A stretch of DNA of 64,000 nucleotides from Bacilli bacterium (GTDB taxonomy: Bacteria > Bacillota_I > Bacilli_A > RF39 > UBA660): NCBI GenBank assembly GCA_046704245.1, contig JBJKSD010000019.1:11708-75707 (forward strand), in the 5' to 3' direction. The notes under the pieces are model-generated. The model was not told the origin of the DNA and did not search any database. It worked only from the letters and a program-made list of their open reading frames with translations. The position numbers were made by a program, and so were the translations under genes. Each line of letters starts with the position of its first letter. Position 1 is the first letter of the stretch. Shown here in pieces: positions 1 to 64,000 of the stretch.

Positions 1-226
1 CATAACGTTCATAATCTAATAGATTTAGTTTAGCTAATTTTTGAACCATACTAGTAGAAGAAGGGGGATGGACATTTAAGGCATTAGATAATTCAAAGAT
101 TCTAGTAAAACCATTAGTTTTAGATAGACGATAGATCATCTCTAAATAATCTTCCATTGAGGGTGTTAACTTTTTTTCTTCTTGTTTCATATATTCAGTA
201 AAAGTATGAAATTCTTGGTCATTCAT
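1..226 (-). CDS. mntR: Mn-dependent transcriptional regulator MntR (DtxR family), 3' part truncated by the window edge
   Basis: The reverse-complement ORF starting at the ATG complementary to 224-226 translates MNDQEFHTFTEYMKQEEKKLTPSMEDYLEMIYRLSKTNGFTRIFELSNALNVHPPSSTSMVQKLAKLNLLDYERY. This is the DtxR/MntR N-terminal HTH signature. A GAGGTG SD lies upstream. The gene is divergent from the NRAMP transporter. Confidence 0.6.
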   Translation of the reverse strand, partial: MNDQEFHTFTEYMKQEEKKLTPSMEDYLEMIYRLSKTNGFTRIFELSNALNVHPPSSTSMVQKLAKLNLLDYERY

Positions 227-355
227 AGGACACCTCTTAGTTATTTTATTATATGAAAAAAAATACTAATTCATGATATGTGTCTAGAACCAATATAGGT
301 AATTAATCATAAATTAAGATATATTAACTAAATTAGGTTTAACTAACATAGATAG

Positions 356-1588
356 GTGATACTAATGGCATGGATTAGAAAAAATCAATTATTTAAATTT
401 TTGGGACCAGCTTTTATAGTTAGTGTAGCATATATTGATCCAGGTAATTTTGCTACTAATATTAGTGGTGGTTCAATCTTTAATTATAAACTTGTATGGG
501 TTATCTTATGGAGTAATCTAATGGCTATCTTTTTACAAATTAATTCTGCTAAATTAGGGATAGCTACTGATAAAAATTTATCACAAGTATGTCGTGATGT
601 TTTTTCAGTAAAGGCTAATTGGTTCTTATGGTTCTTTGCTGAATTAGGTGCTATTGCTACTACTATGGCTGAATTCTTAGGTGGTGCTTTAGGTTTCTAT
701 TTATTATTTGGTATTCCTTTACCAATAGCTGGTATTATGACTGGTATTATTACTTTTTGTATTGTCTATATGCAAAAATACGGCCAAAGAGCTGTTGAAA
801 TTATTATTTCTATCTTAGTAGCAGTAATATGTATTGCTTATGGTATAGAAATGTTCTTAGCAAGGCCAGATTGGTTAGAAATAGGTATTCATACTCTAAT
901 ACCATCTTTACCTAATGGTGAGGCTGTATTGATTGCTGTAGGCATGTTAGGAGCAACGGTAATGCCTCATGTAATATTCTTACATTCAGAATTAGTGCAA
1001 GTACGTAATAAACATACTAAATATGAAGAAAAAGCTCATCATTTAAGGATGGAAAAGATCGATATTATTATTGCTATGAATATTGCTTTCTTAGTTAATG
1101 CGGCTATGGTTATTGTATCAGCAGCTGTATTCTATCAACAAGGTTTAGTAGTTAATTCGATAGAAATGGCTCACTATTCGTTAGAACCTCTATTAGGAAA
1201 ATTATCTAGTACAGCTTTTGGTATGGCTCTTTTAGCATCAGGCTTTTCTTCATCAGCTGTAGGAGCAATGGCTGGCGAATCAGTAATGGATGGTTTTGTT
1301 AATGTTCAATTATCTAGTATTATTAAACGATTAATAACTATGGGGCCGGCCATGTTAGTAATTATTATAGGTGTCAATCCAATGCGTGCTCTATTATTAA
1401 GTCAAGTAAGTTTAAGTTTTGTTTTACCAATGGCTATTATTCCAATGCTTATTATTACTTGTAATAAAAAAATTATGGGCAGGTTTGTTAATAACCAAAT
1501 AACTAAAGTAGTAGGTATTATTATTGCTAGTTTAATTATTATCTTAAATATAATATTATTATATCTAACATTTACTGGTAAAGTCTAA
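356..1588 (+). CDS. mntH: NRAMP family divalent metal (Mn2+/Fe2+) transporter MntH
   Basis: 410-aa polytopic membrane protein with NRAMP motifs (DPGNFATNI, GATVMPHVIFLHS, consensus transport motif region). Divergent from mntR. Confidence 0.85.
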   Translation: MILMAWIRKNQLFKFLGPAFIVSVAYIDPGNFATNISGGSIFNYKLVWVILWSNLMAIFLQINSAKLGIATDKNLSQVCRDVFSVKANWFLWFFAELGAIATTMAEFLGGALGFYLLFGIPLPIAGIMTGIITFCIVYMQKYGQRAVEIIISILVAVICIAYGIEMFLARPDWLEIGIHTLIPSLPNGEAVLIAVGMLGATVMPHVIFLHSELVQVRNKHTKYEEKAHHLRMEKIDIIIAMNIAFLVNAAMVIVSAAVFYQQGLVVNSIEMAHYSLEPLLGKLSSTAFGMALLASGFSSSAVGAMAGESVMDGFVNVQLSSIIKRLITMGPAMLVIIIGVNPMRALLLSQVSLSFVLPMAIIPMLIITCNKKIMGRFVNNQITKVVGIIIASLIIILNIILLYLTFTGKV

Positions 1589-1645
1589 ATAAAGACTTGA
1601 AAATAATTAACTTAAATGTTATAATTACTGGTGTTTTAAGGGAAT

Positions 1646-1719
1646 GGGGCTGTAGCCAAGTGGTAAGGCATGGGACTGCAACTCCCTGAGCATCGGTTCA
1701 AATCCGTTCGGCCCCTCCA
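1646..1719 (+). tRNA. tRNA-Cys (GCA)
   Basis: 74-nt cloverleaf. Acceptor GGGGCTG/CGGCCCC, T-loop TTCAAAT, anticodon loop CTGCAAC with GCA, encoded CCA end. Confidence 0.85.
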
Positions 1720-1783
1720 AATATAAAAATAAGAAGGTCTATGAGAAATTATAGATTTTTTTTATGATTTGTAAAAGGGATTT

Positions 1784-2275
1784 ATGTATTGTATAATGAA
1801 GATTAATAGGAGTTATTATATGATTGTTAATTATTCTGATAAGCCGGTATTAAAAGGGAAAAAATCAATTTTTCTTGCGGGTCCAACCCCTAGAAGTATT
1901 AATGTTAAATCATGGAGACCTGAAGCAATAGAGATCTTAAATTCTTTAAAATTTGATGGGATAGTTTATGTACCAGAAAGAGAATTTGATGACCGTACAT
2001 TTGATTATATTAAACAGGTATGGTGGGAAAGAGAAGGGCTACACAATGCCGATGTAATTGTTTTCTGGGTTCCAAGAGCAATATCTGATATGCCCGCTTT
2101 TACGACGAATGTTGAATTTGGATATTGGTTAGCAAAAAACAAAGAAAAAGTAATATATGGTAGACCTGATAGCGCCGAAAAAATCAGATATTTAGATTGG
2201 TTATATCAAACAGAAACAAAAAGATTACCAATTAATAATCTTAGAGATACCTTAAAAAAGCGATTAGAATTTTAA
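1784..2275 (+). CDS. hypothetical protein (possible nucleoside 2-deoxyribosyltransferase-like fold)
   Basis: 163-aa ORF with a KSIFLAGP...VYVPE pattern reminiscent of Rossmann-like nucleoside deoxyribosyltransferase-like families. The assignment is weak. Confidence 0.3.
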   Translation: MYCIMKINRSYYMIVNYSDKPVLKGKKSIFLAGPTPRSINVKSWRPEAIEILNSLKFDGIVYVPEREFDDRTFDYIKQVWWEREGLHNADVIVFWVPRAISDMPAFTTNVEFGYWLAKNKEKVIYGRPDSAEKIRYLDWLYQTETKRLPINNLRDTLKKRLEF

Positions 2276-2345
2276 ATAGAAAAGCAAAATAATATTATAT
2301 ATTTTTAAAAAAAATTAGTGAGTCGTTTTTTTTCTTTCAAAATAT

Positions 2346-2376
2346 AAAAAACTGCTTAATAAGCAGTTTTTCTTTT
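2346..2376. terminator. Rho-independent terminator (perfect palindrome CTGCTTAATAAGCAG followed by a T-run)
   Basis: Hairpin at 2353-2367 plus TTTTTCTTTT, read directly from the sequence. Confidence 0.6.
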
Positions 2377-2424
2377 GAGCATCTATATATCTTTTTCATA
2401 TATTAATAAGAAAAGGTTTAATAT

Positions 2425-2766
2425 ATGGATGAAAATGAAAAAAAATTATTTAGTAATATATCACCAATAGAATGGACAGTTTTATCAAATACTATTGGAT
2501 ATTTATTAATAGATGATTTAGATGCTGATCAATTAAACACTTTAAGTGAATTTTTTGACTTAATCTCACAAGTTTTAGCAACCGTAGGTGATCAAAAAGA
2601 ATTATTAGAAAACATTCAAACTGAAAAGAAAAGAAAGAAGATGGAACAAGATATAAAAAAATTGCAAGAGAAGGTAGAGCAATTAGAGAATAGTTTAAAC
2701 GATCACCTATATGGAGTAAATGGCAAACAATCTTCAAGTAGTAGCCTATCTAGTAAACCCAAATAA
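2425..2766 (+). CDS. hypothetical coiled-coil protein
   Basis: 113-aa ORF with a K/E-rich coiled-coil C-terminus. No recognisable family. Confidence 0.4.
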   Translation: MDENEKKLFSNISPIEWTVLSNTIGYLLIDDLDADQLNTLSEFFDLISQVLATVGDQKELLENIQTEKKRKKMEQDIKKLQEKVEQLENSLNDHLYGVNGKQSSSSSLSSKPK

Positions 2767-2797
2767 TTTATAGTATAATAAAATTATAGAGGTTTAT

Positions 2798-3136
2798 ATG
2801 GGGAATGCATCAATAAGTGAGATTAAATGTGTTAAAAAATATGGTTATATATGCATGCAAACAGAAGATAATCAGAATAATATTCAACGCTTTTTATTGT
2901 TTCGAGAAGATGGAAAATCATTTGAATTGAAAGATATAGCAGAATTACCTTATACCATGACCGAACAAATTATGCAAAAGCAATCCCAAGATAGAGACGT
3001 TGAAGAAGATACTTTTAAATATTTAAGGTATGAATTAGCGGAAGATAAAAAATCAGTGGAGATTACTATTCAAAATAGAAAATTTGATAAGAGTAAAAAT
3101 CCTTTAATTCTTGCAAGAAGAATAGAGAAATTTTGA
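2798..3136 (+). CDS. hypothetical protein
   Basis: 112-aa ORF with reasonable codon usage. No recognisable motifs. Confidence 0.35.
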   Translation: MGNASISEIKCVKKYGYICMQTEDNQNNIQRFLLFREDGKSFELKDIAELPYTMTEQIMQKQSQDRDVEEDTFKYLRYELAEDKKSVEITIQNRKFDKSKNPLILARRIEKF

Positions 3137-3156
3137 AATATAACAACTTAAAATAG

Positions 3157-3807
3157 TTGTTAATTTTTTTATCCAGTGCTATTATGATAATAGGTGATAA
3201 GATGAAAAAATTAGCATGGTTAATTATAATATTATTAAGTATTTTTATATTAATTTGGTTAAGTACTATTACTAGAATTAGTGCTAATTTTGATAGTTAT
3301 ATCTATCAGAAAGTTATTTTATTATTATCACCAATAGATACTAAAATAGCTATTTTTATTAGTGATATAGGAAGTGCTTTACCTATTACTATTTTTTGTG
3401 TAATATTGTTACTTATATATAAAACTAGATATAGGTGGGGTTTTCCTCTTTCAATAGCTATGATTACCTCAAGTGAATTAAACTTAATATTTAAAGATAT
3501 ATTTGGCAGAGAAAGACCTAATATATTACGTTTAGTTAATGAAACTGATTATAGTTTCCCAAGTGGACATGCTATGAGTAATGCAACATTATATATTTTA
3601 TTAATATTATTGATATTAAAATATATAAAGAATAAAAAAATAAAAATAATATTAATAATGTTAAGTATTTTATTAACTATTTTAATAGGTATTAGTAGAA
3701 TATATTTAGGAGTTCATTATGCTACTGATATTATTGGTGGATGGATATTAGGAGCTAGTATAGCATTAATAATATTCAATCTTTGGAATTATTTAAATAA
3801 AGAATAA
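3157..3807 (+). CDS. PAP2 superfamily phosphatase (undecaprenyl-diphosphate / phosphatidic acid phosphatase type)
   Basis: PAP2 motifs KDIFGRERP, SFPSGHA and SRIYLGVHYATD. Multi-TM protein. Confidence 0.75.
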   Translation: MLIFLSSAIMIIGDKMKKLAWLIIILLSIFILIWLSTITRISANFDSYIYQKVILLLSPIDTKIAIFISDIGSALPITIFCVILLLIYKTRYRWGFPLSIAMITSSELNLIFKDIFGRERPNILRLVNETDYSFPSGHAMSNATLYILLILLILKYIKNKKIKIILIMLSILLTILIGISRIYLGVHYATDIIGGWILGASIALIIFNLWNYLNKE

Positions 3808-3851
3808 AAGATATTGCCCATTATATATATTTTTGATATAATGGGTTGAGT

Positions 3852-3925
3852 GCAGATGTGGTTCAATGGTAGAATGTCACCTTGCCAAGGTGAAGACGCG
3901 GGTTCGATTCCCGTCATTTGCTCCA
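3852..3925 (+). tRNA. tRNA-Gly (GCC)
   Basis: Acceptor GCAGATG/CATTTGC, anticodon stem TCACC/GGTGA with loop TTGCCAA, T-loop TTCGATT, encoded CCA. Confidence 0.85.
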
Positions 3926-3934
3926 TATAAAAAT

Positions 3935-3966
3935 AAAACACAGTTATTAATAACTGTGTTTTTCTT
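3935..3966. terminator. Rho-independent terminator (AACACAGTTATTAATAACTGTGTT plus T-run), bidirectional
   Basis: Inverted repeat at 3937-3960. It serves tRNA-Gly on the plus strand and the convergent minus-strand ORF. Confidence 0.55.
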
Positions 3967-4657
3967 GTCTGTATTTAATTAAGAATATTGTTAGTATAAT
4001 GTTTGCTATTACTGATACAACTAATCCACTAATAATATATGGATTTATAGTATTATTATCTTCTTCATCTAAAGTATCACAGGTTGTATTTTTGTCTGTA
4101 CAATCACATTCTTTTTCTTCACACTTAGGGCATTCTTTACAGGCAGGACAATCATCTGCTGCGGTATAGCTTTTATTTACAATTCTTGTTTGAAAAATGT
4201 TTTTATAAATTGGATCTAAGTTAGAGCCTCCCTCATAATAATCAGTACCAAATAAATAGGTATAACCTAATTCGGCATCAGAGAGCACTTTAAATTTTAA
4301 GGTTACAATGGTAGTGCTTTTTGTAAATGGTCCCCAGGCTGCTTTAGGAATAGTAAGAAGAAAATCATCATCATCATAAGTAATATCATATGATGATGAG
4401 CTAGAAACATATTCTAGTTTTAATCTATCATATGGGAATTCTATTTCTTCTTGTTCTTCATAACTCATATAAAAAAGGCCTATACCTGGTTCTAAATAGA
4501 TATCAAATTCAACAGTTTCTCCCTTTTTAATTAATGTTGGCCCCGTTACTTTATAACCCCCAGGCCCCGAAGCATAGATCTTTGGATTGTAAAAACAAAA
4601 TATAGTTAAGAATAATAAAAATATAAAAAACTTTCTCAACTTCTCCCTTCCTTTCAA
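3947..4657 (-). CDS. hypothetical secreted, C-terminally membrane-anchored Cys-rich protein
   Basis: N-terminal signal peptide (FFIFLLFLTIFCFYNPKIYASG), Cys-rich acidic segment (DDCPACKECPKCEEKECDCTDKNTTCDT), C-terminal TM helix followed by basic residues. Confidence 0.5.
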   Translation of the reverse strand: MKGREKLRKFFIFLLFLTIFCFYNPKIYASGPGGYKVTGPTLIKKGETVEFDIYLEPGIGLFYMSYEEQEEIEFPYDRLKLEYVSSSSSYDITYDDDDFLLTIPKAAWGPFTKSTTIVTLKFKVLSDAELGYTYLFGTDYYEGGSNLDPIYKNIFQTRIVNKSYTAADDCPACKECPKCEEKECDCTDKNTTCDTLDEEDNNTINPYIISGLVVSVIANIILTIFLIKYRQEKHSY

Positions 4658-4730
4658 TAATAATATAACATAATTAAATCTAATAGTAAATTGTTATCAT
4701 ATTATGATAAAATAAGCTTTAGGTGGTTTT

Positions 4731-5339
4731 ATGGGGAAATTTTCTAATATATTAACTATGCTAGAGTTATTAAGTAATGGTCAGAAATATAGCATTAAAG
4801 AATTAAGTGAACGTTTAGAAGTAACTAATAGAATGATACGTGTTTATAAAGAAGAATTAGAGATAGCTGGTATTTATATTGATACTATTAGAGGGCCTTA
4901 TGGAGGGTATGTATTAAATAATAGTTCATTATTACCACCAAGAAATTTTAGTAAATATGATATTGATCTACTTAAAAATATAAATAATTTAGTTAAAGAT
5001 AGACTAGATAAACGTTTACAATTAGAATATAATGCTTTGATTGATAAAGTCCAAGGTCTATATCAAGGTACGAAGAAAAAAAGTAATAATATGGTAATTA
5101 ATGATGATGAAAAAGAAAAATATAATGTGTTATCTAAAGCCATTAAAGAAAAACGAAAAGTATTGATTAACTTTTTATCAGCTGATGGTATTACTATAGA
5201 AAGAATTATTCATCCTAGTAATATATATCTATATAATGATTCATGGTATGTCGCAACATATTGTGAATTGAGAAGCGATATGAGACATTTTAGATTAGCT
5301 AGAATAATTGATTATAAACTTCTTGATCAGAAATATTAG
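4731..5339 (+). CDS. HTH-WYL domain transcriptional regulator (YafY-like)
   Basis: N-terminal DeoR-like HTH (ILTMLELLSNGQKYSIKELSERLEVTNRMIRVY) and a C-terminal WYL-like segment (SWYVATYCELRSDMRHFRLARI). Confidence 0.55.
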   Translation: MGKFSNILTMLELLSNGQKYSIKELSERLEVTNRMIRVYKEELEIAGIYIDTIRGPYGGYVLNNSSLLPPRNFSKYDIDLLKNINNLVKDRLDKRLQLEYNALIDKVQGLYQGTKKKSNNMVINDDEKEKYNVLSKAIKEKRKVLINFLSADGITIERIIHPSNIYLYNDSWYVATYCELRSDMRHFRLARIIDYKLLDQKY

Positions 5340-5412
5340 AATAGTGACGATATATTACCTCTTTAAGTATTATCATAATACTTAAAGAGTTTTTATTAGA
5401 GAGGAATGTAAT

Positions 5413-5991
5413 ATGAAAGAAATAGTATTTGTTACCAGTAATGAAGGGAAGGTTAAATCGGCGCAAAAATATTTTAAAGACATTAGCTTAATACCTTATA
5501 ATTATGAATTAATTGAACCTAGAAGTGATGATATAGAAGAAATAGCAATATCAAAAGTAAAACAAGCTTATGATTTGGTACAACAACCATGTATAGCAGT
5601 AGATGCTGGTTTTTATATTAAGGCTATAAATAATTTTCCTAGAGCTAATGTGAATTTTATTTTAAAGACTATAGGGCTTAAGGGCATCTTAAAATTAATG
5701 GTTGGTATAGAAGATAGAGATTGTTATTTTGCTCAATGTTTAGCGTATTACGATGGAAAAGAAATTAAATGTTTTTATAATGAGAATCACGGCCAATTAG
5801 CTACTGAAATTAGACAGGGTAATTCAGAGTATAAATGGTCAGAATTATGGCATATTTTTATTCCTAATAATTGTGATAAGACTTTATGTGAAATGTCTAA
5901 CGGTGAAAGAACACAAGCTAATTCTGATAGTATATCCGTTTTTCAACAATTTGCTGACTGGTATAAAACCCCATACGTTAAAACAAAATAA
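5413..5991 (+). CDS. Ham1/RdgB-like non-canonical purine NTP pyrophosphatase
   Basis: N-terminus IVFVTSNEGKV (cf. RdgB VLATGNxGKV) and a later VDAGF (cf. ADDSGL) pattern. Confidence 0.5.
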   Translation: MKEIVFVTSNEGKVKSAQKYFKDISLIPYNYELIEPRSDDIEEIAISKVKQAYDLVQQPCIAVDAGFYIKAINNFPRANVNFILKTIGLKGILKLMVGIEDRDCYFAQCLAYYDGKEIKCFYNENHGQLATEIRQGNSEYKWSELWHIFIPNNCDKTLCEMSNGERTQANSDSISVFQQFADWYKTPYVKTK

Positions 5992-6068
5992 CATTTGACA
6001 AATTAATTTATATCCCTATTAAATCAATTGACATTAATATTAAATTATTATAATCTTATAATAAGGAG

Positions 6069-6752
6069 ATGTATATGGAAAAAATTATAAAGGGATTAAA
6101 TGCCATTATAATTGCTATTTGTTCATTTATTATTATAGTCAATCTAATTCATTATTTTCAGGTTAGATATTCTAAAGAAGTAGTTTTTAGTGATAATAAT
6201 AAAATATACAAAGAAACATTAGATGATATTGATAATAATTTAGATAAATTTGATCTAACTAATTATAATGGTAAATTAACTAAAGGATTTTTAAATGATG
6301 TATACGCTAATCTTAATAACTGTTTAGTTAAATTAAAAGCTATGACTTTCTTAGATTATACAGGTACAAAAAGAGTAAATATTAAGGATATTGCTAGAAT
6401 GTATAATAATTATATTGCTAATGAATGTAGTGAAGAAATGCGTTGGTTTTATGACCTAAATGATAGTAAAGATTATACTAGTTTAGATAGAGCGCAGTTT
6501 ACTAAAATAGCTCCATATATTCAAAAGTTCACTTATTTATATTTATTTGCGGGTCCAGATACTTGGGAATATTTGATTGAAAATAGCCACTACTATTTAC
6601 ATTTATATAGTTATCCTAATTATGCTCCTGGTACAGATCCATTAGCATCTAATTACTGGCAAATGCTCTATGCAAGTAGTAGAGAAGCAGATGTTATAGA
6701 AGAATTATCAGATTGGTTATTAGATGAAATCGGTGGTGGTAATAATGAATAA
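6069..6752 (+). CDS. hypothetical membrane-anchored protein
   Basis: 227-aa ORF with an N-terminal TM helix. No recognisable family. Confidence 0.4.
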   Translation: MYMEKIIKGLNAIIIAICSFIIIVNLIHYFQVRYSKEVVFSDNNKIYKETLDDIDNNLDKFDLTNYNGKLTKGFLNDVYANLNNCLVKLKAMTFLDYTGTKRVNIKDIARMYNNYIANECSEEMRWFYDLNDSKDYTSLDRAQFTKIAPYIQKFTYLYLFAGPDTWEYLIENSHYYLHLYSYPNYAPGTDPLASNYWQMLYASSREADVIEELSDWLLDEIGGGNNE

Positions 6753-7146
6753 AAAATTATATTTAATACGTAATATATTATTTTGTATAGTAACATTACC
6801 AGTATTATATCTATTACTATTTGTTGATATTTGGATTCTCTATGCTAATTTTGCTATTATGCTTATTGTCTTATTATTAGTAGCACTAGTAATTATTAAT
6901 AATGTTAAGAAACAAGCTAAAGTAAAATATAATAGAATGTATAATAAAATATTTTCACTAGCCATGTTAAGTATTTTCGTCATAGTCATGCGCGCTTTCT
7001 TTGATTCATTTCTAATGATGAGATATGAAGGCAATATTCGATTTGATGAAATATATTTTTCTAACAATGCTTTATTGATAGGTAGTTTATATTTCTTACT
7101 ATCAATATATAATATTTTACTAATGTATAAAAAAGGGCAAGAATAA
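6724..7146 (+). CDS. hypothetical integral membrane protein
   Basis: 140-aa protein with 3-4 predicted TM helices. Overlaps the upstream ORF (operon). Confidence 0.4.
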   Translation: MKSVVVIMNKKLYLIRNILFCIVTLPVLYLLLFVDIWILYANFAIMLIVLLLVALVIINNVKKQAKVKYNRMYNKIFSLAMLSIFVIVMRAFFDSFLMMRYEGNIRFDEIYFSNNALLIGSLYFLLSIYNILLMYKKGQE

Positions 7147-7160
7147 TTGCCCTTTTTATT
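7130..7160 (+). terminator. Rho-independent terminator (AAAGGGCAAGAATAATTGCCCTTT plus T-run)
   Basis: GC-containing stem at 7132-7155 that overlaps the stop codon. Confidence 0.6.
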
Positions 7161-7212
7161 GCTAAAAATTTATTAAAACTATATAATAATTAAATATGTA
7201 GGAAGTGATTAT

Positions 7213-7695
7213 ATGAAAAAGAGACAAGATTATATTAGTTGGGATGAATACTTTATGGGTATAGCTTTATTATCTGCTGAAAGAAGTAAAGATCCATCAA
7301 CACAAGTAGGAGCATGTATAGTAAGCGAAGATAATAAAATATTATCTATTGGTTATAATGGGGCTCCAATTGGATATAGTGATGATAAAATGAGTTGGGC
7401 TAGAGAAGGGGAATTTTTAGATACTAAATATCCTTATGTTGTTCATGCTGAATTAAATGCTATTTTAAATTATACTGGATCAACACTAAAAGGTTCTAGA
7501 ATATATGTGGCTTTATTTCCATGTAATGAATGTGCCAAAGCTATTATTCAATCAGGAATAAAAGAAGTGATATATTTATCTGATAAATATGCTGATAGTG
7601 ATAATACCAAGGCATCTAAAAAGATGTTTGATGAGTGTCGAGTAAAATATGCGCAATATAAAAAAACTTATCGTAAAATAAAAATAGAATTATAA
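7213..7695 (+). CDS. comEB: dCMP deaminase (ComEB family cytidine/deoxycytidylate deaminase)
   Basis: Zinc-binding motifs HAELNAI and PCNECAKAI. 160 aa. Confidence 0.8.
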
Positions 7696-7858
7696 TAGGA
7701 GGATAGTATGGATAAAGATCGATTTTACTAGAATTTGGGTGAAGTAGAAAAAGCTTATCAGAAGGTATATAAAAGTATTAAAGGTTCTAAATAAAATAGA
7801 TAAGTAATATTGACAATATTATAAAATTAGGTATAATTAAAAATGCCTACTTTTTAAT

Positions 7859-7932
7859 GCGGATGTAGTTTAGTGGTAGAACCTCAGCCTTCCAAGCTGA
7901 CTGCGAGGGTTCGATTCCCTTCATCCGCTCCA
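7859..7932 (+). tRNA. tRNA-Gly (UCC)
   Basis: Acceptor GCGGATG/CATCCGC, anticodon loop CTTCCAA (TCC), T-loop TTCGATT, CCA encoded. A terminator hairpin lies at 7946-7969. Confidence 0.85.
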
Positions 7933-7941
7933 TTAATTTAA

Positions 7942-7976
7942 AAATACTGTTTTTCTAATGAAAGACAGTTTTTTTG
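7942..7976 (+). terminator. Rho-independent terminator after tRNA-Gly (ACTGTTTTTCTAATGAAAGACAGT plus T7)
   Basis: Inverted repeat followed by a T-run, seen directly. Confidence 0.55.
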
Positions 7977-7995
7977 AAATGGAAAGGGTGATAAT

Positions 7996-8502
7996 ATGTC
8001 ATATAGAGAATATGATGATTTATATGAGAAAGCTCAACAAAAAGGAAAATATCGTATGTTTTCTTTTGACATGGTAAATAGTAAAAGAATAGGTGTTAAT
8101 AGAAAATATATTCAACTATTAACTATTAAAGCAATATTAAATGTTTATAATAGATTAAAATGTTTAGAAGAACAATTAAATAGAAAAATTCTACATACTA
8201 ATGATAATTTTTTTTCATTTGATGATATACCTTCTTCTGGTCAAATGATTAGTTATTTCATGGAGCCATTTAATATGGGAGACCAATTTGGTTTTACTAT
8301 TATAAATAATAGTATTGAATCAGAATTAGTTTATAAAATATGGCAAGAAGAAAAAGAAAAAGTTGGTTTAAAAGTTAAATTTCATTATGCTGATGTATTA
8401 TATGAAACAGATAATTATGAACAAGGTAATGAATTATATTTTAGGGGTTATTGTATATCTAAAGTTGAAGAGGTTAGTAAACAGAAAAAGAAAACTTTTT
8501 AA
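7996..8502 (+). CDS. hypothetical protein
   Basis: 168-aa ORF. No recognisable motifs. Confidence 0.4.
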   Translation: MSYREYDDLYEKAQQKGKYRMFSFDMVNSKRIGVNRKYIQLLTIKAILNVYNRLKCLEEQLNRKILHTNDNFFSFDDIPSSGQMISYFMEPFNMGDQFGFTIINNSIESELVYKIWQEEKEKVGLKVKFHYADVLYETDNYEQGNELYFRGYCISKVEEVSKQKKKTF

Positions 8503-8562
8503 AAATGTGTTTTCTTTTTATTTTAATTATATTGTAAACCCTTCACTGGTGTGCTATTATAA

Positions 8563-10281
8563 ATGGAAAAAGTTGATGAAGAGGTTTTTATGTTAAAAGA
8601 GATTAAGATAGAAGTAACTGATTTATGTGATCGCTTTTGTAAACATTGTTCTAGTAATGCTACATATAAACGTGATAATTATCAAAGTTTATCATGTGTT
8701 TTAGTTTATCGAATTATTGATGAAGCTAGTCAAATGGGAGTAGAAAGTATAGCTTTTACAGGTGGTGAAGCTACTTTATGGCCTTATTTAATTGATGCTA
8801 TTAAGTATGCAACTAATAAAGGAATTGAAACTAAATTATATACGATGTGTTATCGTACTGATAGTAATCTAGAGTTATTAGAACAATTAGTAAATAATGG
8901 TCTTAGTGAAATTATTTATTCTACTACAGCTGATGATTTAGCAGTAGAAGATACAATTTCTATATATTCTATAGTATCTTTTATGGAAAAGTTACAATCT
9001 AGGGTTGATTTTAAATTAAGTTTTCATCATGTTATTACTGCTGAAACACTTACTAAAATAGATGATGTATGCCATATATACGATGAATTATCTACTAATA
9101 GTAAATTTAAAGGTAAGATAGGTTTTTTAAGATTTGTACCTCATGGTAGAGGAACAATGGACTTAATATTAAATAAAAAACAATGGTATAACTTTAGAAA
9201 TAAAATTATTCAATTAAGAGAAAAATATGGCGATAATCATATTAAAATTGGATCACCTCATAATCCATTATGTATATCTCATTCTGAATGTACAGCTGCT
9301 GATGAAACAATGATAATTGGTTTTAATGGCGAAGCTTATCCATGTGATGCAATGAAATATTTTGAAGCTGTTGGTTTGGGTGGTAATATCTATGAAAAAA
9401 GTCTAATAGATATCTATAATTCTTTATATTTTAAAAAAGTAAGAAATGTTAAAGTATATGTCAGTGAACAATGTAAGAAATGTAATGGTTTTACTATTTG
9501 TAAAGGTGGATGTTTGGGGCAAAAAATAATCTATTGTTTTAATCCAGATCGGTTAAAAACTTTTGAATGGTATCAAACTAATGCCAAAAGATCGATGAAT
9601 AATTTTAATAATGAAGAAATGATTATTAATGCTGAGATGGGATTAAGCGGGGAAACGGGAGCTTTAATAGATGATCTAAAAAGAGAATATACGCATAGTT
9701 TAACAGCAGAATATAAAGCTTTACTACGCGATAAGATGGCTACTAAAGTTGGAGATATAATATGGTATATAGCAGCACCATTATGTTCACAGTATAATTT
9801 AACGTTAGATGAAATTGTCGATAATATACTAAATAAACCACCACAAGGCCCATATTTATTATGTGATAATGATTTAGTTAAACATTGTGCTAAACAACCA
9901 GATCCTATTTGTATAAAAGATTATAATAGAGGTAAAAACAAGATAGTAGACTTTGATAAGTATATTGAAGATCAAGATCAAGCATTTGACCCTAAAACTA
10001 AGTGGAAAGAAATTGATGATATGTCATATCTACTACGAAATACTGATGGTAGTAGAGAAGAAGTAATAAAAAGAGCAGGAGCATTATTAATAACATTAAC
10101 CCGATTTTCTCATCGTCATTTAGGGGTATCTTTACAAGAAGTTTTAACGCAAAACGTTATCAAGTTGCAAAAACGTTATCCAACTGGTTTTAATGATGAA
10201 GTAGCAAATAGAAGAGTCAAAAGAGAAATAGAACAAAAATTAAGTGAAGAAGTAAAACCTAAAACCTTAGTATTAAATTAA
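8563..10281 (+). CDS. radical SAM / SPASM-domain protein fused to two MazG-like nucleotide pyrophosphohydrolase-type helical repeats
   Basis: The radical SAM cluster is CDRFCKHC (CxxxCxxC). The auxiliary-cluster region is CDAMKYF...CKKCNGFTICKGGC, which is SPASM/twitch-like. The C-terminal ~200 aa contain MazG-like motifs (GLSGETGALIDDLKRE...GDIIWYIAAPL and a second repeat EEVIKRAGALLITLTRFSHRHLGVSLQEVLTQNVIKLQKRY). The start may instead be the internal ATG at 8590 (MLKEIKIEV). Confidence 0.6.
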   Translation: MEKVDEEVFMLKEIKIEVTDLCDRFCKHCSSNATYKRDNYQSLSCVLVYRIIDEASQMGVESIAFTGGEATLWPYLIDAIKYATNKGIETKLYTMCYRTDSNLELLEQLVNNGLSEIIYSTTADDLAVEDTISIYSIVSFMEKLQSRVDFKLSFHHVITAETLTKIDDVCHIYDELSTNSKFKGKIGFLRFVPHGRGTMDLILNKKQWYNFRNKIIQLREKYGDNHIKIGSPHNPLCISHSECTAADETMIIGFNGEAYPCDAMKYFEAVGLGGNIYEKSLIDIYNSLYFKKVRNVKVYVSEQCKKCNGFTICKGGCLGQKIIYCFNPDRLKTFEWYQTNAKRSMNNFNNEEMIINAEMGLSGETGALIDDLKREYTHSLTAEYKALLRDKMATKVGDIIWYIAAPLCSQYNLTLDEIVDNILNKPPQGPYLLCDNDLVKHCAKQPDPICIKDYNRGKNKIVDFDKYIEDQDQAFDPKTKWKEIDDMSYLLRNTDGSREEVIKRAGALLITLTRFSHRHLGVSLQEVLTQNVIKLQKRYPTGFNDEVANRRVKREIEQKLSEEVKPKTLVLN

Positions 10282-10310
10282 AAAAGAATATAAAATATAT
10301 TCTTTTTTTG
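10281..10310 (+). terminator. Rho-independent terminator (AGAATATAAAATATATTCT plus T7)
   Basis: Inverted repeat and T-run. Confidence 0.5.
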
Positions 10311-10329
10311 TGCTATAATATCAATATAA

Positions 10330-10677
10330 TTGGAGGCAGCAATGAAGACTGAAGATTATTTAAATAAGATGGTAAATGTTATAATTGAAAGACCAATTGA
10401 TAGTATCCATCCAGATAAAGGGTTTAAATACCTAGTTAATTATGGATATATACCTAATACTATAGGTCGTGATGGTGAAGCTATCGATGCCTATATATTA
10501 GGAATAGATAAACCGATAAAAGAATATAAAGGTAAATGTATTGCGATTATTAAACGATTAGATGATGAAGATGATAAATTAATAGTGGTGCCAATTGATA
10601 AAGATTATACCAATGAAGAGATAATAAAAGCTATTAATTTTAGAGAAAAAGAATATAAATCTGAATTAATTAGATAA
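10330..10677 (+). CDS. short family-I inorganic pyrophosphatase-like protein
   Basis: NYGYIPNTIGRDGEAIDAYILG resembles the PPase core NYGYI..T...DGDP.DVLV. The ORF is only 115 aa, shorter than canonical Ppa. Confidence 0.5.
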   Translation: MEAAMKTEDYLNKMVNVIIERPIDSIHPDKGFKYLVNYGYIPNTIGRDGEAIDAYILGIDKPIKEYKGKCIAIIKRLDDEDDKLIVVPIDKDYTNEEIIKAINFREKEYKSELIR

Positions 10678-10706
10678 AAAAAAGAAGATTAATCTTCTTT
10701 TTTTAT
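10676..10706. terminator. bidirectional Rho-independent terminator (AAAGAAGATTAATCTTCTTT flanked by A/T runs)
   Basis: Palindrome between two convergent genes. Confidence 0.55.
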
Positions 10707-11587
10707 GCGGCTGTATGTACTTCATAAGCATCTGTTACTACAAAGAAGGCTTCTTCATCAATTTCAGCAATACCCTCTTTTAATTTAAAGTAATCTTTTG
10801 TTGGAATAATACACATTAATACTTTTACTTGTTTACCACTATAACCACCATGAGCATCTAAAACGGTAATACCTCGCGATAAATTCTCTAAGATAAAGGC
10901 TTGGACCTCTTCTTCTTTAGATGTAATAATATAGAAAGCTTTACTACTTGATATACCTAATATTACTTTATCGGTCATAATACTAATTATATATAGAGCA
11001 ATAATACCATACATTACTATTTCTGGTCCTAAAACTAGACCACTGCCCAATACAATTAAACCATCAGTCATGAGCATAGCTTGACCAATTGATACTTTTA
11101 AATATTTATGAACTATTTGGTTTAAAATATCAGTACCACCAGTAGTAAAACCACCTTTAAATATCAATCCAGCCCCTAAACCATTAATTAATGATCCAAA
11201 GACAGCCATCAATAATAAATCATTTTGCTGTAAAGTAATATAACTGCCAATATTTTCAGTTAACTTAACAAATACTGGGAATAAAATGGAACCCAATACG
11301 GAGTTAAGCGTCTTCTTTTTACCTAATAATATAGCACTACATGCTAATAAGAACATCGATGACCAGAAAATAAAAGTAGCAGGGTCAGTACCAAATAATC
11401 TCCTAATGATAATAGATAAACCAGATACTCCTCCATATACGATTTCACTAGGTAATAGGAATAAGTTAAAAGATATAGCAATTAATATTAAACCTAGTAT
11501 AAGAGTAAAGCCCCTTTGAAGTCGATTCTTTTCACCAATTCTTTTCAATATTTCTTCAGAACTTCTATGTCTATTCCATATATTCAT
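10703..11587 (-). CDS. YitT family membrane protein (DUF161 plus DUF2179)
   Basis: 294-aa polytopic protein with the typical YitT layout: N-terminal TM domain (GGVSGLSIII, GGFTTGGTDIL) and a C-terminal soluble DUF2179-like region. Confidence 0.65.
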   Translation of the reverse strand: MNIWNRHRSSEEILKRIGEKNRLQRGFTLILGLILIAISFNLFLLPSEIVYGGVSGLSIIIRRLFGTDPATFIFWSSMFLLACSAILLGKKKTLNSVLGSILFPVFVKLTENIGSYITLQQNDLLLMAVFGSLINGLGAGLIFKGGFTTGGTDILNQIVHKYLKVSIGQAMLMTDGLIVLGSGLVLGPEIVMYGIIALYIISIMTDKVILGISSSKAFYIITSKEEEVQAFILENLSRGITVLDAHGGYSGKQVKVLMCIIPTKDYFKLKEGIAEIDEEAFFVVTDAYEVHTAA

Positions 11588-11707
11588 ATTTTACCTCTTC
11601 TATTATAAATATATCTTATAAATGTATTATATCATAATAATATTCAATATTAAGTAATAAATAATTAAATTGACAAATATATATATGGGTTATAGAATAT
11701 TATTAGA

Positions 11708-12304
11708 ATGGGAGGAATATTTATGTTAGATAATATCAAGAAAGTAATACCTAATATTATCACAACGATTAGATTATTATTAGCACTAAGTATTCCCTTT
11801 ATATTCTTACAAGGGTATATTAAATTATCGATTGTTATTTTTATAATAGCTGCTTTAAGTGATGCTTTAGATGGTTATTTAGCTAGAAAATGGAATACTA
11901 TTTCCATGTATGGTAAAATAATTGATCCACTAGCTGATAAATTCTTAAGTATCGGGATCTTAATTCTTATTGCTATCAAAATTAATCCTATTTTATTTAT
12001 ACCATTATTGATGGAAGCCTTTATTATGGCTATAGCATTAGTTACTTATAGAAGTAGTCGTAAAATAGATATTGAAATTATAGGTAAAATAAAGACTGGA
12101 GTATTATTTCCAACAGTAGCTATTGGGTTAATTTCTTATCTTTATCCAACATGGGAAATAGCTATAGCACCTCTAATAGGAATTACTGCTATATTACAAA
12201 TATTAGCTATAAGAGAATATGCTAAAAGGTTATTTTATACGAGAGATGATCAAACTATTATTATTGAAGAAGATCAAACAATAACTATAGTTGATAAACA
12301 ATAG
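11708..12304 (+). CDS. pgsA: CDP-alcohol phosphatidyltransferase (PgsA-like)
   Basis: DALDGYLARKWN...GKIIDPLADK matches the CDP-OH phosphotransferase motif D-x2-DG-x2-AR...G-x3-D-x3-D. Confidence 0.7.
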   Translation: MGGIFMLDNIKKVIPNIITTIRLLLALSIPFIFLQGYIKLSIVIFIIAALSDALDGYLARKWNTISMYGKIIDPLADKFLSIGILILIAIKINPILFIPLLMEAFIMAIALVTYRSSRKIDIEIIGKIKTGVLFPTVAIGLISYLYPTWEIAIAPLIGITAILQILAIREYAKRLFYTRDDQTIIIEEDQTITIVDKQ

Positions 12305-12326
12305 TCGATAGACTATTGTTTTTATT
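12295..12326 (+). terminator. Rho-independent terminator (AACAATAGTCGATAGACTATTGTT plus T-run)
   Basis: Inverted repeat overlapping the pgsA stop. Confidence 0.5.
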
Positions 12327-12630
12327 TTATGATATAATGAAATATATATTTGGAGGGAATATAATGAAATTATTATGCTTTGGAGCTACATGGTGTGCTA
12401 GTTGCTTAATAATGAGACCAAGAATTAAAGAATTAGAACAAGAAGTACCTGATATTGAAGTTATCTATTATGATTATGATAGTAATCGTGATGAAGTTAA
12501 AAGATGGAATGTAAAAGATACCTTGCCTACTTTTATCTTTGTTGATAAAGATAATAAAGAGATTACTCGCATGATGGGTGAAAAATCAATTGAGGTATTT
12601 AAAAAAATAATAAACGAACATAAAGATTAA
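12316..12630 (+). CDS. thioredoxin-like protein (CxxC = CASC)
   Basis: 104 aa. The GATWCASC motif sits in a thioredoxin-fold context. Confidence 0.55.
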   Translation: MFLFYDIMKYIFGGNIMKLLCFGATWCASCLIMRPRIKELEQEVPDIEVIYYDYDSNRDEVKRWNVKDTLPTFIFVDKDNKEITRMMGEKSIEVFKKIINEHKD

Positions 12631-12654
12631 TAATTAGAGCGGCGAGGGATAGTA

Positions 12655-13854
12655 ATGTTTAAACATTTGACAAGAATATTATTGTGTATATTATTTATTT
12701 ATATATTGATGCCAACAGTAGAAGCTAAAAATAAAGTTAATCTATATTTATTTTGGGGTAATGGATGCCCTCATTGTAAAGATGAAAAAGTATATTTAGA
12801 ACAATTAAAAGATAAATATCCAGGACTAAATATATATGAGTATGAAGTTTGGTACAATCAAGATAATCAACAATTATTAAAAAATGTAGCTAAATTATTA
12901 AATGCCAAAATAGAAGGAGTTCCTTTTACTGTTATAGGTAATAATACCTTTAGTGGTTTTTCCCTTGACCAATCACCACCTCAATTTGAACAGACAATCG
13001 AATATTATATTGAAAATGGATGTCATGATTTAGTTGGTGAAATGTTAGGCAAAGTTAATAGTGAGGATAAGAATGAAAATAAATACTGTGATACTGATAA
13101 AGATTATAGTATAGTAAGCGTCCCTTTTATAGGAAAAGTAAATTTAAATGATATGTCGTTACCAATAATAACCATTATTTTTGGTTTATTAGATGGCTTT
13201 AATCCATGTGCTATGTGGGTACTATTATTTTTAATTAGTACTTTAATAGGTATGCATGATCGTAAAAAGATGTGGCTTTTAGGTTTAACTTTTATTCTTA
13301 CCTCAGCATTAATGTATCTATTATTTATGGGTGCTTGGTTAAATATAATGCTATATATAGGGGCTTTACTATGGATTAGAATATTAATAGCTTCAGTAGC
13401 ATTAATAGGTGGAGGGGTTAATCTTAGAGCTTATTGTAATACCAAAGATGATGGTTGTAAGGTCGTGGATGATAAAAAACGCGATAAGATCTTTGATAAG
13501 ATAACTAAATTTACTCATGAGAAGAGCTTCTTACTAGCTATTATAGGTATAATTTTATTAGCTATATCAGTTAATTTTATTGAACTATTATGTTCGGCAG
13601 GATTACCGGTAGTATATACTCAAATATTAGCATTAAATAATATCTCAGGATTAGGATATTATTGGTATTTATTATTATATATATTGTTCTTTATGTTAGA
13701 TGATATTGTTATATTTATTATTGCTATGATAACATTACAACTAACAGGTATATCTACTAAGTACGTTAAATATTCACACTTGATAGGTGGTATATTGATG
13801 TTATTGATAGGAATATTATTATTATTTAAACCAGGATGGTTAATGTTCGGATAA
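12655..13854 (+). CDS. membrane thiol-disulfide oxidoreductase: N-terminal thioredoxin-like domain (CPHC) fused to a DsbD/CcdA-like transmembrane domain
   Basis: Signal peptide, WGNGCPHCKDE thioredoxin motif, then a polytopic domain with TM cysteines (FNPCAMWV, LLCSAGLP) typical of CcdA/DsbD electron-transfer cores. Confidence 0.55.
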   Translation: MFKHLTRILLCILFIYILMPTVEAKNKVNLYLFWGNGCPHCKDEKVYLEQLKDKYPGLNIYEYEVWYNQDNQQLLKNVAKLLNAKIEGVPFTVIGNNTFSGFSLDQSPPQFEQTIEYYIENGCHDLVGEMLGKVNSEDKNENKYCDTDKDYSIVSVPFIGKVNLNDMSLPIITIIFGLLDGFNPCAMWVLLFLISTLIGMHDRKKMWLLGLTFILTSALMYLLFMGAWLNIMLYIGALLWIRILIASVALIGGGVNLRAYCNTKDDGCKVVDDKKRDKIFDKITKFTHEKSFLLAIIGIILLAISVNFIELLCSAGLPVVYTQILALNNISGLGYYWYLLLYILFFMLDDIVIFIIAMITLQLTGISTKYVKYSHLIGGILMLLIGILLLFKPGWLMFG

Positions 13855-13872
13855 TAATAGGAAGTTGGTAGT

Positions 13873-14697
13873 ATGGAAATAAAACATGTTAGTCAATTAA
13901 AAGGCTATATGCGACAAGAAACAAAGGCTTTAAAGATTAATAGCATTTCGGGTTATACATATTATTTTTGTAGACAGTTTTTAGAACGACTATATAAAAC
14001 AACCCCTGATTATTTTGTTTTAGCTGGTTCGTTTGCTCAGTTTGCCTATACGGGTGTAACTAGACCTCTCACTGATATAGATGCTTGTAGTAAAACCGTA
14101 GAAGAAGGGCTTGATCTTATTAGGTTAGCTATTGATGATAGCAAACGTGATCCTATATCTTTTTCATTAAAAGAGATATTTATTACAACAAACGATACAG
14201 CGTGTTTAAGGATATTGTGTAATTTTGAACATATGCAACATGCAATTGGTTTAGATATTAAAGCAGAACCTTATTATTCTTTAAATAGAAGACAATTGCC
14301 AGTTCTATTTAGTCAAGATAAACCTGTAGAAGTTAATGTTATTAGTTTAGAAGAACACATGGCTAGGAAATTAATGAGTGTATGTATACGATTACAATTA
14401 TATAAGAATGGTAAAAAGTTTAAAAGATTTAAGGATTTTTATGACATAGATGATATGGTTAAACACTCAAACTTAGATATGGATGAAGTAATAAGATATG
14501 CGGCCCTTTTTAATGAAAAGGAACAAATTAATATTGAACCAGAGATATTAGATGAAGATTTTATGGTAAAAAATCAATCAATATGGGAAGCAGAGGCAAA
14601 AGAATATCAATTTAAAGATCCTAATTTTGTTGCAACAGTAACATGTGTTAAAAATTTATTAGAGCAAATAGCTATTAATCAAAAGAAAACAAGATAA
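13873..14697 (+). CDS. nucleotidyltransferase of the AbiEii/DUF1814-like family (orphan)
   Basis: YFVLAGSFAQFAYTGVTRPLTDIDAC resembles the AbiEii NTase motif (GG.A....G..R.T.DID). No AbiEi-like partner is adjacent. Confidence 0.35.
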   Translation: MEIKHVSQLKGYMRQETKALKINSISGYTYYFCRQFLERLYKTTPDYFVLAGSFAQFAYTGVTRPLTDIDACSKTVEEGLDLIRLAIDDSKRDPISFSLKEIFITTNDTACLRILCNFEHMQHAIGLDIKAEPYYSLNRRQLPVLFSQDKPVEVNVISLEEHMARKLMSVCIRLQLYKNGKKFKRFKDFYDIDDMVKHSNLDMDEVIRYAALFNEKEQINIEPEILDEDFMVKNQSIWEAEAKEYQFKDPNFVATVTCVKNLLEQIAINQKKTR

Positions 14698-14813
14698 TTT
14701 ACACAAATGTAAATTAAATGACAAAGGTTGACAAAAAAAGATACTCATATAGAGTATCTTTTTTATGTCGAATAATTTAAATGTTAAAAAAATATAATGG
14801 TATAGATTAAGAG

Positions 14814-15746
14814 GTGTATATGAAAATTAAAATTGGGATACCTAGAGCATTTCTATATTATAAATATAAAGATTTATGGATAACTTTTTTTAAAGAGTTA
14901 GATTGTGAAATTATTTTAAGCCCTGAATCTAATAAAGAAATATTAAAAAAGGGAATAGAATATTCGATTGATGAAAGTTGTTTATCATCTAAAATATATA
15001 TGGGACATATTTATTCTTTAATAGGTAAAGTAGATTATATATTGGTACCAAGATTTTGTAATTTTGGATTTAAAGAAACTGTATGTACTAAGTTTAATGC
15101 TATGTACGATATAGTAAAGAATACTTTTAAAGAGATTAAGATAATTAATTATGATGTTGATGTTTTAAAAAGACGAACTGAATTTAAAGGCTTTATTAAG
15201 ATGGGTTTAAAGTTAAAGAAAAATATTTTTAAAATAGTGATAGCTTACATAAAAGCTAGAAAAAAATATCGTGACAAGATAGTTAAAAATTATTTAGAAC
15301 AACACCAATTAATTAATAATAATAAATTAAAAATGTTAATAGTATCACACCCTTATAATAGTTATGATAAATTAACTGGTTTTCCCATTATTAAATATTT
15401 AAAAGAATTAGATATCTTACCTATATATGCTGATCTAGCTCCTGAAGAAGAATGTATTATAAGATCTAAATTAATAACTAGTACTTTACAGTGGACCTAT
15501 AGTAAACATTTAATTGGAGCTATTGATTATTATAGAGATAAAATAGATGGTATTATTTTTATTTCAACTTTTCCTTGTGGACCTGATTCGTTAGTTAATG
15601 AATTATGTATTAGAAAAATAAAAGATCTACCTATTTTAAATATTGTCTTAGATGAATTACAGAGTGAAGTAGGATTACAGACGAGAATTGAAAGCTTTAT
15701 TGATATTATAAATGCTAAAAAGAAAAGGAATATGATATATGAATAA
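14814..15746 (+). CDS. CoA-substrate-specific enzyme activase-associated protein (DUF2229-like)
   Basis: First gene of a three-gene set that ends in a BadF/BcrA/HgdC-type ATPase. The FISTFPCGPDS motif is typical of the activase-associated domain. Confidence 0.45.
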   Translation: MYMKIKIGIPRAFLYYKYKDLWITFFKELDCEIILSPESNKEILKKGIEYSIDESCLSSKIYMGHIYSLIGKVDYILVPRFCNFGFKETVCTKFNAMYDIVKNTFKEIKIINYDVDVLKRRTEFKGFIKMGLKLKKNIFKIVIAYIKARKKYRDKIVKNYLEQHQLINNNKLKMLIVSHPYNSYDKLTGFPIIKYLKELDILPIYADLAPEEECIIRSKLITSTLQWTYSKHLIGAIDYYRDKIDGIIFISTFPCGPDSLVNELCIRKIKDLPILNIVLDELQSEVGLQTRIESFIDIINAKKKRNMIYE

Positions 15747-16833
15747 GAAAAAAATATTAAGTTTTCCCCATATGGGAAGTTATCATGTACCAATTGCTTT
15801 TTTAGCGACTAATGTCTTTGATATGAAAGTCATGAAAGCACCACCCATTACTAAGAAAACTTTAGAATTAGGTTCTAAATATAGTCCAGATTTTGTATGT
15901 GTACCTTTTAAATATAATTTAGGTAACTTTATTGAAGCTTTAGATAATGGTGCTAATGTATTAGCACAAGCTGTAGGAGGATGTCGCTTTAGTTATTATG
16001 CTGAAGTTCAAGAACAAATATTAAGAGATCTAGGTTATGAATTTGAGTTTGCTAATATTGTACCTCCCAATAAAATTACGCCATTATCTATTTATCATCA
16101 ATTTAAAAAATTAAATCCTAAACTGTCTATTATTCGATTAGCGTATTATTTCTATATTACTTATCGGATGTTTAAGATGATTGAATATATTGAAGATTAT
16201 ATGCGTAAGAATATGGGATTTGAAATAAAGGAGGGGGAATTTGAAGAGCTACATAAAGCTTTTTTAAAAGAATTAGAAACAGTTAAATATAATAAACAAT
16301 TAACTAAAATATATCATAAGTATAAGAAATTATTTAAAGGTATACCTATTGATAAACCTAAGAATTGTATGAAGGTGGGTATTATTGGTGAACTATATAC
16401 GGAGATGGAACAATTTAGTAGTTGTAATATTGAAAAAGAATTAGCCAAGAAAGGGGTAGAGGTTACTAGGATAACCACCATTACTTATTTATTATTTACT
16501 AAACCGCGTAAATTTAAAAAAATATTAAGAAGAGCTAATAAATATTTAAAATATCATATTGGAGCGGATGGTACTGATAGTATTGCGAAATCGATGACTT
16601 TTGTAAAAGAAGGCTACGATGGTATTATTCATTCTAAACCTTTTGCGTGTACCCCCGAAGTAAATGCTATGCCCATGTTACAAAATTTAAGTAAGGATTA
16701 TAATATTCCTATTCTATATTTTAGTTTTGATTCACAGACTGCTGAGGGAGGTGTCATAACTCGATTAGAAGCTTTCTATGACATGTTAAAGATGAGAAGG
16801 GAGAAATATGAAAAGAGCTTATTTAGGGGTTGA
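15739..16833 (+). CDS. 2-hydroxyacyl-CoA dehydratase (HgdB/D-component-like) family protein
   Basis: 364 aa. Its architecture and position between DUF2229 and the activase ATPase are the usual arrangement. No direct catalytic motif was confirmed. Confidence 0.45.
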   Translation: MNKKKILSFPHMGSYHVPIAFLATNVFDMKVMKAPPITKKTLELGSKYSPDFVCVPFKYNLGNFIEALDNGANVLAQAVGGCRFSYYAEVQEQILRDLGYEFEFANIVPPNKITPLSIYHQFKKLNPKLSIIRLAYYFYITYRMFKMIEYIEDYMRKNMGFEIKEGEFEELHKAFLKELETVKYNKQLTKIYHKYKKLFKGIPIDKPKNCMKVGIIGELYTEMEQFSSCNIEKELAKKGVEVTRITTITYLLFTKPRKFKKILRRANKYLKYHIGADGTDSIAKSMTFVKEGYDGIIHSKPFACTPEVNAMPMLQNLSKDYNIPILYFSFDSQTAEGGVITRLEAFYDMLKMRREKYEKSLFRG

Positions 16834-17755
16834 TGTTGGTTCTATATCAACTAAGGGGGTTATTATTGATGATAATAATAATATTCTAGCTGAAGAATAT
16901 TTATGGACTGAAGGTAATCCAATATTAGCAGTACGTAATTTAATTAGGTCATTAAAAGAGCAGATAAATAATATTAAAGTAGTATCAGTAGGTACTACTG
17001 GTTCAGCTAGAAAGTTAATTGGTACAGTACTAGAAGCCCAAGTAATAAAAAACGAAATAACAGCTCATGCAATTGGAACCTTATCGTTATTTCCTGACGT
17101 TAAAACTATTTTTGAAATAGGAGGTCAAGATTCAAAAATAATTCTTATTGATGATGGTATTATTATTGACTATGCAATGAATACTTTATGTGCTGCTGGT
17201 ACAGGATCTTTCTTATCATCACAAGCGAGAAGATTAGGAATAGCAGTAGAAGATTTTGGTAAGTATGCTTTACAAGCTACTAATCCTACTAAGATTGCTG
17301 CTCGTTGTACAGTCTTTGCCGAATCAGATTTAGTTCATAAAATGCAGATGGGACATAATAAAGAAGATATTGTTGCGGGTTTATGTCGAGCCGTCGTAAT
17401 GAATTATTTAAATAATGTCGGTAAAGGTAAGAATATAAAACCACCTATTGTTTTTCAAGGTGGAGTAAGTAAAAATATTGGCGTTATTAAAGCTTTTGAA
17501 GACATAGTGGGTGAAAAAATATATGTCGATAATAAAGGACATCTTATGGGAGCTTTAGGAGTAGCTATTTTAGCCAAGGATTCGCATTTAGTTAAAGATT
17601 TTAAATTTGATATTATCAATATCAAGTTTGAAACAAGAGGGATAGAGTGCCATAAATGCCCTAATAATTGTGAAATAATGTGTGTCTATAAAGATCAAAA
17701 ATTAATAGATGCTTGGGGTAATAGATGTGAAAATGGTACCATAATAAAAGTATAA
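16808..17755 (+). CDS. BadF/BadG/BcrA/BcrD-type ATPase (CoA-enzyme activase, HgdC-like) with a C-terminal Cys-rich tail
   Basis: N-terminal acetate/sugar-kinase-fold motif LGVDVGSISTKGVII, the internal GTTGSARK and AGTGSF motifs of the activase family, and a C-terminal CHKCPNNCEIMC...C cluster. Confidence 0.65.
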   Translation: MKRAYLGVDVGSISTKGVIIDDNNNILAEEYLWTEGNPILAVRNLIRSLKEQINNIKVVSVGTTGSARKLIGTVLEAQVIKNEITAHAIGTLSLFPDVKTIFEIGGQDSKIILIDDGIIIDYAMNTLCAAGTGSFLSSQARRLGIAVEDFGKYALQATNPTKIAARCTVFAESDLVHKMQMGHNKEDIVAGLCRAVVMNYLNNVGKGKNIKPPIVFQGGVSKNIGVIKAFEDIVGEKIYVDNKGHLMGALGVAILAKDSHLVKDFKFDIINIKFETRGIECHKCPNNCEIMCVYKDQKLIDAWGNRCENGTIIKV

Positions 17756-17814
17756 AAACAAACGCAAGTTTGTTTTTTTATAGTATAATAACTGTTAGGA
17801 AGGCAGGGATATAT

Positions 17815-19443
17815 ATGTTTGTGAATAATTTATCACTAGCCTTTAACGTGCAACAAATTTTTGATGATGTTAGTTTTTCGATAGATCCTAACGATAAAGT
17901 AGGAATAGTAGGAGTAAATGGCGCTGGTAAAACAACTTTATTTAAAATAATAATGGGCGAGATTATACCAGATCAAGGTCAAGTAAATATACCTAAGCAT
18001 AGTTCTTTAGGATGGTTACCACAAGTTATCGATGATTCTAAAACAAAACAAGATATGACGGTATTAGATTTTTTATTATCAGGTAGACCCATCAAAGAAA
18101 TATTAAAAGAATTAGAAAAGTTATATGAAGAAGTAGCGAAAGTAAACGGTAAAGAACAGAAGAAAATATTAACTAAGATAGGTCGTTTGCAAGATCAATT
18201 TGAACATCTAGGTGGATATAAGGTTGAAAATATTTTATTTGAATTATTAATGGGTATGGATATCGATTACAATCTATTAGATTTAAAATTAAAAAATTTA
18301 AGTGGTGGTCAGAAATCTAAAATAGCGTTTGCTAGACTACTATATTCTAATCCTGACATCTTATTATTAGATGAACCAACTAACCACTTAGATAAAGCTA
18401 GTAAAGATTATATAATTGATTATTTAAAACATTATAAAGGAATGATTTTGGTTATATCTCACGATACAGATTTCTTAAATCAAATTATCAATAAGAGGAT
18501 GTATATTGATAAAATAACTCATAAAATATATACTTATAATGGTAACTATGATTATTTTATTAAATTAAAACAAGAAGAACAAAAGACTCTTGCCAATATG
18601 ATTTCAAAACAAGCCAAAGAAGAAAAAAGATTAAGAGATTTTATTAATTTATATTCTAATTCCTCAGGTAAAAGAAAAAGAATAGCTGAGAGTCGCGAAA
18701 AGATGCTACAAAAATTATTACAAAATAAAATAGAATTTCCTAAAACCTTAAAACAAGTTAAAGTAAAATTACAACCTGAAAAGGAAGGCTCTAATATCCC
18801 CTTAACCTTAAAAAATATTATCTTTAAATATCCAACTAGTGATATCATTATCAATAATCTATCTTTTGAGATATTTAAGAATGAAAAGTTTTTAGTATTA
18901 GGTTTAAATGGTGTCGGTAAATCAACTTTATTTAAGATTATTATGCGTCTTCTTACTCCCAAGTCTGGCGAAGTAATCTATAGTCCTAAAGTAGATATAG
19001 CGTATTATGCTCAAGAACATGAAGGTTTAGATAATAATTTATCGATCTATGATAATGTTAAAAATGATAGATTTACTGAAAAACAAATAAGAGCTATTTT
19101 AGGTAATTTCTTATTTTCCAATAATGATATTTATAAAAAAGTACAAATATTATCGCCAGGTGAAAGAAGTAGGGTAGCTTTAGCTAAAATAGCCATGAGT
19201 GGAGCTAATTTATTATTATTAGATGAACCTACTAACCATTTAGATCCACAAACACAAGTTATTATGGGCGAAACATTTAAAAATTATCAAGGAACAATGT
19301 TAGTAGTATCCCATAATTTAGAATTTGTTGATAAAATAGGAATAGAAAGAATGTTAATCTTACCAGCAGGTAAGATAGCATACTATGATCGTAAGAAAGT
19401 TGAATATTATCAAGAACAAAATAATAAGAAGGTGAATACATGA
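17815..19443 (+). CDS. ABC-F family ATPase (two tandem ABC cassettes, no TMD)
   Basis: Walker A GVNGAGKTT and GLNGVGKST, signature LSGGQK and LSPGER, with an inter-domain linker. The start is placed at the ATG 17815 (SD AGGAAGG) rather than the upstream TTG 17770. Confidence 0.8.
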   Translation: MFVNNLSLAFNVQQIFDDVSFSIDPNDKVGIVGVNGAGKTTLFKIIMGEIIPDQGQVNIPKHSSLGWLPQVIDDSKTKQDMTVLDFLLSGRPIKEILKELEKLYEEVAKVNGKEQKKILTKIGRLQDQFEHLGGYKVENILFELLMGMDIDYNLLDLKLKNLSGGQKSKIAFARLLYSNPDILLLDEPTNHLDKASKDYIIDYLKHYKGMILVISHDTDFLNQIINKRMYIDKITHKIYTYNGNYDYFIKLKQEEQKTLANMISKQAKEEKRLRDFINLYSNSSGKRKRIAESREKMLQKLLQNKIEFPKTLKQVKVKLQPEKEGSNIPLTLKNIIFKYPTSDIIINNLSFEIFKNEKFLVLGLNGVGKSTLFKIIMRLLTPKSGEVIYSPKVDIAYYAQEHEGLDNNLSIYDNVKNDRFTEKQIRAILGNFLFSNNDIYKKVQILSPGERSRVALAKIAMSGANLLLLDEPTNHLDPQTQVIMGETFKNYQGTMLVVSHNLEFVDKIGIERMLILPAGKIAYYDRKKVEYYQEQNNKKVNT

Positions 19444-20306
19444 AATTAGCAAATGAATGGCAAGATTATGAAATATTAGATATGGCTAATGGTGAAAAAT
19501 TAGAAAGATGGAAAGATATTATCTTAGTTAGACCTGATCCACAGGTTATATGGCCTAATAAGGGTTTTAGTGACCTTTGGCATAATATCCATGCTCATTA
19601 TCATCGAAGCCCCTCAGGAGGAGGATCTTGGGAATATTTAAAAGCAGTACCAAATAGTTGGGTAATATCTTATAAGAATTTAAAATTTAATGTTAAACCA
19701 ATGGGATTTAAACATACTGGACTTTTTCCTGAACAAGCCGTTAATTGGGATTTTATGATCGATAAAATAACTAAAGCTAATAGACCAATAAAAGTATTAA
19801 ACTTATTTGCTTATACTGGAGGAGCTACTGTTGCATGTAGTTATGCTGGAGCTACCGTATGTCATGTCGATTCATCTAAAGGGATGAATAATTGGGCGAA
19901 AGAAAATTTAAAACTATCTGGTTTAGAAAATAATCCTGTTCGTTTTATTCAAGATGATGTAATTAAATTTGTTAAAAGAGAAATAAGAAGAGAAAGTAAA
20001 TATGATGCTATTGTTATGGATCCACCTTCTTTTGGTAGAGGAGCTAGTGGAGAAGTATGGAGTATTGAAAAAGATTTAACTAATCTTATTGACTTAAGTA
20101 GTAAACTATTATCAGATAAACCATTATTCTTTATTGTTAATTCTTATACTAAAGGACTATCTCCATATTTAATAGCTAATTTATTAGAACTATATGTAAA
20201 TAATAGATATGAAGGTATTATTACTTCAGGTGAATTAGGAATTCCTATGTCAAATTCAAAATTAATATTACCTTGTGGTATATATAGTAGATGGGAAAGT
20301 AAATAG
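19440..20306 (+). CDS. class I SAM-dependent (rRNA) methyltransferase, RlmI/YwbD-like core
   Basis: LNLFAYTGGATVA (SAM motif I) and IVMDPPSFGRG (motif IV DPP(S/F)), the typical m5C/m2G RNA MTase core. Overlaps the upstream stop (ATGA). Confidence 0.6.
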   Translation: MKLANEWQDYEILDMANGEKLERWKDIILVRPDPQVIWPNKGFSDLWHNIHAHYHRSPSGGGSWEYLKAVPNSWVISYKNLKFNVKPMGFKHTGLFPEQAVNWDFMIDKITKANRPIKVLNLFAYTGGATVACSYAGATVCHVDSSKGMNNWAKENLKLSGLENNPVRFIQDDVIKFVKREIRRESKYDAIVMDPPSFGRGASGEVWSIEKDLTNLIDLSSKLLSDKPLFFIVNSYTKGLSPYLIANLLELYVNNRYEGIITSGELGIPMSNSKLILPCGIYSRWESK

Positions 20307-20332
20307 AGTATTTTTAATACTCTATTTTTGAT
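20300..20332 (+). terminator. Rho-independent terminator (AAATAGAGTATTTTTAATACTCTATTT plus T-run)
   Basis: Inverted repeat after the methyltransferase gene. Confidence 0.5.
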
Positions 20333-20366
20333 ATAATAAAATAAATATAATAGTAGGGAGTAGAAT

Positions 20367-22757
20367 ATGGTTAAATTTTTTAAGAAAAGGGTTATATTAG
20401 TATTGGCATTTATATTTATATTATTAATATTAATAGTAAGTAATTATATAAAATTAGATGCTAAAGTTGTTATTAATAATGGGGAAAAAGTTATTAATTT
20501 TGATGTGACACAGATAAATAAAGAGAGTAAGAAAATAAATATCGCTATCAAAAATACAGGATGGAAGACAGTCAAGATAGAAGATATATTTATAAGTGGT
20601 AAATCATCAGCTAATTTTATTATGAAAAATGTTAAAGATAAAGTAATAAAAAGAGGTAAAAGTATTACTTTAACTATTAATTATAAACCTATAACAATCG
20701 GAACAACTAGTGCATCATTAGTGGTTAAGACTAATATTAATAAAAATAAAAAATATATAATTGATCTAATAGGTACATCGGTTACTAAATTAAGCTATAC
20801 GTTACTAGCTCCTAAAGTACCACTTCCCCCTGTTGCTGTTATAGCGGCCTTTGAAGGAAATAAAATTAGAATAACATGGAATGATGAACCCAATACTCCA
20901 GCAGTTAATAATTACAATCTTTATATAGCAACTACTCCTCACATAACAAAAACTAATTCAATAAAGATTGATAATATTTCAAAACCATATCTTTATTCTA
21001 ACTTTGAAGAGAATAAAACCCTTTATTTTGCTGTTACAGCAGTAAATAATGTTGGTGAAAGTAACCTATCTGAAATAGAAAGCATACGACCAGCACGAGT
21101 ATTTTATATTAGTTCTATCAATGGTAAAGATTCTAATAGCGGATTATCTTCTAAATATCCTTGGAAAAGTTTAAGTAAAGTTAATAGTTATAAATTTCAA
21201 CCAGGTGATTTTATTTTATTTGAAAAAGGGACAAAGTATTATGGTAAATTAGCAATTGAGAGTTCTGGTATAAAAGATAAACCGATCACTATTGGTGCTT
21301 ATGGTGAAGGCGATAGACCATTAATTAGTGGTATTGGTGAGGTGCCTAATGCTCTTAAAGAAGCTAATTGGACTAATGAAGGAAATAATATTTGGTCAAT
21401 ATATTATGGTCCTTGGAAAATAGCCAGAAGAGTTTGGTTATCAGAAAAAGAATATGTCAAGGCTGAGGTATTAAAAGATATGGATGCTACCTATCGCTGG
21501 TTCTTTGATGATACTACTTCTAAATTATATGTTTATGCTCCGAAGAATCCAGCTATAGAATACACTAGTATCAAAGAAAGTAGTGCTACTGAATCAGTAT
21601 CTATGTTACTAAATAATCAAGATTATATTAGTTTAAATGGTGTTGAATTTGAAAATATAGAGATCAATAACGCTGATTATATAACAATTAAAGATTGTAA
21701 AATTGGTAATGGAGCATATATGGGTATTACTATTGTAGGTATGTGGAATTGGAATAAAGAAAATAGTAATAATAAATCAGATTATGGAGTAATAAAAGGA
21801 AGTATTGTCGATTCTAACTACAATTTAACTTACTATTATGAAAAAAGTAATACGGAAGATGGTATTCACATGAGAAATAATGTTAATCATTGGAAAATAT
21901 ATGGAAATGAAGTAAAAAATTGGGGTCACACAGGAATAAGCTTATGGCAAGTGGCTACTAATACTGAGGTATCATTTAATGAGGTTTATGCCAATACTAT
22001 GACCGCGGGTGATATATTATTTGGTAGATCTTTTGAAACTAAAGGTAGACCCGGTGGATGTTCATATAATAAATTTTATAAAAACTATGTTTATAATACT
22101 TATGCTTCTATACAAATAGGTGGTGATTATAATTCAGTATATTATAATATTGTTGATACTGTTAAAAATAGTCCAGTAATCAAATTAAAAGGAGCCAGTG
22201 GCATTGTTCTTACACCAGCTATGGGTACAAATGTAGAATATGTTTCAAATCATAATAAGATCATGAATAATCTTATATATAATGCAGATGTTGCTGGTAT
22301 AGATATGCAAGATTGGCATGGTAAGAGTAGTACTAGATATAATGAAATAATTAATAATATTATTGTTAATTGTGGACATGATGCTGATCGTGAAATGACT
22401 AATGCCGGACTAGCTTTAAGTGATAAATGGTATATTAATGAAGCATCAGCATCAGATCATAATATTATAAGAAATAACTTGATTTATTCTAAAACATCTG
22501 ATGTAGCTATTCATTATCGGGGTGATTTATTAACGGTTGGCCAATTTAATGATAAGAATGGTTCATTTAGTGATATTATAAGAGAAAATTATTTCTATAA
22601 TCCAAAATTAAAGTCTTCTCAATTAGGTAAATTTATAACTACTAAATTATTTATTGTTATTGATAATGGCTTTAAAGATATTGATACTACTGATTTATTA
22701 GGAAATATAGTACCAACTGGTAAAACCGATATTGGTCCTTATGAATTTGGTAGTTAA
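20367..22757 (+). CDS. large cell-surface protein with Ig/FN3-like domains and a right-handed beta-helix (pectate-lyase fold) region
   Basis: 796 aa with an N-terminal signal/TM anchor. It has Asn/Gly-rich periodic beta-helix-like repeats (NNxxxN, IIxNNLIYN) and an FN3-like segment (APKVPLPPVAVIAAFEGNKIRITWND). Confidence 0.5.
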   Translation: MVKFFKKRVILVLAFIFILLILIVSNYIKLDAKVVINNGEKVINFDVTQINKESKKINIAIKNTGWKTVKIEDIFISGKSSANFIMKNVKDKVIKRGKSITLTINYKPITIGTTSASLVVKTNINKNKKYIIDLIGTSVTKLSYTLLAPKVPLPPVAVIAAFEGNKIRITWNDEPNTPAVNNYNLYIATTPHITKTNSIKIDNISKPYLYSNFEENKTLYFAVTAVNNVGESNLSEIESIRPARVFYISSINGKDSNSGLSSKYPWKSLSKVNSYKFQPGDFILFEKGTKYYGKLAIESSGIKDKPITIGAYGEGDRPLISGIGEVPNALKEANWTNEGNNIWSIYYGPWKIARRVWLSEKEYVKAEVLKDMDATYRWFFDDTTSKLYVYAPKNPAIEYTSIKESSATESVSMLLNNQDYISLNGVEFENIEINNADYITIKDCKIGNGAYMGITIVGMWNWNKENSNNKSDYGVIKGSIVDSNYNLTYYYEKSNTEDGIHMRNNVNHWKIYGNEVKNWGHTGISLWQVATNTEVSFNEVYANTMTAGDILFGRSFETKGRPGGCSYNKFYKNYVYNTYASIQIGGDYNSVYYNIVDTVKNSPVIKLKGASGIVLTPAMGTNVEYVSNHNKIMNNLIYNADVAGIDMQDWHGKSSTRYNEIINNIIVNCGHDADREMTNAGLALSDKWYINEASASDHNIIRNNLIYSKTSDVAIHYRGDLLTVGQFNDKNGSFSDIIRENYFYNPKLKSSQLGKFITTKLFIVIDNGFKDIDTTDLLGNIVPTGKTDIGPYEFGS

Positions 22758-22773
22758 TAGTAAGAAGGTAAAT

Positions 22774-23706
22774 ATGGTTACTAAAAAACAAATAATTACG
22801 TATAGTAAACAAATTAATATAGATCTGATAGGATTCACCAATAGTGATATATGTTATCCTCTAATACCTAAATTAGAATTAAGTAAAAGATTAAAATATT
22901 ATTCACCATTTATTAAAGGTAGTATTAAAGAAAGAATAAATCCTAGATTATTGATGGATAATGCTAAAACTATTATTGTAATAGGTATGGCTTATCCTAA
23001 AACATGTGATAGATTAGATAATATAACTAAAGATGAAGTATATTTTGGCAATAGTTCATGGGGCATTGATTATCATATAGTGTTAAAAGAAAAGATGGAA
23101 CAACTATGTAATTATATTAAAACCATAACTAATAATTTAGAATATAAAATATTAGTAGATACATTACCATTAGATGATCGTTATTTAGCATATAAAGCGG
23201 GATTAGGTTTTTATGGTAAACATAACTTGTTAATTAACCTAAAGTATGGTTCTTATTTCTTTATAGGTATAATCTTAACCAATCTAGATATAGAAACAGA
23301 TAAACCATTAACTTTAACTTGTTCTAACTGTAATAAGTGTTTAGATGAATGTCCTACTAAAGCTATTAATGATAAAGGTATTCTAAATAGTAATAAATGT
23401 TTATCTTATCTTACTCAAAAGAAGGGAACATTAACTAAAAATGAAATAAAAGTTATGAATCAATGTATCTATGGCTGTGATATATGTCAAAGAGTATGTC
23501 CATATAATAAAACCATTGATAATCATAACCATAAAGAATTTGAACCCTCAAATATAGAATTTATCAATATCAATGATTATCAATCTTTAACTAATAAAGA
23601 ATTCAAAAATAAATATGGTAAATTATCAGGTTCATGGCGAAGTAGACAGATAATAGAAAGAAATATAAAAATATATAAAGATATTATGAATAATACATTA
23701 AAATAA
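22774..23706 (+). CDS. queG: tRNA epoxyqueuosine(34) reductase QueG
   Basis: Two 4Fe-4S ferredoxin motifs (CSNCNKCLDECP and CIYGCDICQRVCP) plus the conserved QueG core (GLGFYGKHNLLIN). The start is moved to the ATG 22774 behind the SD AGAAGG. The upstream TTG/ATG at 22732 would overlap the previous gene. Confidence 0.7.
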   Translation: MVTKKQIITYSKQINIDLIGFTNSDICYPLIPKLELSKRLKYYSPFIKGSIKERINPRLLMDNAKTIIVIGMAYPKTCDRLDNITKDEVYFGNSSWGIDYHIVLKEKMEQLCNYIKTITNNLEYKILVDTLPLDDRYLAYKAGLGFYGKHNLLINLKYGSYFFIGIILTNLDIETDKPLTLTCSNCNKCLDECPTKAINDKGILNSNKCLSYLTQKKGTLTKNEIKVMNQCIYGCDICQRVCPYNKTIDNHNHKEFEPSNIEFININDYQSLTNKEFKNKYGKLSGSWRSRQIIERNIKIYKDIMNNTLK

Positions 23707-23761
23707 TATTAATATATTTCATTAATATTATTTTTGTGGTAAAATAATTATAGGTGATAAT

Positions 23762-24292
23762 ATGGGAATAAGAGGTAATAAAATAGCAATGAAAAACTAT
23801 ATTATTTATGCTGCTATAGTAATAGTAACAATAGTTCTTTTGTTATATTTTAGAACTTGGTATCGAACATATAAAACTCATCTATTAACTATTCCAGTTA
23901 TAAATGGATATCTATCAGAGGTAAAATATGAAGAATTAGATAATTATATACTAGAGAATCCGGATTTTACTCTTTATATGTGTACTACTGATGAAGATAA
24001 ATGCCGAGACTTTGAAAAAGACTTTAAAAAGACCGTTAAAAAATATAATTTAAAAGATCAAATGATCTATTTAAATCTTAATGATTATGTTAAAAATAAT
24101 AATAAAACATTATTAGATACTAAAATGGGAGTTTCTAAAGTAATGAAACAAGAAACATTTTTTAGTTCTTATCCATCTATCTCTATCTTTAAAGATAAAG
24201 AATTATACGATATCCTAATAATTAATGGTGGGGTAGATATGGATGATGTAATTCAATTCTTAGAAGAACATGAAGTAATATTAGAGCAATAG
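23762..24292 (+). CDS. hypothetical membrane-anchored protein
   Basis: 176 aa with an N-terminal TM helix. Confidence 0.4.
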   Translation: MGIRGNKIAMKNYIIYAAIVIVTIVLLLYFRTWYRTYKTHLLTIPVINGYLSEVKYEELDNYILENPDFTLYMCTTDEDKCRDFEKDFKKTVKKYNLKDQMIYLNLNDYVKNNNKTLLDTKMGVSKVMKQETFFSSYPSISIFKDKELYDILIINGGVDMDDVIQFLEEHEVILEQ

Positions 24293-24354
24293 CTCTAATA
24301 TTTTTAAATATTATTAATAAAGTTGACTATATTAATAAAATAGTATATTATTAT

Positions 24355-24590
24355 ACATAAATAAAGGCGGCGAAATGGCGAGTAATATTAATGATTTAAT
24401 AGAGAGTTCGTGGTTGGTGAAAACGAATAAATAATTAATATGAAAAACACCATGGAGTTATATATTTGAATTAAGTAGGATATATCGGTTAATTACCGTT
24501 ACCAAATAGAGATGTCAGTTCGATAAGAAGGGTGGTACCGCGATTATATTGCCCCTTAATCTAATTGACTTTTTTATTTTTTAGGGAAGA
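24355..24590 (+). promoter_or_regulatory. T-box riboswitch leader upstream of gatCAB-aspS
   Basis: The near-canonical T-box sequence AAGGGTGGTACCGCG is at 24528-24542. An AGAGA element is at 24411-24415, and there is a GNUGA-like GGTGA. A T-run follows at 24568-24582 directly before gatC. Confidence 0.55.
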
Positions 24591-24598
24591 GGGATAAA

Positions 24599-24889
24599 AT
24601 GATTAGTAAAGAAAGTTTAAAAAAATATGCAGCTAGATTAATGTTTGATATGAGTGATGATGAATATGAAACATTACAACAAGAATTTGAGATAATTATT
24701 AAACAGATGGAAAGAATTGAAAAAATTGAGAACATAAAGGAAGTTGAACCATTAATGTTTCCTTTTGTTACTGGAAAAAATAAACAAAGAGAAGATGAAA
24801 TTGGTGAATATTTAACAGTCGATGAAGTTTTAGCTAACTGTAAACACCAAATTGATGATCAAGTTAAAGTACCAAAGGTGGTGGAATAA
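24599..24889 (+). CDS. gatC: Asp-tRNA(Asn)/Glu-tRNA(Gln) amidotransferase subunit C
   Basis: 96-aa protein directly upstream of and overlapping gatA. Typical GatC size and position. Confidence 0.75.
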   Translation: MISKESLKKYAARLMFDMSDDEYETLQQEFEIIIKQMERIEKIENIKEVEPLMFPFVTGKNKQREDEIGEYLTVDEVLANCKHQIDDQVKVPKVVE

Positions 24890-26316
24890 TGATTAAAGAG
24901 TTAAGAGCAAAATTAGATAAAGGAGTAGTTGCTTCTGAACAATTATTTGATGAAGCTATAAAAAAAGCTCATCAATATCAAAATGATTATAATTGTTTTG
25001 TTACGATTATTGATAAATATAAAAATAATGGTAAAGAGAAAACTTTATTAACCGGCATTCCATATTCACTTAAAGATAATTTTTCAACTAGGGGTATTTT
25101 AACTACGGCTTCTTCTAATATATTAAAAGATTATGTACCAGTATACGATGCTACTGTATATAAAAAATTAAAAGAAGCAGGGGCTATCTTAGTTGGTAAA
25201 ACAGTCTTAGATGAATTAGCAATGGGAGGAACTGGTACTACTGGGCATACAGGTATAGTAAGAAACCCTTTTGATAAAGAAAGAATGATTGGGGGATCTT
25301 CTTCGGGAAGTGCTGCTAGTGTAGCGTTGGGTATTGTGCCATTTAGTATTGGATCAGATACTGGAGATTCAGTTAGAAAACCAGCTGCTTTTAGTGGGAC
25401 AGTAGGTTTTAAACCTACTTATGGTAGGATTTCTAGATATGGCTTATTTGCTTTTGCATCTAGTTTAGATCACGTTGGTTGCATTACTAGTTCAGTCGAA
25501 GATGCAGCTATTGTTACTGATATATTAAAAGGTCAAGATCAATATGATATGACTACTTTAGAAGATGATAATAAGCATTATCTTGATAGTATTAATAATG
25601 ATATTAAGGGAAAGAAATTATTCTATATTAAAGAAGCATGTAATTTAAATAGTTATGATAATCCTGATGAAGAATTGATAAAAGTTATTGATAATTTTAA
25701 TAAAGTTATCGATATGTGTAAAAAAATAGGATTTGAAGTAACAGAAGTTTCTATTGATAAAAATATCTTATCAGCTTTATATCCATCTTATATGGCTATC
25801 TCTTGTGCTGAGGTTACTAGTAATAATGCTAACTTAACAGGAATTCAATTTGGGCCTCGTGGTGAAGGAGAAACAGTTGATGAAATAATGTTTACCGCTA
25901 GGACTAAAGGTTTTTCAGAGCTTATTAAAAGAAGATTTGTTTTAGGAAGTTATATTTTACAAAGAGAAAATCAAGAAAAATTATTTTTAAATGCTGGTCG
26001 CATTAGAAGATTAATAGTGAATAAGATGCATGAATTATTTAAAGAGTATGATGGATTAATATTACCATCAGCTAGTGGTATAGCACCTAAACTTAGTGAA
26101 CAATCAGATCGTTTATCTGATAAGTATTTAATCTTAGAAAATCATCTAGTTATAGGTAACTTTGGTGGTTTTCCTAGTATAACTATTCCAAGTGGATTTA
26201 TTAATAAGATGCCTATTGGCATTAATATTACTGGTGAGATATTAAAAGATGATCTTGTTTTAAATATGGCTTATAAGATAGAACAAGGTTTAAAGGAGAT
26301 GAACGATAATGTATAA
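24889..26316 (+). CDS. gatA: amidotransferase subunit A (amidase signature enzyme)
   Basis: Amidase signature GGSSSGSAASVA. 475 aa. Sits in a gatC-gatA-gatB arrangement. Confidence 0.9.
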   Translation: MIKELRAKLDKGVVASEQLFDEAIKKAHQYQNDYNCFVTIIDKYKNNGKEKTLLTGIPYSLKDNFSTRGILTTASSNILKDYVPVYDATVYKKLKEAGAILVGKTVLDELAMGGTGTTGHTGIVRNPFDKERMIGGSSSGSAASVALGIVPFSIGSDTGDSVRKPAAFSGTVGFKPTYGRISRYGLFAFASSLDHVGCITSSVEDAAIVTDILKGQDQYDMTTLEDDNKHYLDSINNDIKGKKLFYIKEACNLNSYDNPDEELIKVIDNFNKVIDMCKKIGFEVTEVSIDKNILSALYPSYMAISCAEVTSNNANLTGIQFGPRGEGETVDEIMFTARTKGFSELIKRRFVLGSYILQRENQEKLFLNAGRIRRLIVNKMHELFKEYDGLILPSASGIAPKLSEQSDRLSDKYLILENHLVIGNFGGFPSITIPSGFINKMPIGINITGEILKDDLVLNMAYKIEQGLKEMNDNV

Positions 26317-27733
26317 AGTAGTTATTGGTTTAGAAGTACACTGTGAATTATCAACTAAATCTAAAAACTTTTCAGCTTCTCCTAATGAATATTCTAATGA
26401 AGCTAATATAAATGTATCTGCTATTGATTTAGGTCTTCCTGGTATTCTTCCCTCTGTTAATAAAGAAGCAAGCCGTAAAGCCCTAAAAACAGCGTTAGCT
26501 TTAAATTGCGAACTACCTAATGAAATAATATTTGATCGTAAGAATTATTTTTATCCAGATCTACCTAAAGGTTATCAAATTACTCAAGTAAAAAAACCAA
26601 TGGGCCGTAATGGTTATCTAACTTTTATTGTCAATGATTATGAAAAAAGAGTCGATATTCATCAATTACATCTAGAAGAAGATACAGCTAGTTTAGAACA
26701 TCGCTCTAGTTATTCATTAATTAATTATAACCGTGCTGGAGTACCATTATTAGAGATAGTAACTGAACCCTGTATAAATTCTGCTGATGAAGCTATCGGT
26801 TTCTTAGAGGCCTTAAGAGATTTATTCCTCTATTGTGAAGTAAGTGAAGCTAGAACTGATAAGGGACAAATGCGTTGTGATGTCAACATATCACTAATGA
26901 AAGAGGATGCTAAAGAATTAGGAACTAAAGTAGAATTAAAGAACATCAATTCTCTTACTAGTGTCAAAGCCGCTATTGATTATGAAATAAAAAGACAAAC
27001 GGAAATATTAGATGATGGCAATAAAGTAATTCAAGAAACTAGAAGAATTGCTGAAGATTTAAAAACTTATCCAATGAGAGAAAAAGTTGATGCTATTGAT
27101 TATAAATACTTTACGGAACCTAATTTACCACCAATAGCTATTACTGATGATTATATAAAAGAAATAAATGATGAAATTCCTATGTTACAATATGAGAGAA
27201 TCCAAAAATATACTAACGAATATGGATTATCTAGATATGATGCTGTTGTCTTAACTAAAGAAAGGGCTATAGCCGAATATTTTGAAGAAGTACTTTTCTA
27301 TATTGATGATCCTAAATTAGTAGCTAATTGGGTAACATCAGTGGTCTTAAGCTCTATTAATAAATTAGAAGTAAATATTAAAGACTTTTTTATCACTCCT
27401 GAAATGTTATCAGGTGTTATGAAATATGTAATGGATGATAAATTATCGTTTATTCATGCTAAAGAAATAATATATGAAGCTTTAAAAAAGAAAATTGATC
27501 CTAACACTATTATTGTAGAAAAAGATATTAGTCAAATAACTGATGAAGAAGAAATATTAAAATATGTTAATGAAATAATAAATGAAAATGATAAACAAGT
27601 ATTAGAATATCTTAATGGTAAAGATTATGTAGCTCATTATTTTGTAGGCCAAGTTATGAAAAAAACCAATAGTCAAGCAAATCCTAAAATAGCATTAAAA
27701 TTAATAAAAGAAGAATTAGAAAAAAGGAGGTAA
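26309..27733 (+). CDS. gatB: amidotransferase subunit B
   Basis: GatB N-terminal motif VIGLEVHCEL, 474 aa, operon position. Confidence 0.9.
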   Translation: MYKVVIGLEVHCELSTKSKNFSASPNEYSNEANINVSAIDLGLPGILPSVNKEASRKALKTALALNCELPNEIIFDRKNYFYPDLPKGYQITQVKKPMGRNGYLTFIVNDYEKRVDIHQLHLEEDTASLEHRSSYSLINYNRAGVPLLEIVTEPCINSADEAIGFLEALRDLFLYCEVSEARTDKGQMRCDVNISLMKEDAKELGTKVELKNINSLTSVKAAIDYEIKRQTEILDDGNKVIQETRRIAEDLKTYPMREKVDAIDYKYFTEPNLPPIAITDDYIKEINDEIPMLQYERIQKYTNEYGLSRYDAVVLTKERAIAEYFEEVLFYIDDPKLVANWVTSVVLSSINKLEVNIKDFFITPEMLSGVMKYVMDDKLSFIHAKEIIYEALKKKIDPNTIIVEKDISQITDEEEILKYVNEIINENDKQVLEYLNGKDYVAHYFVGQVMKKTNSQANPKIALKLIKEELEKRR

Positions 27734-27736
27734 TAT

Positions 27737-36099: not shown

Positions 36100-37811
36100 A
36101 AGACTTTAATAAAGGTTTGGATAAAATTAAAGCTTTTGCTATTGATGAACAGTGGCTAACTTCATTATGCTATGATGTATTAATTGATGAAGAATTATTA
36201 ACTTTTACTATTGAGACAATTAATTTTTGCTTAACTGATCACGCTATAGATGAAATTGAGAGTCTTTTTTCTACAATTAGATTAAATTGTCAAAACACTT
36301 TAAAAGAAATTAATAAATATGTGTCCCCATATAATAAATGGTTGATAGCTAGGAAAGCATATTTTTATTATGGATTATTAGAGATATTAATAGAAGGTAG
36401 TGTTTTTAGCAATGTTATTATTGAAAATATAAAAAAACAGTATAAAAAGCAATATCTAGAAATAGTAAGTGTTGTTGACAAATTAAATCCATCCTATTTA
36501 ACTAACTTCAATTTTGAAAATAAAGAATACAATTTAAAAAATATTGATATTGATACCGAAGAAATAAAAAAATACATATTATTAAAAAAATGGCAAGATA
36601 ATCAACATGTTTATCATGATAATATTATATATCCAATTTTTGATAAATGCAGAGAGGAATTTAAGGAATGGGCCCATAAATATTATCCTAGCCTTAATTA
36701 CCATCCAACTATCACTTTAATATTATTAAAATTACTTCAGCAACCCTTAATTAATATGGATGATATTAGTAAATGCATTATTGCTGGATTAGAGGAGGAG
36801 TTAATAAAACTAGTAGGTGGCAAAATGTATGGGCTATCTTTATTGAATAGTATGGGGATAGCAGTACCACAGGCCTTGGTTTTGCCAATTAATAAGAGCA
36901 TAGAAGATATTGATTTTAATCAATATCTAGATAGTAATATGAAATATGCAGTTAGAAGCTCAGCCGATGTTGAAGATGGCAAAAATACTTCATTTGCAGG
37001 TCTTTTTGAATCGTATTTAGATGTTAATTTACTTGATATAAAGGACTATATTTACAAAGTAAAGGAATCTGTAAATAATAATAGATTACAAGCTTATCTT
37101 AAAAAATTTAATATTAAAAGACCCCACATGGCAGTTATTATTCAAGAATATCAGGAGCCAGTTATTTCAGGGGTGTGGATTGGGAGAAGTATTGATGAAG
37201 GCATTTTAGAGTGGGTAGATGGTATTGGGCAAAAATTAGTATTGGGGCAAGTAAAACCAAATATTGAAATATGCAATAAAGGTAAGAATTCAGTAAAAAG
37301 ATTAAAAAATAATGGAAAAATAATAAAAGAATTATTGCAATTACAAAAAGAGATTGGTGCACCCTGTGACTTTGAATGGTGTATTATTGATGGTAAATTG
37401 TGGCTATTACAATATCGTCCAGTGACAAAAAATATCCAAACAATTATTTTTAATGATAATACATCAAGTATAATTGGCATTTCAGCATCTGGAGGAGAAG
37501 CAGAAGGTAAACTTAAATTTATCGAAGACATTAATAATATAGATAATTGGGAAGATAATTGTATTCTTTTAACATACTATACCGACCCCGATTGGGTACC
37601 TATTATGATTAATGCTAAAGGAATTATAACAGCCGAAGGTGGTTTTTTATGTCATGCTGCTATTATAGCCCGTGAATTAAATATACCCTGTATCACAGGA
37701 ATAGGAGAAGAAAATCTTGAAAAGTTAAAAAATTTAGATGAAATTAGATTAGATGGTGGTCGAGGATTAATTAAAATCCCTAAAAAAAAACAATTATATA
37801 AAAAATACTAG
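36081..37811 (+). CDS. PEP-utilising-enzyme-family phosphotransferase, copy 2
   Basis: YAVRSSADVEDGKNTSFAGLFESYLDV and GGFLCHAAIIARELNIPCITGIG. Paralogous to 30077..31765, including a shared N-terminal region (KKWQDNQHVY vs KYWQEKQHKY). Confidence 0.6.
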   Translation: MQAHELKDFNKGLDKIKAFAIDEQWLTSLCYDVLIDEELLTFTIETINFCLTDHAIDEIESLFSTIRLNCQNTLKEINKYVSPYNKWLIARKAYFYYGLLEILIEGSVFSNVIIENIKKQYKKQYLEIVSVVDKLNPSYLTNFNFENKEYNLKNIDIDTEEIKKYILLKKWQDNQHVYHDNIIYPIFDKCREEFKEWAHKYYPSLNYHPTITLILLKLLQQPLINMDDISKCIIAGLEEELIKLVGGKMYGLSLLNSMGIAVPQALVLPINKSIEDIDFNQYLDSNMKYAVRSSADVEDGKNTSFAGLFESYLDVNLLDIKDYIYKVKESVNNNRLQAYLKKFNIKRPHMAVIIQEYQEPVISGVWIGRSIDEGILEWVDGIGQKLVLGQVKPNIEICNKGKNSVKRLKNNGKIIKELLQLQKEIGAPCDFEWCIIDGKLWLLQYRPVTKNIQTIIFNDNTSSIIGISASGGEAEGKLKFIEDINNIDNWEDNCILLTYYTDPDWVPIMINAKGIITAEGGFLCHAAIIARELNIPCITGIGEENLEKLKNLDEIRLDGGRGLIKIPKKKQLYKKY

Positions 37812-37964
37812 TTTAGTATAAAATAAAAAATAATATTTATTTATAATTAATAAATAAATATTATTTTTTTATATAATAAATTTAAATTCAAATATCCAAA
37901 CATTGACAAATCATGATGATAATAATATGCTAATTATATAGACAAAATAAAGGGGAATTTAAAT

Positions 37965-38981
37965 ATGGATAAAAAATTAAATATTTTACAAAAAGCTATA
38001 GCCAATCTTTTTAACCAATTAGGTATAAAAAAATTTACTTGTACTATTACTATTATTGCCATTGCAGGTGGAGGATTAGCGTGTAGTAGGGAACCACTCC
38101 CTAAGATTAATGGAAATCAAACTACTATTATTAATTTGGTAGAAACAAGAGATCTAAATTCTATAATAGACCCAAATAATCCAGTTGTAACATTAATTAA
38201 AAAAGAAGAATCTCCCCAAAAGAATGCCATAGAATCTATTACAGCAGAGAATTTAATATCCAGTTCAGAACAACCTATAGTTTGCGATGTCTTTAATCCT
38301 ATGAATGATATTGAAGTACAACTAATTGCTGAAGAAATAATAGATCAAATATCTAAAGCTCAAGGTTATCATCAACTACCAATTGAAATGGTAAAAAGAA
38401 TAATATATTTTATTAATAGAATTGAGATAAATAATTATTCTTATAATACTGTGTATGATGATTGTCAAAATATAATTAAGATTAATAGTAACTTTGATAT
38501 ATTTAAAACTTTTTTAGAATCCAAGGATATTTATTTCCCTATAAATATTATTCCTATTGAAGATATGATTACCAATAAAGAAGCCCATGATTGTTTAGAA
38601 TATTATTTTGCATCAAAAGAAAGCCTTGGTAAAGAGTTTTTTGTGAATAAAGATCGTGATGCTATCTTACATGAATTAATAATGTTCTCTGATAAATATT
38701 ATAAAATATTTATTGGGGAGGAAAATTTTTATGGAATAAAATTTTCCGATATACCATCATCAGCTAAATTTATAATGTTACATGATGCAAAATACATGAC
38801 TGAACTTATCTATTATGCTCAACATCTAGGGCTTTTAGAAAATGTTAATGAAAATTATAATTATGCCGAAATGATTAATACAATTGATAAACAATTAGAA
38901 TTATTACCATTTCAATTGATAACAAAAACAGATAAAAATACTGAAACAAGAAGTAAGAAGTTAATACTTACCATTAAATAA
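37965..38981 (+). CDS. lipoprotein (lipobox LAC), paralog of 39464..40642
   Basis: The signal peptide ends in GGGLAC|S. The C-terminal ~220 aa are homologous to the next large ORF (shared [26 protein letters not shown] motifs). Confidence 0.5.
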   Translation: MDKKLNILQKAIANLFNQLGIKKFTCTITIIAIAGGGLACSREPLPKINGNQTTIINLVETRDLNSIIDPNNPVVTLIKKEESPQKNAIESITAENLISSSEQPIVCDVFNPMNDIEVQLIAEEIIDQISKAQGYHQLPIEMVKRIIYFINRIEINNYSYNTVYDDCQNIIKINSNFDIFKTFLESKDIYFPINIIPIEDMITNKEAHDCLEYYFASKESLGKEFFVNKDRDAILHELIMFSDKYYKIFIGEENFYGIKFSDIPSSAKFIMLHDAKYMTELIYYAQHLGLLENVNENYNYAEMINTIDKQLELLPFQLITKTDKNTETRSKKLILTIK

Positions 38982-38993
38982 CTGAGTAATTAA

Positions 38994-39027
38994 TAAAATA
39001 CTGAAATAAATTTCAGTATTTTTATTA
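38994..39027 (+). terminator. Rho-independent terminator (AAAATACTGAAATAAATTTCAGTATTTT plus T-run)
   Basis: Inverted repeat. A near-identical copy follows the paralog at 40659-40695. Confidence 0.6.
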
Positions 39028-39171
39028 GAAAAGGTATAGTTTTAATTTTATAAAAATATTATGTATATTATTGAGTTTAATAGCAAATATCAAATACATA
39101 ATATTTGACAAAAACTCCTAAAAATAGTATTATATGCATTAAAAATTTCATTAGATATAGGAGTACATGAT

Positions 39172-39363
39172 ATGGAAGTAAAGCAAAATAATTCAACAAA
39201 ACGCAGTAAGTTTATTCCTGCATTAGCACTATTTATAGTTTTAGGGGGATGCATATTATCTCATCAACCAATGATTAAAAATGTATTTTCAGAAGGAGTA
39301 AGATTTTTACACGAGGATACTCGTTTAAATACTTTAAATGTAAGTCAAAAAGTTAAAAAATAG
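39172..39363 (+). CDS. small putative lipoprotein (63 aa)
   Basis: The signal peptide has an LGGC lipobox. Confidence 0.3.
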   Translation: MEVKQNNSTKRSKFIPALALFIVLGGCILSHQPMIKNVFSEGVRFLHEDTRLNTLNVSQKVKK

Positions 39364-39463
39364 AATTGTAAAGAAATTTTTATTTTTCACACAATTATTG
39401 ACAAAATATAAGGATAATAATAAGCTAGTTATATATATCCAAGTTTAAAGGGGGAATTTAAAT

Positions 39464-40642
39464 ATGGATGAAAATAAAAAGTTAGGTAGTAGAAGAAGAA
39501 GCAGTAATGGGCGCAATTTTGTTGCCGCTACTTTAATTGCTGCAGTTTTAACTGGAGCGGGTGGTTTTACTTTAGTAAAATATTTAAAAGTAAGAGATAA
39601 TACTCCGGTAGTTATAGTAGATCCTGATGAAAAACCTAAACCAGATGATCCTATTATAATACCAGATCCACAACCTGAACCAATACCTGAGCCGGATCCT
39701 GCACCAGAACCCGATCCAACACCTGAGCCAGATCCACAACCCGGACCAATACCTGAGCCAGACCCTGCACCAGAACCTGATCCAACACCTGAGCCTGATC
39801 CAACACCAGTGCCAGATCCAACACCAGTGCCTGATCCAACACCAGAGCCTGATCCAACCCCAGTGCCAGATCCAATTCCAGTACCAGAACCCCAACCCGA
39901 TCCAATCCCCGTACCAGAACCAGCACCAGAGCAGCCAATGGTTTGGGATGCATTTGATCCTACAAACGATGCTGAAGTTCAACCAATAGCTGAAAAAATA
40001 TTAGCCCAATTATTTAATATTCAAAGTTATCATCAACCAACAATAGATTTTGTAAAAAATATGATATATTTTATCAATGGCGTGGAATTGAATGATGACC
40101 TTTATAATTTCGGGTATAGTAGCTTCAAAAAATTAGTTAAGGATAAAAGTAATTATGATATAATGAAAATGTTTTTAGAAGATAATCATCTTAATTCGAG
40201 CCCGAATGTTGTTTCAAATGAGAAAATGATTGCTGAAAAGAAAGCCCAAGGCTATATAGAATATTATTATGCATTAAAAGGGGATTTAGAGAACGAACTC
40301 TTTGTAAATCAGAATAGAGATGCACTTTTACATGAATTAATAAAATTTTCTGATAAATGTTATAATATTATTACCGATAAAGAAGATTTTAATGGAACAA
40401 AATTTTCAAAAATGCCTGCATCAGCAAAATTTATTATATTATATGATGCTCAACATATGACAGGAATTATCTATTATGCTCAATATATCGAGTTATTACA
40501 AAATGTTAATGAAAATTATAATTATAAAGCTAAAATAGATGAAATTAATAAGCAGATAGGCTTATTACCATATCAAACAGCTTCAATATCAAATGAAACA
40601 ACTGTGGCAGATGAAAAAACTTTACAATTAACTATAAGATAA
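39464..40642 (+). CDS. membrane-anchored protein with a Pro-rich (PEPDP)n tandem-repeat linker, paralog of 37965..38981
   Basis: N-terminal TM ([19 protein letters not shown]), about 100 aa of P-E/V-P-D-P repeats, then a C-terminal domain homologous to the upstream lipoprotein. Confidence 0.5.
39650..39950 (+). repeat. in-frame tandem repeat (~15-30 bp units encoding PEPDPxPEPDPT), locally GC-enriched
   Basis: Repeated cc(a/t)ga(g/a)cc(a/g/t)gatcc(a/t)aca blocks are visible in the DNA. They generate the spurious antisense ORFs 39584..39982 and 39654..39953. Confidence 0.7.
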
Positions 40643-40658
40643 AATTAAAATAAATTAA

Positions 40659-40695
40659 ATAAAATACTGAAACATAAATTTCAGTATTTTATTTT
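40659..40695 (+). terminator. Rho-independent terminator, near-duplicate of 38994-39027
   Basis: AAAATACTGAAACATAAATTTCAGTATTTT plus T-run. Confidence 0.6.
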
Positions 40696-40758
40696 CAATT
40701 AATAATTAATATGTTATAATGATTACAATAATAGGCCTCATTTATAATAAAGAGAGGG

Positions 40759-41472
40759 TTGTTTATGTATAAAAAAATCGTATTATTTTTCTTTTTAATT
40801 GTTTTAAATCCTCTTTTAATTAGCGCCGAAGATTGTAATTCAACTGAATTAAGTAAATTAAAAGCTTATGCCAATTCCACTGAAATAAAATATTTTCATG
40901 TAGATGATTATACTCCAACTGAAGAAGATATGAATTTTGGTACTGTTGATATATATAATTTATTTTATATATCTATTAATAATTTATTAAATAATTTTTA
41001 TGTGGTTTTAGATGATACAGGTATGATATTATCTTATGATAAATCCTTGAATGTGCCAAATGTTGCAAAAAGCGGTTATCTAGTAGGTGGTAGAGAGTAT
41101 AAATTGAGTTTTTATGCTCATGCCAATGATTCTTGTAATGCCAAGCCATTATTAACTAAAACTATTACTTTACCTTCATTTAATTATTATTCTCTTGATC
41201 CTTTATGTAAGGGATTAGAAGATTATAAATTATGTAATATTTGGTATGCAGGAGATATAACTAGGGATGAATTTGTTTCAAAAATAACTAACTATAAAGA
41301 AGGTTTGAAAGAAGATAATATAAATAAAGATTTTTCTCCTAAAAATACATGGGATATATTTATGGATTGGCTAATTCAAAATTATAATACTTTACTTATT
41401 TCCATTATAATTTTTGGCTCTATAATTATAATAATCATTAAAGCAAAGGAAAAAAGGGGGAGCATATTATGA
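40759..41472 (+). CDS. secreted, C-terminally membrane-anchored protein (first gene of the pilus/T4SS island operon)
   Basis: Signal peptide (LFFFLIVLNPLLISAEDC) and a C-terminal TM helix plus KAKEKRG. ATGA overlap with the next gene. Confidence 0.45.
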   Translation: MFMYKKIVLFFFLIVLNPLLISAEDCNSTELSKLKAYANSTEIKYFHVDDYTPTEEDMNFGTVDIYNLFYISINNLLNNFYVVLDDTGMILSYDKSLNVPNVAKSGYLVGGREYKLSFYAHANDSCNAKPLLTKTITLPSFNYYSLDPLCKGLEDYKLCNIWYAGDITRDEFVSKITNYKEGLKEDNINKDFSPKNTWDIFMDWLIQNYNTLLISIIIFGSIIIIIIKAKEKRGSIL

Positions 41473-43808
41473 GAAAATTTATTTTTATTCTTATAATTTT
41501 TAGTTTTCTAAATATTGATAAAGTATTTGCCGCGCAAGATAAGACAATTATAGAAGGTGCTGATATACGTTATGATATTGATAGAGCGGAATTAATAGGC
41601 GGTAATATTATATTAAGCGGATGGGCATTGGTCCATTACAAAGAGCATGGGCGGAATGTTAATAGTGCATATCCAAAATATAGTTTAATTCTTAAAAATA
41701 CAATAACCGGTAGCGAAAAAGGACCATACTCATCTAATTGGAATAGCTCATATTCAAGTAAACCCCCTGTACAGAAATATGATTTAACATGTACTTTATT
41801 TACTAATTTAGGTAGTCCAATTCCCACTTGTTTTTCAATATTAACCGGGACCCCATATTTAGGTGTTTCGGGTCAGGCTGGTGTAGATAAATTATTTAAA
41901 AATACAGAAAATATAGTTGATAATTCATATTATCGTAATATTGGATTTCAATTTACAATACCCTTAAATGAATTAAGCAAACAATTAGATGATAATGATT
42001 GTCCATGTAATTCAACCAAGACAAAAAAGGAAGCTAAAATAAATTATAATATGAAAATAGAAATTCAATTAGGGCCAGATAATGTAATATATAGATCTAT
42101 ACCAATTAGTATAGTTGGTAAAAATGTTGAAGAGAAATTAATAGATACTTTAACTGTGCAGAATGTTCCAGATGATGTATTAATTGAAGTACATCAAGGG
42201 AGAGTTTTACTTAATACCACTGATTTAAACCGTTTACCATTTTCTACTGCCAAAAAAAATAATCTTGGCCAATACTATATATTAACTAGTGGTGAATATT
42301 ATCGGGTTTTTGATATATTCTACAATGTTTTTGACAATTATGCATATAATAAAAGTTTAGATAACCTATACCCTTATAAGCTATCATATTATGAAATAAA
42401 AATTAAATATCCAAAAACTGGCATACAAGTAACGCGCGGAGATGAAACATCAGCTTATGTACCAGCTACTTGGGTAGTGCCAGCAAGCAAAGGTATGGAC
42501 CCCACTCAAATATCAGTTCCATGTACATGTAAAAATGTTCCTGAACCAGATGAACCCGAGGAACCTGAAGAACCAGATGTACCAATAGATCCTAATGCCT
42601 TAAGTTGTAAACCTTATCCTGGACCTATTGATTTTGAAGGTAAAGAAAAGGATTGGTTAGATAATTCAGCATGTAATATTAAATGTACTGAAACAGCAAC
42701 CGTAACTTTACCTATGAGACCTACAAGTGCAATGAGAGCTGGTACAGGCTTTGAATATAATACCAATATTGAAACGCAATTATTATGTAAGCCTAAAGTA
42801 TATAAACCTTTTGATGAAGATTATTATAAGAATTTAATTACTTTAGCTGAAGAAGCTTTAACAACAGCTGAAGAAGATGTTACTACAGCCGAAGAAACTT
42901 TAGATGCTGCTACTACAGCGGAAGAGGAAGCTCGTGATGCTTGGGAAAGTGCTTCTGATGATGAAGAAGATGCTGCTAAAGCTACTTTAGATGCCGCTAA
43001 AGCAACTCTAGATGCTGCCATAAAAGCTTTATTAGATGCTGAAATAACACGTGACTTAGCTGAAAAAGCAGTTGAAAAAGCTAAAGAAGATTATACTAAT
43101 GCTGAAGCGCGTTATAATAGAGATACTAAAACATGTAATGCATGGACAACCGATCGTAACTATAATTTAACACCAAGTCTTATAACTAGTGTTCAAGGTA
43201 AGGATTATGGGGCTCAAACTATCATTATGCAAAGAACTAATACTACTAAAACAAGTAAAGATATCTTACAGACTAATTATAAGTTTACGTATAAGTTTCC
43301 ATATATATATGTAGAAAAAAATAATGGTACAATTAGCCGGGTAGCGGGTGTTAACTATTATGATGGCGGATATAAATTCTATACTGATTTAAAAGCAATA
43401 ACTGGTAAGAATTATAATCTAGATATGGAAGTTACGGCCTTTACTACTAATGAAGATTGGAATATAAAGTATGATTGTGATTATGATGTATTTAATTATT
43501 TCCCAGTCGATAATAAACCATTATATATGTTTAGACCTATATCATTAAAGAATCCATTCCCAGGAAGAAGTCCTGGAGCTAACTGGTCTGGTTATCAAAA
43601 TTATGATTTTACTAAGAAAAATGGTAGACTATTATATGATGATAATAATATTATATATACTATAAGTTTAACTCCTGAACGTATGAAAAGTATTAAATTA
43701 TATAATAGAGATTATAGTTATGTTGAAAATGTTTTAGTTAACGGTAAGAATGCTTTTGTTAATAAAACATTTAAATATCTATTTCAACCAGGAAGGGGGC
43801 TTAGATAG
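41469..43808 (+). CDS. large secreted protein (779 aa) with a Cys-containing N-terminal region and an Ala/Glu-rich helical repeat segment; putative adhesin or pilus-associated protein
   Basis: Signal peptide (IFILIIFSFLNIDKVFAAQD) and an internal repetitive AEE/TLDAAKATLDAA segment (42830-43100). Confidence 0.45.
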   Translation: MRKFIFILIIFSFLNIDKVFAAQDKTIIEGADIRYDIDRAELIGGNIILSGWALVHYKEHGRNVNSAYPKYSLILKNTITGSEKGPYSSNWNSSYSSKPPVQKYDLTCTLFTNLGSPIPTCFSILTGTPYLGVSGQAGVDKLFKNTENIVDNSYYRNIGFQFTIPLNELSKQLDDNDCPCNSTKTKKEAKINYNMKIEIQLGPDNVIYRSIPISIVGKNVEEKLIDTLTVQNVPDDVLIEVHQGRVLLNTTDLNRLPFSTAKKNNLGQYYILTSGEYYRVFDIFYNVFDNYAYNKSLDNLYPYKLSYYEIKIKYPKTGIQVTRGDETSAYVPATWVVPASKGMDPTQISVPCTCKNVPEPDEPEEPEEPDVPIDPNALSCKPYPGPIDFEGKEKDWLDNSACNIKCTETATVTLPMRPTSAMRAGTGFEYNTNIETQLLCKPKVYKPFDEDYYKNLITLAEEALTTAEEDVTTAEETLDAATTAEEEARDAWESASDDEEDAAKATLDAAKATLDAAIKALLDAEITRDLAEKAVEKAKEDYTNAEARYNRDTKTCNAWTTDRNYNLTPSLITSVQGKDYGAQTIIMQRTNTTKTSKDILQTNYKFTYKFPYIYVEKNNGTISRVAGVNYYDGGYKFYTDLKAITGKNYNLDMEVTAFTTNEDWNIKYDCDYDVFNYFPVDNKPLYMFRPISLKNPFPGRSPGANWSGYQNYDFTKKNGRLLYDDNNIIYTISLTPERMKSIKLYNRDYSYVENVLVNGKNAFVNKTFKYLFQPGRGLR

Positions 43809-44203
43809 TGAAAGCAGCCATGTGGGGTGTTGGTCTTGTTGCTATTGGTCTAATAGGAATAGCGTTAATTAATATTATGGAAAATATTACTTCTACTAAT
43901 GATCAAAACTATTATTTAGTTAAAGAAGTTACTGAAGCATCCATGTATGATGCTATTGATCTAGGTTATTATCGTGTATATGGTGAAGTAAAGATAGATA
44001 AAGATAAATTTATGGAGAGTTTTATTAGAAGATTCTCAGAATCTGTTAATATAAGAAAAAACTACAATATAAAGTTTTATGATATTATGGAAATACCACC
44101 TAAAGTAAGTTTGAAAGTGGGTTCATCGACATTTGTATCGTTTACAGATGAAGATTTTGATATAATAAATAATATAGATGCTATATTAGAATCCAAAAAA
44201 TAA
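43808..44203 (+). CDS. hypothetical membrane-anchored protein (N-terminal TM)
   Basis: 131 aa. The start overlaps the upstream stop. Confidence 0.4.
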   Translation: MKAAMWGVGLVAIGLIGIALINIMENITSTNDQNYYLVKEVTEASMYDAIDLGYYRVYGEVKIDKDKFMESFIRRFSESVNIRKNYNIKFYDIMEIPPKVSLKVGSSTFVSFTDEDFDIINNIDAILESKK

Positions 44204-44224
44204 GAATAAAGGGAGAGATAAGAG

Positions 44225-45043
44225 ATGAATAATTTTTTCATAGCCATTAAAAGATTTTTAGCTAATAAGAATACCGTAACTATATTAGGTGTGCTATTAG
44301 CTGTAGCTATTTTATACTTTGGTTATAATTATCGTATTCAACAAGCTATTAAACCAGTAAGATTACCTTATGCTAAAGTAACTATTCAGCCGAGAACAAA
44401 AATTACTGAAGATATGGTTGGTTATATTGATGTACCACCAGTAAGACTTACTGGTAGTGTTATTAAATATGCTACACAAATAATTGATCGTTATTCAAAT
44501 GTTAATACGATTATTCCAGCAGGTAGTTTATTCTATGAAGATACTGTTATTCCATTTAGTGAATTACCAGATGCTTCATTAATAAATGTACCAGATGATT
44601 TAGTGCCATATAATTTTAAAGTTGATATTGATAAATCATATGGTAATTCTATATTTCCAGGTAATTATATTAATATTTACTTTAAAGGGTTTGATGATAA
44701 TGGTCAATTAATGGTAGGTAAATTAGTAGAAAATATTAAAATATTAGCCGTTAAAGATCGTAATGGTAAAGATGTTTTTGAAAATACTGAAGAAGCTAGA
44801 ATACCAGCTACTTTAATATTTGGCGTTCCTGAAGATATTCATTTATTATTAAGGAAGGCATCATATTTAGATGAATTTGATGTTGAATTAATACCGGTAC
44901 CTATTGGGGGAGCTTATTTAAGTGAACCTGGGGCAGTTGAAATGAGCAGTACTGTAATAAAGAGTTTTATTCTTGAACATGCTCCTGAAATACCAGTAAC
45001 TGACGATACAACTGATAATACAACCGATAATACTACTGAATAG
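44225..45043 (+). CDS. Flp/Tad pilus assembly protein CpaB/RcpC-like
   Basis: N-terminal TM, then a SAF-like beta domain (VRLPYAKVTIQPRTKITEDMVGYIDVPP). Lies immediately upstream of a CpaF-like ATPase. Confidence 0.45.
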   Translation: MNNFFIAIKRFLANKNTVTILGVLLAVAILYFGYNYRIQQAIKPVRLPYAKVTIQPRTKITEDMVGYIDVPPVRLTGSVIKYATQIIDRYSNVNTIIPAGSLFYEDTVIPFSELPDASLINVPDDLVPYNFKVDIDKSYGNSIFPGNYINIYFKGFDDNGQLMVGKLVENIKILAVKDRNGKDVFENTEEARIPATLIFGVPEDIHLLLRKASYLDEFDVELIPVPIGGAYLSEPGAVEMSSTVIKSFILEHAPEIPVTDDTTDNTTDNTTE

Positions 45044-45071
45044 ATAAAAGAATAAAAAGGGAGGTAAAATT

Positions 45072-46283
45072 ATGAATGATAATTTGTTTTCTAATGTCGA
45101 TTTTGGTCCACTAAAGAAATATATTGATGAAGATGATATTACGGATATATCGTATACCAATAATGGACAGTTATGGTTAAGATCCTTATCAAAAGGGTCT
45201 TATCGTGTTGAAGAAGCTAATGTTAATAATCAATTAGTAGAAAAGATAGCATTCCAATGTGCTAATATTGTAGGCAAAGTATTTAATATGGCTCATCCAT
45301 TTTTAGATGCTGAGAGTGCTGAATTGCGTTTAAACTTTATTCATTCATCGATAGCTAGAAATGGTATAGCAATGGTTATACGTAAGACGCCCGCTAAAAT
45401 TCGATTGGAAAAGAATAAATTAATACAAGAACAATATGTTTCTCTTGATATTCATGATTTTTTGATTAGATGTGTCGAGGGACACTGTAATATTATTGTC
45501 AGTGGGGAAACTGGTGCTGGTAAAACAGAGTTTGTTAAGTATTTAGCATCACATATTAAGGAAGATGAAAAGGTTATTACTATTGAAGATACCTTAGAAT
45601 TACACTTAGATAGAATATTCCCTCATCGTGACATTGTAGCTATGAAAACTAATAATATAGCGTCTTATTCAGAAGTATTAGTAACCTGTATGAGACAGAA
45701 TCCTAGATGGATATTACTATCCGAAGTCCGTAGTGCAGAAGCGGTTACAGCCGTTAGAAACTCTATTTCATCAGGCCATAATATTATTTCAACTATTCAC
45801 TCTGATAAAGCTGAGAGTATCCCTTATCGTATGTATAGTTTATTAGAAACTAATATTGATATTGATCAATTCTTAAAAACTATATATCGTTATATACAAT
45901 TGGGTGTTCATATTAGAGCTCGCCAAGATCCAACATCCAAAAAGATGATTCGTGATATAAGTGAAGTAATAGAATTTTATGTTACTAATGATGGCAAACC
46001 CGAACAACAATTAATATATCGCAAATCATTAACAGGTGAAATAATACGTCATAATCCTAGTGAATATTTAATTAGTTATTTATCATCACATGGTATACAA
46101 TTAAAACCTGTATTTAAAGATAATGAAATAACCAAAGAAACCAATCAACCAGTTGCACAAAATACATCAATTGATGGACAAGTAGCCCCAGAGCCAGTAG
46201 TCGAACCAACTAATATGGTTCCTACTGAACCAATACCTAATAATCCAACCAATAGAGAAGATGTTGAAGTTTTAGACATGTAA
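45072..46283 (+). CDS. CpaF/TadA (VirB11-superfamily) secretion ATPase
   Basis: Walker A VSGETGAGKTE, Walker B/Asp box WILLSEVR, His box ISTIHSD. 403 aa. Confidence 0.7.
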   Translation: MNDNLFSNVDFGPLKKYIDEDDITDISYTNNGQLWLRSLSKGSYRVEEANVNNQLVEKIAFQCANIVGKVFNMAHPFLDAESAELRLNFIHSSIARNGIAMVIRKTPAKIRLEKNKLIQEQYVSLDIHDFLIRCVEGHCNIIVSGETGAGKTEFVKYLASHIKEDEKVITIEDTLELHLDRIFPHRDIVAMKTNNIASYSEVLVTCMRQNPRWILLSEVRSAEAVTAVRNSISSGHNIISTIHSDKAESIPYRMYSLLETNIDIDQFLKTIYRYIQLGVHIRARQDPTSKKMIRDISEVIEFYVTNDGKPEQQLIYRKSLTGEIIRHNPSEYLISYLSSHGIQLKPVFKDNEITKETNQPVAQNTSIDGQVAPEPVVEPTNMVPTEPIPNNPTNREDVEVLDM

Positions 46284-46300
46284 TAAAATGAGGTGATAAT

Positions 46301-47194
46301 ATGGAATTAATACTCCTTTTAGTACTAACTTTATTTATTATTTTATATAGGAGTAATCCGGGTGAATCAGTCTATAAATATATTACTCATCAAGCAGATG
46401 TGGTATATGAAAAATATGCTCCATATTCTTTTAAGATAGTTAGAAATAAAGTAAAAGAATTAGGGTTAGACTATACACCTAAACAATATGCTGCTCAATT
46501 ATTATTATTTGCAGTAGGAGCAGCTGTTATATCATATCTATATTTCTATAATATTATTATAGCTATTATCTATGCTTTAGTAGCGGTAGCTATTATTCCA
46601 TATTTAGCATATTTACGATATAAACGTATTTATAGTGAGTTTATATTTGAACAAATACAAGTTTATACTACTAATACTATTATGGAATTTATGACTACTC
46701 AATCATTTGTTAAAGCTTTAGAAGGGGTATATGCATCTGGGGTTTTAGAGGAACCTCTTTTATCGGATGTTAAGATGATGATTGATCTATCATATCGTGA
46801 AGGTGATATAACTAACGCAATAAACTATATGAACGATAAATATCGTTTCTATATAACAAAGAATATGCATCAATTATTTTTACAGATTACTAAAGAAGGT
46901 GCTTTAGAAACCGATGAGGTTTTAGAAAATATGTTATTAGATATCGATATGTTAGTAGAAAGTGTCTATCGTGATAGAATGGATAGAAGTACTTTTCATA
47001 AATCATTTTTACAATATGGGTTAATGTTATATTTAATGATTATGTTAGTTCAGTATTTAGTTGGTATTGATACATATTTAATATTAATTGATGAATTTTT
47101 AGTTCAGGTTATGTTACATGCTGTTGTATTGTTAAATAGTTATTTCCTATTAAGTGGTGAAAAATATTATAATGAGAATGTAGGTGCTGAATAA
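46301..47194 (+). CDS. TadB-like polytopic membrane platform protein
   Basis: 297-aa multi-TM protein immediately after the CpaF-like ATPase. Assigned by position and topology only. Confidence 0.4.
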   Translation: MELILLLVLTLFIILYRSNPGESVYKYITHQADVVYEKYAPYSFKIVRNKVKELGLDYTPKQYAAQLLLFAVGAAVISYLYFYNIIIAIIYALVAVAIIPYLAYLRYKRIYSEFIFEQIQVYTTNTIMEFMTTQSFVKALEGVYASGVLEEPLLSDVKMMIDLSYREGDITNAINYMNDKYRFYITKNMHQLFLQITKEGALETDEVLENMLLDIDMLVESVYRDRMDRSTFHKSFLQYGLMLYLMIMLVQYLVGIDTYLILIDEFLVQVMLHAVVLLNSYFLLSGEKYYNENVGAE

Positions 47195-47976
47195 TGGAAG
47201 CGATATTAATAGGTTTAATTTTAATAATGATCTTAGAATATGATCGAAAAATAAGCACTAATAAATTTCTTAAAGATAATGAAAATTATTTTAAGGCATT
47301 GATGGAAAAAGATTATGAGTTTTATGCTAGAGCAAAATATGGTGATAATTTAGATATTGAAAAATTATTTGTAGCGCGCATTAGAAATGCTTTAGTAGTT
47401 TTTGTAGCCATTATATTTCTGTTTTTAAATCAATTAAGTTTCTTAAATATGGTAGCGGCAATAGTTGTAGCATATTTAATATTTAAGATGCAATATTCTA
47501 GTTTGCGTAATTACTATCGTAAACATCTGCATGAGATTGATTCAATGTTGCCATACTATTTAAAGAGTATCGAAATATTAATCCAGCACTATACAGTACC
47601 AATGGCCATCATGAAATCAATTGATGATGCCCCAGATATTTTTAAACCTGGATTAAGAAATGTTATTGCTAAAATTAGTGCTGGAGACTCAAGTATCGAA
47701 CCATATATGGAGTTTGCTAAGGAATATCCAGTTCGTGATTCAATGAGAATGATGAGATTGTTATATCGATTAAGTCTTGGGGCACAAGAGCATAAACAAG
47801 ATCAATTAATTATGTTTGCTAGGACGGTATCATCTTTACAATCTAAATCTCGTGATCTTAGATATAAAGATAGACTTGCAAATATGGAAAGAAGGACTTT
47901 AGTTATGTTGATAGTAACAGGTGGTGGAACAATGGCTATTCTTTTACTGTCAATGTTGTTAGTTTTTAGGTATTAA
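47194..47976 (+). CDS. TadC-like polytopic membrane platform protein
   Basis: 260-aa multi-TM protein with an ATGA overlap with the previous gene. Assigned by position only. Confidence 0.4.
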   Translation: MEAILIGLILIMILEYDRKISTNKFLKDNENYFKALMEKDYEFYARAKYGDNLDIEKLFVARIRNALVVFVAIIFLFLNQLSFLNMVAAIVVAYLIFKMQYSSLRNYYRKHLHEIDSMLPYYLKSIEILIQHYTVPMAIMKSIDDAPDIFKPGLRNVIAKISAGDSSIEPYMEFAKEYPVRDSMRMMRLLYRLSLGAQEHKQDQLIMFARTVSSLQSKSRDLRYKDRLANMERRTLVMLIVTGGGTMAILLLSMLLVFRY

Positions 47977-48039
47977 TATTGTATAGATAAATTAAATGAT
48001 ATATAATAGAAGTATAATCATAATAAAGGAGGCAATTAC

Positions 48040-48219
48040 ATGAAAGAGGCAACAGGGGAATTAAATATGACAGTTATTACCATAGTTGCGGTTGGAGTAA
48101 TTCTTGGTCTTTTTATACCTTGGTTAAAAAATACTGTTTTCCCAGGAATTCAAGAAAAATGGGATCAATATAAGGAAACAACTTATATTGAACATGTTGA
48201 TTATGTAGATTTTATCTAA
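48040..48219 (+). CDS. small pilin-like protein (59 aa), absent from the ORF track because it is under 60 aa
   Basis: Strong SD (AAGGAGG). The N-terminus MKEATGELNMTVITIVAVGVILGLF is a short charged leader plus hydrophobic helix, and it shares M(K/R)EATGG with the next ORF. Confidence 0.35.
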   Translation: MKEATGELNMTVITIVAVGVILGLFIPWLKNTVFPGIQEKWDQYKETTYIEHVDYVDFI

Positions 48220-48236
48220 TATAAGGTGGTTAGAAT

Positions 48237-48596
48237 ATGAGAGAAGCCACAGGTGGAGCATTACTTATCAAGATAGTGCTTATCTTTATAGCTATCTATA
48301 TATCTTTTTTAGCTGTGTCTATTAATTATTCACAAGCTTTTAAGGTTAAAAATAAATTAATAACAATAGTAGAAGTTAATGAAGGATGGGCGCCGGGTAG
48401 TACTGCTGATAATGAAATAAAAACATATTTAAGACAAGTGGGATACACTCAATCTTATACCGTTTTAAAGGTCCCTACTGATAGGGGGCCTTATTATAAA
48501 GTGACTACTTATATAGCTTTTAATTTCCCGGTTACTGGAACTAGGTTTACTTTTCCTATTACTGGTGAAACTAAGATTATGTACAATAAATTTTAG
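48237..48596 (+). CDS. pilin-like/TadE-like protein (119 aa)
   Basis: The N-terminus MREATGGALLIKIVLIFIAIYISFLAV is a hydrophobic helix followed by a beta-rich domain. SD AAGGTGG. Confidence 0.35.
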   Translation: MREATGGALLIKIVLIFIAIYISFLAVSINYSQAFKVKNKLITIVEVNEGWAPGSTADNEIKTYLRQVGYTQSYTVLKVPTDRGPYYKVTTYIAFNFPVTGTRFTFPITGETKIMYNKF

Positions 48597-48613
48597 AAAG
48601 ACTTGGTGGTTAT

Positions 48614-49597
48614 ATGAATGTAATTATTGCCAATAAATTTCAACCAATGTTAGCTACTTTAGAGATTGATGTTATTAAATCGATGAATGGTGAGTTCGAA
48701 GTTGATGAGATTATTAAAACCTTTGAACATTTCTTTTTTAATCGAATGATACTTGATATTACGGCCATAAAAAACTATAAGAATATTAGTAATATTCAAA
48801 AATTATCAGTAGCATTGGATATGAATAAAGTGATTTTATTATTAGATGATGATGAAGAGAGCTCATCTCCTTCATATCTATCTAAATTAATATCGCTAGG
48901 TATTTATAACTTTACAAAAAATAAAGAAGGGATTATGTATCTATATAATAATCCTAATTCGTATAAAGATGTAGCCCATATTCACCAATTAGGTGAAATA
49001 ACCGAAACACCAGTTGATAAAGTAGTCGGTGGCAAAGTTCGAATATTGGGAATTAAAAATGTTACTGATCATGCTGGAGCTACTACTTTAGTATATATGT
49101 TGAGGAATCAATTGGCTAAGAATTATTCAGTAGTAGCAGCGGAAGTCGATAAAAATGATTTTGCTTATTTCAATGATAAGGCATTATTAAGTTTATCAAG
49201 TAAAGATTTAGCGGCACAGATTATGGGTATTAAGAATGTCAATATAATATTATTAGATTTAGATAATTATGAGCATGAAGAAATATGTAATGAGATAATT
49301 TATTTAATAGAACCTTCAACTCTTAAATTAAATAAGTTAATGAAAAGAGATCGAAGGATATTTGATAAACTTAGAGGTCAGAAAGTTATTCTTAATAAGA
49401 GTTTACTTAGCTCTAAGGATGTAGCTGATTTTGAATTTGAAGCTAAAATTAAGATCTTTGCTAATATACCACCATTAGATGAACGAAAGAAAGATAACCC
49501 AATTTTAGATGTGCTATTGACTAAATTAGGGTTTGTTAGACAAAAAATAAATGAAAAAGATGTAAATAATAAACTTTTTGGTTTATTTAAAATATAA
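48614..49597 (+). CDS. hypothetical cytoplasmic protein, possibly a degenerate CpaE/ParA-like pilus assembly ATPase
   Basis: The N-terminal pseudo-receiver-like region and a degenerate P-loop-like RILGIKNVTDHAGATT are weak evidence. Confidence 0.3.
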   Translation: MNVIIANKFQPMLATLEIDVIKSMNGEFEVDEIIKTFEHFFFNRMILDITAIKNYKNISNIQKLSVALDMNKVILLLDDDEESSSPSYLSKLISLGIYNFTKNKEGIMYLYNNPNSYKDVAHIHQLGEITETPVDKVVGGKVRILGIKNVTDHAGATTLVYMLRNQLAKNYSVVAAEVDKNDFAYFNDKALLSLSSKDLAAQIMGIKNVNIILLDLDNYEHEEICNEIIYLIEPSTLKLNKLMKRDRRIFDKLRGQKVILNKSLLSSKDVADFEFEAKIKIFANIPPLDERKKDNPILDVLLTKLGFVRQKINEKDVNNKLFGLFKI

Positions 49598-49663
49598 GTT
49601 GTGGTATAATCAAATCAAATGGAAGTATATTCCATGGGTTGAAATTTGAAAGGGAGGATATAT

Positions 49664-49999
49664 ATGTATTTTTTAGCAGCACTTGAACAATGTCCAACAG
49701 AGCTACAAGGAATATTTTCTTTTGTTAACAACCTAATAACCTTAATCAAAATTGCTGTACCTATACTATTAATAGTACTTGGTAGTCTTGATTTAGGGAA
49801 GGCCGTAGCAGCTGGGGACGATAAAGAAATTAAAGCAGCGCAAGGCATGTTAATAAAAAGAGCAGTAGCAGCTATTATGGTGTTCTTTATTAGTACTTTT
49901 GTTGCACTTATTATGCGATTATTAACTGATAACACTTGGAAAAACTGCCTTACTCTAAATGATTTTAATAATACCCCAATAGTTATGGTTGAAAAATAA
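49664..49999 (+). CDS. TrbC/VirB2-like pilin-type small membrane protein, copy 1
   Basis: Two hydrophobic helices flanking a conserved LDLGKAVAAGDDKEIK loop. The start is placed at ATG 49664 behind SD AGGGAGG; the track's TTG at 49646 is less likely. Confidence 0.45.
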   Translation: MYFLAALEQCPTELQGIFSFVNNLITLIKIAVPILLIVLGSLDLGKAVAAGDDKEIKAAQGMLIKRAVAAIMVFFISTFVALIMRLLTDNTWKNCLTLNDFNNTPIVMVEK

Positions 50000-50010
50000 T
50001 TAAATTAATA

Positions 50011-50048
50011 ATAAAGCCAAAGTAATTAAACTTTGGCTTTTTTATTTT
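50011..50048 (+). terminator. Rho-independent terminator (AAAGCCAAAGTAATTAAACTTTGGCTTT plus T-run)
   Basis: Inverted repeat and T-run between the two VirB2-like genes. Confidence 0.6.
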
Positions 50049-50162
50049 GAATAAAATATTATTTGAAAATATCGTTGTTTATCAATAGATAATATGTTAT
50101 AATTTATTATGTAAAATTGTATTTAATAATAGATATTAAGGATTAAGGAAGGTGCAACGATT

Positions 50163-50621
50163 ATGATAAAAAAACTATTAAGTTTTACTGTTTTAGTATC
50201 ATTATTTTTTACTATAAATACTAATGTTTATGCTATGAGCGATCAAAATCAGATGCCAAGTAATTATATATCTTATAAAATAGCAGCAGAGAAAATCGAA
50301 AATGATTCTAGTACTCTACCTGATGATAGTATCTATTCAGAAGAGTGTAAAGGTATATTATCACAAGAGTTATTAGATTATATTAATAAACTTTTTAATT
50401 ATATAAAAGTATTAATACCTATTTATTTACTACTTTTAGGAATGTTAGATTTAGGTAAGGCCGTAACAGCAGGGAACCCCGAAGCTGTTAAAAAAGCATA
50501 CTCTTATTTAATTAAAAGAGCACTTGCTGCAATAGCTATATTTTTTACTCCTACCGTATTAAATATTGTTTTAAAAGCGGCGGGGTTGGTTGAAGGAACT
50601 TGTGGTATTGGAATGAAATAA
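50163..50621 (+). CDS. TrbC/VirB2-like small membrane protein, copy 2
   Basis: Signal peptide plus IPIYLLLLGMLDLGKAVTAGNPEAVKKAYSYLIKRALAAIAIFF, paralogous to 49664..49999. Confidence 0.45.
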   Translation: MIKKLLSFTVLVSLFFTINTNVYAMSDQNQMPSNYISYKIAAEKIENDSSTLPDDSIYSEECKGILSQELLDYINKLFNYIKVLIPIYLLLLGMLDLGKAVTAGNPEAVKKAYSYLIKRALAAIAIFFTPTVLNIVLKAAGLVEGTCGIGMK

Positions 50622-50651
50622 AATCCATATTTTATGTGAGGGGATTACTTT

Positions 50652-53087
50652 ATGAGAGACTTTACAACTTTTATTAGATCTTTAATTTTTACAATAGATA
50701 GATTAGTTTTTGAATGGGTTGGATATATCTATAATTTTTTGCTTGATTTAGCAAAACAAAAAATATTCACTGCTGAGGATTTCCAACATTTTGCTGATCG
50801 TATATATGTCATAATTGGTATAATAATATTATTTAAAGTAGTATTTACTTTAATTCAAATAATGTCTAATCCTGAGAATTCTTTTATCGCAAAAGAAGGA
50901 GGAACTGCTCAACTTTTAATACCAAGATTATCTATTACTTTAATATTATTAATTTTAACACCAACCATTTTTAGAGAATTATATACTTTTCAAAGTATAG
51001 TCTTAAATCAAAATGTTATTCCTAGAATTTTAGATATGGTTTCAGGCACTTCAAAGGATAAACAAATAAATATTGCTAGTGAAAGGTGTGTATTATCGTT
51101 TGAAGCGCCTAATCCACAATTTAAGCATGCCTGTTCTGCTGATGATAGGTCAGAAGATGATTCTTTTATATGTGATGCCTATAAAGATAGTGTTCCATTT
51201 AGGGGGACAGCATCTAAATATATTGAAAATACTAAGGATGGAATTGAAGTTTTTCAAACCGGCTTATCTTCAGCGGCTCATTTTGTTGTAGATTTAAGTA
51301 CAAATAAAACATATTTCTTTAGTGCCTATACCTCGCTTCAAGATTATTCAGTTAGTTTGGAAAATAATGCTGACTATAAGGACAATATATTGTCAGTGGT
51401 AATTAACAATCCGTTATTAGATGTTGGTGGTGGCAAAAAATGTAGAGAATATGCAGTAGTAAGTATTGGTGATGATGCTCAAGTATTCAATTCTAATACA
51501 CCTAATTATTATTACGTTATAAATTTTACTGATAATAAACCCAACCTTGATACATTAGCAAATAATACCGCCATTCTAAAAAGGACTGAGAGTTATACTA
51601 CAGTTTCAGATTCATATATAGTGACAAGTGGAAAAGAATTTTCAAGTGGTCTTTTGTTTTCATTTGCTCAACCCTCACAATATATTGGCGATAAACTTCA
51701 GGATTATAAAAATGCCGAAGATTCTGCTAATTTTTATGCTTTAGGTAATTTAATTACTATGAAGTCAAATGATAATTATATTATTACATATTCATTTATT
51801 ATCAGTACTGCTTTTGGAATAATTGTTCTATTATTATTAATAACTTCCTGTTTTGATATTGCTGTACGTTCGGTAGCATTGGGTTTTTATCAAATTATTG
51901 CTCCAATCCCAATAGCATCATATATACAAAGTGGTCAAGGCAAAGAAACGATGTTTAATAAATATATAACAGCTGTCTCTTTAATATATATCGATATTTT
52001 TACTAGAGTATTAGCTATTTCATTTATGGCATATCTGATAGAAAAAGTTCTTTCTAATGTTGCTTATAATCCATTACAGGATAATACTGGTGCATTCAAT
52101 TGGCTATTAAAATTATTTATGATTCTTGGAATCTTATTATTTGCGAAAGAGGTACCAGATATAATATCAGGTTTATTTGGTAAGGCGGGGTCATCTAAGA
52201 CATTTGAATTAAACCCATTGAAGAATTTAGCACAATTACCAGGAGCTGATTTTGCTGGAGCACTATTAGGGGGAGGTGCAGTAGGAGCCGCTAGTGGCCT
52301 TGTTGGTGGTGCTATTGCAGCAGGAAGAGGCATGTTTAAAAATGCCGGTACTAGAGGAATGGATCCTTTTGGGAAAGGAATATTTACTGCAGGTGCTGGT
52401 ATAGGAGGAGCACTTGGGGGTGCAGTTTCGGGTTTTGGCAAAGGCTTTGGTACTACTCAATATGGTCAGAGATTAAAGGAAAATGCTAAGAAAAGCCCTA
52501 TACATACCGGAATTAATGCTGCAAAAAGTGGATATGAAGCAGGAAAGAGTTTACCTAATAGAATATTTAAAAATTCTGACAACCAATCAATGAATGATAG
52601 AGTTGAATCTTATATTAAACCAACCTTAGAAGAAACTGCTACTCAGTTTAAGAATACTGGTCAGGCAGTGAAAGCAAAACAAGATGTTATAGTTGAACTT
52701 GAGTCAAAAATAAAAGAGATGAATACTGATTTAAGAAATATTGATAATGCAATTGCTCAATCTTTAAAATCTAGTGGAAGTTTAAAAGCAAATCGTGATG
52801 TGTTGGTTCAACAATATAATAATCTTAGTGTACAACCGCGCACTTCTGATATTGTGCAACAGATAGATCAAGTAAATACTCAAATTAGAATAGTTGATCA
52901 TGATATTCAAGAAATAGATAGCAGAAAAACAGATTATATTAATAAATCTAAAGAAATGTCTACCGCAAAACAAGAGGCAGAAGCAAGAATAACAAAAGAA
53001 AAGAAGGAACTTGCATCAATGGAAGAAACATTAAAACTACAAGAGCAGGCTTATAAAAAACAAAGTGAAAAAGATAAACAAGGATAA
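50652..53087 (+). CDS. VirB6/TrbL-like (TcpH/PrgH-type) polytopic T4SS channel protein with a Gly-rich segment and a C-terminal coiled coil
   Basis: 811 aa with multiple TM helices, a Gly-rich stretch (GGGAVGAASGLVGGAIAAGRG...GAGIGGALGGAVSGFGKGFG) and a K/E/Q-rich coiled-coil tail. Its size and position are typical of Gram-positive VirB6 analogues. Confidence 0.5.
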   Translation: MRDFTTFIRSLIFTIDRLVFEWVGYIYNFLLDLAKQKIFTAEDFQHFADRIYVIIGIIILFKVVFTLIQIMSNPENSFIAKEGGTAQLLIPRLSITLILLILTPTIFRELYTFQSIVLNQNVIPRILDMVSGTSKDKQINIASERCVLSFEAPNPQFKHACSADDRSEDDSFICDAYKDSVPFRGTASKYIENTKDGIEVFQTGLSSAAHFVVDLSTNKTYFFSAYTSLQDYSVSLENNADYKDNILSVVINNPLLDVGGGKKCREYAVVSIGDDAQVFNSNTPNYYYVINFTDNKPNLDTLANNTAILKRTESYTTVSDSYIVTSGKEFSSGLLFSFAQPSQYIGDKLQDYKNAEDSANFYALGNLITMKSNDNYIITYSFIISTAFGIIVLLLLITSCFDIAVRSVALGFYQIIAPIPIASYIQSGQGKETMFNKYITAVSLIYIDIFTRVLAISFMAYLIEKVLSNVAYNPLQDNTGAFNWLLKLFMILGILLFAKEVPDIISGLFGKAGSSKTFELNPLKNLAQLPGADFAGALLGGGAVGAASGLVGGAIAAGRGMFKNAGTRGMDPFGKGIFTAGAGIGGALGGAVSGFGKGFGTTQYGQRLKENAKKSPIHTGINAAKSGYEAGKSLPNRIFKNSDNQSMNDRVESYIKPTLEETATQFKNTGQAVKAKQDVIVELESKIKEMNTDLRNIDNAIAQSLKSSGSLKANRDVLVQQYNNLSVQPRTSDIVQQIDQVNTQIRIVDHDIQEIDSRKTDYINKSKEMSTAKQEAEARITKEKKELASMEETLKLQEQAYKKQSEKDKQG

Positions 53088-53115
53088 ATAATATAATAAA
53101 AAGGGTGTGATCTAG

Positions 53116-53436
53116 TTGAAAAATGACAGTTATTTAATACCTGCCAATTCAAAGAAAGGACTACTAATACTTAATATTTTTAGACCATTTGATTTAATAT
53201 TATTTGGTACTGGAGTATTTATTACTATGTTATTAATAATAGTAATATCTCCATCATCTTTAATAGCTACGATACTGGTATTATTACCAGGATTACTTAC
53301 TGGTCTTCTGGTAACACCAGTACCAAACTATCACAATGTATTAATAGTCTTATCAGAGGCGATTAAATATTATTCAGAAAGGCAAAATTATATATGGAAG
53401 GGGTGGCATTTCTATGAAGAATTCGAGCAAAAATAG
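53116..53436 (+). CDS. VirB3-like (TcpD/PrgI-type) small two-TM T4SS protein
   Basis: 106 aa with two adjacent TM helices, located directly upstream of VirB4. Confidence 0.45.
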   Translation: MKNDSYLIPANSKKGLLILNIFRPFDLILFGTGVFITMLLIIVISPSSLIATILVLLPGLLTGLLVTPVPNYHNVLIVLSEAIKYYSERQNYIWKGWHFYEEFEQK

Positions 53437-53968
53437 ATCTAAATATACAGAAGATTGGGTACCAGTAGAATCTATTGCTAATGGGATGATACAATTATCA
53501 AATAGGGAAATAGTTACTGGGGTTAAGATAGCACCTAGAAATATCTTTATCTTAGATGAAGATTCACAACAAAATGTCTTAATTAATTTAAAAAACTTTT
53601 ATAATATGTTAGATTTTGAGTTTTGGCTTATAGTAACTGATAGGCCAGTTGATGTAGCATTATATTTATCACAATTACAATTACTATATAATAATACACA
53701 AAATCCTACTATTAGAAAGATGATTAATGAAGATATTCAAAAAGCTAATATGTTTACCAATAATAATGTAGCAGATACTGAATACTACTTATTGTTTAAA
53801 GAAAAAAATATGGATATTATTCAAAAAAGGATTAGAATGTTAATAAATGGATTAGCAGCAGCTGGTTTAAATGCTTCACAAACTAATAATGATGACTTAA
53901 GAACAATAATAGATAGTTTCTTAAGTGGGGGTAAAACTACTGATTTTGGGACGGTGATGCCTTTATGA
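53414..53968 (+). CDS. VirB4-family N-terminal domain (separate ORF)
   Basis: DWVPVESIANGMIQLSNREIVTGVKIAPRNIFILDEDSQQNVLINLKNFYNML matches the conserved N-terminal region of Gram-positive VirB4/TraE/PrgJ proteins. It ends with a TGA that overlaps the ATG of the next ORF (ATGA). Confidence 0.55.
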   Translation: MKNSSKNRSKYTEDWVPVESIANGMIQLSNREIVTGVKIAPRNIFILDEDSQQNVLINLKNFYNMLDFEFWLIVTDRPVDVALYLSQLQLLYNNTQNPTIRKMINEDIQKANMFTNNNVADTEYYLLFKEKNMDIIQKRIRMLINGLAAAGLNASQTNNDDLRTIIDSFLSGGKTTDFGTVMPL

Positions 53969-55752
53969 ATCTAAAGTCACAATTAGCCCCTAAAGGCTTA
54001 AGTTTTTATCCAAGTGAATTTTTTATTAGTGATAAATATGCTACTATTTTATCTGTTATTTCATATCCAAAATTGATTGCTCCTGGCTATTTATCATCAT
54101 TAACTAATATGCCAGGGATTAAGGTGGTAATTAAACATATACCATTACCTTTTAGTTCAATTTCTAAAATGTTAAATAAACAAATAGCTGATTTAAAAGC
54201 TAGATATCAAAATGAAAAAGATAAGACTATTCAAGAAAGGATTCGTCAAGATGTCGAATCATTAGAATATTTTATTTCTATGCTTACTGCTAGTCAAGCT
54301 AGAATATTCGATTTTCAAATGCACATAATGATTACAGCTGATACTAAAGAAGATCTAGAAGTGAAGAAAGTCAACGTAAAGAATTATTTAGAAGCTATGG
54401 AACTAAAAGCCATATCTTTAAGATTTGAACAAGAGAAGGTATTAAAATCAATCTTACCAATATTCCCTAGACAAGATATTGAGGAAAGAATTGGAACTCC
54501 AATACCATCTGTTACTATGGCAGCTATGTATCCATTTATCTTTGATAGTGTTAAAGATGAAGGGTTATCAACTTTACTTGGAGTAGATTTCTCTGGAGGA
54601 GTAATTCTCTTTAACCAATTCTTATATCAAATTAAGAAAGAACATAATAGAAATAATGCTAACTTAATTATCTTGGGTACTAGTGGTAGTGGTAAATCAA
54701 CTACTGCAAAATTACTATTACGTTCACATATTAGAAATGGTCACCAAATAGTAGCAATTGATCCTGAAGGCGAATTTGGAGATATGGCTATTAATTATGG
54801 TGGAGATTTTATTGATTTAGGTAAGGGTGGAGAATTTGGTATGGTTAATCCACTAGAAATTACTCTAGATGCTGACGAAGAAGAACTAAAACAAGGTTTA
54901 GGTTATACAGTATTAACTAAAACTCTACAATTCTTAAAAGCTTTTATGAAATATTATGATCCTAGTATTACTGAAGATATTTTAACTTTATTTACTGAAG
55001 TAGTGCAAGATACATATAAGAGATATAATATTGGATTTGAAACTGATTTTTCTCGTTTAAAATCAACTGATTATCCAACTTTTAAAGATGTTTATGCAAC
55101 TATTAAAGGGCGCTTAATGAGTTATGGTGATACTAAATCCCATGAGCGTGAAATAATGGAAAGACTAGAATTAAAGATAAGACCCTTAACAAAAGAATTA
55201 AAATATTATTTTGATGGTCATACAACTATAACTCCTAAAAGTGATTTCATTGTATTTAATATTAGAGAATTAATGAATGCTGATCTAAATATTAGAAATG
55301 CTCTATTCTTTAACATCTTAAAGTATGCTTGGGGTTTGTGTTTGGACAAAGCTATTAATACAGCTTTGATGGTCGATGAAGCTCATGTCTTATTAAGTGA
55401 TAATAACTCGTTAGGAGCAGAATTTTTAGCGCAAGTACAACGCCGTGCTCGTAAATATAATACTGGTACTATTATTAGTACTCAACAACCTAGTGATTTT
55501 ACTGACCCAGCTGTTATTACTCAAGGTAAAGCTATTTTCGATAATGCAGCTTATTATATAATAATGGGGCTTAAGAAACAAGCGGTTGATGATCTTGCTA
55601 AATTAATAGATTTAAATGAGAGTGAAAAGGATAGTGTCAAGCGATATAGCCAAGGTGAAGCTTTATTTGTATGTGGTAGTAGACGTATGCGTATAAAAGT
55701 AATTGTTACTCCAGAAGAATTAGAATCATTCGGTACTGGCGGAGGTCTATAA
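53965..55752 (+). CDS. VirB4-family conjugal transfer ATPase (central and C-terminal ATPase part)
   Basis: Walker A LGTSGSGKSTTAKLL, Walker B ALMVDEAH, plus the conserved YPKLIAPGYLSSL region that follows the N-domain in VirB4 proteins. Confidence 0.75.
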   Translation: MNLKSQLAPKGLSFYPSEFFISDKYATILSVISYPKLIAPGYLSSLTNMPGIKVVIKHIPLPFSSISKMLNKQIADLKARYQNEKDKTIQERIRQDVESLEYFISMLTASQARIFDFQMHIMITADTKEDLEVKKVNVKNYLEAMELKAISLRFEQEKVLKSILPIFPRQDIEERIGTPIPSVTMAAMYPFIFDSVKDEGLSTLLGVDFSGGVILFNQFLYQIKKEHNRNNANLIILGTSGSGKSTTAKLLLRSHIRNGHQIVAIDPEGEFGDMAINYGGDFIDLGKGGEFGMVNPLEITLDADEEELKQGLGYTVLTKTLQFLKAFMKYYDPSITEDILTLFTEVVQDTYKRYNIGFETDFSRLKSTDYPTFKDVYATIKGRLMSYGDTKSHEREIMERLELKIRPLTKELKYYFDGHTTITPKSDFIVFNIRELMNADLNIRNALFFNILKYAWGLCLDKAINTALMVDEAHVLLSDNNSLGAEFLAQVQRRARKYNTGTIISTQQPSDFTDPAVITQGKAIFDNAAYYIIMGLKKQAVDDLAKLIDLNESEKDSVKRYSQGEALFVCGSRRMRIKVIVTPEELESFGTGGGL

Positions 55753-55779
55753 TTACTTGTAAATTAGGTGGGTGAGTAT

Positions 55780-64000: not shown

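Follow-up and report, generated by a model that had tools for sequence, protein, structure and literature searches.

The locus studied here raises the question of whether a radical SAM enzyme and a nucleotide pyrophosphohydrolase module that share one polypeptide also act on the same molecule, and whether the pyrophosphatase-like gene next to them takes part in the reaction. It is located in a stretch of 64,000 nucleotides, hereafter the window, from a Bacilli bacterium of the RF39 lineage (contig JBJKSD010000019.1). The first-pass annotation of the window described a single 572-aa ORF with a radical SAM motif and MazG repeats, followed by a short pyrophosphatase (PPase) gene. The longest ORF, at positions 8563-10281 on the plus strand, indeed contains 572 codons and zero internal stops. 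Homologs align colinearly with the ORF over 95-98% of its length, and it therefore represents one uninterrupted gene rather than two genes with an overlooked stop. Translation probably starts at the ATG at 8590, yielding 563 aa, since a ribosome-binding site (GAAGAGG, 8578-8584) is located 5' of this codon, the N-terminal sequence MLKE[IV]KIE is common to all homologs of the protein and the database entry P0001 has a length of 563 aa. On the basis of the ORF, the homologs and the ribosome-binding site we place the fusion gene at 8590..10281 (+), while residues are numbered from position 8563. Just 5' of the gene is a weak promoter-like sequence, TTGTAA-17-TATTAT with a TG extension (TGTGCTATTAT, 8532..8560, +); the count of promoter-like sites in the region was not above the shuffled expectation.

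The radical SAM core comprises residues ~13-235 (8599..9267, +) and was identified from its invariant cysteines, from Pfam PF04055 (49.7 bits, cut-off 29.5, E 6e-13) and from Foldseek matches to SuiB, PqqE and the anaerobic sulfatase-maturating enzyme, anSME (E 5e-10 to 1e-9, probability 1.00). The CDRFCKHC sequence at nt 8626-8649 corresponds to the CX3CX2C motif, C22-x3-C26-x2-C29, which starts 13 residues after the probable start and has all three cysteines invariant in 110/110 sequences; the SAM-binding motif TGGE is located at residues 66-69. The first six cysteines of a SPASM domain (9289..9537, +) follow as C243-x12-G-x4-C261, in which the glycine is G256, and C304-x2-C307-x5-C313-x3-C317. 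These are likewise invariant in 110/110 sequences, and the domain scored above the cut-offs of both PF13186 (38.5 versus 21.5 bits, E 1.5e-9) and TIGR04085 (39.6 versus 27 bits). The radical motif and the SPASM-like auxiliary cysteine cluster of the first-pass annotation were thus borne out.

Searching the PDB with the family profile placed anSME at the top (E 1.1e-12). With anSME (PDB 4k36-4k39), PqqE, SuiB and MftC the fusion protein shares the CX3CX2C core, the seven-cysteine SPASM motif and the fold, and it resembles anSME in having a PCD motif after the second SPASM cysteine and no N-terminal RRE. It differs from these SPASM enzymes in having only three cysteines for auxiliary cluster I, since position 237 is not conserved, and in an insert of catalytic type of ~130 aa before the last SPASM cysteine with another ~120 aa after it. 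The scores against curated SPASM equivalogs were far under the cut-offs (MftC, 69.5 versus 265; anSME, 35 versus 349). An identity as a prokaryotic viperin (pVip) in defence was rejected because a SPASM domain is present and the PADLOC matches, of 38 and 32 bits in the core, were at the generic radical SAM level only.

The remainder of the protein contains the MazG-type NTP-PPase module, the first sub-unit of which covers residues 333-422 (9559..9828, +), as delimited by alignment and by a match of residues 357-419 to phrog_22758. Its three helices carry the motifs TFEWYQxNAxRT, G-E364-x-G-[E/A]367-xx-D370-xx-KK-xx-TH and [E/K]395-x-G-D398-xx-WY, all of which are also present in stand-alone MazG-like relatives. 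The second sub-unit, residues 461-561 (9943..10245, +), ends with the canonical last MazG helix, N531-xx-K534-L-xx-R538-Y-P-x-G-F, and a conserved tail residue, R551; this helix motif (NxxKLxxRYPxGF) is the sole MazG motif in the sub-unit. The C-terminal half matched the MazG-like phrog_229 with an E-value of 1.2e-16. A comparison of folds yielded dimeric dUTPases, MazG and HisE for residues 326-572, and also long MazG proteins of phages, and the module has the all-alpha four-helix-bundle fold of NTP-PPases, as the structure-based check suggested with the annotation was meant to reveal. The corresponding Pfam check gave a divided result: 21/21 family members matched MazG (PF03819) at E<=0.01, the best at 2e-9, while the window copy itself, at 19.8-21.7 bits, fell just under the gathering cut-off of 22. 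A profile of the C-terminal module gave nothing significant in a sequence search of the PDB, and hence its relationship is visible only from the Pfam and PHROG HMMs and from the fold comparison. By HMM and fold alike, the claim that a radical SAM/SPASM protein and a module of the MazG superfamily are fused in a single chain holds.

The two MazG repeats that had been proposed did not stand up, since the strings quoted for them, GLSGETGALIDDLKRE with the ExxE motif and GDIIWYIAAPL with the ExxD motif, belong to a single unit, as its helices 2 and 3. An hhalign comparison of the first and the second sub-unit produced a weak match of 31 columns (P 5e-4, probability 31%). Judged from these sequences, the protein has one long MazG-type module and not tandem repeats. 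Membership of the dimeric dUTPase family was also rejected: dUTPase_2 of Pfam was matched neither by the window protein (E<=0.1) nor by 21 members (E<=0.01), and the module is like C. jejuni Dut (1w2y) and phage Dut (5myd) in shape only.

Of particular interest is how the two halves are joined. The segment CAKQxDPxC (residues 438-452, 9874..9918, +) contains D447, P448 and C450, all invariant in 110/110 sequences. Radical SAM orthologs that lack the module (P0059, P0071, P0110, P0119 and an ORF at locus L042) end with a DPxC motif located 25-30 aa after CLGQK, and we infer from this that C450 is the seventh and final cysteine of the SPASM motif and a putative ligand of auxiliary cluster II (AuxII). 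With C450 so assigned, the protein contains the full motif CX9-15GX4C - gap - CX2CX5CX3C - gap - C, and ten cysteines in total are invariant in 110/110 sequences. Alignments of the curated SPASM HMMs to the stand-alone orthologs end short of the DPxC cysteine. The DPxC stretch had a pLDDT of ~88 in the full-length AF2 model, against ~49 in a model of the C-terminal part on its own. It is thus well supported that the MazG-type module was grafted into the extreme end of the SPASM domain, with its first half between the CX2CX5CX3C block and the DPxC cysteine and its second half after this cysteine. The confidence of the full-length model (pLDDT 89, pTM 0.85) indicates a predicted arrangement in which the two halves are fixed relative to each other. 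If C450 does ligate AuxII, the module would, by analogy with the published anSME structures, sit at the surface on the electron-exit side and not at the substrate cavity. Relative to other members of the MazG superfamily (MazG, YpjD, HisE and the phage long MazG proteins of phrog_229), the module is distinguished by its location inside a radical SAM protein and by an inter-helix insert that carries the putative Fe-S ligand segment DPxC. The assignment of the fusion protein to a family of three-cluster radical SAM/SPASM enzymes with a nested, long, all-alpha MazG-type module is well supported.

This family contains at least 110 full-length relatives with 35-52% identity to the fusion protein, all of them from metagenome-assembled genomes of uncultured gut Bacilli/"Tenericutes". 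No curated family or specific name was found for them, NCBIfam included, and a literature search, which covered RF39, found neither a paper on a radical SAM/SPASM-MazG family nor a conserved family with a nucleotide pyrophosphohydrolase module around the last SPASM ligand. The ExxE...ExxD metal tetrad (E/E/E/D) is kept in 106/110 family members and the module residues R343, N356, K373, H378, W401, Y402 and N531 are invariant in the family; the tetrad and the many invariant module residues suggest that both halves are under selection.

In the window copy the tetrad reads E364-xx-A367 ... K395-xx-D398, with substitutions at two of the four ligands (E367A, E395K). Judged by its sequences the family thus has the MazG metal tetrad, with the window copy as a degenerate member, which bears on the earlier claim that PPi is released next to the radical enzyme: this copy may release none. 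The loss of two ligands occurs in the window copy and three other sequences, and the replacements are correlated, E367 having changed to A, M or V together with the change of E395 to K. These losses fall in three lineages that are not mutual nearest neighbours in a neighbour-joining tree, and the copies affected retain the remaining conserved residues of the module. In the window copy the module probably only binds its nucleotide, hydrolysis being gone. That the module is retained despite the correlated ligand losses would be consistent with a binding function that persists after hydrolysis is lost.

The proposal of the first-pass annotation, an enzyme that modifies or sanitises nucleotides, is a plausible hypothesis. 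The reading that we prefer, with a probability of roughly 0.4, is that a self-sufficient radical SAM catalyst and an NTP-binding MazG module jointly process a nucleotide. The radical SAM half would be the main catalyst: after reductive cleavage of SAM it would abstract a hydrogen atom, and the substrate radical would then be oxidised via the auxiliary clusters, as in anSME or BtrN. The NTP bound by the MazG module would serve the radical SAM half as substrate or as substrate precursor, or would be its product, and in about 96% of the family members the module would cleave this NTP to NMP and PPi. The joint target of the halves would be a nucleotide that is non-canonical or specialised. In the window copy (E367A, E395K) the module would bind without hydrolysing, and the short PPase would be outside the system. 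A narrower version, which we put forward only tentatively, is that of a new nucleotide-directed SPASM enzyme, in which the MazG pocket captures a specific (d)NTP for a radical oxidation or rearrangement, as yet undescribed, of this nucleotide or of the released NMP.

The concept has precedents. The OxsB/OxsA pair of oxetanocin synthesis, and MoaA followed by the PPi-releasing MoaC, each combine radical SAM chemistry on a nucleoside phosphate with a phosphohydrolase step by which the product is committed or released. These are separate proteins, a B12-dependent radical SAM enzyme with an HD-domain protein in the former case and a twitch-type enzyme, MoaA, in the latter. Homology to the fusion protein was found only in the generic radical SAM core (22-35 bits for MoaA). 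Likewise, a SAM-dependent methylase domain is fused to a MazG domain in the YabN-type protein of B. subtilis, and in E. coli rdgB, a gene for a Ham1-type NTPase, is located beside hemW, a gene for a radical SAM protein. Both provide precedents for MazG or Ham1 NTPases linked to SAM-using enzymes, with partner families that differ from those in the fusion.

The likeness to rdgB-hemW extends to gene order in the sub-clade of the window, in which Ham1 is located upstream of the fusion gene. Pfam and NCBIfam identified two such genes in the window, one for a regulator of WYL/HTH type (4731-5339, +) and one for a non-canonical purine NTP pyrophosphatase of Ham1/RdgB type (5413-5991, +). As a pair they recur upstream of the fusion gene only within this sub-clade (L001, L009); Ham1 is directly upstream of the fusion gene in L047 and L048. 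We counted the pair, of which Ham1 is a house-cleaning enzyme for NTPs, in favour of the coupled reading. Counted against it is the result of an all-against-all clustering of the neighbouring ORFs in 38 loci, which revealed no nucleotide-metabolism neighbour, and no operon partner of any kind, conserved beyond lineage synteny. Two neighbours recurred: in 14 loci a divergently oriented UPF0029/Impact_N gene is located upstream, and in 10 loci UvrC follows downstream at a distance of up to ~1.1 kb. The PPase, a dCMP deaminase and the ORF at 7996-8502 were considered as partners of the fusion gene, and none is conserved. Radical SAM/SPASM enzymes are mainly maturases of peptides, proteins and cofactors, and the closest solved or curated relatives of the radical SAM half (anSME, PqqE, SuiB, MftC) act mostly on proteins or peptides, which also speaks against a nucleotide substrate.

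An alternative, which we consider somewhat unlikely, is that the chain combines two unrelated activities, an anSME-like maturase of a protein or cofactor encoded elsewhere and a house-cleaning NTPase of dUTPase or MazG type, with no mechanistic coupling between them. Orthologs that lack the module are located at the syntenic position of the fusion gene, which suggests that the radical SAM half works alone. One copy of the module stands alone, and the available few kb upstream of it contain no radical SAM gene. Taken together, radical SAM-only orthologs and a module-only gene imply two separable activities and count against the coupled reading. The nearest relatives of the module are stand-alone MazG-like proteins (2,276 representatives at E<=1e-10, for which NCBIfam gave no name), the radical SAM half has its best profile match in anSME, and the neighbourhoods are variable and of housekeeping type. 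On the other hand, the module surrounds an invariant, putative cluster ligand and is not merely appended, the fusion has been retained in at least 110 sequences down to 35% identity with both halves conserved, and modules that have lost their hydrolysis residues are kept with no decay of the other conserved residues.

The module could also be a regulator or sensor, either because a bound nucleotide gates the radical SAM half or because the redox state or integrity of AuxII switches the NTPase via C450, the latter form amounting to an Fe-S- or oxygen-sensitive house-cleaning enzyme. The physical connection of the module to the putative AuxII ligand and the recurrent loss of catalytic ligands, with the fold and other residues kept, would be expected under such a role. 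We nevertheless find it improbable, since the complete catalytic tetrad in 96% of the members argues for real hydrolysis and, to our knowledge, there is no precedent for coupling between a cluster and an NTPase in SPASM enzymes.

Still less probable is a role in RiPP or peptide maturation, in which the helical C-terminal region would serve as a domain for peptide recognition or as a scaffold and the likeness to MazG would be vestigial. The top NCBIfam matches, to MftC, PqqE and StsB, point in this direction, all with scores far under the cut-offs, as does an ORF of 32 aa located 3' of the fusion gene in one lineage. The MazG catalytic motif in 106/110 members argues against a vestigial module, and the hallmarks of RiPP maturases, a role that the initial description had likewise disfavoured, are missing: Pfam and NCBIfam identified no RRE/PqqD-like domain in the protein, and the 38 loci contained no conserved precursor gene or other small ORF and no conserved transporter or protease neighbours. 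The lack of an RRE and of a conserved precursor gene was counted in favour of the coupled reading.

The short PPase-like gene downstream of the fusion gene (10342..10677, +) matched Pfam PF00719 with 39.1 bits against a cut-off of 23.5 (E 8.4e-10), in agreement with its earlier description. It probably encodes 111 aa from the ATG at 10342; an alternative ORF of 115 aa starts at the TTG at 10330. The match covers positions 31-100 of the 153 in the profile, and the scores against the NCBIfam equivalogs were 32 and 27 bits versus cut-offs of 200 and 246. Family I soluble PPases are ~175 aa in size, and compared to these the mini-PPase is without the hairpin that bears E31 and R43 and without the C-terminal helices that bear Y141 and K142. 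We take the active site of the E. coli PPase to consist of E20, K29, E31, R43, Y55, D65, D67, D70, D97, D102, K104, Y141 and K142. With this presumed reference, the segments bearing E31, R43, Y141 and K142 are absent from 60/60 aligned members of the mini-PPase family, Y51, Y55, D65, D70, D102 and K104 are conserved, with E in place of D67; the full active-site set of family I is thus not present.

The two genes are on the same strand with a gap of 48-60 bp. Directly 3' of the stop codon of the fusion gene is a terminator-like hairpin (10280..10309, +) with a perfect, A/U-rich stem of 13 bp followed by a U-run; its folding energy is -8.8 kcal/mol (z -6.1), which 0/200 shuffled sequences equalled, and a G+C-based terminator scanner missed it. 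The mini-PPase gene is preceded by signals of its own, a promoter-like TGnTATAAT sequence (TGTGCTATAAT, 10309-10319) and a ribosome-binding-site signal, GGAGG (10332-10336). Its relatives form 572 clusters, mostly of 110-118 aa, in other gene contexts elsewhere; none is located beside the fusion gene in the 37 other loci, and even the closest relative lacks the gene at its syntenic locus. By these comparisons the mini-PPase appears to be a chance neighbour outside the fusion-gene system. The earlier proposal that the fused MazG frees PPi beside the radical enzyme and that the PPase pulls the reaction by hydrolysing it, for which the short distance, the shared strand and the PPase-fold match speak, is highly improbable and seems already contradicted by the comparative data, given the 0/37 adjacency, the hairpin and separate signals between the genes, the large family in unrelated contexts, the degenerate metal site of the window copy and the segments that the mini-PPase lacks.

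For the annotation of this locus, the results imply two corrections, in that the mini-PPase does not belong to the system and the MazG site of the window copy is degenerate. If the two halves act separately, the family provides a clean example of a nested domain insertion in which a hydrolase site has repeatedly turned into a probable binding site. If they act on the same molecule, nucleotide chemistry would join the repertoire of SPASM enzymes and the uncultured gut Bacilli with reduced genomes would possess a new type of nucleotide-pool enzyme. Should the nucleotide-directed version be true, copies of the window type would be evolved, hydrolysis-dead binder variants, and the family would serve the anaerobic destruction, repair or making of a non-canonical nucleotide in these small-genome anaerobic gut bacteria.

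The fusion gene lies in a single uninterrupted open reading frame of 572 codons (8563-10281, + strand), as the first-pass annotation had described. In this AT-rich window (G+C about 27%), the ribosome-binding site GAAGAGG is located 5 nt 5' of an ATG at M10 (residues are counted from nucleotide 8563). Since all homologs begin at M10 (MLKE[IV]KIE), as does P0001, the database entry for the exact window protein, the gene most likely spans 8590-10281 and encodes 563 aa. More than 110 database clusters aligned colinearly with the protein over 95-98% of its length at 35-52% identity, which excludes an overlooked stop codon or a pair of genes. The relatives all came from gut MAGs of uncultured "Bacilli", "Tenericutes" or "Bacillales", a few of these labels evidently being wrong. 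One member, P0047 (650 aa, locus L051 3193-5145), has an extra insertion of about 80 aa between MazG helices 2 and 3, and a lexA-like gene in divergent orientation adjoins its gene.

Pfam matches to Radical_SAM (residues 16-118, E = 6e-13) and SPASM (residues 243-308, E = 1.5e-9) exceeded the gathering scores, and TIGR04085 (SPASM) likewise exceeded its cut-off, in agreement with the initial description of a radical SAM (rSAM) enzyme with an auxiliary cysteine cluster. No NCBIfam equivalog came near its cut-off, the best being MftC (69.5 versus 265) and PqqE (60 versus 381). A confident AF2 model (pLDDT 89, pTM 0.85) built from a 30-sequence alignment had SuiB, PqqE, anSME and SkfB as Foldseek neighbours, and the best PDB match of the family profile was anSME (E = 1.1e-12). 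Ten cysteines were invariant in 110 full-length members (C22, C26, C29, C243, C261, C304, C307, C313, C317 and C450), the first nine of which spell CX3CX2C and CX12GX4C...CX2CX5CX3C. By sequence and predicted fold, the protein is thus a SPASM rSAM enzyme of the three-cluster type. Unlike anSME, which has an additional cysteine at the position aligned with residue 237, the 110 members have no conserved cysteine there, so that auxiliary cluster I would have three cysteine ligands.

The C-terminal half had been described as MazG-like, and the Pfam MazG profile matched all 21 family members tested (best E = 2e-9); the window copy scored slightly below the threshold (19.8-21.7 bits versus 22). The PHROGs match was to phrog_229, "MazG-like pyrophosphatase" (1.2e-16), and the best viral models were NTP pyrophosphohydrolases of the MazG type from phages (160-210 aa). 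A search of 1.84 billion representatives with the module profile yielded 2,276 proteins at E <= 1e-10, mostly stand-alone and 108-230 aa in size. Four motifs recur throughout the relatives examined: Y-Q-x-A-x-RT, G-x-GE-x-GE-xx-D-xx-KK-xxx-H, E-x-GD-xx-WY and N-xx-KL-xx-RYP-x-GF. In the "long" forms (about 190-212 aa), a helical insertion of some 90 aa precedes the last helix. Since the four motifs are common to stand-alone relatives, the two strings taken for tandem MazG repeats correspond to helices 2 and 3 within a single unit; an hhalign comparison of the module halves gave only a 31-column match (P = 5e-4). As judged from these comparisons, the region forms a single long module of the MazG type, with no clear tandem repeat.

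At the sequence level, the catalytic motif is conserved in the family and degenerate in the window copy. The acidic residues of the canonical MazG tetrad, which bind the catalytic Mg2+/Mn2+ in MazG enzymes, are E364-xx-E367 ... E395-xx-D398 and were intact in 106 of 110 members. At positions 367 and 395, the window protein carries A and K (E367A at nt 9661-9663 and E395K at nt 9745-9747, + strand), as against M and K in P0007 and V and K in both P0014 and P0021. The correlated double substitution E367->A/M/V and E395->K was spread over three lineages of a neighbour-joining tree without support values, all within a 12-member clade in which the other eight members are intact. Since the four degenerate copies are not mutual nearest relatives in this tree, the paired change probably arose more than once, which suggests that the hydrolase site has repeatedly been turned into a site of another kind. 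The window copy retains the invariant R343, N356, D370, K373, H378, W401, Y402, N531, K534 and R538, and P0014 and P0021 show the further losses D370N, K374Q and R551K. Because the tetrad residues are metal ligands, the window copy is probably impaired in hydrolysis; it may still be able to bind nucleotide.

The last invariant cysteine, C450, belongs to an invariant D-P-x-C motif that separates the first half of the module from the second. In stand-alone rSAM/SPASM homologs (332-373 aa), the chain terminates soon after the same motif ("...CLGQKMITYLSGEEVNGDNVIEYCAKQSDPNC..." in P0071, "...SQRDPRC..." in an ORF of L042), with a spacing that is typical of the seventh SPASM cysteine; the corresponding spacing in the anSME structure is reportedly 17 residues. 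The pLDDT of the DPxC stretch was about 88 in the full-length model versus about 49 when the C-terminal part was modelled alone, consistent with packing of this stretch onto the SPASM domain. We infer that the module was inserted around the last SPASM ligand, C450. P0059, an ortholog lacking the module, is encoded at the locus syntenic to that of the window gene, with YitT (opposite strand), CDP-OH_P_transf and DUF2229/HGD-D/BcrAD genes downstream, and a second contig encoding the same protein has genes for a WYL regulator and a dCMP deaminase upstream. In P0059, what is left of module helix 1 (LTFEQHELNNKRTINKF) is fused directly to the CAKQxDPxC segment, which suggests a secondary deletion of the module. 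A module-only gene encodes P0246 (222 aa, no DPxC), close kin of the fused type; no rSAM gene was found in the 1.6-5 kb upstream on contigs that stop just past it, indicating that the two parts are separable in evolution.

No neighbour of the fusion gene was conserved across 38 loci. Of these, 14 had a UPF0029/Impact_N gene nearby and 10 had UvrC some 1.1 kb downstream; such recurrent neighbours reflect lineage synteny, and thioredoxin, RuvX and the remaining neighbours are housekeeping genes. In the sub-clade of the window (also L001 and L009), a WYL/HTH regulator (4731-5339, +) and a Ham1/RdgB non-canonical NTP pyrophosphatase (5413-5991, +) recur upstream. The two are located at 129-722 and 2593-3204 in L047 and at 644-1237 and 3107-3715 in L048, separated by a BtpA-family gene and a 355-aa gene of no assigned function, and Ham1 ends 57 bp from the fusion gene in both. 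The arrangement could be a regulon or mere synteny, and its recurrence, confined to one sub-clade, hints at a theme of nucleotide-pool sanitation.

Inserted between Ham1 and a ComEB-type dCMP deaminase (7213-7695, +; Pfam E = 1.2e-27) are two overlapping ORFs of 227 and 140 aa (6069-7146, +), apparently membrane proteins of no family and missing from related loci, the first with a weak sub-threshold match to Imm3 (immunity protein). The deaminase matches the deaminase part of anti-phage dCTP deaminase models (NCBIfam 89 versus a cut-off of 400) and is probably an ordinary housekeeping enzyme. Then follow tRNA-Gly(UCC) (7859-7932, +), with a perfect TTGACA-16-TATAAT promoter at 7810-7837 and a terminator at 7946-7969 (+), and, directly upstream of the fusion gene, a near-orphan 168-aa ORF (7996-8502, +) assigned to none of the Pfam, PHROG or PADLOC families, with a single homolog among 5.8 billion clusters (36% identity, distant, in an unrelated context). 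A 32-aa ORF called directly 3' of the fusion gene in a single lineage (P0115, L006 9756-9854) is not conserved elsewhere. Further downstream in the window, at 13873-17755 (+), a 274-aa ORF, the counterpart of which in the syntenic locus L001 carries Pfam AbiEii, precedes a 2-hydroxyacyl-CoA-dehydratase-like cluster of DUF2229, HGD-D and BcrAD_BadFG genes (syntenic with L001 and L049). The window also contains a T-box leader (24361-24559, +; Rfam RF00230, 128 bits), tRNA-Cys(GCA) (1646-1719, +) and tRNA-Gly(GCC) (3852-3925, +).

In the reading that we tentatively favour, with a probability of about 40%, the rSAM half would carry out an anSME/BtrN-like H-abstraction followed by oxidation, and the module would bind an NTP functionally linked to this reaction, hydrolysing it in most members. 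The main rival, that the chain simply combines two unrelated activities, is possible if doubtful, and a regulatory role of the module is unlikely. Peptide maturation is more improbable still, as a Pfam search identified no RRE/PqqD domain in the protein.

Least probable is the coupling to a pyrophosphatase proposed in the first-pass annotation, in which the short gene directly downstream (mini-PPase; 10342-10677, +; 111 aa, or 115 aa from a TTG at 10330) would pull the MazG reaction by consuming PPi. This most eye-catching part of the original reading fails, since the mini-PPase adjoined the fusion gene in none of 37 other loci. In the window, the two genes are separated by a perfect 13-bp hairpin with a U-run (-8.8 kcal/mol, z -6.1), followed by TGTGCTATAAT and then GGAGG, and are probably separate transcription units; in another genome the mini-PPase gene sits between a gene of no assigned function and a Sua5/YciO gene. 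The description of a short PPase-like protein was borne out in size and by a Pfam Pyrophosphatase match, but the match is confined to profile positions 31-100 of 153. Residues 33-103 match family I PPases in the PDB, and the family comprises 572 clusters, mostly of 110-118 aa (including P0121-P0240). Aligned to the E. coli PPase sequence, it keeps Y51, Y55, D65, D70, D102 and K104, with E in place of D67 (E. coli numbering); the Asp/Glu metal cluster is retained. Family I PPases have a hairpin with E31/R43 and C-terminal helices with Y141/K142, whereas the mini-PPase family lacks these segments; with its predicted PPase fold, it deserves study in its own right.

The combination of rSAM/SPASM and MazG corresponded to no curated family in NCBIfam and to no relevant paper among 8 million full texts. 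The fusion joins known kinds of protein, a SPASM rSAM enzyme and a MazG NTP pyrophosphohydrolase, rather than forming a new category. The architecture is nevertheless new and conserved, and the window copy itself is a degenerate member of the family.
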